64,000 bases of DNA from a virus (taxonomy: Duplodnaviria; Caudoviricetes). The number at the start of each line of letters is the position of its first letter. Within the stretch, counting starts at the first letter, position 1. Below are positions 1 through 64,000 of this stretch, piece by piece. The notes beneath the pieces were generated by a model. It was not told the origin of the DNA. It searched no databases and saw only the letters and a program-made list of their open reading frames with translations. Location: IMG/VR virus record IMGVR_UViG_3300037067_005096, positions 32,001 to 96,000 of that record; one strand, 5' to 3'. A program made the position numbers and the translations under genes.

Positions 1-1
1 G

Positions 2-223
2 TTGAGCCTCTGTCAGGACAGCTACGAACATAGGGTCTATGTCCTCTGACCCGATGATGTCGAGGAACGACTTGAGAATGTCGAGTTTGGCAGCGTCCGC
101 TGTGGTGCGAACTCTGGAAGTGATTACCCGGTCTTCTTTCACAACTCGCACACCACCAATTTCACGTGTGATGGTAGTAGGAGCCGGATTTGCTTGCTTC
201 TTTCTTGCCTTGAACGGCCACAT
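2..223 (-). CDS. hypothetical protein, truncated by window edge (MWPFKARKK...)
   Basis: ATG at 223 preceded by a GGAGG RBS; open frame runs off the left edge. Confidence 0.6.
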   Translation of the reverse strand, partial: MWPFKARKKQANPAPTTITREIGGVRVVKEDRVITSRVRTTADAAKLDILKSFLDIIGSEDIDPMFVAVLTEAQ

Positions 224-226
224 AAC

Positions 227-958
227 TTATGCCTCCTGGATAGTACTGGCGCACGCGATGACAACAGGCATCGGGTCGCTTTTGGATTTTGGTTTGTTCC
301 GGGTCAGATACACAGTATCGGTTTCTTTACCAGCTTCTCGGATTTCGAGTTTCATCTTAGCTGCTACAGTCACATACTTCTGACGAATCAAAACAGTTCG
401 AGTTGGGCTGGTTAGGCGTACCAAGTCACCTGCACTGGTATCAACACCATAACGCTCTCCGATGGGTTGAGTCATGAACTCGGTCAACTCGAAAGTTGGA
501 AGTTCATCTAACTTATCATACCATACAGGACTTCCACCTATTTTGGTGCTGGCTATCTTTTGGGCATAGTTCACCAGGTCAACGGATTCCCAGATGATAT
601 ACCCATCACTGACTAACGAATGTAGACCATCCCAACCCTCAAACCAACCCCAGTATATTGGCTGCTGAAAAGACAGAGCAAAGTGATTTTTCACTGCTGT
701 GATTTCATCGTGCAGGTCACAGAACTCTGCTGGCAGACCCATCAGATTGATGATAGGTGCGGTTGGTTGAGTTGGTGGATGTAAGCCATACCGTAAGGAC
801 ACCTCTCTCCATGTCTCTCCCGTGTTGATACGGCTGACAGTCTTCTTCGAGACTCCAAACTCATCCGCAATCAACCGATGTGGAACTTTTTGTTTGAGGC
901 GTTCCAGGATGGCTATTACTTGTGGTTCTGTCAAGATGGCCGTAGGACGAACTGTCAT
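227..958 (-). CDS. protein with N-terminal helix-turn-helix
   Basis: LTEPQVIAILERLKQKVPHRLIADEFGVSKKTVSRINTGETW is an HTH pattern. Start trimmed to ATG 958 (GGAGG upstream, ATGA overlap with the GT9 stop). Confidence 0.6.
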   Translation of the reverse strand: MTVRPTAILTEPQVIAILERLKQKVPHRLIADEFGVSKKTVSRINTGETWREVSLRYGLHPPTQPTAPIINLMGLPAEFCDLHDEITAVKNHFALSFQQPIYWGWFEGWDGLHSLVSDGYIIWESVDLVNYAQKIASTKIGGSPVWYDKLDELPTFELTEFMTQPIGERYGVDTSAGDLVRLTSPTRTVLIRQKYVTVAAKMKLEIREAGKETDTVYLTRNKPKSKSDPMPVVIACASTIQEA

Positions 959-1914
959 ACTAAAGCCTCCTCCAGCCCGGCTATAATCATTGGAAAAGTA
1001 ATACGCCGGAGGCAAGACCACTGCTGAAATCTCCACTGGCACTGGCAGGACTTCAGTTCCTCCGGCGTTTGGCAATATCCGAGACTTTTCTTAGGCACTA
1101 CAATGCAATTATACCCTTTTACCCGCAATTCTGGGGGCATTATCCCCCACAAAGCGACCTGGGGAGTGTCCACTGCCTGTGCCAAGTGAAGCAAACCAGT
1201 ATCGGGCGTGAGAATCAACTTACAATGCTTCAACAGAGCCGCTACGAAGTCTAGCTGCTTGCCAATACAAGACACAGCATATTTGTTCGATAGTGGTTTG
1301 ATGAAGTCAATGCTCATTGGGAGATACCCTTTGGTATAGAGCCAGTCTGCAACCCGACCAGACATCCCGTCGTAATCCCAATCTCGTGCCCACATTCCGG
1401 CTCTCAGAACGATACCAACGATAGGCTTGTTCTCAGGATTCTTTTCTGCCAACCATGCTCGAACCTCTGCATCCTTCTCATCAGATACCGTGTACTTCGG
1501 TAACAGGTTGACGTTGGGGTCATACAGTTTGTGGTGTTCTAGCCAGAATCGTGCGATTCCATAGGGTGTCATCCCGTTATAGTCACGCTCAAACTGCATG
1601 AAATCTGCATTGCAGTCTAGCACTAAGTCAGCCGTCTGGACTGTGTAGGGTAGTGGGTCAACTGCAGCCCCGAATAAGAGGGGGTCGATTTGCTGATTCA
1701 AAGCGGTAGTCCATTCACGAGAGTCAATACACTCGATTCGGTCTACTCCGGGAATGCCTTGAAATATGAGAGGCAACGCCCCGCCTAAGTAACGGTCGTC
1801 TGTAATAACCGTTACTTGGTTATCCAGATACTTCCGTTTTAGTTGGCTAACCAACGGTGACAGAAGCAGGCAGTCTCCTATGCTTGGACGTTGACGAATT
1901 ATGACGGTTTTCAT
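955..1914 (-). CDS. glycosyltransferase family 9 (heptosyltransferase-like)
   Basis: N-terminal IGDCLLLSPLVSQLKRKY and C-terminal LILTPDTGLLHLAQAVDTPQVALWG are the GT9 (RfaF/WaaF-like) motifs. Confidence 0.85.
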   Translation of the reverse strand: MKTVIIRQRPSIGDCLLLSPLVSQLKRKYLDNQVTVITDDRYLGGALPLIFQGIPGVDRIECIDSREWTTALNQQIDPLLFGAAVDPLPYTVQTADLVLDCNADFMQFERDYNGMTPYGIARFWLEHHKLYDPNVNLLPKYTVSDEKDAEVRAWLAEKNPENKPIVGIVLRAGMWARDWDYDGMSGRVADWLYTKGYLPMSIDFIKPLSNKYAVSCIGKQLDFVAALLKHCKLILTPDTGLLHLAQAVDTPQVALWGIMPPELRVKGYNCIVVPKKSLGYCQTPEELKSCQCQWRFQQWSCLRRITFPMIIAGLEEALV

Positions 1915-1933
1915 ACTGGTTGCCTCCAGTGAT

Positions 1934-1962
1934 AGTATACCGGATTTCCCTATTCAAGTCAA
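1934..1962 (-). promoter_or_regulatory. sigma70-type promoter for the GT9 gene
   Basis: TTGACT-N17-TATACT, followed by GGAGG and ATG at 1914. Confidence 0.75.
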
Positions 1963-2379
1963 CTAAGAATCCGCAGGAAATCCGAGAGATGTGCTGAACC
2001 ACACATCCACTGATACCACTGAGAGCAACATTGTGTATGTGTAGGCGATATTTGACCCATAAATGGGCTTAGCTGTAAACGATTCGGCTCCAGGACTGAA
2101 CACAACGGTCATCTGCATTCCTTTGTAGTCTTCAAGGGTAAATGAATAGCCCTTTAGACGATACAAAGCATACAGGGCTTTCAGTGTGTTCACATCTGTG
2201 AGAACTCCCGAAATCTGGACGACCAAATCCGATGGGTTAATGCCCCGGTCTTGGTAGACGGTATCACCATCTATCAACCGATGCACTGACCCTCTTCGAC
2301 GGCCTCCCAGCATGATATAGTTGTCCGGGTCTATATCAAGCGGTATGGAATTCAGTTTTACTTGAGAGATACCCGCCAT
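1963..2379 (-). CDS. putative tail protein (distal-tail-like), immediately after tape measure
   Basis: Position after the TMP gene; 138 aa, beta-rich. Confidence 0.45.
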   Translation of the reverse strand: MAGISQVKLNSIPLDIDPDNYIMLGGRRRGSVHRLIDGDTVYQDRGINPSDLVVQISGVLTDVNTLKALYALYRLKGYSFTLEDYKGMQMTVVFSPGAESFTAKPIYGSNIAYTYTMLLSVVSVDVWFSTSLGFPADS

Positions 2380-5300
2380 TAGCCTCTACCCCCGCTTTGT
2401 GCTGCCAATCGGCAGAGCTTTTCTCGAATCTTAGGCATCCACTGGTCGATGTCTTTTTCGGTGATAGTAGCTCCACCAGAAATTGCGATATTGATAGGAG
2501 GTAGCTCTGAACCCTTCCCACCTTCTTTGCCCGGCTCTGTTGTTGATGTAGCCGGTTTTCCTTTCTTTTTGGCATCAGGAGTGGTTACATCCCCCACAAT
2601 GCCCTTAGCATAGTCTGTAAGGGCCTGTAGAGCCGCTGTGGAGTCATCTACGACCTTTGCTAGGTCTTCCCACTTAATTGCGGCAGCAAGGTCATTCTGC
2701 TTGCTAAGAACGTCGATATTCTTATCAGCAATTTCAGCAAGCTGCTCATCCATCTGAGCTTTCTTCTCTGCCATTGCCAAACTCTTACGCTGCAAGTCTA
2801 TGCCTTTTCTTACCAGACTCTCAGCTTCACCCAAGCTAAGTCGTTCTTCTCCACGTCCAACTATACGGGCTGCCCGTTCCATCATTCGAGCATTTCGTGG
2901 ATTCAAGCTGGCGTTATACATCTCAGTCTGATATTGAGCTTGCTCTACATTCAATCGTGCCTGTGGTAGAGCCATGTGAGCCATCTGCTCTTGAATAGGA
3001 CGAGCCTGTTCTTCAAGTCTGAACTGTTGGGCTGCTAATGTCTGAGCTTGCCAGTTGCGGAATATGTCCTGTTTCGCTTGCTGGATACTTTGTGTCTGGA
3101 ACTGTTGGAATTGTTCAGGTGTCCATCTTTGACTTCTTCGTTCACCCTCAAGTTGTGCAATGAGATTATAGGCTCCCATTGTTTGAGGCGTACGCATAGC
3201 TCCGGCCATTGTTGACAGCCGACTGGCTTCCATTTGGGCAATCTCTGATTGTGCTGTTGGTATCTGACCCAATCTACGGGGAGCAACATAGGCTTCTTTC
3301 ATCTGGATAGCCTGGAATTGCTCTTCTCGCTGTGCCAGCAACTTTTCTCCCATCGCCTTGCTCATGCTATGGAACACATGAACAGCTTGGCGTATCTTCT
3401 CTCGAACAGCCCGGAATGCCAGACGAGCGGCATCAAGAACGTTTTCAGAGTCAACGCCCAACGATAGATTCTGTATGTCATTCTCGATTTTCCGAAGCGG
3501 TTTGTTGAATAGAGCATCGAAGTTGGCTAGAGCCTGTTTTAGGGTCTTTTCATAGTCTGGCCCTAGTAACTCTTTCTGCCCCAGCATTTGCTGTTGAATC
3601 GAAAGACGACCTTTGATATATTCCCCCGCCACAGGACGAAGGTCAAGAGCCGCTGCCCGTTGCTGTAGTTCGAGCTTCATTGCTTCTTGCTGGTCTTTTG
3701 GCCGTTCCTGAATCTGTCTGCGTAACCGATTGTATTGAGCATCCATGATGTTCTGTTGCTCTTTTTTCAATCGGTCACGTTCTGCTTCTTCTTGTTCGGC
3801 TGCTGTTCCTGTGAGGGTTTTACCTCCACGGGCTTCTGATGCTTTGGCGAGTTTTTCCATTCCCGCTTGCATATCTTGCCAGCGTTTTACCAGGTCAGTA
3901 TCAACTGGACGTAGCTGTCCACCAGTATACATTTGCTTCAATTCAGCAAGTTGAAGCTGTGCAGCTACTTCTGGCCGTCTCATCATTGCGCCCCGACCAT
4001 AACTCATGTCAAGAGCCTTAGATGCTGATTGCCAGAACTGTAGTTCTTCTTGGGCAGACGACACTTTACGGTCAGCTTCAAACTTCAGATTACCTTGCTC
4101 TTTGAGTTCTTTCTGAGCCTTTAGGTTTTCTCTTAGGTCATGCTGCAGAGCTTTTTGACCGCGTGGGTCTTCTATTTCTCCAGGAATAGCTCCCGTTGTT
4201 GTCGCTTTATCAATACCCCAAAGTGGAATAGGAATCCATGATATACCAGGAGTAGCTTTTGTGATTCCCTGCTCGTCCAAGTTGGCTATTTTACCAGTTT
4301 TCATAGACTGTCTGATTTGACGTTCTTGCTGCTTCAAATCAGACATCTTTGCACCGGCTGGGAACTTTTCACGAGTTTCCCGGAGAGCCGCTGCTGCCGC
4401 TTCAAACTCATCCGCTGCTTTGCGCCCAGCATCACCTAGACTCTTGAAAACACCAACCAAGACACCTGCTGCCCCACCGATAGCTGTGCCAATACCCGGA
4501 GCAATAGTAGAACCCATTATGGCCCCACCAACACCGTAAGATAGGGCATTTGTAATACCTGCTCCCATAGGTGACTTGTTCAATCCTAAGCTGGAACTGG
4601 CAAGCTCTATGCCTGTGCCAGCCAGCATTCCATACATTCCACCTTTGAGAGCTTTTGCACCCCACGGAGCGAGTTTTGAACCCCAGCTAGTAAATGTAGG
4701 AAGATTGCGTTGCGACCAGGTTCCGGCTGCTGCCGCTTCACCTGCTCCACCAGCCATAGTCCCCATTGCAGCCATACCCAGAAATCCACCAAGTTCTTGT
4801 CGGGCTATATTGCCTTCCGCTCCCATAACGATTCGAGCTTTTTCCGCTTCACTTAGAGCCTGGAATTGTGGCATCCCGCCCAATGCACCCGTGCGCAATC
4901 GCTGTGAATAGAATCCTTGTGCCAAGTTTTGGGCTTGTTCGACTTTTCCTGCCTGCATCAACTTACGAACAGCCGCTTGCTGATTTTCGGACAAGACCCA
5001 AGTAGTTGCTAAAGCTGCTTCACCGGCAGCCATTTTCCCACCAATACGGGCTGCTGCTGGAACACCACCAAGCATACCTCCACCACCGGCTGTGCCTGCT
5101 GCAGCCGCATTGCGTTCGATGGATGCTGTTGTTGCATCTATGGCTCTTGTTGTTTCGAGAGCCGTAGCAGCCAGCTTATCAAGGGTTGAGGCAAATCCAA
5201 GAACCTGACCACTCGCAGACCCCAGAATCCCAACCAGTTTGAGCAGCACGGCTCCTATGATGATTTTGTCACCATAGTTTGCTAGGAACTCTACGAACTT

Positions 5301-6353
5301 CATTATGTAAGGGATGGCTGGAGACCGCACAATGGCTTCCAACGCTTTGAAGATGGACATGAACATATTGGAAAGCGTCTCAGCAAACTTCTCTGCATCA
5401 GTTCCCGAAAGAGCCTCACCAAGTTCTTCCAGTGCCGGACTGATGTTCTTCATGAACTTTCCACCGACCTTAGACCAGAAGATGTCGAACTTGGATTCGA
5501 GGGTAGACATGATACCTTCGATAGACTTACCAAAACTCTGTTGAATCTCCGGGGACATAAAGCCTTTCATCTTGTTCTGCAGGAAGTCGTAAAGCTCTTG
5601 CCCAGACCGTGTGGAAACATCTACATTGGAAACACCCAACGCACGTCCAATAGTAGACCTACCAACGTTGACACCACCACCCATCAAAAGACGAGCCGCA
5701 TTTGCAATCTGTTCTCCCCGTAGACCGAGAGTCTTAGCTACAACCGCAGCACTTTCAGATAGGTTCAGGATTTGTGTAGGAGCAAGGCCCTTTCTTGCAC
5801 CAGCCGCCAGAGATGATTGGAAAGCTCCCAACTGTTCTTGGTAAACCAAGATGTTTCGAGCCTGGCGTTGTATGATGTCGAGATTGAATCGTTGCGCTTG
5901 CTGTGTGGCGAACTGGAATGCTTCCGGCCCACTTACTTCTCGACCGGATGTGCCAGTTATCTTATAGGCAGATTGAAGAGTCGCAGCAATAGCGATTTGG
6001 GCAGTTTGGAATTCTCTCGCTTTTTCGATAGAGCGTGTAAACGCCCGTTCAAGCAACGCAAAGCCTCCCAAAGTTGCACCAATACCCAGGGCACTATTGA
6101 ATAGGCCGGACATCTTGTCCAGAGACGCATTAAGGCGACCACTCACACCAACCATGCGTTCCATGTGAGTGGTCGCCTGACCAAGTTTCGCCATTCGACC
6201 GAGAGCAAATTCTGCTCCAGTACCGAAGCCAGACCCCACTGTAGCCAGGCGAGTGCCCATACGCCGGACAGCAGAATCAATCATACTCTCCGCTTGGCCT
6301 AGACCGGCACGTAATCCAGCATTATCTACGCCTGTATCTACAATGATAGCCAT
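2379..6353 (-). CDS. tail tape measure protein
   Basis: 1324 aa, Ala/Gly/Gln-rich and helical with a GxxxG hydrophobic segment; follows tail tube and chaperone genes. Confidence 0.85.
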   Translation of the reverse strand: MAIIVDTGVDNAGLRAGLGQAESMIDSAVRRMGTRLATVGSGFGTGAEFALGRMAKLGQATTHMERMVGVSGRLNASLDKMSGLFNSALGIGATLGGFALLERAFTRSIEKAREFQTAQIAIAATLQSAYKITGTSGREVSGPEAFQFATQQAQRFNLDIIQRQARNILVYQEQLGAFQSSLAAGARKGLAPTQILNLSESAAVVAKTLGLRGEQIANAARLLMGGGVNVGRSTIGRALGVSNVDVSTRSGQELYDFLQNKMKGFMSPEIQQSFGKSIEGIMSTLESKFDIFWSKVGGKFMKNISPALEELGEALSGTDAEKFAETLSNMFMSIFKALEAIVRSPAIPYIMKFVEFLANYGDKIIIGAVLLKLVGILGSASGQVLGFASTLDKLAATALETTRAIDATTASIERNAAAAGTAGGGGMLGGVPAAARIGGKMAAGEAALATTWVLSENQQAAVRKLMQAGKVEQAQNLAQGFYSQRLRTGALGGMPQFQALSEAEKARIVMGAEGNIARQELGGFLGMAAMGTMAGGAGEAAAAGTWSQRNLPTFTSWGSKLAPWGAKALKGGMYGMLAGTGIELASSSLGLNKSPMGAGITNALSYGVGGAIMGSTIAPGIGTAIGGAAGVLVGVFKSLGDAGRKAADEFEAAAAALRETREKFPAGAKMSDLKQQERQIRQSMKTGKIANLDEQGITKATPGISWIPIPLWGIDKATTTGAIPGEIEDPRGQKALQHDLRENLKAQKELKEQGNLKFEADRKVSSAQEELQFWQSASKALDMSYGRGAMMRRPEVAAQLQLAELKQMYTGGQLRPVDTDLVKRWQDMQAGMEKLAKASEARGGKTLTGTAAEQEEAERDRLKKEQQNIMDAQYNRLRRQIQERPKDQQEAMKLELQQRAAALDLRPVAGEYIKGRLSIQQQMLGQKELLGPDYEKTLKQALANFDALFNKPLRKIENDIQNLSLGVDSENVLDAARLAFRAVREKIRQAVHVFHSMSKAMGEKLLAQREEQFQAIQMKEAYVAPRRLGQIPTAQSEIAQMEASRLSTMAGAMRTPQTMGAYNLIAQLEGERRSQRWTPEQFQQFQTQSIQQAKQDIFRNWQAQTLAAQQFRLEEQARPIQEQMAHMALPQARLNVEQAQYQTEMYNASLNPRNARMMERAARIVGRGEERLSLGEAESLVRKGIDLQRKSLAMAEKKAQMDEQLAEIADKNIDVLSKQNDLAAAIKWEDLAKVVDDSTAALQALTDYAKGIVGDVTTPDAKKKGKPATSTTEPGKEGGKGSELPPINIAISGGATITEKDIDQWMPKIREKLCRLAAQSGGRG

Positions 6354-6358
6354 TGTTG

Positions 6359-6655
6359 CTACGTCCTCATAACCCTAACAGGCAAGCCCATTCCCGCTAA
6401 TTGCGAGACTCCGGCTTCTGTTGTGGCATCTATCGTGCCTGACGGAAGTGGAGAAGTCTCTACCTCATCAGTTTCACCTTCTTTCTTGAATGAGGCCATA
6501 GGATTTGTTATGACACTCACTTCGATGTCCCAGACTTTGCGTTCCCAGTAGCGTTCCCATAGACAAGCAACCTGCCGGTAAGTCAAGCTGCGGACATATT
6601 CAATCGTCCATCCCCGCTCTGTAAGAGCCTCTACGATACTGGCATAGTCGGTTTC
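6359..6655 (-). CDS. tail assembly chaperone C-terminal (gpT-like) segment, probably expressed by -1 frameshift
   Basis: The -1 frame relative to 6631..7134 is open across the upstream stop and reads ETDYASIVEALTERGWTIEYVRSLTYRQVACLW. Confidence 0.6.
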   Translation of the reverse strand, partial: ETDYASIVEALTERGWTIEYVRSLTYRQVACLWERYWERKVWDIEVSVITNPMASFKKEGETDEVETSPLPSGTIDATTEAGVSQLAGMGLPVRVMRT

Positions 6656-7134
6656 GGGGACTCGGATTCGTCTTTCTCCGCTTCCGATAACATCTGTCGG
6701 ATGGTCGGAAGCATGAACCAGTTTCCCCCTGATGCCGTTATCTCATCGAGATGGTTGAGTTGTAGGAACATATCAACCAGTGCGATGAGACCCCCAGCAC
6801 CCAGCTTGAGGTTCTTATAGAACTTCTCGTCCTTTGCTCCTCTGCTGGACTTTGCCAGGTACTTGAACAGAAGAGCTTCCTGGTCAGCAGAAACCTTCTT
6901 GAAAGGTATACGCTCTGTGACCTTCTGCATAACCCCTTCGACTTCTTTCTCGACTTCTTGGACAAAGTTTCTGTCCATAGCCTCTGAAACGAAATCAACC
7001 AGGTCGGGCCGGGATAACTCCCACTGCCTAACGGTTTCTGGCTCTCCACCTGTTACTTCCGTAGGGAATGTAACATCTACAAAGTCAGGAACCAGGGCTG
7101 AGTCATCCCATTTGAACTTCTTCGTGTCGCTCAT
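6631..7134 (-). CDS. tail assembly chaperone (gpG-like)
   Basis: Lies between tail tube and TMP; strong AGGAGG RBS. Confidence 0.7.
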   Translation of the reverse strand: MSDTKKFKWDDSALVPDFVDVTFPTEVTGGEPETVRQWELSRPDLVDFVSEAMDRNFVQEVEKEVEGVMQKVTERIPFKKVSADQEALLFKYLAKSSRGAKDEKFYKNLKLGAGGLIALVDMFLQLNHLDEITASGGNWFMLPTIRQMLSEAEKDESESPKPTMPVS

Positions 7135-7146
7135 TTGATGCCTCCT

Positions 7147-7189
7147 AAAAAGAGTGAACCGGCGTCAGAAATCAATCTGATGCCGGTTC
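7147..7189 (-). terminator. intrinsic terminator after the tail tube gene
   Basis: GAACCGGCATCAGA/TCTGACGCCGGTTC stem followed by CTCTTTTT. Confidence 0.6.
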
Positions 7190-7233
7190 CATTCTACCAT
7201 AAAACAGAATGCTCGCGCAAGCTATTTCTCGCT

Positions 7234-7833
7234 TTACTGCTCGATGAACAGTTGGTAGTACTGTTCGCCAGCGTCTTTGGTTGTGTCGGCAAGCAAGCGG
7301 AACTGACACTGGTACAAGTTCCAGTCGGTTTCCCGGAACGGAAGAGTCAATTCGCCCATCGGAGAGGCTTTGTAGCCCTCGAAGACGTGTCTCTTGCCAC
7401 TGGCCTTGCGGTGAGTGAACCGAAGTCCTACGTATGCATGGGTAGGGATTCCACCAAACTTGAGTAGGTCACCGCTTACCACGTCTGTTAGACCGGTTTG
7501 CAGTGTTCCACTCAGGGCTTGGCTAGACCCATCCAAGAACGTGGGAATAGTGCCGCTGGTGATAGCAGCCTGGCCCAAAGCCATCTTCAGTGAAGCCACT
7601 GTAAGCTCAGCCAACGTAGCTGTGACCACTACCCTCTCACGAATGACTTCCTGGAGAATGGTGACCAACGGTCGGCCACTCTCGAAGTCAAGCACTTCCC
7701 TTGTGTGTGCAATCGTAAGTTCGGTTTTGATAGCACCTACGTCCACGTACGCGTCGAACACGTCATTGGTGTAAGTGCCCAGTTCCAGGTTGCCGAGGCC
7801 CAAGCTGATGTTGTTTTTGTTGACTATGGGCAT
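7234..7833 (-). CDS. major tail (tube) protein
   Basis: LGLGNLELG...DVGAIK...VTATLAELT is a tube-protein pattern; position and strong RBS agree. Confidence 0.8.
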   Translation of the reverse strand: MPIVNKNNISLGLGNLELGTYTNDVFDAYVDVGAIKTELTIAHTREVLDFESGRPLVTILQEVIRERVVVTATLAELTVASLKMALGQAAITSGTIPTFLDGSSQALSGTLQTGLTDVVSGDLLKFGGIPTHAYVGLRFTHRKASGKRHVFEGYKASPMGELTLPFRETDWNLYQCQFRLLADTTKDAGEQYYQLFIEQ

Positions 7834-7875
7834 TTCTCGTATTCCTCCTACGAAAGACTCGGTGTGCCTAACATT

Positions 7876-7915
7876 AGCTTACTACATTCGGGCCTCGATT
7901 ACCTGTCCACATTGA
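7876..7915 (-). promoter_or_regulatory. candidate late promoter TCAATGTGGACA-N22-TAAGCT
   Basis: Same 12-mer and same spacing occur upstream of the capsid gene. Confidence 0.6.
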
Positions 7916-7921
7916 GGAATT

Positions 7922-8335
7922 TTATGTAGCATCGCCCACTTCTACATCAAATTCGAGACTACTTTCCCAGTGGTTGAGGTCTTTGTCGTGGAATGGCACA
8001 GTTGGCCCGCCCGCATTGAAGCATTTATAGACGATGATGTTGCCATCAGCATACGTAAAGAGATGAAGAAGGTTCTGGACGATGGTCTGCATCTCGTAAG
8101 TGTCAATGAATTGCTGAGACTGGATTTGAACGTAGAGCTTTACAGAGTCAACATTCAATCCTACATCCGTGCTCTGCACTTCATACGAGAGAGTGATGAG
8201 AGGATATTCGGGGTCTTTGACTTGTGGCAAGTACTGACGATACACCCGCTTCTTTGTGATACCTTTAGCGGTCAGAGCGTCGTTTGACACCAGAGTATCT
8301 TGAACCTTGTCGATGAATAGAGGTACTTGTGCCAT
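7922..8335 (-). CDS. tail completion/terminator protein
   Basis: RVYRQYLPQ..PEYPLITL motif; position before the tail tube gene. Confidence 0.65.
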   Translation of the reverse strand: MAQVPLFIDKVQDTLVSNDALTAKGITKKRVYRQYLPQVKDPEYPLITLSYEVQSTDVGLNVDSVKLYVQIQSQQFIDTYEMQTIVQNLLHLFTYADGNIIVYKCFNAGGPTVPFHDKDLNHWESSLEFDVEVGDAT

Positions 8336-8811
8336 TATACTTTCACCCGTAACCGGATTCTCCGTTCAAGTGCAGCGATTGCCGGAGCCGTTACCTTGAA
8401 TATCTCTGTCCGAAGATGCTTTGTCCACGGTCTGCCTTTCATGCGGTCAGTTCCGCTAAGCAGCCAGTTACCCAATGCTTTTTCACCCCGACTGTAGACT
8501 GTGATACTGATTCGGTCTTTGCCAAGCAGTAGAGGCCCACGAAGCACTAAACTCTCGAAGAATCCACCACTTTGTCGGTTAATGACACCAGCCGGTAGTC
8601 CTCCAGGTCGTCCAGGGCCATTTACCTTGTATGGATGACCTATTTTTCGCAAGTCAGTCAGACTGAAATACTGTGTACCGACATTCCTTTCCAACACCTC
8701 TCGGATAGGTTCTTTCAGACGTGCCAATGCTTCCATCTCCAGCCGGGTAACCTGCTGCACGATTTTCTCAACCGGTAGTTTTGTCCATCTTACTCGTATT
8801 GTCGGTTTCAT
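8335..8811 (-). CDS. neck/tail-completion protein (HK97 gp10-like)
   Basis: GTDRMKGRPW motif. Start trimmed to ATG 8811 because the longer ORF runs through tRNA-Pro. Confidence 0.6.
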   Translation of the reverse strand: MKPTIRVRWTKLPVEKIVQQVTRLEMEALARLKEPIREVLERNVGTQYFSLTDLRKIGHPYKVNGPGRPGGLPAGVINRQSGGFFESLVLRGPLLLGKDRISITVYSRGEKALGNWLLSGTDRMKGRPWTKHLRTEIFKVTAPAIAALERRIRLRVKV

Positions 8812-8819
8812 AGTTGAAA

Positions 8820-8896
8820 TGGTCGGGACAGCAAGACTCGAACTTGGGACCCCTGGTTCCCAAGACCAGTGCTCTTCCAAACTGAGCTACGCCCCG
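8820..8896 (-). tRNA. tRNA-Pro(UGG)
   Basis: CGGGGCGTAGCTCAGTTTGGAAGAGCACTGGTCTTGGGAACCAG...TTCGAGT...CCCGACCA forms a cloverleaf with encoded CCA. Confidence 0.88.
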
Positions 8897-8903
8897 ATGT
8901 TTA

Positions 8904-9359
8904 CTACAGGATTCTTGCTTTGATGGCAAGCTGCCGAACTGTAGGGTCGGTTCTCGGTGGAGCTTGAAATCGGGATTTCACTCGGTCAATCTTGAGCTTA
9001 CCGATACCAGCCTGTTCCGTTGCCTCAAATATCAACCACGGTTCTCCATTGAGTATCACGTGGTCATTTGGTTCCAGATTGTACAGAGCCGGTATGATGA
9101 GCCAGTCGGTATTCATGCGAATGATACCAACATCTTTCTCATACCACCGCTCTACAGTGGAGACAAAGAATGCGGGCACTTCTTCCGCTAGACGAACCCA
9201 GGTCTCGACCTGCTTATCTGCATAGTCATCTGCCTGGCTAATAACGGTAGGACGCCAGAAATCGACGTGTACGGACAAAGAAGGCCATTGTAGGGCCAGT
9301 GCGTCCAGTATTTCCAAGACTCTATCCCGGAATATAGCTTCTTTTGACCCTGGTTCCAT
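8904..9359 (-). CDS. head closure/head-tail adaptor protein
   Basis: Position in the neck module; LEPNDHVILNGEPWLI resembles gp16-like stopper proteins. Confidence 0.55.
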   Translation of the reverse strand: MEPGSKEAIFRDRVLEILDALALQWPSLSVHVDFWRPTVISQADDYADKQVETWVRLAEEVPAFFVSTVERWYEKDVGIIRMNTDWLIIPALYNLEPNDHVILNGEPWLIFEATEQAGIGKLKIDRVKSRFQAPPRTDPTVRQLAIKARIL

Positions 9360-9362
9360 ACC

Positions 9363-10106
9363 TTAACTCCGCATCACGGTTCCACCAGGCCCCGCTTGGG
9401 TATTGATGGCCCTATCGTAGTATCGTTTCGCCTTTGATTCCCAATATCTCATCGCGTCTTTGCTGTCAGCAAAGTTGAGTAGGTCTACTCCGGCAGTGGT
9501 AGCATACAGATTTGCCAGAGCATCTGCCGTATAGTATTCTGCCCACTGGTAGAACCAGTCTGAGATAGCGTCGTTGATGTCAGTCAACTGCACTTTGGTC
9601 GTCATCTCGACCATAACCTGTGCATTATCTTGTTGTGGCACAGGGAAAATACGCAACACTGACGTTGTGCCTCCGCAAATGCCAATCAAATCCCAACCCT
9701 GAGACCCGAACTGCTGCTTCCAAGCATCGAGTTTCTGGCGAAGGAGCATCATCTGGCTTGGCTGATGGAAGAATGAGCCGGTGAATATGACCATCTGTGC
9801 AAGCATAATCCAGCCTGGTGAATAGATATTCAGGCTAGACCAGTCTCCACCCGGAGACCATATCACATCAAGAATGTCTATGGCTCCGGCGCATATCCCG
9901 GCTGTTGTAGCATCTTCAGGGTCAAAGACGTAGTAGTCACTGACCTGTTGTTTCGCCTGGAACGATACGAACTTGTGGATAGGCGAATATCGGGTCAGTT
10001 CTCGAAGAGTAGCGTTGATGATACCCTGATAGTCGTCTTCTGTCAGGATTTTCGGAAACTTACGCTGCTCCAATTCTGCTTTTACGTCTGCTACAGTTAT
10101 AGCCAT
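9363..10106 (-). CDS. head-tail connector/neck protein
   Basis: MAITVADVKAEL N-terminus; position after capsid. Confidence 0.55.
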   Translation of the reverse strand: MAITVADVKAELEQRKFPKILTEDDYQGIINATLRELTRYSPIHKFVSFQAKQQVSDYYVFDPEDATTAGICAGAIDILDVIWSPGGDWSSLNIYSPGWIMLAQMVIFTGSFFHQPSQMMLLRQKLDAWKQQFGSQGWDLIGICGGTTSVLRIFPVPQQDNAQVMVEMTTKVQLTDINDAISDWFYQWAEYYTADALANLYATTAGVDLLNFADSKDAMRYWESKAKRYYDRAINTQAGPGGTVMRS

Positions 10107-10130
10107 AATGATGCTCCCTGCCGTTCAGTT

Positions 10131-10493
10131 CTAGTATGCTTCGTCTACGAAGCCCCATTGGATAGCGACCGCCTTCGCTTGTGCCTTTGCCATCTCGAAT
10201 GGGTCTGTGCCGGTCAGCAGGAGAAGAAGGACTTGCAACCACGAAATGTTCTTCAGCAACCACGCCAACTGTTTGAAGAAGTTGCTTGGAACTGAGTCCA
10301 CCGATTGCGATGGTAGAAACGCCTTGATGACCGTCAGATACGTGGTAATCACAGTCTGAATGTCGGCCAGAAGCAAGGCAGCGTTGGTTGTGTCTCCTGC
10401 CTGAATCAACGAGTTCACCTTCTTGATAGCTGCGACCAGCCACTTGATGATGTCGTTGACTGCATTACCGAGATTTGTACCGATGTTTGCCAT
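10131..10493 (-). CDS. hypothetical amphipathic protein
   Basis: GGAGGTG RBS before ATG 10493. Confidence 0.55.
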   Translation of the reverse strand: MANIGTNLGNAVNDIIKWLVAAIKKVNSLIQAGDTTNAALLLADIQTVITTYLTVIKAFLPSQSVDSVPSNFFKQLAWLLKNISWLQVLLLLLTGTDPFEMAKAQAKAVAIQWGFVDEAY

Positions 10494-10519
10494 GTGAATG
10501 CACCTCCATTTCATTATAC

Positions 10520-10732
10520 TCAATCGAGTATCTGGTTGGGCGTCTTTTCTGGACAATTCCGAATCCACAGTGGACAAAACCCTTCATCTCCTTCATATAT
10601 CAGAGGGAGGCTAGTGGTTTTTAGCTGGTCAATCATCTCATCACCAAATCCATCATAAGATTCTGGTGGGATGTTGACTTTCATACCGTAGATTGCCGGG
10701 GCTTTGCCCCTGTTAAAGACGTGTTTTCCCAT
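10520..10732 (-). CDS. hypothetical protein, possibly leaderless
   Basis: TGGTATAAT lies 6 nt before ATG 10732. Confidence 0.5.
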   Translation of the reverse strand: MGKHVFNRGKAPAIYGMKVNIPPESYDGFGDEMIDQLKTTSLPLIYEGDEGFCPLWIRNCPEKTPNQILD

Positions 10733-10748
10733 AGCATCATTATACCAC

Positions 10749-10787
10749 AAAAAGAGGAAGCCCCCTAAGTATTTTTAGGAGGCTTCC
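10749..10787 (-). terminator. intrinsic terminator after the capsid gene
   Basis: GGAAGCCTCCTAA/TTAGGGGGCTTCC stem followed by TCTTTTT. Confidence 0.75.
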
Positions 10788-10815
10788 CCGTAGCACTTTC
10801 TCTGTCTTGTTCAGA

Positions 10816-13800
10816 CTAGAGAACTACGCCCGTTGAGCTATCAACGTCGATGTAGCCCATAGCATCGGAAACCACGACCTTCTTTGCGGCCCTTGAAACG
10901 ATGCCCTGCTTCTGGCTGAAGTCAGCCGGGTCAGTCAGCATCGGGGTCACGTAGTCGGTATAAGGTGCCCAGATGTAAGGCGTATCAGACCACTCAGTTC
11001 CCTTGCGGATACCGAGAATCTTGCTGCCGTTGGTCGTGCCTGTTCCCCAGAAGTTGGTCTTGAGCACGCGGTACTTGGAACCATTCGGTGTTGCGATGTT
11101 CCCGAAGAACGTAGTTCCGGGGAACTGCTCCATAACCGCTGCATCGACGCCCTCTGCACCAGAGAATGTGAACACGCCTCTCATGGACTTCGCCATTGCG
11201 AGTGCAGCATCCACACCGGCAACGATGTGAGTCATCGGGCCGTTCCTCTTGCTGAAGATGGCATTGTCGAGCTTCTGCAGGTAAACCCACAGGTACTCAT
11301 CCCAGTCTTTCTGGTTATCGAAGCCAGACGAAGGCTTTGTGGTTCCGAAAGTCAGAGCGGCAGCACTAGCTTGCGCCAGCATGTCGTCCAAGACTTCCTT
11401 GTTCCACTCAAGAGCCATCTCACGTGCGATACCACCCAGGAGTTCCTGTGCAGCATCCAGACCGTGGTATGCCCTCAAGTCTTGCATCTCTTCGATAGAC
11501 CAGGCTGCTCCCAACTTCTTGGTGTGCGCAGACACCAGGACGCTGGACAGTCTCAGTCTGATTAGGTTAGCCGCTGCGCCTTCCGTTGCGTTGTCAGCGT
11601 AAGACGAGTTGAACGGGTTCGCACTCGTGTTGAGGTCAACACGAAGCTCACTCGGACTTTCGTTCGCCCGCCAGTGGTCTAGGAAGAAGAGCTTCCCTTC
11701 CGGTCTGTCCATCGGCTGAATCGAGCAAATCTCGTTCATGATGTACATTGGGTACACCCTTCGGATGAGCGGGAAGATGAGATAGTTGCTCAACGGAGCA
11801 CCAGTTCCCGGATAGGTCGCAGACCCGTCACCGATAACGGTAGAACCGTCAGCAAGACTCTGGGTCAGGATGTCCTGTGCCCTCTCAATCTTACCTTGCT
11901 CAAGAGCCAGCAAGCCCAGAGCCGCATCCCGTCCGTTGAAGGAACCTGCTTGCTCGCGGGCAATGTTAATCATCAACCGCTTGCAGGCTTCTTTCGGACT
12001 GCGGAAATGGTTCGGAATCTTGCTGTTCTGCAGACCCTCTTGACCCGGATAGTGGTCAGGCAGGTCTTGTACCAATCTGTCGAACAACTCGCCCACCGTC
12101 TTGGGGGCACGTTCCTCGTCAGTCTGCTTCACGAAGAAGGTCGGCTGGTACGTGTCCGACTGTACGACTTCCTTTGCGCTTTCCAGCGGGAAGACGCTCT
12201 GGAGGTGCGGCAGAAGGGTCTCGCTCGTAGTAATCAGAGCTTCCAGCGTCTCACAACCTTCAAGGGCCTGCTTGTAAGCCTTCAGCCCCAGGTCGGAAAG
12301 CTGAGCCTGGTCAACGAGTGCGCCCCTAGTCTGCTTCAGTTCAGTGATGGCCCGGATTTCCGCAGCCTTTGCCTGAACATCGGATTGTGTGGTTTCTTTT
12401 GTTTTGTCCACGGTTTCTTCTGCTCCTTGTGTAGGATTAGGGTCGCTTTGGTACTCGACGCTCTTCACGCCGCTACCTGTGGATGCCCCCCTCCACACTG
12501 CGTCGATAGCAGTGCAAATGAAGTCATCCTGCATAACGGGTCGCTCGACTCCCCGCCAATCTTGGTTCTTGAAGGTTCCATATCCCCGTGAGGACATATC
12601 GACCTGCACTCCGGCTTCGAGCAAAGCCTGGAGGTTCTTTCCGTAAGGCTCGGTCGGCACAACGGTCGCCTCGAACCATACGTCTGCTCCCTGGAGCCAG
12701 AACTTATCCCACTTGATTGCGGTGTCCACAAGTCCTTGTTCCTCGTCTGGATGCTCCAGTTTACCCAGGAACTTGCCCTGTTGCGCCAACTCGTTCATTC
12801 GCGGCAGGTTCTTCTCCCATACGGTTGAAGGATATACCTGACCCGCCTTATTCACGATGTCGCCGCGAGTTGCAATTCCCTGAATCTTCATGGTTTTCTT
12901 ACCATCAGAAGATTCAGCAGTCTTGACACTCTGGATGTAAGACATGCTCACATCAGCTAGGTCATAAGGAATACCCTGCACAACCGGTCTTGGGTCGTCC
13001 TGTCCCTTGTAAGGAGTAGGAGTGCCATCGGTTCCGGCAGGTTCACCCTTGTAACCAGGAGCTTCTTTGCCAAGTTCTGCTGTCACTTCAGCATCGGAAC
13101 TGCCATCAGCAGCCGCCTTACCGACACCTTCCTCATCGGAAAGTCCAGGCTCTTTCGTGCCTTCAGCTTCAGCAGAAGCGTCAGGAACAGAAGCTCCCGG
13201 AGTGCTGGCATCGGTCGTCTTCGCATTGGCTTTCGGGGTAACGCCAATTTGAGGAGGTGTGGCAGCAGCCGCAGTCCCGGAGATAGCGGTCTCGTCCGCT
13301 ACTTCATCTTGCTTTGCGACTTTGTTCTTGTCCATGCTTTGCTCCTCGTCTGTTCCAGGCATCGGATGGTCTCCCATCTCTGCCTCTTCGTCTTCATCGG
13401 AGTCGTCGTCTTCCATGCTAAGCTGTTCAATGACGAGCTTCACATCGACCCGTTCAACGTCTCCTTCGATGGAAACTTCTCCATCCAAGCTGGTTGCATA
13501 ACCAACTTTGTAATACTCGATTTCCGAACCGTAGTCTTCGCAGTAGAAGACAATACCATCGGAAAAGACTCCAAGAATCTGTGCCCAACGGTACTTGAAA
13601 TCATCTTCTTTGCGAGACCACTCCCTGAACTCGTGATGCACCTTTTCCAGATGCTCTTCAATCGAGCCATCCATCTTACCTGGGTAGGTAGCACAATACC
13701 ACTGTCGATTCAGAACCGTGTAGCAGTCCTCTCCTACCAAAGGAAGCAAGGTGTCGTGAGCTAGAGATTGCTTCTCGCTCTCGGAAATCTTGATTCCAAG

Positions 13801-14070
13801 TTTCTTCGCAGCCGCTCGAATCCTGCCTTTGATTGTCTTCAAGTCCCCCGAAGAATACTTTTTGGCATTCTTAGGCATATTGATATACGACCAAGCGGCT
13901 CTTACGTGTTTCTCGGAATCCAATGGGTACTTCTTGTTCGTCGGGTCAGCGAACTTGACATCCCCATACTCCTTCTCACCTGCTTTTGGTGAGACATCTT
14001 TGCGCTTCGCTATCTGCAGAACTTTCGACCGCAGAAGCTCAGCTTTTGGCTTTGCCAGGAGTAGGCTCAT
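10816..14070 (-). CDS. head polyprotein: DUF6582-like domain, acidic linker, T4 gp21-like prohead protease, scaffold, T4 gp23-like major capsid protein
   Basis: DUF6582-like YGDVKFADPTNKKYPLDSEKHVRAAWSY; protease IQGIATRGDIVNKAGQVYP..LGKLEHP..MSSRGYG..IDAV; gp23-like LIFPLIRRVYP..ICSIQPMDRPEG..KKLGAAWSIEEMQDL..YIWAPY. Confidence 0.88.
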   Translation of the reverse strand: MSLLLAKPKAELLRSKVLQIAKRKDVSPKAGEKEYGDVKFADPTNKKYPLDSEKHVRAAWSYINMPKNAKKYSSGDLKTIKGRIRAAAKKLGIKISESEKQSLAHDTLLPLVGEDCYTVLNRQWYCATYPGKMDGSIEEHLEKVHHEFREWSRKEDDFKYRWAQILGVFSDGIVFYCEDYGSEIEYYKVGYATSLDGEVSIEGDVERVDVKLVIEQLSMEDDDSDEDEEAEMGDHPMPGTDEEQSMDKNKVAKQDEVADETAISGTAAAATPPQIGVTPKANAKTTDASTPGASVPDASAEAEGTKEPGLSDEEGVGKAAADGSSDAEVTAELGKEAPGYKGEPAGTDGTPTPYKGQDDPRPVVQGIPYDLADVSMSYIQSVKTAESSDGKKTMKIQGIATRGDIVNKAGQVYPSTVWEKNLPRMNELAQQGKFLGKLEHPDEEQGLVDTAIKWDKFWLQGADVWFEATVVPTEPYGKNLQALLEAGVQVDMSSRGYGTFKNQDWRGVERPVMQDDFICTAIDAVWRGASTGSGVKSVEYQSDPNPTQGAEETVDKTKETTQSDVQAKAAEIRAITELKQTRGALVDQAQLSDLGLKAYKQALEGCETLEALITTSETLLPHLQSVFPLESAKEVVQSDTYQPTFFVKQTDEERAPKTVGELFDRLVQDLPDHYPGQEGLQNSKIPNHFRSPKEACKRLMINIAREQAGSFNGRDAALGLLALEQGKIERAQDILTQSLADGSTVIGDGSATYPGTGAPLSNYLIFPLIRRVYPMYIMNEICSIQPMDRPEGKLFFLDHWRANESPSELRVDLNTSANPFNSSYADNATEGAAANLIRLRLSSVLVSAHTKKLGAAWSIEEMQDLRAYHGLDAAQELLGGIAREMALEWNKEVLDDMLAQASAAALTFGTTKPSSGFDNQKDWDEYLWVYLQKLDNAIFSKRNGPMTHIVAGVDAALAMAKSMRGVFTFSGAEGVDAAVMEQFPGTTFFGNIATPNGSKYRVLKTNFWGTGTTNGSKILGIRKGTEWSDTPYIWAPYTDYVTPMLTDPADFSQKQGIVSRAAKKVVVSDAMGYIDVDSSTGVVL

Positions 14071-14108
14071 TTAGTCTGACCTCACACGTAAGTAATGTTG
14101 CTACTGAT

Positions 14109-14148
14109 ACTTTATCAGATAGGCAACTGAAAGGGGTGTCCACATTGA
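14109..14148 (-). promoter_or_regulatory. candidate late promoter TCAATGTGGACA-N22-TAAAGT
   Basis: Shared with the region upstream of the tail tube gene. Confidence 0.6.
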
Positions 14149-14159
14149 AAAATTATACC

Positions 14160-14206
14160 AAAAATGCAGAAGCCCCCGCCACTTTTCAGTGTGGCAGGGG
14201 CTTTTT
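14160..14206. terminator. hairpin terminator after the DUF932 gene, possibly bidirectional
   Basis: AAGCCCCCGCCAC/GTGGCAGGGGCTT stem with A/T runs on both sides. Confidence 0.6.
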
Positions 14207-14228
14207 GGGGTAAAGTTGTGGGGTATTT

Positions 14229-15239
14229 CTAGTTTCTGAGGACTTCCAGAGCGTCATTGCATACCTCAAACGCTCTGGTCTTCATCTTCGCTGCGTGACC
14301 CATCAGCTTAGATTCGATGGCGTTGTCGGGATTCACTCCGGCTCCTCGAACTATGCGCACGTGGTCGTAGTAAGAGTTGATGCCGTTAAATGTTCCCCAC
14401 ACAGTACCTCGAACGCCGGGGATGTCCGCTCCGGGGCCGTCAGCGATAACCTGGTTGATGAGTTCAGCGTGGTTTATCCACTGTGGCTGCTTCTTATATT
14501 CGCCCTTCGAGAACTCTTCCAGGTCTTCCTCTGTGACACCCAGGCTTGCGTAGATGAGATTCTGATTCTGTTCCTCCGTCACCGGGGTCTCTCTGAACAG
14601 CTTGAACGCTTCCTGCACTTCATCGAAGTTGTGATGGGCGATGGAGATGACTCGCTGTATCTCTGACATCTTGACCATCGCAGTGTCCGTGTGCCTGACC
14701 TTGAATGGCTCAGACCCGGCTCCATCCCGGCTGCCAAATGAGAAGTTCAGAATGTTCTGGCAGACGATTCTGTGCGGGATAAGCTGCACCAGCAGGTTGC
14801 TGGAACCGTCGTGTGAGTTGAGAACAAGCATGTGCTTGCGTACTGAGTCGTCCGGTAGGACATCGAATCCACCCAGGTCAATACACACCCAAGTGTACCG
14901 ACCGCCGTGCAGTGCTCCGGCTGACGTGATACACGCACCATCTTGTCCAATGACGTTCTCCAGCCAGGAGAATGCGTCCTTGTTCTGGACAGGAGTGTAC
15001 CGGGTCTTGACGATTCCCAGGGGGTCTCCAGTATCAGTTCGGTATGTAGCGAAGTGGCCGGGGATGACTTTCCCACCGGTCTTCTTTGCCATCCGAATCT
15101 TATCTATGGCGACTGTCCAATCCAGCCCGGCTGTAACCAGAGCGTCTTTCAGCCCCAGCGCACCATCAACCTGAACTCCACCATAGATAGAACCAACGTC
15201 ACCTTTCTGGACAAATTGGCTCGCCACTCGATTCGACAT
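14229..15239 (-). CDS. DUF932/DUF945 family phage-plasmid protein
   Basis: AGLDWTV...ATYRTDTGDPLGIV..RYTPVQN..AF...AGALHGG...LNSHDGS..RIVCQN...RHT...GTVWG. Confidence 0.85.
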   Translation of the reverse strand: MSNRVASQFVQKGDVGSIYGGVQVDGALGLKDALVTAGLDWTVAIDKIRMAKKTGGKVIPGHFATYRTDTGDPLGIVKTRYTPVQNKDAFSWLENVIGQDGACITSAGALHGGRYTWVCIDLGGFDVLPDDSVRKHMLVLNSHDGSSNLLVQLIPHRIVCQNILNFSFGSRDGAGSEPFKVRHTDTAMVKMSEIQRVISIAHHNFDEVQEAFKLFRETPVTEEQNQNLIYASLGVTEEDLEEFSKGEYKKQPQWINHAELINQVIADGPGADIPGVRGTVWGTFNGINSYYDHVRIVRGAGVNPDNAIESKLMGHAAKMKTRAFEVCNDALEVLRN

Positions 15240-15260
15240 TGTGTTTGCCTCCTAAAAGCA

Positions 15261-15330
15261 AATTAGTTGCTTATTCTATAGTGAGTATACCGCACAATCT
15301 GCCCGGTGTCAATAGAATAAGCAACTAATT
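15261..15330. repeat. perfect 19-bp inverted repeat enclosing a promoter
   Basis: aattagttgcttattctat (15261-15279) / atagaataagcaactaatt (15312-15330), 32-nt interior. Confidence 0.9.
15284..15312 (-). promoter_or_regulatory. consensus sigma70 promoter of the DUF932 gene
   Basis: TTGACA-N17-TATACT. Confidence 0.8.
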
Positions 15331-15337
15331 GAGAAAA

Positions 15338-15355
15338 ATAGGTATTTCTACTAGG
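15338..15355. promoter_or_regulatory. GTA-N4-TAC palindrome copy
   Basis: CCTAGTA-GAAA-TACCTAT (minus strand). Confidence 0.5.
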
Positions 15356-16585
15356 TTAGCCTTTGTTCCTGAGTGTGGCGTTGTAGTCTCCATTTGCATA
15401 GAGACGAATCGCTACACCGCCTTGTCCCGGAGGAGGCCAGCCAGCTTCGTACGCATAGGTCTGTTCCCAGCGCAAGAATGATGGAGCTACGACCGTCCAT
15501 TGAGTCCGGTATGTGAGTCGGCATCGTTCCGGGTCTTCCACGATACAGGTCTCCGGGTTCACCAGAGGGTCGTGGGTATGGCCGGAAACGAAGAAGTTCA
15601 TGAAGTCGGTAAAGATACGAGGTCTACCGGCTGCATTCAGTTTACCACCTTTCGTCTGAGATGATGTTGTACCGTGGAATGCGTAGATTCTCCATCTGTG
15701 CCCCATTCCGAGAATAGAACAGTACACCGGGCCAGAGAAGTAGGGCACGTCAAGCGTCTGTGCCACAATCTTCATCGGGTCGATACCTGCCCGTTTCTGT
15801 GTCCGTTTCTCGTGGTTTCCGGGCAAGGTAAAGAGAATCTTGTGGGCTATGGGGGCCAGAATCTTGCAGATGCCGTTCACCTGGAGGTCTGGCGGAATCT
15901 CCTGAGAATACATCATACCTCTGCCGTCATCCAGAGCATTCTCTTGTAGGTCTCCACCCAGGAATGTCAGGATGTTCGGAGTCTCCTCTATCCATCGTAT
16001 GTAAGATAGCAGCTTCTCTCGCTTATGCCCATAGTGTCCAAAGTGAACATCATACAGAGGGGCTACAATGACTTCACCACCTGTAAACAGTTCATCTGGT
16101 AGCTGCACAAGCTGGTAAGGCTGAACGAAGTCTCCTTCAGTCGATTGTGAATGGAAGAATTTCCACTCACGGGACTTAATCCTGATGTTGTCCCGGTCAA
16201 CTTCCGGTAGGAGTATATAGATGTTCCTACCGTAGTTGTCGATTTGTGTGAAGAGGTTGAGACCTGGATACGTCTCTTCAAGCAGAGCATCCGTTGACGG
16301 GCCGAATACATCCTCGATTTCCTGGCGAGTGCGGGCTGTAAGCAGCAGGTCTCTAAACTCCTGTCGCTCTCTAATGCCCTTATACTCGAACGAGGGCTTG
16401 GTATCAGCCTCTTTCAGGTCAGTTCGAGACGGTAGGCCCTCATCTTTGCGTAGCTGTCTGATGAGATTCTTTACCTGGTCAGGAGTACCGTCGTGTGTCT
16501 TAGCCAGGTCAAAGTCACTAGCTCCTCCCAGGTAATCTTCGATGAACTGGGTCATCGACTCAGGTTTCCAATTGTTCTTAGCCAT
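15356..16585 (-). CDS. calcineurin-like metallophosphoesterase with N-terminal extension
   Basis: DVHFG, GGDL, GNHE, FHG and GHTH motifs; start trimmed to MAKNNW with GGAGG. Confidence 0.85.
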   Translation of the reverse strand: MAKNNWKPESMTQFIEDYLGGASDFDLAKTHDGTPDQVKNLIRQLRKDEGLPSRTDLKEADTKPSFEYKGIRERQEFRDLLLTARTRQEIEDVFGPSTDALLEETYPGLNLFTQIDNYGRNIYILLPEVDRDNIRIKSREWKFFHSQSTEGDFVQPYQLVQLPDELFTGGEVIVAPLYDVHFGHYGHKREKLLSYIRWIEETPNILTFLGGDLQENALDDGRGMMYSQEIPPDLQVNGICKILAPIAHKILFTLPGNHEKRTQKRAGIDPMKIVAQTLDVPYFSGPVYCSILGMGHRWRIYAFHGTTSSQTKGGKLNAAGRPRIFTDFMNFFVSGHTHDPLVNPETCIVEDPERCRLTYRTQWTVVAPSFLRWEQTYAYEAGWPPPGQGGVAIRLYANGDYNATLRNKG

Positions 16586-17357
16586 GCTGTCCTCCCAGCA
16601 GTTTCTCTGCTTCTTGGCAGTAATTTGGGTCAATGTCAAAACCGATGCAATCAACGCCCAGTATCCGGCAAGCTCTTCCGGTGGAACCAATACCCATGAA
16701 AGGGTCTAACGCCAAGCGTATGTGTTCTACGCCATGTAGCATCAAACAGTTTTCTACAAGTTTTGGCGGAAAGGTAGCGGGGTGAGGGCGGTCTTTGCGA
16801 GTGCGGATGGTTTTGTATGGAATGAACCATGTGTTTCCCCTGCATCGACAATCGGTTCTGACACCTTTCCAGCGTTTGACATTCGACTTATCGGCATACG
16901 GAACTCCAATAGCCAGCCGATTGAGCGGAACATCACCGTTCTTGGTCAGGTGAAAGACATACTCGAAACAATCATTGACGAATCGGGATGAGTTGAGCGG
17001 CTTGAAATGCCCATACGAATTGCCATCTTCCAGGGCAATGCTCTTCACCCAGATAAACGTATTCTGAAGTTGGAAACTTCGCCGGAATATAGATAGGACA
17101 TCATACGGAACCCACGGGTCAGTTGGCTTAGAGCCGAGATTCAAGAACAAACTGCCCTTGTCAGAGAGAACCCTGCCTAACTCGTTTGCCACATCTACGA
17201 TGAAATGCAAATACTCTTGCCGAGATACATGGTCATCGTAGGTTCCGTAATCTATGCCCAAGTTGTAGGGCGGAGAAGTCACTACAACATCCACCGCCCC
17301 ATCTGTCAACCGAGATTTCATCCCGGATATACAGTCTTCGTTGAAGATGGTGACCAT
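16578..17357 (-). CDS. DNA methyltransferase, beta class (N4-mC/N6-mA)
   Basis: VVTSPPY ... HPATFP ... LDPFMGIGST. Confidence 0.9.
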   Translation of the reverse strand: MVTIFNEDCISGMKSRLTDGAVDVVVTSPPYNLGIDYGTYDDHVSRQEYLHFIVDVANELGRVLSDKGSLFLNLGSKPTDPWVPYDVLSIFRRSFQLQNTFIWVKSIALEDGNSYGHFKPLNSSRFVNDCFEYVFHLTKNGDVPLNRLAIGVPYADKSNVKRWKGVRTDCRCRGNTWFIPYKTIRTRKDRPHPATFPPKLVENCLMLHGVEHIRLALDPFMGIGSTGRACRILGVDCIGFDIDPNYCQEAEKLLGGQHG

Positions 17358-19205
17358 CTATTCCAAACTCACCTTTCTGTCAGCGATAGCTTCCAGGTTT
17401 GCTCTGATAGCATTTCGGTAGCTATCATCTAGTTCAGGAACGTTGACGCCTTGTTCTCGGAAATCCTGATGGACTTCTTCAGTTATAGTATAGAACAAGT
17501 CTACCAGGGCGTCAATAGGCACGGTCTCATCTGACTGCGTAGGTTTGACAGCCCCACGCTGCTCAGTTGTTCTTTGCGCCCGGCCCTTGTTCTGATTACC
17601 TGTACCACTGGAGTTGTCACCCGGAATACGGTCTTTCGGAGCCGTACCCAGTGGGCTGGTTTTTGGCTGAGCATTAGTCTCGATTGTCTTGACCCTAGCC
17701 TTAACTACCCGGTCGCCATACTTCTCCAAGAACTTCTGCAGCATTTCTTGCTGGTCAGAGTTCAGGTGCATGAACTTGTCAGCCAGTAGCTCTGGCGGAA
17801 GAGAACCGAATGCTTCCACAAAGTATACCGCTGCCTGCGCATAGGTAAGCTCGATTTCTGCATCCTCTCGCAGGTCTTTGGTGTTGATTTGTGTAAGCTC
17901 GATTTCGTAGGCATCGTCACTCGGTGTAATACCATTCAGCATCAACTCGATGTCACATAGACGGCGAAGCCCTTCCAACAGATTGCGTTGGACTCTTCGG
18001 AGCATACGAGCAAACTGTATCTCCACATCGGCTTTCTTCGATGCTGAGGCCGAAATGTGAGTCTTCTGTGCCGTGGTTATCTGTAGATAGGCAATAGGAA
18101 CCTGAAGCCTGCTCAGCAGCTTCTCACGGTGGTATATGATGTCATTCAGATTGCCAAGCTGTGCATTGTTGGCACTCAGCAACTCGATTCCACCCCTATT
18201 AGTTCCATCGTCTGGCAGATAGAAGTCTGTCTGCACGTCAAGTGGAGCATCCACCTGAGTTACCAGTCCGCTGGAATCTAGGATTCGACGCTTGGTTACT
18301 GCGTCCTTGTGCATACGAATCCGGGCCATTATCTCACCTGAAGACATTTCAGGCTTGACCGGAATCTTGTGAACCATCTTGTCATAGGCTCTGATAAGAC
18401 GAGCTATCGCCATACCATCTTCCATCTTGGCAAGACGAATCCAGTTCCTTCTGGCTGGAGCAAGTGGCGGGATAGAGAGATACCCACGCTTTGTACCGAA
18501 GATGAATGGCACTATCTGCCATTCTTCCAGGTCATACTCTTTCCCGGTGAAAACGTCACCATCTGTCTTGAGAGTCCAGCCAGGACACTTGTCACCACGA
18601 GCGTTCGTCTTCGGGTAAATCTGGTAGCTGATTGTCTGCTTAAATGCAACTACCTGCATTGCCTGACGGTCAACTACAACTTCCCGGAACTCATTGCCGT
18701 GCTTGACCATATCCCGGCAGATGTACCATATTTCATTCGGGAGATTGAGTCGCTTAGACATGGCATCTAGGACAGCTTGGATACGGTCGGTCTTGGCCCG
18801 AATCTTGAAGTGTCGTTGTGAAGCTGCAAGCTCAGAGTACGACACAGAGCAGTCGGCTATGATGTCCAGAGCCGTAGCAACTATTTCGTCTTCTGAGTCC
18901 ATCCGCTCGATGTCTTGGTAGATGGACTTGCGATTCTGGTGAACTCTCCAGGCATTTGCCATATACGTGATAGTCGTCGTATCGGTGATGCCCGTGATTA
19001 CCAGATTGTCTCCAATCTCCGGTACAGGATGTAGGGTCGGATTCTGTGGAGTCCCTGTATCAGGGTCGAACAGGGTCTTCAGGAACCTTCCCATCTTCCT
19101 GGCCCAATACGGAGCGGCAACCCGTTCGTTTGCCCCACTGGTTCCTCCATAAGAGCCAATCGGAGATGGCAGTTTATTGTAGTATGAACCGATTGGTGAT
19201 GCCAT
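17358..19205 (-). CDS. portal protein, T4 gp20-like
   Basis: ALDIIAD, MEDGMAIARLIRA, DFYLP, DIIY..KLLSRLQVP, EIQFARMLRRVQ; follows TerL. Confidence 0.85.
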   Translation of the reverse strand: MASPIGSYYNKLPSPIGSYGGTSGANERVAAPYWARKMGRFLKTLFDPDTGTPQNPTLHPVPEIGDNLVITGITDTTTITYMANAWRVHQNRKSIYQDIERMDSEDEIVATALDIIADCSVSYSELAASQRHFKIRAKTDRIQAVLDAMSKRLNLPNEIWYICRDMVKHGNEFREVVVDRQAMQVVAFKQTISYQIYPKTNARGDKCPGWTLKTDGDVFTGKEYDLEEWQIVPFIFGTKRGYLSIPPLAPARRNWIRLAKMEDGMAIARLIRAYDKMVHKIPVKPEMSSGEIMARIRMHKDAVTKRRILDSSGLVTQVDAPLDVQTDFYLPDDGTNRGGIELLSANNAQLGNLNDIIYHREKLLSRLQVPIAYLQITTAQKTHISASASKKADVEIQFARMLRRVQRNLLEGLRRLCDIELMLNGITPSDDAYEIELTQINTKDLREDAEIELTYAQAAVYFVEAFGSLPPELLADKFMHLNSDQQEMLQKFLEKYGDRVVKARVKTIETNAQPKTSPLGTAPKDRIPGDNSSGTGNQNKGRAQRTTEQRGAVKPTQSDETVPIDALVDLFYTITEEVHQDFREQGVNVPELDDSYRNAIRANLEAIADRKVSLE

Positions 19206-19261
19206 AGTTTATTCTCCCGTTGCGAGCGTACTCACATGTATGATAACAGAAATCGACCATT

Positions 19262-20869
19262 TTAGGCTGTTCTTTGTGCCTCCAACCATGCATCCTCGAA
19301 GTCTCCTGAACCTGACGTAGCGGCTGACCAAGCAAACCACAATGCCATTATCGTATCAGAAAACTCTCCTCCCGGATGAGTTCGGAGTTCTGTCATCAGT
19401 ATACTTATCATCGACGGGTCGTCAGGAGCCAACGGAAATCTGGCTGCCGGAATAGCAAACTTGGATTTCTCGAATGCTACTGCCATTCCAGGAAGACCGA
19501 CTTTCTCATCAGCCTTGTTTGACCCTGTTGTAAATGGTTCCAACGGCAAAGTCTTATCTCGCTCACCGATAGCATCTATAACAGCCTGCTGGTAGGCATT
19601 GTTTTCAACCTTACCGAGTCGCCAGTTATGTTTACGAGCTTGAGCTATAATCGCCTCAACAGTATCCGGGAAGGACATCCTCCGTCGATACATCTCCTTC
19701 AAATAGAAGCGATGGTCATGTGGATTCACAGCTATCGTCCAGATGACTGTCCAAGCGTTCTTACGCCCAAAAGCAGACGCCAGGTCTACCCCGCCATACG
19801 TTATCCATTCATCATCTACATCATCTCCTATGTCGGCTCTAGTCAGGTCAAAGCTGCGTTCCAAAGACTTCTCCGGGAATGTACGTTCCTCGTCCGACAT
19901 AGCATTCAAGAGATACTGTCGGGCAAAGACTCGCTCGCCAACTTCCCCTCGTTTGTCATCGAGCTTTGCTTCTGACCACTTATCTTCCCACAGGATGTGC
20001 TTCGTAACCACTTGTTGGCCGGTTTCCTCGTCAACAAGTGGATTACCCTCTTCATCATAGTGCCGCTCATAACGAATAGCAGGCACTATCCAGAGCTTGA
20101 ACCGACCGGTAGCCTTTATCACATGTGTGGCATCAGCTACGTGATACGGTGTGCAAATCCATACTATTGACCCAGTTGCAGAGACCAACGAGAACCAGGT
20201 TTCCTGTATCGCTTTGATGACCTGCTCTCTCATGGCCGGGTTGATAACCGAGTTCTTCAGGTCAACAACGTCGTCACAAATCAGCAAGTCGGCTCTTCCA
20301 CCGGCTCCGGCTGATAGAACACCGGCAGCATCTACAGAAGGGTCTCTCTGCTTGACATCACGCTTTACAAAGAAGTCTGTGGCCCTGTCTCCTTTTCGGA
20401 CATCAATCTCCAGGTTAGGAAATACCTCGTGTACACGTTCACTGTCTGAAACGAAGTCTCGAATAAGGCCCAAGATTTCTTTGGCTTTGTCGTCTGCTGC
20501 CGCAATAATCTTGATTCTGAGATTGGGGTTATGCCCCAGTTCCCAAATGACTCGTCCAACAATCTGGATGGTCTTACCGTGCCCTCTGGGAGCTATAATC
20601 ATCACACGGTCATTATCCGTGATAAGCGTTTGCCACTCTCTATGAAAATCTTGTTGTTCGACTGGCTCTCCAGTTTCTACGTCAACGAAAACATACTCGA
20701 TGAATGCGTTGACATCTTCCCAACAACACTTGATGAGCAATGGTTTGAAGACGACATCATACAGAGATTCCCATAAGTCATACTCACGTGCCAATGCCTC
20801 TCCTTCGTCAGGGTTGCGAAGGTAGAGGTTCACCAACTCTCCTATGATTTCGTCTTTCTCAGTGGTCAT
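19262..20869 (-). CDS. terL: terminase large subunit
   Basis: Walker A APRGHGKT, Walker B LLICDD, RNase H GGVDLA, ENNAYQ, DTIMA. Confidence 0.92.
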   Translation of the reverse strand: MTTEKDEIIGELVNLYLRNPDEGEALAREYDLWESLYDVVFKPLLIKCCWEDVNAFIEYVFVDVETGEPVEQQDFHREWQTLITDNDRVMIIAPRGHGKTIQIVGRVIWELGHNPNLRIKIIAAADDKAKEILGLIRDFVSDSERVHEVFPNLEIDVRKGDRATDFFVKRDVKQRDPSVDAAGVLSAGAGGRADLLICDDVVDLKNSVINPAMREQVIKAIQETWFSLVSATGSIVWICTPYHVADATHVIKATGRFKLWIVPAIRYERHYDEEGNPLVDEETGQQVVTKHILWEDKWSEAKLDDKRGEVGERVFARQYLLNAMSDEERTFPEKSLERSFDLTRADIGDDVDDEWITYGGVDLASAFGRKNAWTVIWTIAVNPHDHRFYLKEMYRRRMSFPDTVEAIIAQARKHNWRLGKVENNAYQQAVIDAIGERDKTLPLEPFTTGSNKADEKVGLPGMAVAFEKSKFAIPAARFPLAPDDPSMISILMTELRTHPGGEFSDTIMALWFAWSAATSGSGDFEDAWLEAQRTA

Positions 20870-21315
20870 AATGCTGTTCCCACGAGTATGCCTTCAAACC
20901 AGATGTACTCCGGCCATTCCCACTGTAGTTCGACAGCTTCAGTAGTAGCTAGACCATCTACAAACTCGGTCAGTTTAGCTTGGTCGATTGCCGGACTGAA
21001 ATTACGAGTTAGTAGTTTTCCTGGATTCTCGTGACAATACCCTATGTACTGTCGGGTTTCTACCAGGGTTTTCTCACTCCCCGCTGGAGTCAAGCCAACA
21101 GTCTCCCTGGTGAAATGAATCATCTTGTAGTGCTCAATCGGCAACAGCACCTCTTTGGCAGCTTCAACACGATTGATAGCTGTAAGCGTTGCCATACCTA
21201 TCCTTCGGTTTCGATAGTCATAGCCTTGCACCTGGTCACCAGGAACCAGGTCAGCGACCACATGTTTTCCTCGACATATTATCAGAGCCAAAGTAGGTAC
21301 GACTACATGTCTCAT
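20866..21315 (-). CDS. free-standing degenerate Hint-fold-like protein
   Basis: VADLVPGDQVQGYD near the N-terminus and VEL..EYIWFEGILV at the C-terminus resemble Hint blocks; catalytic C1, His and Asn are missing. Confidence 0.45.
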   Translation of the reverse strand: MRHVVVPTLALIICRGKHVVADLVPGDQVQGYDYRNRRIGMATLTAINRVEAAKEVLLPIEHYKMIHFTRETVGLTPAGSEKTLVETRQYIGYCHENPGKLLTRNFSPAIDQAKLTEFVDGLATTEAVELQWEWPEYIWFEGILVGTAL

Positions 21316-21899
21316 TTCAAACCCCACGCCCAGTCTGCGATGGTAGTGAAGAACCGGGCAATCACCGATTCCAATGATTCAAGGTCAGAATCATTGAGCA
21401 CGATAGTATCCCAGTCTGTAAAATCGTCTAGTGCCCGTTCAGACGCATGCCCATCTTCAGTGTCAATTCCACCTCGTTGCACCTGAATGACAATGCCTCC
21501 TAATTGCTTAACCATCTCCACCTCGTTTGGGAAGCGAATATCAGGTATAAGCACCATCTCACGGTCAGTGGTGCAGTTGGTTTGAATCCAAGCACGAAGA
21601 GTGTCTACCCAATAGGTATCACTGACCATTCCACGCTTGAACTCAGTGCCCCACCACTGGAGCAGTAGCCGATAGCGTTCTTTCACACCATCAGTATTCA
21701 TCTCAGTGAATATGTCTGCTGCCGATTTGGTGTTGCCTAACTGGTTGGCTACCATTGCTGCACACTCTTCTTTGAGAGCATCAGCCAATGCCCGGCGAGT
21801 GGCTTTGACTCCAGCAAGTTCGGCACAGCGTATAAGCATCTGTGCCACTGTGTCTTTTCCACTGCGCTTTTTTCCTGCAATTCCGATAACTAGCATCAA
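21312..21899 (-). CDS. deoxynucleoside monophosphate kinase (T4 gp1-like)
   Basis: IGIAGKKRSGKDT, ALADALK, RLLLQWWGTE, DIRFPNE, HASE. Confidence 0.9.
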   Translation of the reverse strand: MMLVIGIAGKKRSGKDTVAQMLIRCAELAGVKATRRALADALKEECAAMVANQLGNTKSAADIFTEMNTDGVKERYRLLLQWWGTEFKRGMVSDTYWVDTLRAWIQTNCTTDREMVLIPDIRFPNEVEMVKQLGGIVIQVQRGGIDTEDGHASERALDDFTDWDTIVLNDSDLESLESVIARFFTTIADWAWGLK

Positions 21900-24340
21900 T
21901 TACACCCCGCACTTCCACAGTCTGTGCAGACAAAGCAACCTTCCTCAAACCGGAGGGCTTTAGAACCACAACTAGCACAACGAACTGATGAGCGAGTTCC
22001 GTCCTTTATGTATCGCTTCAGCACCCGTGCAATGACTTTGGTATAGGTGAAGAAGTCGGCATTCTGCTCTTTGAGCAACTGGTCAACTATGTCCACCAAA
22101 GCAGTGCCATTACGTAGTGCCATTGAAATCAGACGGCTGACAGCAGAATAGTCATTGTTCTGGAACGCACTTCCCAGGTCTCGCACTACAATGTCTTCTC
22201 CACCGTCAAAGGCTTCTAGCTCATAACGATTCTTGCTGTGTTTGTTGACATGCTTAGTAATCCTGCCTTGACTGTATGATTTCGGTAGGTTGAGGTATTG
22301 CGCCTCCCCGCCGAATATCTCAAAAGGTTTGTCATCCTTGAAGCTCACCAGCACGATAAACTGCTGAGTGATTCCATGATGAGTAACCTCTACTTGCTGT
22401 ATTTCACAGGGCAAGACCTCCGGGCGTTCTGACCATTCCTGACGAGAGGTAATCAGAACACCGTCTCTTGAACCGGCCACATAGACAGTCAGCCCTTTCA
22501 GCCCGTTCTTATGAGCTTCCTCATAGAGCTTTTCAACGACCTCTACACCAGTTCCTTCCGGCAAGTTGATGGTGGAACTGATACCGTGGTCTATGTAAGA
22601 CTGAATAAGGCCCTGTATCTTGACCCGTTCTGTCCAGTCAATCTCTGATGCCGTGACAAAGCAATCAGGCAGACTATCAGCATCGGGATTCGCCTGCATA
22701 TAGTCTTTCACATTGTGATGATAAACCGTATGCTCTTCCCACTTGTCACTGGTAGCATCTACGAAATCGACTCGACCAGCATTTTCACTGGTCAACTTTC
22801 TCCGTCGAGTATACTGATTCGCAAACACCGGCTCTATACCGGATGATGTCTGGCTCATTATTGATACTGTACCCGTAGGAGCATTAGTCAACAGTGCTCC
22901 ATTTCTACGCCCCCAGATAGCGAGTGAATCATAGATGTCTTCCGGCAGATTGCGTAGGAATGGACATTCCTTCTCTCGCTCCCAGTCAAAATCTGGAAAC
23001 GGCCCCCGCTCGATAGCAAGTTGAATGCTGGCTCTGTATCCTTCGTTTCGGAGAGTTGCATATATCTCTCGTATGGTTTTCCGTGAATCCGGTGCATCAT
23101 AGCGTAGACCCAGGGCTGCCAGAGCATCTGCAAGGCCATGTGTGCCGAGTCCTGTACGCCTAGCTCCATAAGCAGCTTGCTTCATTCGAGCAAACAGAGT
23201 TCTCTCATCATCAGTATCCGACTTTGCGATGATTTTGTCAAGACACTCCATCTCCAGGTCTACCAGGTCATCGAGTAGCCGCATAGCGATATTTACGTGT
23301 GTCTTGAACGAATCCCAGTCGAACTCTGCATCAGGCGTGTGAGGATTGACCACAAACCCTTTGAGGTTCATAGAAGTCAGTCGGCAGGAGTCATAGGCAC
23401 TCAGTAAAATCTCAGAGCACGGATTCACACAAACCGACTTATATTGTGGGTAGTAGTCAAGCGGAAGATTGCGCCGGTAGTTATCAATGAAGATGATTCC
23501 TGGTTCTGCTGTGTCGGTCGCAGTCTGACATATAAGACGCCAAAGGTCACGAGCACGTATACGATGAATCTCGTACTTTGTGCCAGTCAATACCATCGGC
23601 AATTCAGCATCGACTGTGGGTTGGAATTGTAGATACCACCAGTCATCATTCCTGAGAGCATCCATGAACTTGTCTGTGACCATTACGCTGATGTTTGCGC
23701 CTGTCACTTTCGTTCTGTCCCGTTTCATCGTTACAAACTTCTCGATGTCCGGGTGACCGATATTCATGGTTATCATCAAAGCTCCACGGCGTCCTTGTTG
23801 TGCCGTGTGCCGTGATACATAGCTGTAGAACTCAGCAAATGACCAAGCTCCTGAAGAGGTCTTGGCCGAATTAGTAACCGGGGTTCCATCCGGGCGCAGA
23901 GTCGAGATGTCGAGTCCGGCTCCACAGCGTCGTTTGAACAAGTTTGCCAAGTCTCTTCCACGTTCATAGATAGATGAGATGGTGTCTTCCGGGCTATCAA
24001 TGGCTACGCAGTTAGATAGACTCACAATTGCGTATGGGTTTCCAATGCCATACATAGGAGACCCACCTGGAACTATGCGTCGAAAACCATCCAAGGCTGC
24101 TCTGATTTGTTCCAGAGACAACGAGAAGTTGGGTGGACACTCACTGTCATAGCTGCGTTCCACACGATGAAATTCCGCAGCTATACGGTCGTGCATATCA
24201 TTTGGACTCAGTTCGTAGTATGCTGTGTCGTCGTGCAAAGCATACTTGTCTACGAACGTTTTTGCAGCCAGGTCATCTCCATCGAAGTAGTCAAGGCTGG
24301 CTTGTAGTGCTTCCTGTTCAGTGTACTTTTCCATTAGCAA
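21896..24340 (-). CDS. nrdJ: ribonucleotide reductase class II (B12-dependent)
   Basis: SLSNC, QQGRRGA, NPCSE, RRTGLG, APTGT..SSGIEP, ISSTINLP, C-terminal CxxC..CxxC. Confidence 0.9.
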   Translation of the reverse strand: MLMEKYTEQEALQASLDYFDGDDLAAKTFVDKYALHDDTAYYELSPNDMHDRIAAEFHRVERSYDSECPPNFSLSLEQIRAALDGFRRIVPGGSPMYGIGNPYAIVSLSNCVAIDSPEDTISSIYERGRDLANLFKRRCGAGLDISTLRPDGTPVTNSAKTSSGAWSFAEFYSYVSRHTAQQGRRGALMITMNIGHPDIEKFVTMKRDRTKVTGANISVMVTDKFMDALRNDDWWYLQFQPTVDAELPMVLTGTKYEIHRIRARDLWRLICQTATDTAEPGIIFIDNYRRNLPLDYYPQYKSVCVNPCSEILLSAYDSCRLTSMNLKGFVVNPHTPDAEFDWDSFKTHVNIAMRLLDDLVDLEMECLDKIIAKSDTDDERTLFARMKQAAYGARRTGLGTHGLADALAALGLRYDAPDSRKTIREIYATLRNEGYRASIQLAIERGPFPDFDWEREKECPFLRNLPEDIYDSLAIWGRRNGALLTNAPTGTVSIMSQTSSGIEPVFANQYTRRRKLTSENAGRVDFVDATSDKWEEHTVYHHNVKDYMQANPDADSLPDCFVTASEIDWTERVKIQGLIQSYIDHGISSTINLPEGTGVEVVEKLYEEAHKNGLKGLTVYVAGSRDGVLITSRQEWSERPEVLPCEIQQVEVTHHGITQQFIVLVSFKDDKPFEIFGGEAQYLNLPKSYSQGRITKHVNKHSKNRYELEAFDGGEDIVVRDLGSAFQNNDYSAVSRLISMALRNGTALVDIVDQLLKEQNADFFTYTKVIARVLKRYIKDGTRSSVRCASCGSKALRFEEGCFVCTDCGSAGCN

Positions 24341-25203
24341 TCCTCGAAGTCGTCAATACTGTCACTGAAGTCAACCTTGCTGGTATCGCTGGTACGAACA
24401 TTCCAGATAGCAGGCTGGCACAGTTCTTTGTGGTTACAGCGTGTGCATTCCTTATCGGATGGGCGAGCCGGGAAATATCCAGCCTGCACACAAGCCGCAA
24501 TTTGTGCTATCTGCTCCTCATACCAGTCAGACTCCCACTGGGGAATCACATCAATATCTATCTCCTGAATGAGCGGTGTCGGGAACAGACGGATTATCTG
24601 GTAAGAGAAACCCGTGTAAGTCCAGTTCTTGAACTTCTTAGCCAGATAGTCAAGTGCAGCCCACTGATAGATAATGGGCTGGCAACCGTACTTAGCACGA
24701 GGTTCTGCCCATTTATCATAACTGAATTTGTGGTCGATGACCCGTCCATCTGCTTGTACAAGGTCAATTCTGCCAGTGAGTTTGACACCACCACGCACTA
24801 TCTCGAAGTCCTGTTCCACCGCGACAGGGATATGCTTCGGATACATCTCAGCATAATAGTAGCGCACGGCATCTATGACCTTGTAGATTTCCGACTCTGA
24901 CAGATTTTCAGCTTTCGCTGCTCGAATGGCTGCCCTGTCCGCTCGTTCTGGAGAGATAAGTTCTCCATCATGCTGAAGTTTGTAAGACAGCATAAAATCG
25001 AGTGTGGAGTGATAGGCTTGACCTCTTCTCATAGGTACTCCACCCGGTTTCCGAATGCCGTCAATGTAGCTGTATTTGTATTGACGTGGACATCCCTGGA
25101 AGCACGACACACGAGAATAGCCGAGATGAAAGTCTCCGCTTTTAGTATGTATTGTTACTCCAGGTTCCGCCGTCGTTGATGGTTTGGATGATGTCTTTGA
25201 CAC
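24334..25203 (-). CDS. Cas4/AddB-like PD-(D/E)XK exonuclease with Fe-S cysteines
   Basis: SCFQGCPRQY, GRIDLV..IDHK, ECTRCNHKELC; start uncertain. Confidence 0.8.
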   Translation of the reverse strand: MSKTSSKPSTTAEPGVTIHTKSGDFHLGYSRVSCFQGCPRQYKYSYIDGIRKPGGVPMRRGQAYHSTLDFMLSYKLQHDGELISPERADRAAIRAAKAENLSESEIYKVIDAVRYYYAEMYPKHIPVAVEQDFEIVRGGVKLTGRIDLVQADGRVIDHKFSYDKWAEPRAKYGCQPIIYQWAALDYLAKKFKNWTYTGFSYQIIRLFPTPLIQEIDIDVIPQWESDWYEEQIAQIAACVQAGYFPARPSDKECTRCNHKELCQPAIWNVRTSDTSKVDFSDSIDDFEDC

Positions 25204-25447
25204 GTTGTAAGCTCCTCACTCCCTCACCAATTCCGCCAGCTTTCTGAATACGTCTCAGATGTTTACGCTGACCAGATGATAAATTACCATCGGCATCTTT
25301 CACCTCGATACCAATGAATCTGCCTCTATAGCACACCAGAACATCTGGCACATTAGACTGGTATTCGTTGCCGTGGATATTGACAGCATACGCTCCCTGT
25401 TTTGTCAGATACTCCAGTATCTTTCGTTGTATGTAGCCTTCACTCAT
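25142..25447 (-). CDS. VRR-NUC / Holliday junction resolvase-like nuclease
   Basis: MSEGYIQRKI, VPDVLVCYRGRFIGIEVK, LSSGQ. Confidence 0.85.
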   Translation of the reverse strand: MSEGYIQRKILEYLTKQGAYAVNIHGNEYQSNVPDVLVCYRGRFIGIEVKDADGNLSSGQRKHLRRIQKAGGIGEGVRSLQRVKDIIQTINDGGTWSNNTY

Positions 25448-28020
25448 GCTGCTATCTTCAAATCAACGGCTTCTCCCAATGACGGGCCTGCTTTGGCTTC
25501 AGCACAAATAGGAACATTTAGCTGAATATCCAACTCATCCAGTATTCGAGGATGACTCATTATCTTGAGCACTTTCTTGGCAACCTTTTCAAGAGACTCA
25601 TTGCGCACCTCGAACAAGATAGAGTCATGCACCTCACCAAACATATATCCGTCTTCTGGGTCTAGCCAGTTATGGATTTCGATTATGCTCATCAGCTTGA
25701 GGTCAGATGCAAACCCTTGTACAGGAGTGTTGATAGCCATTCTGACCGCTTCTGAATACTTCGCTTTCGCTTCTCTACTGGAATCCGAGTCAAGTCTGAT
25801 GTTGGGCAGATGTCTTCGGCGTCCAGATAGGCTCTCTACGTAACCAAGCCTCTGTGCCTCTCGTTCTTGTTTGCCATACCACGGTTCCAAACCTACGTGG
25901 TCAGCGAAGAATCCAGCACGAGTCTTGTTGCATTCCGCCATCGACAAGTCCAAATCATAATCAGTAAGAGCGTATGTCTTGTACTTGGCAGCTTGCATTC
26001 CATAAATGAATCCGAAGTTTGCAGCCTTCGCCTTCTTACGTTTGTCTTTCTGCTCATCAGGAGAGAGTTGTGCCCACTCCTCTGGGGTCATGTGCATAAT
26101 GCGCATAGCCCTGATGGTGTGAATGTCTTGACCCTCCTGATAGGCTTTCAGCAACAATGGGTCTTTTGACAGTTCACCGGCGATACGAAGCTCTATCTGG
26201 CTGAAGTCCACCTCCATGATACTCCAACCCTCACGTGCTCGAATGCAGTGACGCACACTGAGCTTCTTCGGCCCGTATTTGGTGTATGGTAGATTCTGCA
26301 GATTCATTCCATTGTCTCTGCTCTTAGCTGCTGTCTTCCGTTCATTCTCTTTGCCGGATGCCGTTCTACCGGTTACCGTGCCTGTGAGTCTATACGATGT
26401 AGTGATTCTCCCACGAGTTTCTGCTGCTATCAGCATCGGCTCAATGTATGTAGAGAGCATCTTCGCCAATCCACGCCACTCTAACAGCTTACTGATGAAT
26501 GGTTTGCCCTTCAAATGCAAGAGAGCATCACTGCCAGTTGATAGACTTCCAGTCTTCGTCCGAGACAAACGTCTATCAGGATTGACCGGGTACTTCAAGC
26601 GGGTGAAGATGATGTCTCCAAGCTGCTTAGGGCTGGCAAAGGCTTTGGATGTAACCTCTATACCATGTTCATTAAGAATATCATGAAGGTCTGCTTCGAC
26701 CTTTTTAAGCTCGGAAGTGACTATCTTACGAAGCTCTAAGCACGTGTCTCGGTCAACCGGCCAACCCTGCAATTCCATCTCAGTGAAAATGCTGTCCATC
26801 GGTCGAATGACTCGTGTGTAGAGCTTCCGAATCCGCTTCTTGTCAGAAGTCTTCAATGCCTTGATATACTTCTGTGCCAGTAGTAACGATGCCACAGTAT
26901 CCCTGGCCGCATAAGGAATCAACACATCAAGGTCTTTGGTGAGCTTATCAGAGATGTCATACGTAGGATACCCCAACTCTGAAGTGATAAGCTGTTTGAG
27001 TTTCAGCGACCGGTTCTCATCGAGGTTGTGTGCTACATGTAGAGTATCCATGTAGACGTTTGGAGCTTCAATCGGTTTACCAAACTCTCGTTTACCCCAC
27101 TCGTACAACCACAGCCGGTCAAACTTGCCGTTGTGCCAAATGCACGCAGACTCCGCCAGGATTTCTCGGACTATTTCTACAGCTTCTTCCAGAGATTCTT
27201 CACCCTGCCAAAAGCTGCAACCATTCTTCTTGCTCGTGTAGTAGCAGTCGTCTTCAATCCCCAAAGGAACAAACACACCGCCGAAATCTGTGTCCCAACA
27301 GAACTGTATCGAACGAACGTGCTTGCCCGGAGTATAGGGGTTAAGACCTTGTGTTTCAATGTCAGCAGCAACAACTCCTCCGGCATCACGCTGGATTCTC
27401 TTCTGTATTGCTCGTAGCGAGCGGAGGGTATCTGCCACATATATAGGTGGGTTGAATTCCAACGTCTCAGACTGCCCGCTAATCCACTCCACAAAACGAC
27501 GCAGATTCGCCCATATCTGGTCTTTGACTTGCTGATTATAAAGACCTTGCAACCAGTGATTAGTCGGGTAGATATAAGCCTGCAGAGTCTCGTCATAGTA
27601 GCGATTACCCATCTTCTCAAGCGGGCACTTCCTGTGCGTAACGCCATAGTGAGCATTGCTACCAAACGTGATGATATGCTTAGGCTTGAGTCTCGCCAAC
27701 TCTTTAGACAGATATTCACCTGCACAGACCTTTACCTGCTTTGCATCGGGCTTGACATCCTTCGAGGGTCGGGAACATTTGAGAGCATAAGTGCAGTAGG
27801 CATTGATACCGTTCTGCTCGAAGAAAGAGCGTATCTCTGTCAGCCCCTTGCCAGAGTATATGCGCCCATAAATGTCATCTTGCATCGGAGGTTGTTCAAC
27901 TACCAGCACCACATCACAATTCTCAGGAATGTTCTCCACAGAGGGCATTAGGCACGGATTCTTTGGTGGTTTGGCATTGTCAACTCCGAATAAGCACAGA
28001 TTACATTTTGGATTACGCAT
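25444..28020 (-). CDS. polA: DNA polymerase family A with N-terminal family-4 UDG-like domain
   Basis: UDG-like CNLC..C..EQP..KCSRP..C..HW; exo DIET/HNGKFD/YAARD; pol DFSQIELR, RKKAKAANFGFIYG, VHDSI. Confidence 0.92.
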   Translation of the reverse strand: MRNPKCNLCLFGVDNAKPPKNPCLMPSVENIPENCDVVLVVEQPPMQDDIYGRIYSGKGLTEIRSFFEQNGINAYCTYALKCSRPSKDVKPDAKQVKVCAGEYLSKELARLKPKHIITFGSNAHYGVTHRKCPLEKMGNRYYDETLQAYIYPTNHWLQGLYNQQVKDQIWANLRRFVEWISGQSETLEFNPPIYVADTLRSLRAIQKRIQRDAGGVVAADIETQGLNPYTPGKHVRSIQFCWDTDFGGVFVPLGIEDDCYYTSKKNGCSFWQGEESLEEAVEIVREILAESACIWHNGKFDRLWLYEWGKREFGKPIEAPNVYMDTLHVAHNLDENRSLKLKQLITSELGYPTYDISDKLTKDLDVLIPYAARDTVASLLLAQKYIKALKTSDKKRIRKLYTRVIRPMDSIFTEMELQGWPVDRDTCLELRKIVTSELKKVEADLHDILNEHGIEVTSKAFASPKQLGDIIFTRLKYPVNPDRRLSRTKTGSLSTGSDALLHLKGKPFISKLLEWRGLAKMLSTYIEPMLIAAETRGRITTSYRLTGTVTGRTASGKENERKTAAKSRDNGMNLQNLPYTKYGPKKLSVRHCIRAREGWSIMEVDFSQIELRIAGELSKDPLLLKAYQEGQDIHTIRAMRIMHMTPEEWAQLSPDEQKDKRKKAKAANFGFIYGMQAAKYKTYALTDYDLDLSMAECNKTRAGFFADHVGLEPWYGKQEREAQRLGYVESLSGRRRHLPNIRLDSDSSREAKAKYSEAVRMAINTPVQGFASDLKLMSIIEIHNWLDPEDGYMFGEVHDSILFEVRNESLEKVAKKVLKIMSHPRILDELDIQLNVPICAEAKAGPSLGEAVDLKIAA

Positions 28021-28104
28021 AAGGAAACCGCCTTGTTGAGAATAGCGACCCGGAGAGGGAGGAAGCCGCTCTCCGGGTCTTTGTGTCCGGGGCCTACAGG
28101 AGGA

Positions 28105-29094
28105 CTATTCCTCGTCCTCATCCACAGACTTCTTCTTGCCCTTCTTGCCCACGCTGGACAAGTCATCGTCGTCTTCATCTTCATCGAGGTCGGGGTAACC
28201 GGCTCGACCCTTAGACTTCGGCTTGTCTTCGTCCTCATCGTCGTCATCATCCGTTGACTTCTTTGAGGTCTTCTTGGCGGGTTTCTCGTCCTCATCGTCG
28301 TCATCATCCGTTGACTTCTTTGAGGTCTTCTTGGCGGGTTTCTCGTCCTCATCGTCGTCATCATCCGTTGACTTCTTTGAGGTCTTCTTTCCGCCCTTGA
28401 CCGGGGCCGCAGGAGTGTCGTCGTCATCATCGTCCTCGACGGCTGCTCGCTGCCTCTTCGGGATGTCCTCTTCGTCGATGTCGTCGTCATCCTTGCACTT
28501 GTCCACCGACAGGACTTTCTCCTCGTACTTATCGAGTTCGGCGTTGTCCTCGTACTCCTTGACGCGAGCCAGAACCAGTTCTCGAAGAACCTGGATATGG
28601 GCGAGTTCATCTTCGGTCAGCGTGCGGGCAATAGCAAACTTGGGTTTCGACCAGGTATACTGCTTGCCCTTTATCTGTTCCGCCGTGAATTCGCACAGCA
28701 CCTCGTAGTAGTTCTTGTCGTTCTGGTAGACTTCCTTAGCGAAGTACTTCCAGTTGCGCAAGGCTGTCGGAGAGACATACATCAACTCCGGCATGTACTT
28801 GCCGACACGGACAATATAGAGTGCCCGCTTCTCTTTCGGTTCGTTTCCGGCTTCCCGGTCTTCATCCGACTGGTAGAAGTTCTTCTTGGCAACGAGAACT
28901 ACACCATAGAACGTTTTTTCGATTTCGACGTTATCCGGCTCATCTCGTGTCGGTGCGGGAAGCTCGAAACGAGGCTTCTTGCCATCCATCTTGATTCGGC
29001 CAAACCGCCAGTCTTCGTCGTCCTGTAGGACTTCACGAATCTGCTCCAGTTTGGTCTGAGACGGCAGCCTCAGTTTCAGGGTGTCATCGCTCAT
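28105..29094 (-). CDS. putative ssDNA-binding/recombination protein with acidic repeat tail
   Basis: Position upstream of polA; long D/E/K-rich C-terminus. Confidence 0.5.
   Translation of the reverse strand: MSDDTLKLRLPSQTKLEQIREVLQDDEDWRFGRIKMDGKKPRFELPAPTRDEPDNVEIEKTFYGVVLVAKKNFYQSDEDREAGNEPKEKRALYIVRVGKYMPELMYVSPTALRNWKYFAKEVYQNDKNYYEVLCEFTAEQIKGKQYTWSKPKFAIARTLTEDELAHIQVLRELVLARVKEYEDNAELDKYEEKVLSVDKCKDDDDIDEEDIPKRQRAAVEDDDDDDTPAAPVKGGKKTSKKSTDDDDDEDEKPAKKTSKKSTDDDDDEDEKPAKKTSKKSTDDDDDEDEDKPKSKGRAGYPDLDEDEDDDDLSSVGKKGKKKSVDEDEE
28229..28389. repeat. 57-bp exact tandem repeat, about 2.8 copies, encoding KKTSKKSTDDDDDEDEKPA
   Basis: Units start at 28229, 28286 and 28343. Confidence 0.9.
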
Positions 29095-29153
29095 AGTTCA
29101 TTGCCTCCTTTGTAGGTTGTCCCGATGACTAACTTGGTGTTTCGTCCACCATC

Positions 29154-29200
29154 AGTATAACATGTGGCAACTCTGACTGTACCCTAGTAATTCTACCAGG
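29154..29200 (-). promoter_or_regulatory. palindrome plus -10 promoter for the SSB-like/polA operon
   Basis: CCTGGTA-GAAT-TACTAGG-N23-TATACT. Confidence 0.7.
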
Positions 29201-29447
29201 TTTTCAGGATTGCCTTTGAGTCCAACAGAATGGACTTCACGCGAAAACTTGTCCAACGAGATTCCCCGTAGGCAAACATTCGCTTCGGGTCTTTAGGGTA
29301 GAACCACTCAGGGTCTACCATCAATACGGTGTCGTTATGGACGCATTTTACCCTCCCGTCACCATAGTACTTGCCCCGGCACTCGAACTCTTCACCGGTT
29401 GCATAGTCTATGATAGTCACGACTGCCGGACACATAGTTACTGTCAT
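29193..29447 (-). CDS. hypothetical protein
   Basis: ATGA-coupled to the helicase stop. Confidence 0.55.
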   Translation of the reverse strand: MTVTMCPAVVTIIDYATGEEFECRGKYYGDGRVKCVHNDTVLMVDPEWFYPKDPKRMFAYGESRWTSFRVKSILLDSKAILKTW

Positions 29448-30913
29448 GCGAATAAGGCCCTCCAGTCGTGTTCGATAGACGCTGCCAAGCTCAAGTCACG
29501 TTCCAGTGCTCGCATAATCTTCATGTCAATGGTGTTCTTGCAGAGCAGATGGATATATGTGATGTTCTTGGTTTGACCACCCCTATGATTTCGAGCCAGC
29601 ATTTGCTCATACCGCTCAGTGTCATAGCTGTGACTAAAGAATACTATCATATCAGCGAAACGCATGTCAACGCCTTTGGCTCCGACACGTTCTTTCACTA
29701 TAAATGCCAAGTCTTCAGCAGCCGCTTGAATCATCTTGTGTCGAGCTTCTGCCCCCTTTACAGAACCATTCAGTACCTTTGGTGTGAACCCGAAACGTTT
29801 ACGAATAGCGGCTGCAATGATTCGTTCCTCCTCATCAAATTGAGTGACAATAACTGTGGGGGAATCTCGCTCTTCCAAGATTTCCATTAGCACGTCCAAC
29901 TTCTCAGTGCTCAATCGCACTGGGTCGGGTTTGATGTCTGGTGTATCTTCGTCTGGGTCGGGGTATACAAATCCACCAGTAATCTGCATCAACTTCCGAA
30001 TTGACGTGAATACATGGTCAGCAGATACAGTTGTTTGGGCATCCAACTCTGCTATGGTCTGCTCCACCAGGTCATCGTAAATCTTCCGTGACTTGGCAGA
30101 CAACTCTATCAGTCGAGTTTCATGCACAGCCGGAGGAAGGTCGAGCACGTCTGATTTCTTCAACATGACAGCGACCTTTGACATCTTACGTACCAGGTCT
30201 CCAAGATTGTGGTAACCCAACACTGCCCCACGAATATATGGATGTGGGATTGCGTACACAGACTTGAACGGTAAGAAGACTGGTGGAAATACCTCATCAC
30301 CACAGGCAAAGTTGATTTGTGCCCATACATCGAGGGGTCGTTTGGTATAAGCTGAACCCGTCATCACAATACGATAAGTACTTCGAGGGGCCAGCTTACG
30401 CCGAAAGAACTTTGAGACTTTCGAGCCAGGAGTTTTGATTGCCGTGCTCTCATCGAGTATGCCAACATCCCATTTCAGGTCTTGCATGGCTGTATCTACC
30501 TTTTCCAGCACACGCACCGTTTCCCCACGCCGTCTTCGTGGTATTCGTTTGTATCCTATCTGCCAAGCAGCTTCATAGTTGACCAGACAAATAACTGGGA
30601 ATCCATCTGCAGCCAATCGTTTGGCTAAGCGCAGTCCGGCTGAACCAGACTCGTGCAAGTCGATGAAAGCTACTGGAGCCGTTCCCCACTCATGCCAGTT
30701 CTCAACCCATACATGTAATGCCGACAATGGAGCGGCAACATATATAAGTCTGGCATGATGCTTGCGAAATAGATGCTCCAAGAGGTGGATTGCAACACGG
30801 GTCTTGCCCGTGCCCATTTCCATATAGAGGCAAACACCCTTACCTCTGTCTACTCGTTTGACAGCGAAACCCAGGGCTTCTGCCTGTTTTTTCCACATCG
30901 GGGGTCTCTTCAT
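29444..30913 (-). CDS. SNF2-family helicase
   Basis: EMGTGKT, LDESTAIK, MTGS, Q..AR.HR.GQ. Confidence 0.9.
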   Translation of the reverse strand: MKRPPMWKKQAEALGFAVKRVDRGKGVCLYMEMGTGKTRVAIHLLEHLFRKHHARLIYVAAPLSALHVWVENWHEWGTAPVAFIDLHESGSAGLRLAKRLAADGFPVICLVNYEAAWQIGYKRIPRRRRGETVRVLEKVDTAMQDLKWDVGILDESTAIKTPGSKVSKFFRRKLAPRSTYRIVMTGSAYTKRPLDVWAQINFACGDEVFPPVFLPFKSVYAIPHPYIRGAVLGYHNLGDLVRKMSKVAVMLKKSDVLDLPPAVHETRLIELSAKSRKIYDDLVEQTIAELDAQTTVSADHVFTSIRKLMQITGGFVYPDPDEDTPDIKPDPVRLSTEKLDVLMEILEERDSPTVIVTQFDEEERIIAAAIRKRFGFTPKVLNGSVKGAEARHKMIQAAAEDLAFIVKERVGAKGVDMRFADMIVFFSHSYDTERYEQMLARNHRGGQTKNITYIHLLCKNTIDMKIMRALERDLSLAASIEHDWRALFA

Positions 30914-30919
30914 ACTTGA

Positions 30920-30966
30920 AGTATAACATACCCGGACAGAACCAGCAACCCAGTATAATTACCGGT
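30920..30966 (-). promoter_or_regulatory. palindrome plus promoter of the SNF2 helicase (leaderless start)
   Basis: ACCGGTA-ATTA-TACTGGG, then TTGCTG-N17-TATACT-N6-ATG. Confidence 0.7.
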
Positions 30967-31070
30967 TTTCGTGCGTGGACGGAAGAAGCTCTTGCTATTT
31001 TTGGCGATGTCCAGGTATAATACCTGTAGCACTTTTCTCTGCCCTGAGCAGATTTGAGGTATAACCATAT

Positions 31071-33869
31071 ATGAAGACTTCGACCGATGCAACGCATGCG
31101 GTTGAGTTTCTGCGTTGGATGTTTGGTGACCAACCTGACGGTTACATCTACATCTTACGGAGCCGTCCTAGCTCTGACCCAGTAGAAGCTCGACAAGGAA
31201 AGCCAGACCTGAACCCGGCAACCTTTTCAACACCTGAGAAGGTTGACTCCCACTGGTGGAACGAACAAGGACATCATTGGACAATGATGTTCTCAACAGC
31301 GACCGTCAAGACTCCAGTCAATCGGCAAGCTGAAAAGCCTAAGAGCAAGAACAATGCTATCCCAAACACGGTATCTATTCCGGCGTTGTGGTGTGACATT
31401 GACGGGTGTAAGAAAGCTGGTATTCCGGCTGATGAGTTCTACTCAGATATTCGGAACTCAGAAGAAGCCTCTGCGTGGGTGCAATCATCGGAACGTGGAT
31501 TACAAGCATACTTCAAACTGCCAGAACCATACGAAGCCAATGGGGATAAAGACCGCTTTGCCGAAGACTTAGCGGGCTTACTCTATGATATGGCTCTGTA
31601 CTACGGCGGAGACTGCAAGGTTGTTCGTTTAGGTGGACTCATGCGTCTACCTGGGTCACTGAACATCAAACCAGAGTACAAGGGCAGTTATGTGATGGCC
31701 CGCACTCTGACCACGAATGACACAACATTCACACTACGAGAACTGAAAGAGCGATTCCAGCCTGACCCAGACATTGTTCCACGGGTGGTTGGCTATGCCT
31801 GTATTCGTGCGCTGTCCAATATCTGGCAAGAGGGCGAGCGGCACGAGATTATGCTGCGTTTTATCGGTTCTGTTCGTAGGCACGGCATCAACAAAGAAGC
31901 CTGCAAACGGGTATGCCGAGAAGTGCAGAACTACTTCCGGGATGAAGACCGCACTGGTGACATCGACTCGACTTATGATAAGCCATTCAACGAGATTATG
32001 ACTCTGCACACTGATTATCGCAGTGTTGCAGAGGATGTAGCAAAGGCTATCGAGTTTTGGGTCGAACTGAAGAAAGAGTATTGCAAAAAGCGTGGGTTTG
32101 ACTTTTTCCCGGAGAATGTAGACCCCACACAACCAGTAATCAGTGATGACGATTTCTTCGAGAAAGGAAATGAAACCTGGTTTCACGGGCCAGATACAGA
32201 TAAACAGTTCTGTAACTTCGTTATCAGACTCAAAGGAAGAGTCATCAAAGCAGACACCAAAGCCTCAGCTTGGGTAGCTGATGTCTACACACTCGGTGAG
32301 CCTGCAACACGTATAGAAATATCAACTGCCGACCACTCCCAGTGGCAGCGATTCCTACTCAAGCCGGGAATGCCAGTAGGATTGTCTGTTCAGGAACCGA
32401 AGTTGTGGGCACATTATATCGCGTTTCTGCAGCGTAATTGCCCTAACATGGTCATCAAAGAAACCCTTTACTACGGCTGGTTGGACACAGAAGAAGACCG
32501 ACCAACGTTAGTGCTGCCCCACGTAGAGCATGACAGCTATATATGGTCACCCAATCGAGAAGATACGGCTGTCTCACCAACCGTATTCACGCAAGAGATT
32601 TCCTATGACCAGGTTCGAGAATACTTACGTGACTTTATCAAGTACTATGCCAACTACCATGAGCCAAAATACATCTGGCCTGCATTAGGATGGTTTGCTG
32701 CTTGCTCAGTGAAAGGCTTGATACATCCACAGTTGAATGGTTTTCCAGTTCTTGTAGTGAATGGTTTGCATAACTCTGGAAAGAGCTATCTCATTGAGGA
32801 TGTTCTTGCTGTTCACTACGGATGCCAAAACATTGTGAGCTTCCAGGGGTCTACATCCTTTGCATTCCGCACAAAGCTGGAAGCCAACAACATCTGTCCA
32901 CTGATTATCGGTGAGTTCCGAACAGAGGCTAGGAACGATAAAGATAGAGGCAAGGTCAATGACCTCCTAGACCTCATTCGAGTTTCTTACGATAAATACA
33001 CTGTTGCCAGAGGGCAATCGTCATCAAAGCAACTAACCAGTGCGGACTTGCAGACTCCCTGGTGTTTGGTGGGTGAACACCAATTCCAGGATACAGCTAC
33101 TATTGAACGCAGCATTATCTTGACCTTTGACCGTAAACGAGTCAATGAGATTGAGAAAATGCCTCTTGAAGAGCAGCGTCTTTTGATACAGCAACACCGC
33201 TGGCTGCAGAGTCACAAGCATCGTGGTTGGCTGGGAGCCATACTGGTACAGTGGGCAGGCAAGCATATCGAAGACGTGCAGAGCATAGCTGATGGGTCGA
33301 AGAGCTTGGTAGATAAGGGGTGTCCATCGGCTCAGAATCGTAAACGAGTAGGAGTGGCATGCCCGGCAACAGGTCTGATAATGCTGTCTCGTATCTACAA
33401 GGAGTACGACTTGGATTGGCCGTTAGGAAAGAATGAGACTATGAACATACTCTATGAAGGCGATGCTTCCTTACAGGTCGGACACGACCATGACACTATC
33501 ACTCTTCGATACTTGTTTGAGGTTACTGATAGTGTCATAGTTGAAGGTCACAGAACTGGACGCCCACATGAGGGTAGCTTGTATGTCTATGACCTCGATG
33601 ACAGCAAATACATCTACGTGGATATGACCCGGTGGTTCCGGCTAATTAGACCGTTGATTAGCTCGTCAGACGCCGCAAGCCTGACGGACAAGAACGCATT
33701 CGCCAATTTGATACAAAACCATCAACGCCAGGAGGACTCTCCCTTTATCGAATTCCTGAATGACCACGCTGTCTTGGGGAATTGTGTTAAACTAGACCTA
33801 GAACGAGTTCGAGCCTTTGGCGTGAATGTGGCTCAATGGAAGGGCATCAATGACTACCAGGACATCTAG
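31071..33869 (+). CDS. RepB-like primase/polymerase with PriCT and C-terminal P-loop domain
   Basis: ALWCDID, SERGLQAYF, MRLPGSLNIK, EGERH, GLHNSGKS. Confidence 0.8.
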   Translation: MKTSTDATHAVEFLRWMFGDQPDGYIYILRSRPSSDPVEARQGKPDLNPATFSTPEKVDSHWWNEQGHHWTMMFSTATVKTPVNRQAEKPKSKNNAIPNTVSIPALWCDIDGCKKAGIPADEFYSDIRNSEEASAWVQSSERGLQAYFKLPEPYEANGDKDRFAEDLAGLLYDMALYYGGDCKVVRLGGLMRLPGSLNIKPEYKGSYVMARTLTTNDTTFTLRELKERFQPDPDIVPRVVGYACIRALSNIWQEGERHEIMLRFIGSVRRHGINKEACKRVCREVQNYFRDEDRTGDIDSTYDKPFNEIMTLHTDYRSVAEDVAKAIEFWVELKKEYCKKRGFDFFPENVDPTQPVISDDDFFEKGNETWFHGPDTDKQFCNFVIRLKGRVIKADTKASAWVADVYTLGEPATRIEISTADHSQWQRFLLKPGMPVGLSVQEPKLWAHYIAFLQRNCPNMVIKETLYYGWLDTEEDRPTLVLPHVEHDSYIWSPNREDTAVSPTVFTQEISYDQVREYLRDFIKYYANYHEPKYIWPALGWFAACSVKGLIHPQLNGFPVLVVNGLHNSGKSYLIEDVLAVHYGCQNIVSFQGSTSFAFRTKLEANNICPLIIGEFRTEARNDKDRGKVNDLLDLIRVSYDKYTVARGQSSSKQLTSADLQTPWCLVGEHQFQDTATIERSIILTFDRKRVNEIEKMPLEEQRLLIQQHRWLQSHKHRGWLGAILVQWAGKHIEDVQSIADGSKSLVDKGCPSAQNRKRVGVACPATGLIMLSRIYKEYDLDWPLGKNETMNILYEGDASLQVGHDHDTITLRYLFEVTDSVIVEGHRTGRPHEGSLYVYDLDDSKYIYVDMTRWFRLIRPLISSSDAASLTDKNAFANLIQNHQRQEDSPFIEFLNDHAVLGNCVKLDLERVRAFGVNVAQWKGINDYQDI

Positions 33870-34476
33870 CAAGAAGACACCCAAACCAAAAGTAGGCTCT
33901 ACAGGTATTCCAGTATCAGAACAGCAAGAGTCTGACGAATGGAATGGATACCCAACGCCATCTGTTGATGTCAACCGACCAAAGAGCAAAGAAGAAATTC
34001 TATGGTCTGAGTACTCTATCCAACCAAATCTTCCTATAAGAAGCAAAGTCGAACAATTGATGCTGCTATGGAGATTGCCCGCTGGAGCCATAGCAAGTCT
34101 CATGGATTTGTCTTTGAGCGTGGTTCAGGAAGAGATAGATGCTCTTAACAAGGAGTGGGCAGAACTTGGAAAGCCGCTTGATGAGGAATCACGACAAGTA
34201 GTTCGAGGTCGAATGATAGTGGAACTGACTAAGCTCAAAGCCGACCTTGAAACTGCCAATGCTGGAAATCCAGACCCACGTTTGCTAACCCTCAAACTCC
34301 AGGTCATTGAGAAGCTGACAAAACTGCAGGGACTCGACCTTGACCGGAAGAATCCGTCAATCGAGGAAGAGTCGATGAATCCTGTAGAAGATGCTATTGA
34401 CGCCCTGGGAGAAGAACGGAGAGCCGAACTATTGGCTCGTCTGAAGAAGACCGCCCCTACACCGACAACAGATTAG
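33850..34476 (+). CDS. HTH protein, possibly terminase small subunit
   Basis: AIASLMDLSLSVVQE HTH; IEKLTKLQGLD resembles the 'KLLGLD' motif of TerS-like proteins. Confidence 0.4.
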   Translation: MTTRTSSKKTPKPKVGSTGIPVSEQQESDEWNGYPTPSVDVNRPKSKEEILWSEYSIQPNLPIRSKVEQLMLLWRLPAGAIASLMDLSLSVVQEEIDALNKEWAELGKPLDEESRQVVRGRMIVELTKLKADLETANAGNPDPRLLTLKLQVIEKLTKLQGLDLDRKNPSIEEESMNPVEDAIDALGEERRAELLARLKKTAPTPTTD

Positions 34477-34853
34477 TCTTCGTCTCCTGGCACAGTTTCT
34501 ATACGAGGAGCAAATCCAACAGTCATACCCTGGGGCATATTCTGCTGCATACTCTGGCGTTGAAATTCCTGAAACTCCTGGATGATGTCGGCTTCGACCT
34601 CACGCACAGTATCCAAGAAGGCAGTCAAGGCCGTAATTGCGCTTCCGATTCGAGCCGAAGTGCCTTCGTCACCAGCCAATGCAAGGAACTTCTTGTTCTG
34701 CTCCATTGCCTCTATGCCCGCTTTGAGACCGGCTTTGTAGAAGAAGATAGCCGAATCATTGGGCACTTCTATCTCGACGTAACGGGGAGCCGGTTCAAAC
34801 TTCGTAGCTTCGATAGGTTGCTGTTCTGCACCTTTATCTAGTTGATTGTCCAC
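34473..34853 (-). CDS. hypothetical protein
   Basis: ORF with GAGGAGG RBS. Confidence 0.55.
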   Translation of the reverse strand: MDNQLDKGAEQQPIEATKFEPAPRYVEIEVPNDSAIFFYKAGLKAGIEAMEQNKKFLALAGDEGTSARIGSAITALTAFLDTVREVEADIIQEFQEFQRQSMQQNMPQGMTVGFAPRIETVPGDED

Positions 34854-35223
34854 CTGAAAGCCTCCTCATCGTTGTATCCAGAATCCCACACAGATACTTA
34901 TGTGTCCATAGAATGCTGGCTTTTGACGGCAACACCAGCATCTCAAAGACAGCATTGTCGAAATCCACCCATATACTGTTATAGCAACTCAAATCGAGTG
35001 CCAAAGAGGTAAGGTTCAAGAGAATCTTGAAAGCACTCTGCCTTGACCGTGCATCACCAAATTGCTCAAGATTCTCTCTCACCTGCTGAAGCAGAGAGAT
35101 GTAGTGTTGCTGGTACTTGCTTTGCCGAATACCTTGCAACTCTGTGTAGCTTATAGGCTGGTTGCTTGTCCAGAATGGAAATGGTATGTCCCGTAACACT
35201 GTTCCACCTCTCCGTGTGCTCAA
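34834..35223 (-). CDS. hypothetical protein
   Basis: ORF in operon context. Confidence 0.45.
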   Translation of the reverse strand: MSTRRGGTVLRDIPFPFWTSNQPISYTELQGIRQSKYQQHYISLLQQVRENLEQFGDARSRQSAFKILLNLTSLALDLSCYNSIWVDFDNAVFEMLVLPSKASILWTHKYLCGILDTTMRRLSGGQSTR

Positions 35224-35225
35224 TC

Positions 35226-35492
35226 CTAAGAAGACTTGTAGGTCATGGCCTGGTCAACGCCCATCGCCGTAGCCCATATCACAACTGCATTGAATATCGA
35301 GACCAACGCCGCACCCGGCGATGACCAGCTACCAATGACCGCTGCAATGGCTAGGGAGATGATGAACGCCACAAGCTGGGTGATACGTCCAGTTACAGAA
35401 GGTATGATGGCTTTGAGAACCATCGTTATCAGCGTAACTGCCAACGCAGCCCCACCAACCGTCTTCAACATTTCCACGGTAAACCAGTTCAT
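35226..35492 (-). CDS. holin-like membrane protein
   Basis: 88 aa with about three hydrophobic helices; GGAGG RBS. Confidence 0.5.
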   Translation of the reverse strand: MNWFTVEMLKTVGGAALAVTLITMVLKAIIPSVTGRITQLVAFIISLAIAAVIGSWSSPGAALVSIFNAVVIWATAMGVDQAMTYKSS

Positions 35493-35546
35493 ATATGACC
35501 TCCTCTCATGAGTTTGACAGTGCAATTCCGGCTGCACGGTAGACAA

Positions 35547-35795
35547 TCAATGGTCGGAGACCGTATCGCACGTCAACTTCATATCTTTCCACCATTTCAC
35601 CCAATTCCTCACGTTAATGGCGGCTAATACTACAACGCCTGGAACCAAACCATATTGCTTGGTCACCACGGCATAGAATACCCATGCAAGCTGCACTCCT
35701 ACGCCAGTGATAGGCCCCCAGATGGACTTGTTACCCATCAAGTAGAGGTTCAACACCAACAAGGCTGATAGAAGCCATTGCATCAAGCTATTCAT
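35547..35795 (-). CDS. small membrane protein (PnuC-like)
   Basis: LYLMGNKSIWG..QLAWVFYAVVTKQYG..NWVKW. Confidence 0.5.
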   Translation of the reverse strand: MNSLMQWLLSALLVLNLYLMGNKSIWGPITGVGVQLAWVFYAVVTKQYGLVPGVVVLAAINVRNWVKWWKDMKLTCDTVSDH

Positions 35796-36375
35796 AGCGA
35801 AACCCCACTATTTCAGAGGTGTCACATACGGTCTCTGCCCCATCCAAGTAAAACTGATGTGCTAAAATGCGGTCGAGTTGTGCTCGATAAATCGGGTTGG
35901 GGCAACAAACCAGTATGATTCCACCCCGTCGAATTGCATACTTAGCTAACTGTATACCACCCACAACAGCATCCTCGTTGAACGAAGATAAGATGGTCAC
36001 TGGTGATTGAACAACAATGAGGTTGGCACTACGTTTGTCTATGAGCTTGTCTGCCTGGTGTAGTGGTGATACTATGGGGATTACTCGATTGGCAACCTTG
36101 AAATGTCGGAGAGATTCGAGGAGCATCATAATACTGCCCTCTTTGTATGGATTCTCCGACAAAGGGTTGGTGATATGTGAATCCACGGCAAGAATAGCTG
36201 CGTCTCCACGTTTCACGGTCTGCAGGGCCAATGCCATCACCACTGTTGACCGACCACTGCCACAATTCAAATCGAGAATTACACCGTTAGACGGTATCTC
36301 TGTGGCAAATTTAGCCAACAACTCGCAGGCGTTCCCAGATAATGTACCTTGAGTCCAACTCAGCACGTTGTTCAT
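35788..36375 (-). CDS. class I SAM methyltransferase (Methyltransf_24-like, divergent)
   Basis: ILDLNCGSGRST, ILAVDSH, IRRGGIIL. Confidence 0.65.
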   Translation of the reverse strand: MNNVLSWTQGTLSGNACELLAKFATEIPSNGVILDLNCGSGRSTVVMALALQTVKRGDAAILAVDSHITNPLSENPYKEGSIMMLLESLRHFKVANRVIPIVSPLHQADKLIDKRSANLIVVQSPVTILSSFNEDAVVGGIQLAKYAIRRGGIILVCCPNPIYRAQLDRILAHQFYLDGAETVCDTSEIVGFRYE

Positions 36376-36411
36376 ATCTCTATTCTACCTCATACAGCAG
36401 CAAAACGCAAG

Positions 36412-38481
36412 CTAATCTTCTTCGAGAGAAGCCGTCTTCCGTGAAACTTCAGGAGAGGGCATATCGGCTTCTGTTCGCCCTTTGGGTGTGTAGCTTTTGT
36501 CAATCCTTGCCTTTTGCCCACGACTATCCAGACTATCCGTTATTCTGATACCGGGCAAAGCACCAACAATACGTCGTCCATAGGACTTGTTAGTTGCCCT
36601 ACTATCTAGGAATGCAAACAATCCGGTGTCTGTGGTAGTACGAATGAGACGCCCAAAACTCTGCCGTACATCAAATAGCATCGTTGGCATAGACAGCATA
36701 TTGAAGCTATCGCCTCCGGCATCGTCTATCAGGTCACACTTCGCCTTGAACATCGGGTCAGTCGGAACCTGAAATGGTGCTTTAGTAAGCACGACGCACG
36801 ACAAGGCTTCTCCTGGTATGTCCACACCAGTGAAGAATGACCTTGTAGCAAACAAGCAGCTTTCAACGTCAGCTTTGAACATCTCAATCAATACTGCTTT
36901 CGATGCTTGTCCTTGTAAGAAGCACCGATGAGGTACTCGCGTAGAGACATACTCGTGACAGTAGCGCATGTGCGAGTTATTGGTAAACAGCACCAATGCC
37001 CGGCCCCGGCTGTGTATCAAGACTTGTCCGATTTCTTCTGCCAGGCATTTCAAGTATGATGACTCTCGATTATCTGGTAGATGTGTTGGGAAGTACCCAG
37101 TCACATTGTCCTCGAAATTGAATGGGCTGGCTCCTACGAACTCTAAGACCCCATCAGGAATGCCCAATTCCCGGCGCATAAAGCCGAAAGAGGGGCCTAT
37201 ACGCATTGTGGCGGACATGAACACGGTTGTGGGAATTGTGTCGTACACAAGCGATTTCATAAGCGGAGCCACATTGATAGGCTTCAAGTTGAGAATCCCA
37301 TGCTGTTCCCGCCGAGAAGAGTACCCAGTCTCCAAAAAGACCAGCCAGTTATCTTTGTAGGCTTCATCTAGGTTATCACCATACACTCCATTCAGGCCGG
37401 ATACGAGCTTTGATAGCTTCTCTTTACAAGCTCGAATGACAACCGTTTGAGGATGGGCTTCTTCCTTGACTATGTAGTCGGAAAGCTCCTTGCTCAATCT
37501 TCGGAGTTCGCCAACCATCACCTGGGAATGCTCTTTCGATTCCTCTACAATGGCCGGAGGAATTTGTTTAAGCGCAATGCTTTGACCCAGCACCGGCTGA
37601 AATGGTGCGAATATCCTATCCTCTATCTCTCGATACCGGCCAAGATAGCCTTTTGTGAAGTGGTTGATTCCGACCTTATCCAGCATCCGGTTAATGAGCT
37701 TGATTGTGCTGGAAACTGTTCTGGGTTTCAGCGTTGTGCCCCATGTGTCTTGAGCCTTTGACGCAAACACGTGAGCCTCATCTACTATCAACACATCGTA
37801 GTGACCGAGAATAGAGCCTGCTTCTGACGCCACATCAAGAAGCACCAGAGTATGATTGGCAACGATTATCTGAGATGCCAGGAATCGGCATGCCGCAGCA
37901 TATACAAAGCAGTCACTAAACCCTTTTCGTCCACCACCATAGAATGGACAGGCACTCCGTTCACAATCCTCATCCGCACAAACCTGTTTCCACTCTGCAA
38001 TGTCGAACTCAAACGGGACAGAGGCCATGTCACCTGTATTGACCTTAATCTGTTGTGCCTTAGCCCATTCCATCATACGAGGTGTGCCAGCAAACTCATC
38101 TTCATCCAACTTGGTGCGACATACATAGTTGGTTCTTCCCTTTGCTACGGCATAGCTGAACTCTATCTTAGCAGCCGCACATGCCATTTGCAGCAGGGGA
38201 AGGTCTTTGAGGATATACTGGTCTTGCAGAGTCAGCGTCTCAGTTGAGATAACGACTCGTTTTCCTTCCAGAGCAGCAAGAATAGCTGGAACCAGTACAG
38301 AAAATGACTTGCCGAAACCCGTAGGAGCCTCAGCAATGACATCCGTTTTATCGGCTATCGCCTGCATTATCAGGTCACTGAACTCTGATTGTCCCGCACG
38401 TGGTGTGAAATCTGGCTTCACACGAGCTATCAATCCATCCGGGGCAAAGAAGTCTTTGACCGTATATGTTGCCTCACTCAT
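36412..38481 (-). CDS. DinG/YoaA-family Fe-S helicase
   Basis: EAPTGFGKS, KGRTNYVC, DEAH, MSAT, TGVDIPG, RQSFGRLIR. Confidence 0.92.
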   Translation of the reverse strand: MSEATYTVKDFFAPDGLIARVKPDFTPRAGQSEFSDLIMQAIADKTDVIAEAPTGFGKSFSVLVPAILAALEGKRVVISTETLTLQDQYILKDLPLLQMACAAAKIEFSYAVAKGRTNYVCRTKLDEDEFAGTPRMMEWAKAQQIKVNTGDMASVPFEFDIAEWKQVCADEDCERSACPFYGGGRKGFSDCFVYAAACRFLASQIIVANHTLVLLDVASEAGSILGHYDVLIVDEAHVFASKAQDTWGTTLKPRTVSSTIKLINRMLDKVGINHFTKGYLGRYREIEDRIFAPFQPVLGQSIALKQIPPAIVEESKEHSQVMVGELRRLSKELSDYIVKEEAHPQTVVIRACKEKLSKLVSGLNGVYGDNLDEAYKDNWLVFLETGYSSRREQHGILNLKPINVAPLMKSLVYDTIPTTVFMSATMRIGPSFGFMRRELGIPDGVLEFVGASPFNFEDNVTGYFPTHLPDNRESSYLKCLAEEIGQVLIHSRGRALVLFTNNSHMRYCHEYVSTRVPHRCFLQGQASKAVLIEMFKADVESCLFATRSFFTGVDIPGEALSCVVLTKAPFQVPTDPMFKAKCDLIDDAGGDSFNMLSMPTMLFDVRQSFGRLIRTTTDTGLFAFLDSRATNKSYGRRIVGALPGIRITDSLDSRGQKARIDKSYTPKGRTEADMPSPEVSRKTASLEED

Positions 38482-38487
38482 ACTGGT

Positions 38488-38533
38488 AGTATACCACCTT
38501 TCTACAGTGCTGTCACCTGGTAATACTACCAGG
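38488..38533 (-). promoter_or_regulatory. palindrome with perfect arms plus leaderless promoter of DinG
   Basis: CCTGGTA-GTAT-TACCAGG-N22-TATACT-N6-ATG. Confidence 0.75.
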
Positions 38534-38535
38534 GA

Positions 38536-38979
38536 TTACCGATACCGTCGAATAGACGTTCTATAGATTCTCGGACGCTGGTCACCTGAGTTCTCTGGCT
38601 CCGTCTCGATGTCAAAGAAATAGTCGGTATCAGTATCCGTTAGCTTGCTGACCATAATGCCCTGACGTACAGCCTCGTACAAGAACATCAACTCTCGAAA
38701 GCGGAGGTAGATGATAGTTACGTCGTCACGAGTCAGTATCAAGCGGTTCTCATCCATAACGGAAGACATGACCGTGCCGATGATTTCGTATGTATCCTGG
38801 TCTACCCCGTCAAACGAGAAAATGTGCTCCTCTTTATCCGGTATAGCATCGAACTCGAACTGTAGTTGCGAAGGAGTCAACGCAAGTAGGGCATCATATA
38901 CCCGCTTTTGAAGTGCCGGATAATGCTGGCGTATGGACTTGAACGGGTAGTTTTTGAGTTCACCTTGATACTTAATCAT
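38536..38979 (-). CDS. hypothetical protein
   Basis: ORF abutting thyX. Confidence 0.55.
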   Translation of the reverse strand: MIKYQGELKNYPFKSIRQHYPALQKRVYDALLALTPSQLQFEFDAIPDKEEHIFSFDGVDQDTYEIIGTVMSSVMDENRLILTRDDVTIIYLRFRELMFLYEAVRQGIMVSKLTDTDTDYFFDIETEPENSGDQRPRIYRTSIRRYR

Positions 38980-39609
38980 CTAACTCACCTCGATGTCGTC
39001 AAAGACTACTGGAATCAGGTCTGTTACCTCCTTATGTAATTGTACCATGAGTGCCCGCATGTCAGGATGGGCTGTAAGAGGCGTTCGGAGCTTGAAGATA
39101 TGTCTCCACTCCGTAAAGTTGGTCGATACCACTATCTCGGTCTTGAGACACGTAGGCAGCACAGACCGAGCATCACCAGGTTTGAGTCCCTTTGACAAGA
39201 AGAACTCATAGTGGGCCTGGTCTTCTTCCATTGCCTGTATCCACCGCTGCCAAACCTCAGAATCAGGATGAGTTCTGATATTTCCCGGAGGAACTACTTT
39301 GATACCACGCCCTCCGTAGTTACACCAGCGTGTGCTCTCTTGAGCAAATGACGCAATTCTATGTCTAACCAACTCGTGTGTGATACCACGGTCAGTAACA
39401 AACTCCACCTGTAGATGGCTATGTTCAATCATAGCCGTATGCCCTCTACTTCTGAGCATCTTGATGAAATCGAACTTCGAGTCTTCGGTTATTTTGCCCT
39501 CAGACTTGTAGCATTTCCGTCCAATATACTCCAGACGAGATAGCATCCTATCCACATCTTCCGATGTCTCAGGAAAGAGTATTTGGTATGACGGTCTGAT
39601 TATTTCCAC
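38980..39609 (-). CDS. thyX: flavin-dependent thymidylate synthase
   Basis: GHTAMIEH, HELVRHRIASFAQESTRW, ARSVLP, LRT..AHPDMR. Confidence 0.95.
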   Translation of the reverse strand: MEIIRPSYQILFPETSEDVDRMLSRLEYIGRKCYKSEGKITEDSKFDFIKMLRSRGHTAMIEHSHLQVEFVTDRGITHELVRHRIASFAQESTRWCNYGGRGIKVVPPGNIRTHPDSEVWQRWIQAMEEDQAHYEFFLSKGLKPGDARSVLPTCLKTEIVVSTNFTEWRHIFKLRTPLTAHPDMRALMVQLHKEVTDLIPVVFDDIEVS

Positions 39610-39631
39610 AATGGTCTCCTCTCTAAAGTGG

Positions 39632-39666
39632 TGGGAGGCTTCTTGACAGGCGAAAGAAGCCTCCCA
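39632..39666. terminator. stem-loop between the Gam-like gene and thyX
   Basis: TGGGAGGCTTCTT/AAGAAGCCTCCCA. Confidence 0.5.
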
Positions 39667-39693
39667 TTGGCCGGGGCTGTGCGGGAGTAAACC

Positions 39694-40314
39694 CTACTTA
39701 ATCGTGAACGTCTCTTCTCCACCCGGATAGAAGAAGAGTCCGGTCTTGTCCTGTTTGTCAACAGTGAGCTTGGCCCGGAGAGCCGCTGGTATGGCACTCT
39801 TGAGCACCGATGTAGTCGTCTTAATAGCTTCTGCCAGCTTGTTCTTCTTGCAGAAAGCAACGGCTTTGTCGTTGTCAACGATGTCAACTCTGGCTCTCGT
39901 CGTACCAAAACTAAGCTCCAAGAATGAGACTTTGAGAGTCTTAGTTTTCTTGCCGTCCAGAGCCTTCTTAGCATAGTCACGCATCATAGGAGTATAGAAC
40001 TCGTCAAGATACTTGACAAATCGCTCTAAGTGCCTAATCTGCGGGTCGAATTGCTTGTCGAGCTTAGCCGACCATTCGGCTTTCTCAGTGCGTAGTCCCT
40101 GGAGTTTGGCATTTGCCTTCATACGCCGCATACCGACCCAATCAATGATGTCGATTATGTCCAGGTCTTCGTCTGGGGCATCCTCGATACCAAGTATTTC
40201 GCCGGTTTCGGTATTGATGGTAGCTAAGGTGAAGTCGTCTGTTATCAGTACAACTTCTGGTGATGTTTCTTCCCCCTCACCGTCTACCACAATGTCTTCA
40301 TTATCAGTAGTCAT
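39694..40314 (-). CDS. Mu Gam-like host-nuclease inhibitor
   Basis: Coiled coil followed by KTKTLKV.F.ELSF..T...K..VLKSAI...ETFTIK. Confidence 0.65.
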   Translation of the reverse strand: MTTDNEDIVVDGEGEETSPEVVLITDDFTLATINTETGEILGIEDAPDEDLDIIDIIDWVGMRRMKANAKLQGLRTEKAEWSAKLDKQFDPQIRHLERFVKYLDEFYTPMMRDYAKKALDGKKTKTLKVSFLELSFGTTRARVDIVDNDKAVAFCKKNKLAEAIKTTTSVLKSAIPAALRAKLTVDKQDKTGLFFYPGGEETFTIK

Positions 40315-40333
40315 TAGATATTGTTCCCTCCTT

Positions 40334-40885
40334 TCACTTAGCTTGTGAGCCTAGTAGCACAGCAACCAGTCCCTCTAAGTAGTCTATACCATCATCCAAT
40401 GTGGGCAGAATCCGAGTGGATGCTGACCGGACAAATGGATGACGGATTACATACGGATTGTCTGCAACTACCACAAGTAGCTTTCTGTTGGCATAGCTGA
40501 TGCCAAGTTCAGAGAGTGTGCCAATGTGAGGGTAGCCGCCCGCCATAGTGCCTTTGTGAACTTCATTACCAACCGGCGTTGTTACGTTCAGTTGGTATTC
40601 CACTGTTTTGTCTGTCAGTGGAATCAGATTCATGAAGATGATGTCTGACCGCACTATACTCGCAAAGTCGTGGTGAAGCACCGAGTTTGGTTCAGGATGA
40701 AACTGTCCAAACAGCTTTGGCTCACAACCCGCTGTGACAATCTTACCATCCATTGGGTTACGAATCAGCACATCAGAACCGTACTGTTCCATCCGTTGGG
40801 TGACAACGGTGCGCCAGGTTCGGTCATAATCTTCCTCTTCCGGCGTAACACGCATTGCTCCCGCCAAATATATGCCTACTTGCAT
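40334..40885 (-). CDS. nucleoside 2-deoxyribosyltransferase-like protein
   Basis: IYLAGAM..WR..NP..D..SDIIF..GTLSELG. Confidence 0.8.
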   Translation of the reverse strand: MQVGIYLAGAMRVTPEEEDYDRTWRTVVTQRMEQYGSDVLIRNPMDGKIVTAGCEPKLFGQFHPEPNSVLHHDFASIVRSDIIFMNLIPLTDKTVEYQLNVTTPVGNEVHKGTMAGGYPHIGTLSELGISYANRKLLVVVADNPYVIRHPFVRSASTRILPTLDDGIDYLEGLVAVLLGSQAK

Positions 40886-40899
40886 GAAGGTCGCCTCCT

Positions 40900-41490
40900 T
40901 TACGTCTGTAGGACTTCCAGGTCTTTTGCTGTCCCCTTGAAGTAGTTGGTGTCCACGTTTCCGGCGATACCAGACATCTTACCTTTGTCATTGTACTGCC
41001 AGAAACCCCAATCAGGCCAGCCTGCTATAGATGGCTCTTTCACACGATAGTGAGCAATCCACAGCATATAGTCGCTGAAATGCTTCCACAGCCGCACCCG
41101 CTTGGCAAACGATGAATACGTGTAGATGATGGGCTTTTGCCCAGTGTGCTGCTCCACGTAGTCCAACCACTTTCGCACTTTCAGGAGAATCAGCGATTGT
41201 GACACTCCTCCAGTCTTCTCTATATCGAGAACTGGGGGCAGCTTTGGCCCTGGAACAGCCATATATACCTCACAGAAGTGCTTAGCCTGGATGCCAGCAT
41301 CCTGTGCTGGGTCGAAGAAATGATAGGCTCCAACAGGAATGTTGTTAGCCTGCGCACCCGCCCAGTTGGTTTTGAATGTCGGGTCAACGTACTTCTCCCC
41401 ATCTGTAGCTTTGAGGAACGCAAAAGCCGTCTTGACCTTCTTCCAGTTGATTTTCCCTTGCCAATGCGAAACGTCGATACCCTTAATCAC
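40900..41490 (-). CDS. GH25 muramidase (endolysin candidate)
   Basis: GIDVSHWQG, KATDG, GAYHF, LDIE, LWIAHY, FWQY, VDTN. Confidence 0.92.
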   Translation of the reverse strand: MIKGIDVSHWQGKINWKKVKTAFAFLKATDGEKYVDPTFKTNWAGAQANNIPVGAYHFFDPAQDAGIQAKHFCEVYMAVPGPKLPPVLDIEKTGGVSQSLILLKVRKWLDYVEQHTGQKPIIYTYSSFAKRVRLWKHFSDYMLWIAHYRVKEPSIAGWPDWGFWQYNDKGKMSGIAGNVDTNYFKGTAKDLEVLQT

Positions 41491-41774
41491 TTTTTTCTCT
41501 CCTGTGGTTTCTTCTTATGTCCAATGTGGAAATGCCCACAAAAGGAACATCGGTACGTTGTCATCTTGTCTCCGAATGTCCGTTCATACCTATCCCTGGC
41601 TAAACGAGCCTCCTTTCGGCTCATATACTTTCTCTTGCGTCCACACTCATGAAACCATCGACTGTTCTTATTCGAGGTCGTCGGTGTTGGTGAGGACGTT
41701 GATGGCGTTGTCGATTGGGAATGCGCCGGGGGAAAGGACATCTTTGACTTGTTCTTTGGGAATCCATCCTTCAA
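41487..41774 (-). CDS. small Cys/His zinc-finger protein (start uncertain)
   Basis: C..K.KY.S...A...YRCSFCGHFHIGH. Confidence 0.45.
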   Translation of the reverse strand: MKDGFPKNKSKMSFPPAHSQSTTPSTSSPTPTTSNKNSRWFHECGRKRKYMSRKEARLARDRYERTFGDKMTTYRCSFCGHFHIGHKKKPQERKK

Positions 41775-41934
41775 AGTCTGCTCCTTTCACACTGAGTGAC
41801 TGCCCATCCGGTGCAACTGCTACAACCTCAGCATTCACTCGCCATCTGGTTCCGGGCACTTCGATGATGACACCACCACCAACCTGTACCTCTTTCTGGA
41901 CTACACCGTCACCCTTTGCTGTATCTATCAGCAT
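41668..41934 (-). CDS. hypothetical protein
   Basis: Start MLIDTAK with GGAG RBS. Confidence 0.5.
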   Translation of the reverse strand: MLIDTAKGDGVVQKEVQVGGGVIIEVPGTRWRVNAEVVAVAPDGQSLSVKGADFEGWIPKEQVKDVLSPGAFPIDNAINVLTNTDDLE

Positions 41935-42287
41935 TATACTCCACCTCCAGAAGGAACCAGGATAATCTGTGTATCGTCTATATGGGCAACATTGAGAACC
42001 ATGCACCCATCCTCTTCTTGCTTGTCAGCAGGGAACAAACGAATGAGTTTTCCCTGCTCCACCGGCCCCGTAGAATCGGCATCGTTAAGACCGAGCCGGA
42101 TATAGCCCTGGTTGTTGATTGTCTGCTCTATTTCGTCCATCTTGACCGGAATAGTGATGATAACCTCTTGCAACTCCGGGTTCTCCAACTCTGCTGTTGC
42201 CAAACGTACCACCTCTTTCAGAGCATCCATATCACGCTCCAAGTAGTACTTCTGCATTTGAGCAGCGATGTCGTTAAACAGTTTCAT
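41934..42287 (-). CDS. hypothetical protein
   Basis: ORF in operon context. Confidence 0.55.
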   Translation of the reverse strand: MKLFNDIAAQMQKYYLERDMDALKEVVRLATAELENPELQEVIITIPVKMDEIEQTINNQGYIRLGLNDADSTGPVEQGKLIRLFPADKQEEDGCMVLNVAHIDDTQIILVPSGGGV

Positions 42288-42582
42288 TTGGGGCCTCTCC
42301 TAGTGTTTTCAATTGTGCCAACAGCGCAGCCGGGAAAACCATTCGTGGTTTGGCTTTGTGCTGTGTCCAAGCCGTATGTAGTTCAGTGTCCATGAGTTCA
42401 TCGAGTATAACATCCGGCTCGTCCATGCCTAGAATGAGAAGAACCCGCCCTTCAATAACTTCAGAATCTTCCCACCCTGGAGCCGTTAACAACAACTCTT
42501 CGGTAGGAGTTCCGAGGTCTTGTGTGAGTGTTACGTGCTTCTCACCTTCTGCATTCTTTTGGACGATGACACGAGCTATCAT
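42274..42582 (-). CDS. hypothetical protein
   Basis: ATGA-coupled ORF. Confidence 0.55.
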   Translation of the reverse strand: MIARVIVQKNAEGEKHVTLTQDLGTPTEELLLTAPGWEDSEVIEGRVLLILGMDEPDVILDELMDTELHTAWTQHKAKPRMVFPAALLAQLKTLGEAPNETV

Positions 42583-43286
42583 ACTCGTAAGTCCTCAACA
42601 GAGCGGGTCTCTCGAATGTCGATGTCAACCGTGCCCTGTTCAGCGGTAGCTTCAGCCTCTTCAATTTCTGCAGTCAAATATGGCCGCAATGAATCTGAAA
42701 GACTGAAGAGTGCGCTAACATCTTCGACACCGTGGTTGATGCTGATATGCTTCAACAGTGTGATGTAGTCCTCGACCTTGCCCTTTATCAGCACGGGATA
42801 CTTGGACATATCGTAGACTAGCGGAGGAGCATACTGAGTTCCCCGCAGCTTCGGAAATAGCTGATGGAATTCAATTGCTGCAGCCTGCTTATCATACCGG
42901 GCTACTTTATCCCAGTCAATCGGGCCGAGAGGTTCCTGCGGGACATTGAAGCGTTGGTAGATTACGTCTAAGACGTGTGCTTCCAACTGTCGGAACTGGT
43001 CTGCCATCACAGTATGCTTGAGCGGCCATACCATATCTCCTACATAGGCTTCGGCTGCATCGTGCAGTAAAAGTGCCAATGAGAATGGTACTTCGGTCTG
43101 GCCCTTTACGTCCTGTACGTAAAGCATGTATGCCAAGCCCGTATGTGATAGAACATCCCACGGCACGGGGGAATGACCCCCGAAACGGTTTATGTGATGC
43201 AAAGCCCAAGCAATATCATAAGCCCGAATATCTTCAGGTCGGATAGCTTCGACTTTGACCACTAAGTCATTGGCCGTGTTGAGCAT
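42579..43286 (-). CDS. HD-domain 5'-deoxynucleotidase (YfdR-like)
   Basis: DIAWALHHINRFGGH..VLSH..ALLLHDAAEAYVGD; start trimmed to MLNTAN. Confidence 0.85.
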   Translation of the reverse strand: MLNTANDLVVKVEAIRPEDIRAYDIAWALHHINRFGGHSPVPWDVLSHTGLAYMLYVQDVKGQTEVPFSLALLLHDAAEAYVGDMVWPLKHTVMADQFRQLEAHVLDVIYQRFNVPQEPLGPIDWDKVARYDKQAAAIEFHQLFPKLRGTQYAPPLVYDMSKYPVLIKGKVEDYITLLKHISINHGVEDVSALFSLSDSLRPYLTAEIEEAEATAEQGTVDIDIRETRSVEDLRV

Positions 43287-43287
43287 C

Positions 43288-43722
43288 TTATTGCCTCCCT
43301 GTGCTACCAAACCGACCTTCTCCACGTTCTGAGTCGGGTAGGGATTCGGTTTGGGTAAATGTTGCTTGAGCATAAGGACTAACGATGAACTGTGCAACCT
43401 TATCGCCCTTGCGAACTGCAAACGTCTGATTCCCGTGGTTGATGAGGATAACGAAGATTTCTCCCCGGTAACCATTATCAATCGTGCCAGGGCTGTTCAA
43501 CACATGAACTCCGTGCTTTGCAGCCAAGCCCGATTTTGACCTCACCTGCCCTTCGTATCCTTGTGGCAAGCACACCTTTACACCAGTCTTGACCGGGTAG
43601 TAATCACCAGGTCTGATGTCTACATCTTCACTGGCATACAGGTCTGCTCCCGAATCGGTCGAGTGGGCATATTGAGGTAGTTTGGCTTCTGGGTCGAGCT
43701 TCGCAAATACAATCATACTCAT
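43288..43722 (-). CDS. dut: trimeric dUTPase
   Basis: SGADL, RSKSG, GTIDNGYRGE, RGEGRFGSTG. Confidence 0.95.
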   Translation of the reverse strand: MSMIVFAKLDPEAKLPQYAHSTDSGADLYASEDVDIRPGDYYPVKTGVKVCLPQGYEGQVRSKSGLAAKHGVHVLNSPGTIDNGYRGEIFVILINHGNQTFAVRKGDKVAQFIVSPYAQATFTQTESLPDSERGEGRFGSTGRQ

Positions 43723-43725
43723 CTT

Positions 43726-43884
43726 CTACTGGGTAGCCCGCTGAGCGGTATCTTCACCCTCAGTCGTGACTTCGACGCTTTGGACGCTTCCTGCAACTGA
43801 CCGGCGAAAGTCTTCAGCATCTTTCTGATTATCAAAAGACTTGACTTCTTCGCCATTAACGGTAACTACATACTTCTGCGCCAT
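43726..43884 (-). CDS. small hypothetical protein (52 aa, not in ORF track)
   Basis: AAGGAGG RBS; MAQKYVVTVNGEEVKSFDNQKDAEDF...ATQ*. Confidence 0.65.
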   Translation of the reverse strand: MAQKYVVTVNGEEVKSFDNQKDAEDFRRSVAGSVQSVEVTTEGEDTAQRATQ

Positions 43885-43919
43885 TCGTCTTTGCCTCCTT
43901 GTTAGTCATTCATTCAAAT

Positions 43920-44265
43920 TGGTGGAGGTGAGGGGAATCGAACCCCTGTCCTAAGAGTCAATCAAATAGGCTTCTACGGACGTAGCTGCTTGTCTTCTTC
44001 CCCTGATTCAGCTAAAGCAGCAACCCAGTGTTCAGGTATGTCAACCACTCGAAGAACACACAATGCCGCTTCTATGCGGCCAATAGAAGCTCCCGCTCTT
44101 CAACAACTTCCTCAACCGGGAGCAGTCCGTCAATCTGACGGATTATCGTAGCACTGACTTTTTCACTGTTCGCTTTTCTTGTTTGGTCGATGATTTAAGA
44201 GGCCAACGACCGTCCTCTGTCCGCTACCTATTCACTTGTCCCCTCAGTCGAAACCTTTCACCCCC
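43920..44265 (-). ncRNA. ssrA: tmRNA
   Basis: 5' GGGGGTGAAAGGTTTCGAC and 3' GACAGGGGTTCGATTCCCCTCACCTCCACCA; tag ORF 44072-44173 ANSEKVSATIIRQIDGLLPVEEVVEERELLLAA*. Confidence 0.93.
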
Positions 44266-44357
44266 AAGATTGTTTGTGTGCCAGCCGGGTAAACTGGCAC
44301 ACACTGCCAATAAACGCGAACACAGCTTACGCACCCGCTGCGTCTTTTCACATCCTC

Positions 44358-44404
44358 AGTATACCATAGGTGATGGAGCTTCGCAACCTGGTAATTCTAC
44401 TGGT
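44358..44404 (-). promoter_or_regulatory. palindrome plus promoter of tmRNA
   Basis: ACCAGTA-GAAT-TACCAGG-TTGCGA-N17-TATACT. Confidence 0.75.
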
Positions 44405-45377
44405 TTTCTCCACCGACTATGATACGAGTCCCATGATAATCAAACACGAATGGAAGCTCTTGCAAACCAAGTGATTGTCGAACAGCTTTCTGCTTCTCCA
44501 AAGGACACGAAACCAGGAAGAAACCTCCTCCACCCGCTCCTGTTATTTTACCACCTCTGGCTCCCGATTGCATGGCTTTCTCGTACAATTCGTCTATCTT
44601 GTGTGTGCTGATTCCAGAAGCTAATTGTTTCTTCATCTCCCAGTTTGTCTGTAACGCACAACCAACAGTCTCCGGGACATGCTGAATAGCATCACGATAA
44701 GCCAAGCCCCGTGCCTGGTCTCGCATTTGTCGGAGCACATCCATTTTCTGGATAGTGTTTTCTGCTTGCCGGTTCAATATAGTGCTGGCTTGACGAGTGA
44801 TTCCGGTAAAGAACAGCATCAGTTCTGATTCTAGGCCAGAAAGCTGATTATCGGAGACATTCAAAGCGTGTACTTCCACCTTGTTGCTGGGAAAGAACCA
44901 AATGAACTTGACTCCGCCAACAGCACATCCATACTGGTCTTGCTTGCCCATACGCTTACCAAGAATCTCCATTTCAACATCACAGGCTTCTGCAGCCAAG
45001 TCTAGTTGAGAGAGAAACTTACCCTGGTAGGCGTAGAACGCATTGAGCAATCCAACGGTCAAAGCACTGGATGACCCCAAACCTGACCCTTCAGCCGGAA
45101 TATCTGCCATAGTACAGACTTCTATCCCCGACTCGATTCCAGTTTTCCGTAAACATTCTCGCATGATGTCATGTTCGAGGTCATCCACAGAATCGACTAT
45201 CTCTGTGCGAGAGTAGCTAATACGAATCTTATCATCGAATCGGGGCTTTGCAACCACATATACGTATTTGTTGACGGCTGCCGATAGAACACACCCAAGC
45301 TCTCTTGTATAGAACTCTGGTAAGTCTGTCCCTCCGCCAACAAAACTGATTCTGAGTGGTGTCCGGCTAACTATCAT
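44397..45377 (-). CDS. hddA: GHMP kinase, D-glycero-alpha-D-manno-heptose-7-P kinase (HddA-like)
   Basis: RTPLRISFVGGGTD, GSGLGSSS, GKQDQY, GGKITGAGGGGF. Confidence 0.85.
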   Translation of the reverse strand: MIVSRTPLRISFVGGGTDLPEFYTRELGCVLSAAVNKYVYVVAKPRFDDKIRISYSRTEIVDSVDDLEHDIMRECLRKTGIESGIEVCTMADIPAEGSGLGSSSALTVGLLNAFYAYQGKFLSQLDLAAEACDVEMEILGKRMGKQDQYGCAVGGVKFIWFFPSNKVEVHALNVSDNQLSGLESELMLFFTGITRQASTILNRQAENTIQKMDVLRQMRDQARGLAYRDAIQHVPETVGCALQTNWEMKKQLASGISTHKIDELYEKAMQSGARGGKITGAGGGGFFLVSCPLEKQKAVRQSLGLQELPFVFDYHGTRIIVGGENQ

Positions 45378-46374
45378 TGGATAACTCTGCCTCCCACCGG
45401 CGAGCTACCGACTCCCAAGAGTAGTTTTCACGCATACGAGTCATCATCTCGACTCGTTCAGCATCCAGGTCACCAGCAGCACTCATCTTGAGAGCACTGA
45501 TAAGTTCCTGTGCATAGTACTCATGACTGGTCTTGACACCATATTGCACGGTGTCTACCATACCACCTTGAATGACCACAACAGGTATAGCTCCACCTAT
45601 CTGAGCTTTCAAACTGGCTGCCGAGAATGTCTCTGGTGCGAACGTGGATGGGTAACCAAATATATCTGCTCGCAAACACTCAGCAGCTACATCTCGGTAT
45701 CCCAATTTACTCATCGGGAGTATACCCAGGGCCTCATTTGCTGGCAGCCAGAACTCCGGTTCCCACCAGAAAGCTGCCAGAGTCGCATGTGGAACCGCTG
45801 CCTTTATGTCCGGCCATATTGCACGAAGACGTTCAAGCCCTCTATGAGGATGTGAGAAGTAGAGAACTCGTCCAGAGATACGCTCTACCGGAACATCGAA
45901 CACACTGAGGTCAGTCCCCACCGGACAAATAAATATCTTATCATCTGGGATATGATGGTATAGACTTCGATGATAGCCATTAGACAACGCAAACTTGTCG
46001 ATGTGATTGAATGCACTATCTGGCCGGTCTATCTCCTCTTGGCACGGACAGTGGCAACCTACCGGTATGTCGTGACACCACAGCCACTTGTGCTTAGCCT
46101 GCTTACCGATAAGCAAGTACCAGTTACGCCAGGCTATGATGACATCGGTCGGTGGGAGCTTGTCATAGAATGCGTAGTTACGGTACTCTACTCCATTATA
46201 CCGCCCAGCCCGACTGCCGCAGTTGTTGTACACAACTACCTTATGACCGAGCTTTGCAAGTTCTCTGGATAGTAGAATCACGCATTCTTCAGACCCACCT
46301 ATGCCTTTCTCTACATCAGAGTCAACCCACGAATATGGTGGGCCTCCATTACCACACGCAATGACTATCTCCAA
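45367..46374 (-). CDS. GT-B glycosyltransferase (GT4-like)
   Basis: GIGGSEE, LWCHD, SHPHRGL, YPSTFAPETF...KAQ. Confidence 0.8.
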   Translation of the reverse strand: MEIVIACGNGGPPYSWVDSDVEKGIGGSEECVILLSRELAKLGHKVVVYNNCGSRAGRYNGVEYRNYAFYDKLPPTDVIIAWRNWYLLIGKQAKHKWLWCHDIPVGCHCPCQEEIDRPDSAFNHIDKFALSNGYHRSLYHHIPDDKIFICPVGTDLSVFDVPVERISGRVLYFSHPHRGLERLRAIWPDIKAAVPHATLAAFWWEPEFWLPANEALGILPMSKLGYRDVAAECLRADIFGYPSTFAPETFSAASLKAQIGGAIPVVVIQGGMVDTVQYGVKTSHEYYAQELISALKMSAAGDLDAERVEMMTRMRENYSWESVARRWEAELSNDS

Positions 46375-46387
46375 CTTAGTTGCCTCC

Positions 46388-46549
46388 CTATTTGGTGTAC
46401 ACCGTCGTGCCTCCGAAATGAGACACTATCCGCTTTGCCAGCTTTTTGCACTTTGGACACAATGTCAAGTTCGGTGCTTTCATAGACTGCAGCCTCTCGA
46501 ACGTGTGCCCACATTTCTTGTCCTGGCACTTATACTCATAAATCGGCAT
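46388..46549 (-). CDS. FmdB-family zinc ribbon (53 aa, not in ORF track)
   Basis: MPIYEYKCQDKKCGHTFE...CPKC...KRIVS. Confidence 0.8.
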   Translation of the reverse strand: MPIYEYKCQDKKCGHTFERLQSMKAPNLTLCPKCKKLAKRIVSHFGGTTVYTK

Positions 46550-47111
46550 CGGAAACTCCTTTCCGCATAACGAGTTCTATTGAGAACTCTCCTGGAAGTG
46601 GTTCTCCCCACGGTCGAAACTCGTAGTTCTCGTCACAGCGTTTCATATAGATAAAGTCTCTAGGAGCATTACCCAGAGCTTGATTCACCAGGTCTAAGAG
46701 TCCCCAGGTATGTGGTGGGTCACTCCTATCCGGCAGTATGAAACAGCGATGTACTACCGGATTGGCATAGTCACTTGGGTCTACCCGTAATGTTCTACTT
46801 CGCTCGAACAAGTCTCTGTGTGGAACAAAGAGTATTAGATACCCATTTGACTTGAGAAGCCTCCACCAGTTCTGGATTGCCAACACAGGGTCACTTAGAT
46901 GCTCTAAGCAATGACTGGAATACACAAAGTCATATACCCCGTGTGTTAATCCATTGACGTGAACGGCATCTCCATCACCCCAATCCCAGGTTGTTGCGCC
47001 ATCGAGCGGGTCATCACCACACCCAATATCAATGCCTCTACCTTGACAGTAAGCATCGAAAAAGCCTTCTCGTATTCTACGTTGTTTGGCCTTAGCTGTC
47101 TCTGCCATCAT
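46536..47111 (-). CDS. SAM methyltransferase (Methyltransf_11-like)
   Basis: GIDIGCG, YDFVYSSHCLEH, WWRLLKSNG. Confidence 0.85.
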   Translation of the reverse strand: MMAETAKAKQRRIREGFFDAYCQGRGIDIGCGDDPLDGATTWDWGDGDAVHVNGLTHGVYDFVYSSHCLEHLSDPVLAIQNWWRLLKSNGYLILFVPHRDLFERSRTLRVDPSDYANPVVHRCFILPDRSDPPHTWGLLDLVNQALGNAPRDFIYMKRCDENYEFRPWGEPLPGEFSIELVMRKGVSDADL

Positions 47112-47742
47112 TGCTCTCGACATAGATGACGCCCACACCAGCGTTATTCTGGTTGACATCAGCTATGTATTCTCTGGTCAGGTAACCTTCACCTTGAATC
47201 TCATTCCACAACTGTGCTGGCCCCCATTCTAGCGGGCGCAAGTCGTGAATACAGATGATTCCACCCGGTCGAACCAGAGGCCCCCAGAGCGTGAAATCAC
47301 GGTAAGCTGATGAATATTGATGGTCACCGTCGATGAATAGCCAGTCTATCTGCTCCACACCGAGAAACGCCATAACCTGCTCTACTGTAGCCGGTTCATG
47401 TGAACTGGTTTGGAAGAACCGGTATAGCACGTGGTCAGGAACCCATGAGTAGAACTGCTCAGGCGAACCAGTACAACTGGGGTCTCCAAGTGGGTCAATG
47501 GACGCTATCCTGCATCCTGGCTCTGCATTCTTCAACCAGTGCCATAGGCTTCCGCCATTGAATGTGCCAATCTCTACCACGGTTTGTGGTTTGGCAGCCC
47601 TGAACTCTTCGACCAGCTTCATCATCTCCCACGGTCTGCCAAGCGTAGTCACAGGACATTCCTGGGGATTGAAGAATGGGGTTTTCACAGTCGAGATACC
47701 CCAATCATCTCCAGTATCTCGGTTGCTTTTGTCTTTGAACAT
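47092..47742 (-). CDS. SAM methyltransferase (Methyltransf_24)
   Basis: VVEIGTFNGGS, DWLFIDGDH, GGIICIHD. Confidence 0.85.
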   Translation of the reverse strand: MFKDKSNRDTGDDWGISTVKTPFFNPQECPVTTLGRPWEMMKLVEEFRAAKPQTVVEIGTFNGGSLWHWLKNAEPGCRIASIDPLGDPSCTGSPEQFYSWVPDHVLYRFFQTSSHEPATVEQVMAFLGVEQIDWLFIDGDHQYSSAYRDFTLWGPLVRPGGIICIHDLRPLEWGPAQLWNEIQGEGYLTREYIADVNQNNAGVGVIYVESNDGRDS

Positions 47743-47751
47743 CGTTGCCTC

Positions 47752-48396
47752 CTATACGTAGACGATGCCAATACCGGCATCATTGTCGTTAGCAATAAGT
47801 TCCTGACATACAAAGCCAGCTTGTTGTATCTCTGTCCATAGCTGACAAGACCCCAGGTCTCGCGGACGAAGGTCGTGAAGCACGATAACTCCACCCGGAC
47901 TGACCAGCTTACCCCAGTTGTTGAAGTCGGCCTTCGCTGGCTCGTAGAAGTGGTTTCCATCAATAAACAGCCAGTCGATGGCTCCGTCCAAGAATTCCAA
48001 CACCTGACTGATTAGTTGGGGGTCTCTCGAATCACCGGGGAAGAATCGAAAAGCGTTGATGTTACCAACCCTAACCCACTCCCCCCATTGCTCCGGGGAA
48101 AATGCTCGCTGCTGTGCTGGGTCATAGAGTTCCGGCAAGTCCACAGAAACTATCTTGCTACCTTCGGCTGCTTGCTGTAGCCAATGATAAAGTGTTCCCC
48201 CTGAATGAGTGCCAATCTCCACAACCCGCTGAGGTTTACGCTCAGCATAGATACGGAGCAATTGGGCAAGCTCCCACGGATTCTGTTGTGCCCATACCGG
48301 ACATGTGGTTGGGTCAAACTGAGGAGTCTTTACTGTCGTCTTACCCCAGTCTCGTTCAGTGTCTCTTCCCTGCACATCATGCATACCTGTAAACAT
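47752..48396 (-). CDS. SAM methyltransferase (Methyltransf_24), paralog of the neighbour
   Basis: VVEIGTHSGGT, DWLFIDGNH, GGVIVLHD. Confidence 0.85.
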   Translation of the reverse strand: MFTGMHDVQGRDTERDWGKTTVKTPQFDPTTCPVWAQQNPWELAQLLRIYAERKPQRVVEIGTHSGGTLYHWLQQAAEGSKIVSVDLPELYDPAQQRAFSPEQWGEWVRVGNINAFRFFPGDSRDPQLISQVLEFLDGAIDWLFIDGNHFYEPAKADFNNWGKLVSPGGVIVLHDLRPRDLGSCQLWTEIQQAGFVCQELIANDNDAGIGIVYV

Positions 48397-48947
48397 TAAC
48401 ATTCCTCCCGCTTGACAATCCAAGCTACGTGTCCTCTACGATGAAAGTCTACCACACTTTGCAGTATCAGAAGCTCAAAGAACTCATCCACAGCTTTCTG
48501 AACTCCACCACATCCACCAAACCCGTAGTCATGAACTGCGAGAATACCACCCACAACTAATCGGGGAAAGAAGAACTCGATGCCGGATTTGGTAGACTCA
48601 TATATATCAGCATCGAGGAATACGAAACAAAAGGTATCCTGATTTATCTCTGGTACTTGTGCCAGACTATCAGGAAATATACCTGGCGCAAAACGCACAT
48701 TCGGAAACTCTTCCAGGCGTTTCTGCACAGCGACTAATGAGGTATCTGCGAAGTCAGTAGTGTCAAATCCGTAGTCATCAACACCAGCAACACCGAGATT
48801 TGGCATACCAGCAAATGTGTCGAACAGGTACAAAGACTTATCAGGTAACGTCTCAGCGATTGCTTGTGCCGAGTTGCCCTGATATACTCCCAGTTCTGCT
48901 ACATTGCCTGGTAACTCTTTGACCTGTAAACATAACTCTCTTGGCAT
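48396..48947 (-). CDS. TylF/MycF-family sugar O-methyltransferase
   Basis: AELGVYQG, LFDTFAG, FLDADIYES, GGILAVHDY, GVQKAVDEF. Confidence 0.88.
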   Translation of the reverse strand: MPRELCLQVKELPGNVAELGVYQGNSAQAIAETLPDKSLYLFDTFAGMPNLGVAGVDDYGFDTTDFADTSLVAVQKRLEEFPNVRFAPGIFPDSLAQVPEINQDTFCFVFLDADIYESTKSGIEFFFPRLVVGGILAVHDYGFGGCGGVQKAVDEFFELLILQSVVDFHRRGHVAWIVKREEC

Positions 48948-49129
48948 TACGAAGGTTTCTCCAGTACATTCGACAACACCTCAAGCAGACGGCGAACCTT
49001 AGCTTGCTGTGCTTGATTCTTTTCCCACAAACGCATTGTCCGAGTATTCTTGAGTCGAGCTTCCTGCTTCTCCAGGTGTTCTAGTCTGGCCTGCAACAAG
49101 GCTTGAAGTTTTCGTATAAGCATCATCAT
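48947..49129 (-). CDS. small coiled-coil hypothetical protein
   Basis: Fills the operon gap. Confidence 0.45.
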   Translation of the reverse strand: MMMLIRKLQALLQARLEHLEKQEARLKNTRTMRLWEKNQAQQAKVRRLLEVLSNVLEKPS

Positions 49130-49148
49130 TCATCCTTGTTGCCCCCGA

Positions 49149-49973
49149 CTATACCCAATCCACCGGCTTGCTCCTTTCTGGAATCTCTCCGGCCAATGTG
49201 TCGATGAATCTCCACACGTCAAAAGCCGGGTCTGGCATATCCTGACTCCAGGCTCCGTATGGATTATATTCGTTCTCTTGATGCCACTCTGGGGATGGCG
49301 TATGTTCTGCATTCTCACCCCCAATAGATTGCACACGGGGCAAGACCGGATATATGCTACCCTCCTTCAGGGCTGCATCCATTCCGTGGTAGAACCACCA
49401 GTCAAATCTACCGTTGACCTCTTCACCCCAACGCTCTGCATAAGCAGAACCGTCACCCATTTTCCGCTCATAGCGGTCTTTCCACATTGCCCAACCCCAG
49501 GGACAGAAACCTCCGCCCATGTGAACCTCGTAAGGTTGAGATTGAAGCACCTGGTTATGAGTTGCTATCTCTGTGTAGCGGTTATAACCACACACAGAGA
49601 TGATTCTTGGCTCTCTGGCGAATCGAACTGCAGCCCACTCAAAGTAACGAAGAGCATCCTTCGAGGGGATAGTGTCATCCTCCAGAAATATCATATAGTC
49701 CGTCATCTCATAGGCTTTAGGAATGATGAACAGCTTGTTTACATCTATCCCTAGCCTGGGATTGTTGATATGGACTTGTGTCTCACAGGCTTTGAACTCA
49801 CGAGACATACCGATGACTGTATCGCAGTCTGCTGCATACTGCTCATTGTAGTCACACGAAATGAGCAGCGTGTAGTCTTCGATGCCGTAGCATTGTGCCA
49901 GAGCCTCAAAGAACCGTTGCGAATACTTTGGTCTGCGATATTGTGTTGTCACCAAGACTTTTCGTAGGTTCAT
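49149..49973 (-). CDS. GT-A fold glycosyltransferase
   Basis: YRRPKY, IFLEDD, FCPWGWAMWKDRY, RVQSIG. Confidence 0.8.
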   Translation of the reverse strand: MNLRKVLVTTQYRRPKYSQRFFEALAQCYGIEDYTLLISCDYNEQYAADCDTVIGMSREFKACETQVHINNPRLGIDVNKLFIIPKAYEMTDYMIFLEDDTIPSKDALRYFEWAAVRFAREPRIISVCGYNRYTEIATHNQVLQSQPYEVHMGGGFCPWGWAMWKDRYERKMGDGSAYAERWGEEVNGRFDWWFYHGMDAALKEGSIYPVLPRVQSIGGENAEHTPSPEWHQENEYNPYGAWSQDMPDPAFDVWRFIDTLAGEIPERSKPVDWV

Positions 49974-50003
49974 CTAAATGCCTCCAAGACCATTATACCA
50001 CGA

Positions 50004-50555
50004 CTATGCCTGAAATAGGTGAATCAAATCCAAGCACAGTGAATGTCCGATTGCCAGGTGAACGTCCTCAATGAGTTGCATGGACTCCACGGGCACTGTC
50101 AGTGACAACGAAGCTACCTGAGCCAGCTTCCCGCCATCACGTCCACACAGACCTATGGTCAGGCAGCCCTGTCGATTGGCTTCCTCAACGGCTTTGATGA
50201 TATTCGGGGAATTGCCGCTGCCGCTGAATGCAATCAAGCCACTTCCCGGATACATCATAGTCTTCAACTGCTCAGAGAAGATAGATGGGTAATCTACATC
50301 ATTCCCCATCGCAGTTATAAGCGGCACATTATCAGACAAGCACCGCACTCGAATCCGTTTCCCAGTCCGTTCAGGAACCAGCTTAGCCAGGTCATTGACA
50401 ATATGACTGGCGTTAGCCGAACTCCCACCATTTCCGATGAGGAACAGTTCACCGAACCGGTTAGCTACCTCGAAAACGGCTTCAAGAATCTTGTTGTAGG
50501 CATCCATGTCAAGCTGTTCCAGAGCCGCAATCAAGTTCGTCCTATACGTCTTCAT
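50004..50555 (-). CDS. gmhA: sedoheptulose-7-phosphate isomerase
   Basis: GNGGS.ANASH, TAMGND..Y..IFSEQL, SGSGNSPN, EDVH. Confidence 0.88.
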   Translation of the reverse strand: MKTYRTNLIAALEQLDMDAYNKILEAVFEVANRFGELFLIGNGGSSANASHIVNDLAKLVPERTGKRIRVRCLSDNVPLITAMGNDVDYPSIFSEQLKTMMYPGSGLIAFSGSGNSPNIIKAVEEANRQGCLTIGLCGRDGGKLAQVASLSLTVPVESMQLIEDVHLAIGHSLCLDLIHLFQA

Positions 50556-51099
50556 CGTGCTCCACCTCGATTTCTTTCCCGCCTTGAACCATCACAAGTC
50601 CAGGAGCTTTCTGGATGAGTCCACTACCCTTACCCCGTCGTTTTTTCTTGGCCTTGTCGATGTCTCTCTGCGCCTTCAATCGAGCAGCATCCTGTGTAAA
50701 GCAGTAAGTCAACTGCTTAGCATAGTACATCTCGATTGGCTGTCCCTTAGCCAGCATATCAGTTATCTGCCTGATAACCTCCCTGGTAGCAGCACTTTGA
50801 TGCTCCTTCAGAACGTCCTGTGTGACTGCCATCAGACTCTTGACATCAGACACATTGGCAAACGTTCGCCGGTCTAGCCCCAACTCGCGCAGCTTTGCTT
50901 TGGCCTGCGCTACTTGGTCAGGTGTGAAGAAGTTCCAATCTCGTGCTTCTGTCACCACCTTCTTTCGACGGCAAATATCACACGAACTGTTGTACAGCTT
51001 CGTTCCGTGATATTGGGCATCTACCTTGCCTGCCAGGTAAGCACACTCCATGCAAACGAATACTACCCGGTTATGCCCTTTCGCACTATGTTTACCCAT
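50542..51099 (-). CDS. hypothetical protein with a CxxC..CDxC..TExRDW zinc-finger-like domain
   Basis: Motif shared with 57745..58134. Confidence 0.55.
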   Translation of the reverse strand: MGKHSAKGHNRVVFVCMECAYLAGKVDAQYHGTKLYNSSCDICRRKKVVTEARDWNFFTPDQVAQAKAKLRELGLDRRTFANVSDVKSLMAVTQDVLKEHQSAATREVIRQITDMLAKGQPIEMYYAKQLTYCFTQDAARLKAQRDIDKAKKKRRGKGSGLIQKAPGLVMVQGGKEIEVEHDEDV

Positions 51100-51787
51100 C
51101 AGACGAGCCTCCTAAGTTTCTAAGGGCTTCTCGAATATCCAGACCATCTATCTCAAAGCCCAGTTTCAACCATCCCCGTGTCTTTGGCGGGCGAGCGAAC
51201 AATTCTAATCCCGGTATGTCACCGAACGCCTGGTTGATTCTGTTACGCACCTCTTCAGGCTTCGCAGAATGCTCAGTGACAGGTGCAAACACGACCTGTT
51301 TGACATCCTTTGCATATCGTTTTGGACGGCCCCTCTTTCCCAGCAGAACAAGTTCTACGTTACCATTTGTCCAGTAACCCTGCCCCGACCGCACTCCACC
51401 TTTGAGAATGATGTCCTTGATGCCAAGAGTTCCGACAAAACCTTCTTCAGGAACAGCCACAGCCCGGCTCACATTCATCTTGGTATCCGGTTTCCATAGC
51501 TCTCCTGTCGGATTGAGTTTCACCCAAACAAAAGGCACACACGTGTATTTGAACCCCCATGCAGCCATTACCTGCATTGCTTCCGGTAGTTTTGGAAGTG
51601 TAGCCCACAACAATAGCGAGCAGTCTTTTGCAATTACCCGGTCTATCAAAGGCCGTAATGCACATAGCTCTCGCACACAAAGCTGTGGGTATGGAGTTCC
51701 ACCACGAGCAGAATCATAGTTCTGTGGGTTATCATACTCCCAGGGTGGGTCGGCATATAGAATTGGAAAACCGCCATTGAGACGCAT
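51092..51787 (-). CDS. MT-A70-family adenine methyltransferase
   Basis: ILYADPPW, LLWAT, FVWVK, EHSAKPEE, LELFAR. Confidence 0.9.
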   Translation of the reverse strand: MRLNGGFPILYADPPWEYDNPQNYDSARGGTPYPQLCVRELCALRPLIDRVIAKDCSLLLWATLPKLPEAMQVMAAWGFKYTCVPFVWVKLNPTGELWKPDTKMNVSRAVAVPEEGFVGTLGIKDIILKGGVRSGQGYWTNGNVELVLLGKRGRPKRYAKDVKQVVFAPVTEHSAKPEEVRNRINQAFGDIPGLELFARPPKTRGWLKLGFEIDGLDIREALRNLGGSSDG

Positions 51788-51789
51788 GT

Positions 51790-52059
51790 CTACTTCGCTC
51801 GCATTCTCTGGTTCACTTCTTCCAGCGTAGGCTGAGGTATCGGAATCGGCCAACGCTTCTCGATGTTTTCACCAGCAAAAGACGCCCAGAAACCTACCCA
51901 GGCAAGACCCTGGTAAAACACAGACACCCAGTTTATCTGGATGGGCTGTGTTGGATTGAGCGTTTTCATCCGATAGAACTGTCTGCCGGTCAGATACCCA
52001 GCGTAAATCCAGGTCACCAGCATCCCGATAAGATACACAATCACTGCTACGATAGTCAC
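51790..52059 (-). CDS. small membrane protein
   Basis: Two hydrophobic segments. Confidence 0.5.
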   Translation of the reverse strand: MTIVAVIVYLIGMLVTWIYAGYLTGRQFYRMKTLNPTQPIQINWVSVFYQGLAWVGFWASFAGENIEKRWPIPIPQPTLEEVNQRMRAK

Positions 52060-52676
52060 TTCAATTCCTCCTTATTGTAGTACTTTTTGAAGTCACTGAC
52101 CATGTGACGAAACACCTGCTCTCCGGCTCTGGCATCAACGAGAGCAGTATGTTCCTTGCCCTCAAAGTCGAGACCATACCAGCGCATAATGTCGTTCATT
52201 CCACAGCCAGTAGCCGATACAATTCCAAGCCCGGACAAGACCCGGAACATGTTCTTCGTGCAAATCCACTCACACCGCTTATGTGCAGGTAGCACTTTAC
52301 CATCTCCAGCCCGATTTGCAAGAGCGGAGAGGAATCCATAGTCGAACTGTGCGTACTGCGCAATGATGTGTCCCTGCCAATTTCCACCAAGATGAGTGTC
52401 CAGGAACATTCTGAACATAGCCCACACTCGCGCCTCTTCTGTGCCATACTCTTGCAAGTATTGCAGAGTCCGGTCTTGAAGCTGCAAGGCATACGGTGTG
52501 TACGCCATGTTAGGATTCGGCTGAATGAGCACCTGAAACTCTTCTTTTCGATACAGAGCACGCTCAAGAAATGGCTGTGTCGGGTCGAAATCAAACGCCA
52601 CAGCCGCAATCTCTGTGATGCCATGCACTTGAGGGTCAAGACCCCCGGTCTCTGTGTCTACAAACACATACTTCAT
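52056..52676 (-). CDS. DEDDh 3'-5' exonuclease
   Basis: VDTETGGL, AQFD, HTALVDA. Confidence 0.85.
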   Translation of the reverse strand: MKYVFVDTETGGLDPQVHGITEIAAVAFDFDPTQPFLERALYRKEEFQVLIQPNPNMAYTPYALQLQDRTLQYLQEYGTEEARVWAMFRMFLDTHLGGNWQGHIIAQYAQFDYGFLSALANRAGDGKVLPAHKRCEWICTKNMFRVLSGLGIVSATGCGMNDIMRWYGLDFEGKEHTALVDARAGEQVFRHMVSDFKKYYNKEELK

Positions 52677-53404
52677 TGCTGCTCCTTTACATACCGCCAT
52701 CGAACTACTCTGTCTGTTTTGCCGTTGACTATACGGTATAACCCCAAGTCTCTTGCTACGGCTTTACTGACATCGAACTGCCAACGTCCATGTCGATGTA
52801 ATGGTAGTCCTCCACGGTCAGATAGAGTACACGTGCTTCGACCATTCTTTCCATACCGTATCTCTACACGGTCTCCAAGAGACCCACATCGACAAGCTAT
52901 CACACGGTCACTATGGTGGAACACCTTACCATTCGCCATAGTGCGCCCTTCAAACTTGTTCGCATACGTCGTGACTACAGCCGTATTCCAACCCGACTCT
53001 ACTACTGGGGCAGGAGCTTTCTTAGGCTGTTCAACCACTGCTGGCTTGATGACCTCTTTAGGTTGCTCAACCGGGACTTTAGTGATAACAGATGCTTTCT
53101 TCTTCACTGGTTCTTCTGCTCTAAGCCCTTGATGATTCACTGCAACCAGACCAAACAGATATAAGCTCAGATAAGCCCAAAATGCCAGTTTCACGTAGTG
53201 CTGCTTATGACTGGTGTTAGCCAGATATATAAGTAGTCCTATTGGAACCACCTTCACAGCAATGAACAACCATACTGACTGGCTCAAAACCCACCCCATT
53301 ATGGGGTTTGCTTCTGCTGCTCCCCAACAGTATACCGACAACAGTGTAAGTGCCGTATCAAACAGCACTAGGAATCCGAGTAGCCAATTGTACCAATAAC
53401 GCAT
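52673..53404 (-). CDS. membrane DUF5658-like domain fused to an RlpA-like double-psi beta-barrel
   Basis: D..LT...EANPIM..FIAVK; GRTMANG..F..IAC..LG..V..DRGG..DVSKAVA..LG. Confidence 0.7.
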   Translation of the reverse strand: MRYWYNWLLGFLVLFDTALTLLSVYCWGAAEANPIMGWVLSQSVWLFIAVKVVPIGLLIYLANTSHKQHYVKLAFWAYLSLYLFGLVAVNHQGLRAEEPVKKKASVITKVPVEQPKEVIKPAVVEQPKKAPAPVVESGWNTAVVTTYANKFEGRTMANGKVFHHSDRVIACRCGSLGDRVEIRYGKNGRSTCTLSDRGGLPLHRHGRWQFDVSKAVARDLGLYRIVNGKTDRVVRWRYVKEQQ

Positions 53405-53409
53405 AACAT

Positions 53410-54411
53410 CTATGTCCTCTCTGGCGGTAAGCCGTATTCATGCAATGTTGACTTGCAGATACTCGTGCCGTGTTGACTTACCACTTCGGAGGCACACATA
53501 GCCGCAACGCCCAAAACCTCTTTATCACAACGCCCATAAGTAGCGATAGTAGCTACAACCGTGTCACCGGCTCCGGCCACATCTGCGACCTTGACCGGAA
53601 CTGCTTCCTGTCTCCAGGGGCCATCAGCTTTCCATAGCTCCATACCCTGGTCACCACATGTAATGAGAATGTCAGGGCCGGTTTCTAATGGGGTCTTGCC
53701 GTAGTCTCTGAATAGAGGTTGATGCATGAAGTTATAGAGCATACCGGCAAGGCTCGCTACATCTGTGCCGTTCCAACTTTGGTTCCCGAACTGAGTCCAG
53801 GCAGCCGCAGCTTCCGACAGATTGTAGATGAGCAAATCCGCCCCCCTATAACAGGGGAGCTTATCCGGTTTGCCGTTGACAATAGTATACTTGCCCCGTG
53901 TCCGAAACTGCTTCAGTGCATATTCAATCAGTTCCGGTGTGCAAGTTCCTTTTCCATAGTCACTGATGACCAGGGTATCCGCTCGTTCACAAGCGACATC
54001 TAATGAATCTCGTAGATGCACCTGTGCCGTATGGGATAGCTTAGCATGTTGGTCAAGTCTGCCTTCTGTATCAAGTCTGAGCATCTGCCGACCAAGCCCG
54101 TCCACAAATCGACGTTTCTCAATGGTCACCCAGTAGCCAGCTTCGACCATTAACTTGTGTCCGATAGAGTGGGTGTTGAGGCATTCGATGAGAGTACAGC
54201 CAACATTGTCTCCGCTCAGCACCCCGATGAGTTCGACATCTAGGCCAAACCCACACTTAATGTTAGCGGCTACATTTGCGGCTCCTCCGGGAGAATAGGT
54301 TTCTTTCTCTCGTGTGCAAATGAGCACAGGAGCTTCTGAGGATATTTTGGTCGGAGAGCAGTGAACCCAAGTATCGAGCATCACATCTCCGAACACACAG
54401 ACAGTTTTCAT
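53410..54411 (-). CDS. HldE/RfaE domain-I heptose-7-P kinase (HldA-like, PfkB family)
   Basis: GDVMLD, ISSEAPV, PGGAANVA, LRLD, ISDYGKG, DVAGAGDT. Confidence 0.88.
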   Translation of the reverse strand: MKTVCVFGDVMLDTWVHCSPTKISSEAPVLICTREKETYSPGGAANVAANIKCGFGLDVELIGVLSGDNVGCTLIECLNTHSIGHKLMVEAGYWVTIEKRRFVDGLGRQMLRLDTEGRLDQHAKLSHTAQVHLRDSLDVACERADTLVISDYGKGTCTPELIEYALKQFRTRGKYTIVNGKPDKLPCYRGADLLIYNLSEAAAAWTQFGNQSWNGTDVASLAGMLYNFMHQPLFRDYGKTPLETGPDILITCGDQGMELWKADGPWRQEAVPVKVADVAGAGDTVVATIATYGRCDKEVLGVAAMCASEVVSQHGTSICKSTLHEYGLPPERT

Positions 54412-54429
54412 CGTTGCCTCCACACAGAC

Positions 54430-54476
54430 ATTGTAACACATCGAATCAGTAAAGGCAACCTGGTAATTCTACTGGT
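54430..54476 (-). promoter_or_regulatory. palindrome plus promoter of the heptose-kinase operon
   Basis: ACCAGTA-GAAT-TACCAGG-TTGCCT-N17-TACAAT. Confidence 0.75.
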
Positions 54477-55182
54477 TTTTGTCGAGCACAACAAGTAGAG
54501 AGGTCATAGGTCTGGCCGGTCGAAGCATAACACGCCCATCAGCATAGATGCCAGTTGAACTCCCACCATCCAGAATAGCGGCATCAGTACAGTCCAGCTT
54601 CTCCATCACATCTTCCATCTTTCCCAAACAGATAGGCACATCAGTAGCAACCAAAACCAGCTTACCATGCTCAGTAATTCCGATAGCTGTGCGACTGGCA
54701 GTCTTGGCAATGTGCTTGAATCCTTCAGGATTGATAAGTTCCTTGCCATCACGTATCAGAGTAGGGCCAAGCTGCATCCCAAGCTGAAGAGTAGACTTAG
54801 GTGTCTTCTTATATTCTTCTTGGGATATGATACGGAGTGTTTTGGAACCTTTGGGGATGATAAGAGCCGGGCCTATGCAACCATCATAGACTACCTTACC
54901 ATCTATTACAATGTCTCCGACCGGTTTATAGGTCTTGGTATCGTAGAAGTCGCCTGAAATAGCAGCAAGAGGCCGAATGCGTTCCACCATTGAATCAAAC
55001 TTCTCACCATGTCCGACACCACCCTTAGCCAGACATACGGTGACCAAAAGAGAATTGCTGGCGGGATTGACCATAACGTGGTGAATCGGCACGCCAGCAA
55101 ATGTCCCATGTATGTACTGAATCGGGCTAGATGCACTCATTGCCATAACTAAGAGTAGGCAGAGCGGCTTCATAGTGACCAC
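54469..55182 (-). CDS. phosphodiester glycosidase (NAGPA/DUF2233) with signal peptide
   Basis: AAISGDFY, GPTLI..G, RTAIG, AAILDGGSST. Confidence 0.85.
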   Translation of the reverse strand: MVTMKPLCLLLVMAMSASSPIQYIHGTFAGVPIHHVMVNPASNSLLVTVCLAKGGVGHGEKFDSMVERIRPLAAISGDFYDTKTYKPVGDIVIDGKVVYDGCIGPALIIPKGSKTLRIISQEEYKKTPKSTLQLGMQLGPTLIRDGKELINPEGFKHIAKTASRTAIGITEHGKLVLVATDVPICLGKMEDVMEKLDCTDAAILDGGSSTGIYADGRVMLRPARPMTSLLVVLDKNQ

Positions 55183-55243
55183 TCTCCTGAATGGGATTTG
55201 GTACTCTTATTATAGCACCGACCAGATATGCTTTCGCCAGTCT

Positions 55244-55651
55244 CTACGAGAACCAGAGAGGTATTTCTAGTCGAGTTGCTTCAAGCGAGTCAGACCCATG
55301 TACCAGGTTGCACGGTAAGTCACCACCGAAGTCTCCACGGATAGTCCCCGGAGCAGCATCCGCAGGGCTAGTCGCCCCAATGATTTCCCTGACCCTGGCA
55401 ATTGCGTTCTCACCTTCGATTATTACAGCAATCACCAATCCAGAGTGAAGAAACTCTACGTTTCTCCCAAAGAACGGCTTCTCCACGTGCTCTCGATAGT
55501 GAAGTTCACACAGAAACCTGGATGGATACTTAACACTTCTCATCCGTGCCACTTTGAGACCGGCTCTCTCGAAGTAGGTCAGAATTGCTCCTACAGCGTT
55601 TCGCTTTGTAGCATCAGGTTTGAGAAGCACAAGTGTTCGTTCATCACACAC
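55244..55651 (-). CDS. ndk: nucleoside diphosphate kinase
   Basis: ERTLVLLKPDA, HY.EH..KPFF, PGTIRGDF, NLVHGSDS. Confidence 0.95.
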   Translation of the reverse strand: MCDERTLVLLKPDATKRNAVGAILTYFERAGLKVARMRSVKYPSRFLCELHYREHVEKPFFGRNVEFLHSGLVIAVIIEGENAIARVREIIGATSPADAAPGTIRGDFGGDLPCNLVHGSDSLEATRLEIPLWFS

Positions 55652-55663
55652 AGTATCGCCCTC

Positions 55664-55780
55664 CTAGTCGGTGTAGCCTAGCTCATCGCCGCAATCCTGG
55701 CAAAGAGGCTCGCCACAATCGTTGGTGATGCTGCCATCACACGGTTCGCCACATTCAACACAGTATACCTCTTCTTCCAT
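55664..55780 (-). CDS. 38-aa Cys-rich microprotein (not in ORF track)
   Basis: GGAGGTG RBS; MEEEVYCVECGEPCDGSITNDCGEPLCQDCGDELGYTD. Confidence 0.6.
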   Translation of the reverse strand: MEEEVYCVECGEPCDGSITNDCGEPLCQDCGDELGYTD

Positions 55781-55804
55781 CGGTATATCACCTCCTCTGC
55801 TATG

Positions 55805-55878
55805 TGGTGCGTCGAGGGAGAATCGAACTCCCATTTACTGGTTAAAAGCCAGCTACTCTGCCGTTGAGTTATCGACGC
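55805..55878 (-). tRNA. tRNA-Lys(UUU)
   Basis: Cloverleaf, loop CT TTT AA, CCA. Confidence 0.9.
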
Positions 55879-55883
55879 TAACT

Positions 55884-55960
55884 TGGAGCCGCATAAGAGA
55901 CTTGAACTCTTCCCTCGACGTTGGAAGCGTCACGTGCTCAGCCATTAACACCAATGCGGC
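55884..55960 (-). tRNA. tRNA-Gly(UCC)
   Basis: Loop CT TCC AA, U73, CCA. Confidence 0.88.
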
Positions 55961-55965
55961 AAATA

Positions 55966-56041
55966 TGGAGCCGGTAGCAGGCATCGAACCCGCGACAAGA
56001 GGTTTACAAAACCCCTGCTCTACCATCTGAGCTATACCGGC
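55966..56041 (-). tRNA. tRNA-Thr(UGU)
   Basis: Loop TT TGT AA, CCA. Confidence 0.9.
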
Positions 56042-56045
56042 ATAT

Positions 56046-56133
56046 TGGCGGAAGATACAGGAATCGAACCTGTGCAGCCAAAAGGCCGACTTCGGTTTAG
56101 CAAACCGGTACATTACCGCTCTGTCAATCTTCC
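56046..56133 (-). tRNA. tRNA-Ser(GCU)
   Basis: Long variable arm, loop TT GCT AA, G73. Confidence 0.9.
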
Positions 56134-56227
56134 TGGCGGAGCGTGAAGGACTCGAACCCTCACCACGGGGTTCTCCCGTGCTCACGGTTTTCAAGACCGG
56201 GGCAATATCCAGTTCTGCCAACGCTCC
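56134..56227 (-). tRNA. tRNA-Ser(UGA)
   Basis: Long variable arm, loop CT TGA AA. Confidence 0.9.
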
Positions 56228-56231
56228 ATAC

Positions 56232-56306
56232 TGGTGGAAGCGGAGAGAGTCGAACTCTCAACCTTAACCTTGCAAAGGTTCTGCTCTCCCATTGAGCTAC
56301 GCCCCC
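56232..56306 (-). tRNA. tRNA-Ala(UGC)
   Basis: G3:U70 pair, loop TT TGC AA. Confidence 0.9.
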
Positions 56307-56695
56307 TTACGTTTACGAGAATCATGATGTGTTTTCTTACAACATGGTTGCAATCCATTCCACTTACTTTTATTCTTCCAGAACTCACTTATTGGATGAA
56401 ATGTTTGACAACCACAACACCATGCCGTTCCTTCAACTCCGACTTTTCTACGAGACTCTGCCAGTTTTTGCTTAGTAGCATCAGACCGCTTACTTCCCAA
56501 TACGTGCATTCGAGAATGCCCGCTTCGCAATCGTACTTCCAAATTTTCTGGCCGATTGTCTCGTTTGTTCTCGTTGATATGATGTACAAGCTCATAGGAT
56601 TTTAGGCGTCTCCCTAAAATACCCTCCATTACAAGACGATGCTCGTCTCGTGTTGTTCCATCTGGCAGTTTTATACGCTTATATGGGTATGCCAT
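56297..56695 (-). CDS. HNH homing endonuclease inside the tRNA array
   Basis: EHRLVME...VHHINENKRDNRPENL; NUMOD3-like KRSDATKQKLAES. Confidence 0.88.
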   Translation of the reverse strand: MAYPYKRIKLPDGTTRDEHRLVMEGILGRRLKSYELVHHINENKRDNRPENLEVRLRSGHSRMHVLGSKRSDATKQKLAESRRKVGVEGTAWCCGCQTFHPISEFWKNKSKWNGLQPCCKKTHHDSRKRKGA

Positions 56696-56705
56696 AGTAA
56701 TTATC

Positions 56706-56796
56706 TGGTGCGTAGGGGTAGATTTGAACTACCGATGTTTTCCACAAGGGTACGAGTTTTACAGACTCGCTGCATCAACCACTCGCTCACCTACGC
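56706..56796 (-). tRNA. tRNA-Tyr(GUA)
   Basis: Long variable arm, loop CT GTA AA. Confidence 0.88.
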
Positions 56797-56800
56797 ATAT

Positions 56801-56875
56801 TGGTGGACTCGCTTCGAGTTGCACGAAGGACACCACGGGCTTCAACCGTGTGCTCTACTACTGAGCTACGAGTCC
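56801..56875 (-). tRNA. tRNA-Phe(GAA), atypical T-loop
   Basis: Loop TT GAA GC; T-loop TGCAACT. Confidence 0.85.
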
Positions 56876-56949
56876 GTGGACTCGCCTGGACTCGAACCAG
56901 GAGCCAATCGGTTATGAGCCGACCGCTCTACCAATTGAGCTACAAGTCC
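56876..56949 (-). tRNA. tRNA with CAU anticodon (Ile2 or elongator Met), CCA incomplete
   Basis: Loop CT CAT AA; ends ...CCAC, running directly into tRNA-Phe. Confidence 0.85.
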
Positions 56950-56955
56950 AAAAAC

Positions 56956-57031
56956 TGGTGCAGGCGGAGGGAGTTGCACTCTCACTGACATGCTTCTAAG
57001 GCATGTGCCTCTGCTATTGGGCTACGCCTGC
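56956..57031 (-). tRNA. tRNA-Leu(UAG), short variable loop
   Basis: Loop CT TAG AA; T-loop TGCAACT. Confidence 0.82.
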
Positions 57032-57040
57032 ATATTATAC

Positions 57041-57116
57041 TGGCTCTGGTGGGAGGACTCGAACCTCCAACCATCCGGTTAACAGCCGGACGCTCCGCCA
57101 GTTGAGCTACACCAGA
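57041..57116 (-). tRNA. tRNA-Asn(GUU)
   Basis: Loop CT GTT AA, G73. Confidence 0.92.
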
Positions 57117-57120
57117 ATAA

Positions 57121-57196
57121 TGGTGCGGGAAGCAGGACTCGAACCTGCACATCACGAGGCTTAAACCCGTTGCCTTTGCCATTTAGCCATTCCCGC
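57121..57196 (-). tRNA. tRNA-Leu(UAA), short variable loop
   Basis: Loop TT TAA GC. Confidence 0.82.
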
Positions 57197-57198
57197 AT

Positions 57199-57274
57199 TG
57201 GTGGAGACGGAAGGAGTTGCACCTTCACTGAACGGGTTTTGAAGCCGCTGACTCTGCTATTGGCCTACGTCTCC
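57199..57274 (-). tRNA. tRNA-Leu(CAA), short variable loop
   Basis: Same register as Leu(UAG); loop TT CAA AA with a C:C mismatch at the top of the stem; T-loop TGCAACT. Confidence 0.75.
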
Positions 57275-57279
57275 ATAGG

Positions 57280-57356
57280 TGGGGCGAATGGCGGGAATCG
57301 AACCCGCGACCCCTGGGGCCACAACCCAGTGCTCTATCCGCTGAGCTACACACGCC
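57280..57356 (-). tRNA. tRNA-His(GUG)
   Basis: G-1, C73, loop TT GTG GC. Confidence 0.85.
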
Positions 57357-57379
57357 ACGACATTCGCCCACATTGAAAC

Positions 57380-57457
57380 TGGTAGCCCGGACGAGGCTCG
57401 AACTCGCAATCCTCCAGCCTTGAAAGGGCGGTGTTCTACCAACTGAACTACCGGGCC
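57380..57457 (-). tRNA. tRNA-Glu(UUC)
   Basis: Loop CT TTC AA; extra U bulge in the anticodon stem. Confidence 0.82.
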
Positions 57458-57523
57458 GCGAATGCCGGGAACAGCTAATAGTAGAAGTGAGAAAGACCTA
57501 TCAACTGTTCCCGGCTCTACCGG

Positions 57524-57748
57524 TTAGCTCTTGTTGTTGACGCTGACGCCTCCCCTTATTATACCACCAACCACGATGAGAAGCCAGTATCCAGCATAAG
57601 CTACCCAGTACGTGAGTTCCTTCCCACCAAAGTAGGGAATCACCACGTTCCACAGATACATGAGGATATATGCGGCGATGAAGCTCAAAATACCTGCTAC
57701 CACCGCGACCGCAATTATCGCTCCAAGAACTGCTGCGAGTGTTCTCAT
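57524..57748 (-). CDS. small membrane protein
   Basis: Hydrophobic; LWNVVIP..G.ELTYW. Confidence 0.6.
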   Translation of the reverse strand: MRTLAAVLGAIIAVAVVAGILSFIAAYILMYLWNVVIPYFGGKELTYWVAYAGYWLLIVVGGIIRGGVSVNNKS

Positions 57749-58134
57749 TCTACCTTTACACCTCCCTTCGCACGTTGATACAGAGCTTGAAACTCTTCAA
57801 CGGTATTGAAATGTCCCCAATCACGTGGTTCGGTGCAGGTAACAGTCTCCCCGCAAACATCACAGGTCACTGTATAGAATGTTGCTATGTGACCCTCCGG
57901 CCAAGTCTTTCCCAGTGCTTGGGCACACTCTGAGCAAATAGCAGCCGGGTAAGGTATCCATTCATGCTTCTTCGCATACGCTGATAACCTCAACTCGACT
58001 TTCTCCTTGTCCTTAGAGCCAGTAATCTCTTTACAACGAGATGTGGCACGCCCATGCACCCGACGTACATAGTATGCCATACTAAATGGGTCTTGGACAA
58101 GTAGATAACGACTTCCTTCTTGGTCTACATACAT
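57745..58134 (-). CDS. hypothetical protein with C-terminal CxxC..CDxC..TExRDW motif
   Basis: Motif shared with 50542..51099. Confidence 0.55.
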   Translation of the reverse strand: MYVDQEGSRYLLVQDPFSMAYYVRRVHGRATSRCKEITGSKDKEKVELRLSAYAKKHEWIPYPAAICSECAQALGKTWPEGHIATFYTVTCDVCGETVTCTEPRDWGHFNTVEEFQALYQRAKGGVKVE

Positions 58135-58143
58135 GATGTCACC

Positions 58144-58524
58144 TCAGAACTTCTTCAGTTCATCGTGCAGACCGGACTCGAAGAATGCGCTATCCGGGCT
58201 AAGCCCCTGCACTAGGCCCGCTTGGTAGCGGCGAATCGCTGCTTCCATTTCCAGGGGCATTACCACTCCGGTTAGTGGCTCCGCATTCGGCGGAACATCA
58301 TCTGCCAGAGCTTCAGCCAACGCTACGACCGAATCACCGGTCTCTGCAATAGCCTCTGCCAACTCCTCATGAATCTGCTCTTCCGTAGGTTCAGGCTCAC
58401 TGATGGATGCCTTGACATGAACCACAGATGCTTCTGGATTCACTGGAGCCATCGGAGTCTCTTCCTCATCCAGTCCCGGAATCGCAACAGGAGTCTTCTC
58501 ATCTTTCGGCTTGCGTCCGAACAT
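58144..58524 (-). CDS. acidic hypothetical protein
   Basis: AGGAGG RBS. Confidence 0.55.
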   Translation of the reverse strand: MFGRKPKDEKTPVAIPGLDEEETPMAPVNPEASVVHVKASISEPEPTEEQIHEELAEAIAETGDSVVALAEALADDVPPNAEPLTGVVMPLEMEAAIRRYQAGLVQGLSPDSAFFESGLHDELKKF

Positions 58525-58539
58525 ACCAGCACTACCTCC

Positions 58540-59448
58540 TTATAGGGTATTTAGGAACTCCGTGACGCTATCCCAGTTGCCTGACGCCTTCTCCAAGAAG
58601 CTCACAACTTCCTGTTCGGCAGCGACACGTGCATCCCATTTGTCTTCGTCTCGATACCGAAGCACCCAGTCCTCGATTAGAGCACTGATGACGGACGGTT
58701 CGAGAGCATCCAACTCCCAGCATTCATACCCGAACTCACTGACGTAAACACTCGACCGGGTATCTTGTAGCTTGGTCGGATTCGGTGGAGGAGAATACTC
58801 CTCAATTTGGTCATAGTTGAGAGCTATCCGATGGAATATCGGGAAAGCCCCAAACAGATTCAGCCGTTCTTCGATGTCGCGGCTCATATCCTTTCCTGAC
58901 GGGTCATGGTCACCCAGGTGAATTATCACTGTGGGCGGGCCGTCCTTGAACCTTTGTCGGCGGGTGATACGCTGTGCAGCCAGCCACATCTCTGTTTGAC
59001 TCACATAGCCCCGGCACGAGAAGAAGTTCACATCCAATGGACGACAAGCATTCTCAACAACGCCTACCAAAGCATCTTTCTCTACCCACACTTCAACCCG
59101 GAACTCTTGCCCGGCCCATTTGTCATACTGGAAGCTCTGAGCACAAGCAGAAACAATGTCTCCAGGGCTATTCCAATGCGAATTGCCCCGCAAGTTCCGA
59201 GTCCTATCCTCAATAGCATTCCAGTCAATCAGGCCACACAGACGCCCGTTAGAAATGGTCTCTCCGAGCTTCTTATACTCACGCTCGTTGTTTGCAATAT
59301 AAGCTCTAGCGACCATCTGATAGTAAACCTGACGTAGTGTAAGTTCATAGCCCTGCGCCCGGTACTGGTCAATGACCTCATTCACCAGTGCTATGATTGC
59401 CAGCGTTGCCTTTTGGAACTTGATGTCCCGGTATCGAATCTTAGGCAT
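58540..59448 (-). CDS. Topo VI-A/Spo11-like wHTH + TOPRIM protein
   Basis: LTLRQVYY, VEVWVEKDAL, RGY.S, HLGDHDPSG, WELDAL. Confidence 0.75.
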   Translation of the reverse strand: MPKIRYRDIKFQKATLAIIALVNEVIDQYRAQGYELTLRQVYYQMVARAYIANNEREYKKLGETISNGRLCGLIDWNAIEDRTRNLRGNSHWNSPGDIVSACAQSFQYDKWAGQEFRVEVWVEKDALVGVVENACRPLDVNFFSCRGYVSQTEMWLAAQRITRRQRFKDGPPTVIIHLGDHDPSGKDMSRDIEERLNLFGAFPIFHRIALNYDQIEEYSPPPNPTKLQDTRSSVYVSEFGYECWELDALEPSVISALIEDWVLRYRDEDKWDARVAAEQEVVSFLEKASGNWDSVTEFLNTL

Positions 59449-59725
59449 CTCGATGTATTTCCTCATCCAAGTGTTCGACGGCTGCCACAGCTACAGCAGC
59501 GACCTGGATAAGCTCCTTTCTCAGTGGTATGAGTGCTGCCTTATGAGCATCACTGCGCTCAGGAATCCTCCGAGCTTCAAGCAATGCTTGGCACGCCTCA
59601 CCAAACTCCTCTCCCAGAACTGTCATCCAAACTGGGAAATCGTGACGTTGGACACCCCAAAGTTCGACTTGATAGTCACGCTCTTCAGCGACTTCTTTGA
59701 GAATGTCTTCGTTCCTTATGCACAT
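59441..59725 (-). CDS. MazG-like NTP pyrophosphohydrolase
   Basis: ER..Q...WG.Q.H..W..VLGEEFGEA...ELIQVAAV. Confidence 0.75.
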   Translation of the reverse strand: MCIRNEDILKEVAEERDYQVELWGVQRHDFPVWMTVLGEEFGEACQALLEARRIPERSDAHKAALIPLRKELIQVAAVAVAAVEHLDEEIHRDA

Positions 59726-60443
59726 CAACGTATCTCCGTTTCGCTGTTTGATGGTGAGGTTTCTGCCGAATAGCATGCAGTAATTCATCTGCAAGCAGGT
59801 AATCCTCGTTCCCCACAGCTTCCACATACCGAATGGCATCCTCACAATCATCTGGATGCACTGGATGAGTCATAAGCAGACTTGCCCGTATTTGGTGGTC
59901 AAACACCCGGTCGTCTGCTTCTAGTAGTCGAAGGTCGCCCTGCGCAAGCACTGTCCACGCTGCCTCAAGCAAGTCATCTACTACATGGTCAGGTTCACAT
60001 TCACAACGTTTGCCTTCTATCAGCAGCGTCCGACATCCGGCTGCTTTACCAGCGAGAATATCTGTCTCACTGTCACCAATCATAAAGGACTCTGCTAGGT
60101 CTATGTCTAGGTCGATAGCTGCCTGCAGAAGCATACCTGGCTCCGGCTTTCGACACGAACACCCCTCCGAAGCCAGGTGCTTGCAGTAATAAAACGCCTC
60201 TATCTCCCCATTCACTGTTGCTGAAATGGCATCCTGCATTCGACACAAATCAGTTTCAGCAATGAGACCTTTCGCAATTCCTTGCTGGTTAGATACTACC
60301 ACAATGATAAAGCCTGCCGCTCTCAACCGATGAATGGCTTCTACCACACAAGGGTAGACCATCAACTCGTGTAAGTTCTTCACGTAGTCGGGCCGGTCGA
60401 TATTGATGACACCATCTCGGTCAAGGAAGACGGCTCTATTCAT
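59685..60443 (-). CDS. gmhB: heptose-1,7-bisphosphate phosphatase with C-terminal extension
   Basis: AVFLDRDGVIN, VSNQQG, CKH..CSCRKPEPGML, MIGDSETD. Confidence 0.88.
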   Translation of the reverse strand: MNRAVFLDRDGVINIDRPDYVKNLHELMVYPCVVEAIHRLRAAGFIIVVVSNQQGIAKGLIAETDLCRMQDAISATVNGEIEAFYYCKHLASEGCSCRKPEPGMLLQAAIDLDIDLAESFMIGDSETDILAGKAAGCRTLLIEGKRCECEPDHVVDDLLEAAWTVLAQGDLRLLEADDRVFDHQIRASLLMTHPVHPDDCEDAIRYVEAVGNEDYLLADELLHAIRQKPHHQTAKRRYVDVHKERRHSQRSR

Positions 60444-61341
60444 GGCCTAGTTGAGCCTCCACAAGCTGCTGCTTGTACCACTCCGGGAATCCAGCAATGA
60501 TGCCCCGCTGAATCTTCGGCCAGGCCCACTTGAAAAGCTGCTCCATTATCATGTCCTTCTCTTCCTTGAGAACATCCTGACCAACTTCTTTGAGCAACTT
60601 GCCGATGTCTCGCGGGTCGTGCTCCAGTTCCCCAGCTTCTTCAAGATGCTGTATAGCTTTCTGCCAACGAGCATCAGTCTTTAGTTGAGTAATCAAGTTC
60701 TGCACCACATCCGCAGAGCCAGGGTTGCCCATCTTCCACTCAGTCCGATGCTTCTCTTTGAACGCCTCAGACACGAACTTTGCCATCAGGCATTTCTTGT
60801 CTGGTGCGTAGACATCATAACCTATGGGCTTGATAACCACACCCTCAATCTTCACACCACCAAGCACTGAGTCTCGGTCGAGAAGTGAATTGAACAGGTC
60901 GATGTCGAGCTTGACAGCCGTTGCCAGAAGCGGAACGACTTCCAGTCCAAGCCTTGCCGCTTCAGCCGCTTTCTCCTCGTATGACAGGTAAGATTCCTCA
61001 CCAGTGTTGACATCGAAGAGAATGATATGGCTGGTCGGAATACGCTCATAGCAGAGAGCATTGTGTTTCGGCTTCGAGAGATATTCCCCACGATATGTCC
61101 AGCCATCATGCAAGTCAAGCTGCGCTACAGCTTCCACACCGGCAATGAACATCTTCTCTGGAGCATCCACTACCATCTCTTTGCCCTTTGAACGCACTCT
61201 CAACGTTCCATTGAATCTGCCAAAGCTAAACTGGCTGCCATCTACTTTCTCTTCGATATTGACAGCACACTGCAGTAGCGGTTCCAATGCTCTGTGACCC
61301 AGGTTGTACACCGAAGGATAACTATGCCAACTTGTTATCAT
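60436..61341 (-). CDS. RNA ligase (Rnl2-like nucleotidyltransferase)
   Basis: EEKVDGS, GEY, LFDV, VPLL, EGVVIK, AKFVS..FKE. Confidence 0.8.
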   Translation of the reverse strand: MITSWHSYPSVYNLGHRALEPLLQCAVNIEEKVDGSQFSFGRFNGTLRVRSKGKEMVVDAPEKMFIAGVEAVAQLDLHDGWTYRGEYLSKPKHNALCYERIPTSHIILFDVNTGEESYLSYEEKAAEAARLGLEVVPLLATAVKLDIDLFNSLLDRDSVLGGVKIEGVVIKPIGYDVYAPDKKCLMAKFVSEAFKEKHRTEWKMGNPGSADVVQNLITQLKTDARWQKAIQHLEEAGELEHDPRDIGKLLKEVGQDVLKEEKDMIMEQLFKWAWPKIQRGIIAGFPEWYKQQLVEAQLGHE

Positions 61342-61751
61342 TTCTTCAACTCCTTGAGTTTTTGTGCTATACTTACAGACTCTTCCCGTGGTGCTCCCCT
61401 ACACTCTTGTATCATCAAGTCGGCTTGTTCAGCTTTCTCAATAAGAAACGGCCTGATAAGCAAAAGAAAAGCCAAGATGTCTTGTTTAGCTCCAAAACCC
61501 CAATTCCATGTATCTTTATTCCCAGTTACTTTTGGCTCAGTTTGATGTTTTACTATATGCAAACTACCACCAAACTGTTGTTGTAATTGCTCTAAAACTG
61601 GTAGATACGAATTGGTGATATGAACTGAACGTATCCAACAAGGACTTTTATACCCACTCTTGTACCGTGAGCATTTACTACCCTTATTTCGGTACATCCC
61701 TATGCTTCCCTCACCATCAAAGAAACCTGCTACATATTCTAATGACAGCAT
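61338..61751 (-). CDS. single-motif LAGLIDADG homing endonuclease, free-standing
   Basis: EYVAGFFDGEGSI...FGG...IRPFLIEK; AT-richer than the flanks. Confidence 0.88.
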   Translation of the reverse strand: MLSLEYVAGFFDGEGSIGMYRNKGSKCSRYKSGYKSPCWIRSVHITNSYLPVLEQLQQQFGGSLHIVKHQTEPKVTGNKDTWNWGFGAKQDILAFLLLIRPFLIEKAEQADLMIQECRGAPREESVSIAQKLKELKK

Positions 61752-61805
61752 AATCCTTCACCTCTACCCCAGTATATCTCACTATGGGTATTTCATGCTG
61801 TCTTC

Positions 61806-62013
61806 AAAAAAAGCATATAGAAGTCCGGGTCAAGGCTTTCGTGAGAGTATAGGTTGCTTGACACGCTACTCTCCATCTACGGCAGCCGGACTTCTATATA
61901 CTGGGGTCTGGTCAACCACACGCTTCCCACCAGGTCAAGCCTGCCTAAGCCTTGTCCGTTGCGACCCCAAATAAGAACTCGACTATAGCCGGTAGCTGCA
62001 CTCGACTTCCCAC
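61806..62013 (-). ncRNA. unidentified structured RNA, about 210 nt
   Basis: Own promoter, no substantial ORF, several complementary segments, ends in a 14-bp stem plus U7. Confidence 0.55.
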
Positions 62014-62019
62014 CACATC

Positions 62020-62065
62020 AGTATACCGCACCTAGCAATCCAGGTCAACTGGTACTATTACTGGG
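62020..62065 (-). promoter_or_regulatory. palindrome plus promoter of the ncRNA
   Basis: CCCAGTA-ATAG-TACCAGT overlapping TTGACC-N17-TATACT. Confidence 0.75.
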
Positions 62066-62381
62066 TTTTCCGCATTTCAGCGAGCATATCTTCTTTCTCT
62101 TGCTCAAACTTCTTTCGGTCTATGCCGAAAAACTCATACAGCAACTCCAGCAGATTCGGATTGGTAGGATAAAGCACACCCTCACACATCCCACAGTGCC
62201 GCTTGTAGTCCTCGTGTTCTTCCAAGTCGATATAGCACTCATCAGTGTGTTCATGATACTTGGCAAGATGAATGTCCTTCTCTTGCTGCAGCCACTCGAA
62301 GAACTCACCACATGCTTGTGACTTCTCCTGGATTGCCACTACCTTGTCATGCTCCGGGTATTGACTGCTCTGCGATGGCAT
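62058..62381 (-). CDS. hypothetical protein
   Basis: GGAGG RBS. Confidence 0.6.
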   Translation of the reverse strand: MPSQSSQYPEHDKVVAIQEKSQACGEFFEWLQQEKDIHLAKYHEHTDECYIDLEEHEDYKRHCGMCEGVLYPTNPNLLELLYEFFGIDRKKFEQEKEDMLAEMRKTQ

Positions 62382-62598
62382 CTCTTACCTCCGTATGCTG
62401 CTTGTAAGGCTTACCCCGAAGCCCGGCTTTGAGTGCATCACGAACATCTCTGGGTGATGCACCTTGCTGTCTCATTTTGTAGCATAACAACCCTTCAGCC
62501 GTGCCACACGATGAACAGATATGAGTCTTATTGTCGGCCCGGCTGATTGCCGGGTAACCCTTGATAGGGAATGTGCATATCGGACACTTCTCAGCCAT
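62347..62598 (-). CDS. small zinc-finger protein
   Basis: CPIC...YPAISRADNKT.ICSSCG. Confidence 0.6.
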   Translation of the reverse strand: MAEKCPICTFPIKGYPAISRADNKTHICSSCGTAEGLLCYKMRQQGASPRDVRDALKAGLRGKPYKQHTEVRDAIAEQSIPGA

Positions 62599-62832
62599 CT
62601 ATTTGCCCTCCATACAATTCAGTAGGTCACAAGTCTTGGTCAAGGTCTCTATCTGGCTATTCACTGTGCCACAGAGACCCTGCAGAGCTTCTTCCGGTGT
62701 CTTGCCACTACCCTCTGCAATGACGAATCCGCCATCTTTGATTACCTGTGCAAAACATTCGCCCTGCTTCTCATAGAATTTGACGTGCATCTTATTTCCT
62801 TTCGGTTTTGGAGCCAGGGGCAACAAAAACAT
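62599..62832 (-). CDS. hypothetical protein (start probably MHVKFY)
   Basis: ORF in operon; G.GKTPEEAL motif. Confidence 0.45.
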   Translation of the reverse strand: MFLLPLAPKPKGNKMHVKFYEKQGECFAQVIKDGGFVIAEGSGKTPEEALQGLCGTVNSQIETLTKTCDLLNCMEGK

Positions 62833-63004
62833 CTCTCAAATCCTTTCCTACAATACGAATCTGACACGGCTTCAATACTCGACTCTCTCCAGCATCACTT
62901 GTAAAATCATATAAGCCGTCAGACCGTTTGGTTGCATAGCCCCAATGTTGAAATCCCCGTGCATTACTAGCACAGTTATATGATTGTCCAATTTGGGTTT
63001 TCAT
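62792..63004 (-). CDS. hypothetical protein
   Basis: ATGA-coupled ORF. Confidence 0.45.
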   Translation of the reverse strand: MKTQIGQSYNCASNARGFQHWGYATKRSDGLYDFTSDAGESRVLKPCQIRIVGKDLRDVFVAPGSKTERK

Positions 63005-63384
63005 TTCTTCACCTTCGCACAGTCACTTCCACAGTACACCTGGGGATTGCCTCCCGACCGTCGTGCTGCTTCCAGTGCTCGTTTTGATGAATACGGTATC
63101 CAGATGGTCTTCCCACACCGTGAACAGTGCTCCTCGTACAAGTTCTTCGGCTGAAAGCCTATCCAGTACCACCACAAACCTTCTTTGCAGTGGTGTCTCC
63201 TACCGACACGAAATCCAACCTTGTCAATGAGGTCTGCCATCCAATCCGGCAATACCATCAGCGTGCCGTTCTCTTCGCCAGCATGCTTCATTGTTTCCAA
63301 CTTGGTCAGAATGCGGTCTACCATGCGCTCCTTAGCTCTCATACGCTGAAGCCTGGGATGAGACCATCTGTGATACCGTATCAT
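63001..63384 (-). CDS. hypothetical protein with C-terminal CxxC..CxxxC finger
   Basis: CSRCGK...YCGSDC. Confidence 0.5.
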   Translation of the reverse strand: MIRYHRWSHPRLQRMRAKERMVDRILTKLETMKHAGEENGTLMVLPDWMADLIDKVGFRVGRRHHCKEGLWWYWIGFQPKNLYEEHCSRCGKTIWIPYSSKRALEAARRSGGNPQVYCGSDCAKVKK

Positions 63385-63416
63385 TCAGTGTGCGTTCCTT
63401 TCTGATTATCTATCTA

Positions 63417-63463
63417 AGTATACCGCACAATGTTGTGTCTTGTCTACTGGTATTTCTACCCGT
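63417..63463 (-). promoter_or_regulatory. palindrome plus promoter
   Basis: ACGGGTA-GAAA-TACCAGT-N23-TATACT. Confidence 0.7.
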
Positions 63464-63947
63464 TATAGTGCAGATTGTACGTGATGACCACACTCTCACC
63501 TTCCAACAATGTCTGGTCAAGAGTAAATGACATCTCTTTTCCATCGAGTGTTGGAATCACTGGCTGACCATCTACTTTCGCAGAGCCAGCCACAAAATCA
63601 AAAAGAGCGGGGATTACCACCTTGTACTTCTTCGGCTTAATTGGCTGTATGACCGTGATAGTCGCTGTAGCCGATGCACTGCGGTCGGTTCCATATTCGT
63701 CTGACCACAGTATCTCAATGACCAGCGGAATAGGGTCACGGGTATGCAGAATGTTACTGAGTGTCGTCTGGATAGTGGTAATCTTAGTCACACTATCAAC
63801 TTGACTAGCTGTCACAGTCACCTGCAACCCGTCTGCCGCTTTCACCGAACATGACAATACCAGCAAAACAATGCACAGAAGTGCAATCTTCACAAAGCTG
63901 GCTCTAAAACTCCGTTGTACGAACTGATACCGCATAGTGTTACCCAA
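63456..63947 (-). CDS. secreted beta-rich protein (Ig/DUF11-like)
   Basis: Signal peptide ending VKA-A; F.FVAGSAKVDG...L..GESVVITY. Confidence 0.5.
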   Translation of the reverse strand: MGNTMRYQFVQRSFRASFVKIALLCIVLLVLSCSVKAADGLQVTVTASQVDSVTKITTIQTTLSNILHTRDPIPLVIEILWSDEYGTDRSASATATITVIQPIKPKKYKVVIPALFDFVAGSAKVDGQPVIPTLDGKEMSFTLDQTLLEGESVVITYNLHYNG

Positions 63948-64000
63948 TCCCCCACGTTAGGTCGTGACCCACTGAATACCCGAAGAGCATCTGGAGACCC

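What the first reader, a model, noticed from the sequence alone, without database searches (positions are those of the whole stretch)
61767..62025. Unannotated ~210-nt multi-helix RNA with its own promoter, directly upstream of a free-standing LAGLIDADG nuclease and RNA ligase
Seen (minus strand): TTGACC-N17-TATACT promoter, then sequence with no substantial ORF. Complementary segments: 14-bp ATATAGAAGTCCGG/CCGGACTTCTATAT (61886-99/61815-28) ending in U7; GGGGTC/GACCCC; GAGAGTA/TACTCTC. One contiguous 21-nt strand, CAAGGCTT-A-GGCAG-GCTTGAC (61954-61934), has three parts matching three separate segments of the 3' domain (AAGCCTTG, CTGCC, and loop GTCAAGC), which implies pseudoknots or a switch. 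TGGTGGGAAG occurs twice, 83 nt apart. ACCCCAGTATAT can also pair with ATATACTGGGGT next to the LAGLIDADG RBS. Inference: a new ncRNA, riboswitch/attenuator or ribozyme, possibly controlling or partnering the nuclease or ligase.
Basis: partly seen in the sequence, partly recalled or inferred. Interest (0 to 1): 0.7.

Follow-up and report, generated by a model that had tools for sequence, protein, structure and literature searches.

The report
Phage small RNA from unnamed family
The flagged gap is a real small-RNA gene whose core belongs to a widespread folded RNA family that has no name or annotation, usually sits among the tRNA and tmRNA genes of large phages, and has no known function.

Summary
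The sequence features sit at the stated coordinates. The promoter is one of ten near-identical promoters in this 112-kb phage, and another of them drives the phage tmRNA. The 15-17 bp hairpin plus U7 is the strongest terminator-like structure in the genome.

The interpretation needs revising. The claimed three-part pseudoknot is at chance level (68 of 300 shuffles). I found no link to the LAGLIDADG nuclease or the RNA ligase.

The central domain (61973-61900, minus strand) is a divergent member of a structured RNA family that has no Rfam 15 match. A model I built finds one copy in each of 69 held loci: uncultivated phage contigs plus five cultured phages. BLAST finds the element in about 90 cultured Streptomyces phages and some Arthrobacter and Microbacterium phages, and the hits listed carry no annotation.

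The family has two invariant purine-rich strands clamped by two helices. Those helices are 96.9% paired across 61 distinct sequences, with 98 double changes. There is also a G.A/A.G exchange and one long-range Watson-Crick pair.

Other members lie inside tRNA arrays, and 17 of 40 records searched also encode tmRNA. Here the core has its own promoter, a 5' hairpin and a terminator.

A separate hairpin sequesters the nuclease start codon, as in T4 homing endonucleases.

One earlier report of this scan (e1-3265084) covers a stretch that shares words with the motif, but describes it as a tmRNA gene.

The parts
62020..62064 (-). Promoter P1. It has a palindromic upstream element (CCAGTA-N4-TACCAG), a -35 box TTGACC (62048-62043) and an extended -10 box GTGCGGTATACT (62031-62020).
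   Evidence: Consensus scan. It is one of 10 genome-wide copies of the same promoter design, including the tmRNA promoter and 5 copies near the genome ends.
61806..62013 (-). Predicted primary transcript of about 208 nt. The start is inferred at about 7 nt after the -10 box, and the end within the U7 tract.
   Evidence: MFE -80.7 kcal/mol, z = -3.6. No ORF above 28 aa on this strand. A variant strain shows zero differences across 61805-62072 while the flanks differ by 1-8%.
61971..62013 (-). 5'-terminal hairpin (D1). It is specific to this phage. Its 5' strand repeats the family's GGUGGGAAG element.
   Evidence: z = -3.8, helix probabilities 0.95-1.0. Direct repeat D4.
61900..61973 (-). Conserved core (D2), a member of the unnamed phage RNA family.
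- P1: 61968-61963 with 61908-61903, and 61961-61958 with 61916-61913.
- ACCA internal loop: 61912-61909.
- Invariant 5' strand: 61957-61941.
- P2: 61943-61940 with 61934-61931.
- Invariant 3' strand: 61933-61917.
   Evidence: Covariance model R1: 62 bits, E = 2.5e-13, and the only copy in the 112-kb genome. Family covariation.
61806..61902 (-). Terminator domain (D3). A 15-17 bp outer stem (61902-61886 with 61828-61812) encloses a 57-nt branched insert and is followed by U7 (61812-61806).
   Evidence: z = -6.1. It is the lowest-energy hairpin-plus-U-run in the whole genome and the only hairpin-backed U run of 7 or more.
61737..61809 (-). Read-through hairpin (D4). A 10-bp stem covering the 61802-61793 and 61753-61744 segments sequesters the LAGLIDADG AUG (61751-61749), while the Shine-Dalgarno sequence lies in an internal loop.
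   Evidence: MFE -24.5 kcal/mol, z = -5.1, 0 of 300 shuffles as stable. Inverted repeat I2.
61771..61782 (-). A -10-like box, GTGAGATATACT, inside hairpin D4. It is 10/12 identical to the extended -10 of P1, and the wider 22-nt repeat is 73% identical. It has no -35 box. It may be an internal promoter whose transcripts would lack the inhibitory 5' arm.
   Evidence: (repeat D1). Promoter activity is not shown.
61338..61751 (-). Free-standing single-domain LAGLIDADG homing endonuclease gene (137 aa, 39.6% GC against about 50% in the flanks). Its stop overlaps the ligase start (ATGA).
   Evidence: Pfam PF00961, phrog_5046. GC content. The gene is absent upstream of the ligase in all relatives.
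60436..61341 (-). RNA ligase gene (Rnl2-like). It is a neighbour, not part of the RNA element.
   Evidence: Pfam PF09414, phrog_548. The N-terminus aligns from residue 1-2 in relatives, so no upstream exon is missing.

Best explanation
The gap holds an independently transcribed small RNA gene of about 208 nt.

Shown:
- Its promoter belongs to the phage's own recurrent sigma-70-type promoter family, the same type that drives the phage tmRNA.
- The transcript would start with a stable hairpin and end at the strongest hairpin-plus-U-tract in the genome.
- Its central 66-74 nt is a divergent member of a widespread structured RNA family. That family has two invariant purine-rich strands held between a variable, covarying closing stem (P1) and a 3-bp stem (P2). 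A G.A/A.G pair extends P2, one long-range Watson-Crick pair locks the fold, and P2 can carry an optional arm.
- In other phages the element is a tRNA-sized gene on the tRNA strand, 1-13 nt from neighbouring tRNAs and often next to tmRNA.

Inferred:
- The RNA works in trans as a nuclease-resistant, stably folded molecule.
- Its invariant internal loop binds a partner conserved across very different bacterial hosts. Most likely this is a component of the tRNA/tmRNA-translation cycle, so that the RNA tunes or protects translation during infection alongside the phage tRNAs and tmRNA.
- In this phage the gene left the tRNA array and acquired its own promoter, 5' hairpin and terminator.
- The terminator and the following start-codon-sequestering hairpin additionally keep early transcription from expressing the adjacent LAGLIDADG gene.
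For: Promoter family of 10. Eight are followed by a ribosome-binding site and ATG within about 35 nt; only the tmRNA promoter and this one are not.

Transcript ends: 5' hairpin z = -3.8 and terminator z = -6.1, the best in the genome.

Family membership: model R1 gives 62 bits, E = 2.5e-13, single copy.

Family reality:
- 61 distinct sequences are 96.9% paired, with 98 double-change cells. No shuffle of 500 reaches this, and slid controls give 12-63% paired.
- The middle pair of P2 is AU 31 / GC 19 / CG 10 with none unpaired.
- Further covariation: G.A 27 <-> A.G 22, and a tertiary pair AU 37 / GC 10 / UA 4.

Context:
- Members lie inside tRNA arrays on the tRNA strand.
- tmRNA is directly upstream in L108 and L136 and within about 500 nt in Wakanda, Limpid, L060, L115 and L124.
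- 17 of 40 family-bearing records have a tmRNA above the Rfam cut-off.
- Downstream genes are not consistent, so it is not a cis-regulator of one gene family.

Conservation in this phage: 0 differences in 268 nt of the RNA against 16 in about 160 nt of the upstream ORF in a variant strain.
Against: - There is no expression data. No RNA run holds the sequence, and the transcript ends are inferred.
- The function is inferred only from context and conservation. No binding partner was identified.
- The window copy is the lowest-scoring of the full-length members built on the standard short hairpin. It lacks the conserved UGA/AACA loop elements and the tertiary Watson-Crick pair, so it could be a decaying or re-purposed copy.
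- About half of the family-bearing phages have no tmRNA, so a strict tmRNA link is excluded.
- The zero variation in the variant strain could reflect co-conversion by the neighbouring homing endonuclease instead of selection on the RNA.
Confidence: 0.6

Rival explanations
1. The region is a cis-acting leader, riboswitch-like or attenuator-like. The conserved core acts as a sensor, and the abutting terminator D3 together with hairpin D4 acts as the expression platform. Together they decide whether transcription from P1 and the upstream operon enters the LAGLIDADG-ligase-phosphatase genes.
For: - The layout is promoter, then an aptamer-like core, then a terminator whose 5' arm directly abuts the 3' strand of P1.
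- No promoter of the recurrent family lies between 61800 and 44392 on this strand.
- A 12-nt perfect complement (-18.2 kcal/mol) links the P1/terminator junction to the region beside the nuclease ribosome-binding site.
- The invariant internal loop with tertiary pairs looks like a ligand pocket.
Against: - In the other members the core is followed by tRNAs, a plain U tract or unrelated genes, with no recurring expression platform.
- No alternative anti-terminator pairing was found upstream of the terminator.
- The 12-nt complement lies downstream of the terminator, so it cannot affect termination. Twelve-mers matching elsewhere in the genome occur at about the chance rate.
Confidence: 0.15
2. 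The family is a self-cleaving or otherwise processing-related RNA that helps cut polycistronic tRNA-array transcripts. HDV-like theta ribozymes do this at phage tRNA 3' ends.
For: - Members pack tightly between tRNAs, with 1-13 nt spacers.
- The size (45-190 nt), the invariant internal loop between two helices, the optional peripheral arm and the tertiary pair are typical of small ribozymes.
- tRNA-adjacent ribozymes are known in phages (PMC10879173).
Against: - No Rfam ribozyme family matches, even at E <= 10.
- By inspection the core cannot be threaded onto the HDV-like nested double pseudoknot.
- The stand-alone copies, including this one, have no tRNA to process.
- RNase P and 3' trimming would already release a unit closed by P1.
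Confidence: 0.1
3. This is mainly a DNA-level feature of the homing-endonuclease cassette, such as a target or immunity site, recombination scars or duplicated promoter pieces. On this view the RNA fold is incidental in this phage.
For: - The nuclease is a low-GC insertion that is absent from ligase relatives.
- There are local duplications of promoter-like pieces: TTGACCTGG three times, the -10 region twice, and a 12-bp inverted repeat.
- Strain divergence is lowest next to the nuclease, as expected for co-conversion.
- T4 segB likewise sits among stable RNA genes and targets the tRNA region.
Against: - The core is conserved with compensatory changes in dozens of phages that have no LAGLIDADG gene beside it.
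- The RNA region has phage-like GC (51.9%), unlike the nuclease (39.6%).
- A DNA-level role for the flanks does not exclude the RNA gene.
Confidence: 0.05

Closest known systems
T4 small stable RNAs rnaC and rnaD (species 1 and 2 RNAs) in the T4 tRNA cluster, next to the segB homing endonuclease
   Same: They are tRNA-sized stable RNAs of unknown function encoded on the tRNA strand of a phage tRNA cluster, with a free-standing homing endonuclease gene in the same cluster.
   Different: There is no sequence or structure relationship: model R1 scores about 3 bits on the T4 region. The present family is far more widespread and far more conserved in sequence. In this window the gene stands outside the tRNA array with its own promoter and terminator.
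Translational control of T4-type homing endonucleases (I-TevI, segB, Aeh1 mobE): an inhibitory hairpin on long transcripts plus an internal late promoter
   Same: A very stable hairpin (z = -5.1) forms only on transcripts that start upstream and covers the LAGLIDADG start codon. A -10-like box lies inside the hairpin, so shorter transcripts would be translatable (PMC2988022).
   Different: The start codon is sequestered here, not the Shine-Dalgarno sequence. The nuclease is LAGLIDADG, not GIY-YIG or HNH. The internal promoter has no -35 box and is untested. This applies to 61809-61737, not to the small RNA itself.
HDV-like theta ribozymes beside phage tRNAs (PMC10879173)
   Same: They are small structured RNAs packed directly against tRNA genes in Caudoviricetes genomes.
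   Different: Theta ribozymes are minimal HDV folds that lack P4 and sit with their cleavage site at the tRNA 3' end. This family has a different architecture (P1, a large invariant internal loop, P2, an optional arm) and no match to Rfam ribozyme models.
Other orphan phage RNAs found near tRNA genes (ROOL, GOLLD) and the computational csRNA catalogue of IMG/VR (PMC10690425)
   Same: They are conserved, covarying RNAs of unknown function in phage genomes, often near tRNAs. The 2023 catalogue was mined from the same collection and may contain this motif under a number.
   Different: ROOL and GOLLD are 500-800 nt and are in Rfam, and neither matches. I could not check the catalogue because no supplementary files are held.

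Membership tests
Unnamed phage RNA family defined here (model R1, alignments A2 and A4) | Invariant 5' strand GGACAAGGCUUNGGC | tested here: met
   The window has it at 61957-61943. It is invariant or nearly so in 25 and 61 sequences.
Unnamed phage RNA family defined here (model R1, alignments A2 and A4) | Invariant 3' strand GGUGGGNNGCGNGUGG | tested here: met
   The window has it at 61932-61917.
Unnamed phage RNA family defined here (model R1, alignments A2 and A4) | Closing stem P1 abutting both invariant strands, variable in sequence | tested here: met
   The window has CAAC/GUUG plus GGGGUC/GACCCC. Family pairs are AU 31 / GC 19 / CG 10 and AU 41 / GC 15 / UA 4, with none unpaired.
Unnamed phage RNA family defined here (model R1, alignments A2 and A4) | 3-bp P2 (CAG/CUG or compensated variants) | tested here: met
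   The window has CAGG/CCUG. The family is 100% paired with 31 double changes.
Unnamed phage RNA family defined here (model R1, alignments A2 and A4) | Conserved RUGA...AACARR elements at the top of P2, and the tertiary Watson-Crick pair to the variable base of GGGANGCG | tested here: not met
   The window loop is CUUGA, and the corresponding positions would be A/A. This makes the window an atypical member. Three other lineages (L041, L043, L080) also depart from the loop consensus.
Unnamed phage RNA family defined here (model R1, alignments A2 and A4) | Location inside or at the edge of a tRNA/tmRNA array on the same strand | tested here: not met
   The window copy lies 4.3 kb from the tRNA array (57457-55805) and 17.6 kb from the tmRNA gene. 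Stand-alone copies also exist in L050, L055, L056 and Racecar.
Any Rfam 15 family | Score at or above the gathering threshold, or any consistent sub-threshold match | tested here: not met
   There is no match in the window at gathering threshold or at E <= 10. There is none over the motif in nine other members.
Intrinsic (Rho-independent) terminator | Stable stem immediately followed by a U tract | tested here: met
   A 15-17 bp stem ends at the first U of U7.
Intrinsic (Rho-independent) terminator | Short loop and GC-rich stem base | tested here: not met
   The 'loop' is 57 nt and branched, and the base of the stem is AU-rich. The consensus scan did not list it. Termination efficiency is unknown.
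Group I or group II intron carrying the LAGLIDADG ORF | Intron core RNA and a split host gene | tested here: not met
   There is no intron model match. The ligase aligns from residue 1-2 and the upstream ORF ends with its own stop.
T4 rnaC/rnaD | Sequence or structure similarity | tested here: not met
   R1 scores about 3 bits, E > 4, on T4 70.7-72.7 kb with filters off.
tmRNA (one-piece or permuted) | tRNA-like domain with T arm, and a tag reading frame | tested here: not met
   No tmRNA-clan match over the motif. R1 does not hit the tmRNA genes of the window or of L060. The association is one of position only.
Riboswitch | Conserved aptamer coupled to an expression platform upstream of regulated genes | tested here: inconclusive
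   The core is aptamer-like and a terminator follows it here. No recurring platform or downstream gene appears in other members.
T4-type homing-endonuclease translational control | Hairpin that blocks the translation start on long transcripts | tested here: met
   Predicted hairpin 61809-61737, z = -5.1, with the AUG inside the stem. This is a prediction only.
T4-type homing-endonuclease translational control | Promoter inside the hairpin that yields translatable transcripts | tested here: inconclusive
   A -10-like box at 61782-61771 resembles the phage's extended -10, but no -35 box is present.

The most novel reading that the evidence does not exclude
The conserved core is a new functional class of phage RNA. 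On this reading it is a compact, tertiary-locked, purine-rich (possibly G-quartet-containing) pocket that binds a universally conserved bacterial factor or small molecule of the tRNA/tmRNA-translation cycle. Large phages of unrelated hosts would deploy it with their tRNA and tmRNA genes to take over or protect translation. It can be tested directly in cultured Streptomyces and Arthrobacter phages.
Probability: 0.3. Interest if true: 0.85.

Novelty: new variant of a known kind. Interest (0 to 1): 0.62.

Why it matters
Large lytic phages carry tRNA arrays and sometimes tmRNA, and what else those arrays encode is poorly charted. This element is about as conserved in sequence as a ribosomal motif. 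It occurs in phages of Actinomycetota and in AT-rich and GC-rich uncultivated phages of unknown host. Its fold is backed by compensatory changes, yet it has no annotation in the cultured-phage hits listed (about 90 genomes matched) and no Rfam match.

That degree of invariance across hosts points to a universally conserved partner, so identifying the partner could reveal a new way phages manipulate translation or RNA processing. Cultured, genetically tractable phage-host pairs carry it, so the question can be answered by experiment.

For genome annotation, the model built here could label the element in public phage genomes.

Tried and rejected
- **Rfam.** Searches of the window, the local region and nine homologous loci found no family.
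- **Whole-region blastn against cultured phages** found no match. Only the 62-nt core finds relatives.
- **Ligase and nuclease relatives.** I looked for the RNA beside ligase relatives (3 viral and 27 metagenome loci) and LAGLIDADG relatives (6 loci). There was no similarity, no synteny and no long upstream gap.
- **Sequencing runs.** No RNA holder is listed. Seven DNA metagenomes, mainly landfill, hold the stretch, so expression could not be examined.
- **Partial relative.** One run holds a relative of 61908-61961 only. Its full contig could not be read.
- **Pseudoknot of the 21-nt strand:** chance level.
- **Ro/Y-RNA idea:** no TROVE protein in the genome.
- **Similarity to the phage's own tRNAs or tmRNA:** none.
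- **rRNA mimicry** (16S 3' domain, 16S 930-960, 23S GTPase centre, recalled from memory): local alignment scores against E. coli 16S and 23S equal those of shuffled queries.
- **The ACCA loop as an encoded tRNA-like 3' end:** it does not track whether the phage's tRNA genes encode CCA. Pairing of ACCA with the invariant UGGU conflicts with the compensated P2 changes in JimJam and NootNoot.
- **K-turn, C/D-box or HDV-like threading:** did not fit by inspection.
- **Small ORFs after the two GGUGGGAAG copies** (18 and 14 codons, GTG starts): not beyond chance.
- **A third copy of the 12-mer at window 658-647:** consistent with the chance expectation.
- **The Spartobacteria MAG hit** to a 22-mer is a GC-rich stretch that looks coding and lacks the 5' motif.
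- **The csRNA catalogue paper:** no supplements are held.
- **A full-text search for the motif letters** found nothing relevant among the 15 top-ranked papers listed, out of 1,118 holding one of the short strings.
Full report
**Setting.** The window is bases 32001-96000 of a complete 112,083-bp phage genome with direct terminal repeats, recovered from metagenomes. DNA runs that hold the stretch come from landfill and groundwater samples. All genes around the finding run on the minus strand. In order they are:
- a 107-aa ORF (62381-62058);
- the 306-nt gap;
- a 137-aa single-domain LAGLIDADG gene (61751-61338, 39.6% GC);
- an Rnl2-like RNA ligase whose ATG overlaps the nuclease stop (61341-60436);
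- a HAD/PNK-phosphatase-like gene;
- further genes, and then a 15-tRNA array at 57457-55805.

A tmRNA gene lies at 44265-43920.

**Checking the observation.** The gap has no minus-strand ORF longer than 28 codons.

The predicted 208-nt transcript (62013-61806) folds at -80.7 kcal/mol, z = -3.6. Split into domains:
- the 5' hairpin (62013-61971) has z = -3.8;
- the outer stem of the 3' domain (61902-61812) has z = -6.1;
- the middle domain (z = -0.7) and the inner 3' domain (z = -1.2) are unremarkable by energy alone.

It is not significant, because 68 of 300 dinucleotide shuffles contain a 21-nt window equally covered.

**Promoter and terminator.** The extended -10 box GTGCGGTATACT recurs exactly three times in the window. 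Genome-wide, ten sites share one design: a palindromic CYGGTA-N4-TACCAG element running into the -35 box, a 19-20 nt spacer, and GGTATAMT.
- Five sites lie near the genome ends, in front of small genes.
- One precedes the operon that ends at 62058.
- One precedes the tmRNA gene.
- One is the promoter in question.

Eight are followed within about 35 nt by a Shine-Dalgarno sequence and ATG. Only the tmRNA promoter and this one are not. That is good circumstantial evidence that the promoter is real and drives an RNA product.

At the other end, the 15-17 bp stem followed by U7 is the lowest-energy hairpin-plus-U-run in the whole genome. It is atypical in having a 57-nt branched insert and an AU-rich base.

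**What the middle domain is.** Searches built on neighbouring proteins led nowhere. Ligase relatives (39-63% identity) are not syntenic and lack both the nuclease and the gap, and LAGLIDADG relatives have short upstream spacers.

The first hint came from laying metagenome contigs on the region. One run holds a 151-nt contig that matches only 61908-61961.

Exact-pattern scans then gave:
- the 20-mer at 61960-61941 in four other viral contigs;
- a 3' pattern in 50 contigs, about 37 of which carry the full motif by regex or model;
- a 5' pattern in 75 contigs.

A short BLAST query also finds the element in about 90 cultured Streptomyces phages (Stanwilliamsviridae, for example JimJam, NootNoot, Wakanda and Limpid), in Arthrobacter phages Racecar, Mimi and Talia1610, and in two Microbacterium phages. 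Every hit listed shows no annotated feature under the match.

A covariance model built from 25 sequences finds exactly one copy in each of 69 loci at E <= 1e-3, and one copy in this phage's genome (62 bits, E = 2.5e-13).

**Family architecture.**
- A closing stem P1 is variable in sequence and length. Seven lineages, including the window, have a one-base bulge opposite an ACCA loop.
- An invariant 5' strand begins GGACAAGGCUU.
- A 3-bp stem P2 carries either a 9-10 nt loop of conserved sequence or, inserted into that loop, an arm of 20-190 nt.
- An invariant 3' strand reads GGUGGG-NN-GCG-N-GUGG.

On 61 distinct sequences, the four P1 pairs nearest the core and the three P2 pairs are 96.9% paired, with 98 cells changed on both sides. 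No shuffle of 500 reaches this, and sliding the partner by 1-3 columns drops pairing to 12-63%. Individual pairs read AU 31 / GC 19 / CG 10 and AU 41 / GC 15 / UA 4, with no unpaired cases. This alignment was fitted to the model, which favours the structure. However, the same pairs were already clear in the plain MAFFT alignments, and the columns abut invariant anchors.

A mutual-information scan adds two non-helical signals:
- a purine-purine pair on top of P2 that switches between G.A (27) and A.G (22);
- a long-range Watson-Crick pair between the strand entering P2 and the variable base of the 3' strand (AU 37, GC 10, UA 4).

Such features are typical of RNAs with a defined tertiary fold.

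The window copy has every invariant nucleotide, P1 and P2. It lacks the conserved loop elements and the tertiary pair, and among full-length members with the standard short hairpin it has the lowest score. It is a divergent member.

**Context of the family.** In uncultivated and cultured phages alike, the element lies on the tRNA strand inside tRNA arrays. It sits 1-13 nt from the neighbouring tRNAs, like one more tRNA-sized gene.

It is often close to tmRNA. It is directly downstream in L108 and L136, and within about 500 nt in Wakanda, Limpid, L060, L115 and L124. Seventeen of 40 family-bearing records have a tmRNA above the Rfam cut-off, including 9 of 19 records that are at least 90% complete. 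I had no matched control set. From general knowledge, tmRNA is uncommon in phages, so this looks like enrichment, but it is not an obligate link.

Some copies stand alone with a promoter-like box upstream and a U tract right after P1 (L050, L055, L056, L062). Genes downstream of such copies are unrelated to each other: DUF2786, a lysin, and a staphylococcal-type nuclease. This argues against a cis-regulator of one gene family.

**Known families excluded.**
- No Rfam 15 model matches the window or nine other members, even at E <= 10.
- T4 rnaC and rnaD, the classic unexplained stable RNAs of a phage tRNA cluster, are not related.
- The genome has no Ro protein.
- Resemblances to rRNA segments that I recalled from memory did not survive an alignment test.
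- The ACCA loop does not behave like an encoded tRNA 3' end.
- The core cannot be threaded onto an HDV-like fold by inspection, so it is not a theta ribozyme.
- A large computational catalogue of IMG/VR structured RNAs may include the motif under a number, but its tables are not held.

**The region next to the nuclease.** Transcripts that pass the terminator can form a further hairpin (61809-61737, z = -5.1) whose 10-bp stem contains the LAGLIDADG AUG. A -10-like box, 10/12 identical to the phage's extended -10, lies inside this hairpin. Transcripts starting there would lack the inhibitory arm.

This is the arrangement described for I-TevI, segB and Aeh1 mobE (PMC2988022).

The nuclease itself is a low-GC insertion that is absent from all ligase relatives. 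In a variant strain present in two runs, divergence is 0 in 268 nt of the RNA, about 1% in the nuclease, about 2.7% in the ligase and about 8% in the upstream ORF. That gradient fits either selection on the RNA or co-conversion around a homing site. T4 segB, which sits among the T4 stable RNA genes and promotes inheritance of that region, is a close parallel.

**Conclusion.** The finding is a real small-RNA gene.

The new and more interesting result is that its core belongs to a widespread RNA family with no name or annotation, a covariation-supported fold, and a home in the tRNA/tmRNA arrays of large phages.

Function is inferred only. The most likely role is a stable trans-acting RNA whose invariant pocket binds a partner conserved across bacteria in the tRNA/tmRNA-translation cycle. 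Riboswitch-like control of the downstream operon in this phage, or a processing or ribozyme role, remain possible. All of these can be tested in cultured Streptomyces and Arthrobacter phages.

**Earlier notes of this scan.** Other, apparently different, unannotated RNA families have been reported in phage tRNA arrays. One earlier report's stretch (e1-3265084, described as a two-piece tmRNA gene) shares half of the sampled words of this motif. That agrees with the tmRNA neighbourhood seen here.

Noticed in passing
window 63451-63417, 62064-20, 44392-44354, 38521-38480 (minus); genome 619, 1265, 1997, 110725, 111519 (plus) and 15459 (minus): There is a ten-member promoter family with a palindromic CYGGTA-N4-TACCAG element overlapping the -35 box and an extended -10 box GGTATAMT. 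The palindrome looks like an operator for a dimeric regulator. Five copies sit near the genome ends in repeated units of about 650-790 bp.
   Followed up: partly
window 61809-61737: A start-codon-sequestering hairpin (z = -5.1) sits in front of the free-standing LAGLIDADG gene, with a -10-like box inside it. This is a T4-style brake on a homing endonuclease, here in an unrelated phage and for a different nuclease family.
   Followed up: partly
window 62048-61825: The region contains local duplications. TTGACCYGG occurs three times at a spacing of 105-110 nt. TTGACC occurs four times in 301 nt (0.16 expected). GGUGGGAAG appears both at the 5' end of the transcript and in the conserved core. The partial relative in run X7 also has a GUGGUGAGG-like copy just upstream of its core.
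   Followed up: partly
window 60300-63000 (runs X4, X6): A co-occurring variant strain shows a divergence gradient around the nuclease: RNA 0%, nuclease about 1%, ligase about 2.7%, upstream ORF about 8%. De Bruijn contigs break exactly at 62043-62072.
   Followed up: no
window 15295-15284 and flanks: A third exact copy of the extended -10 box lies inside a long perfect inverted repeat (AATTAGTTGCTTATTCTAT ... ATAGAATAAGCAACTAATT), so here a promoter is embedded in a hairpin.
   Followed up: no
L045 134-205, L089 8217-8291, L083 2569-2640: Some family-bearing phages carry suppressor-type tRNAs (anticodons CUA and UCA) in the same arrays. In L045 the motif sits directly upstream of the CUA tRNA. 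These phages may use a recoded stop codon.
   Followed up: no
L046 2784-2976: One family member carries a 143-nt AT-rich insert in place of the usual arm. It is the largest insert seen, and its content was not examined.
   Followed up: no
L040, L041, L044, L075 (upstream of) and L043 (downstream of) tRNA-Pro(UGG): In five lineages the element directly adjoins a tRNA-Pro(UGG) gene. Other lineages adjoin Gln, Met, Leu, Lys, Gly or Arg tRNAs, so the significance is unclear.
   Followed up: no
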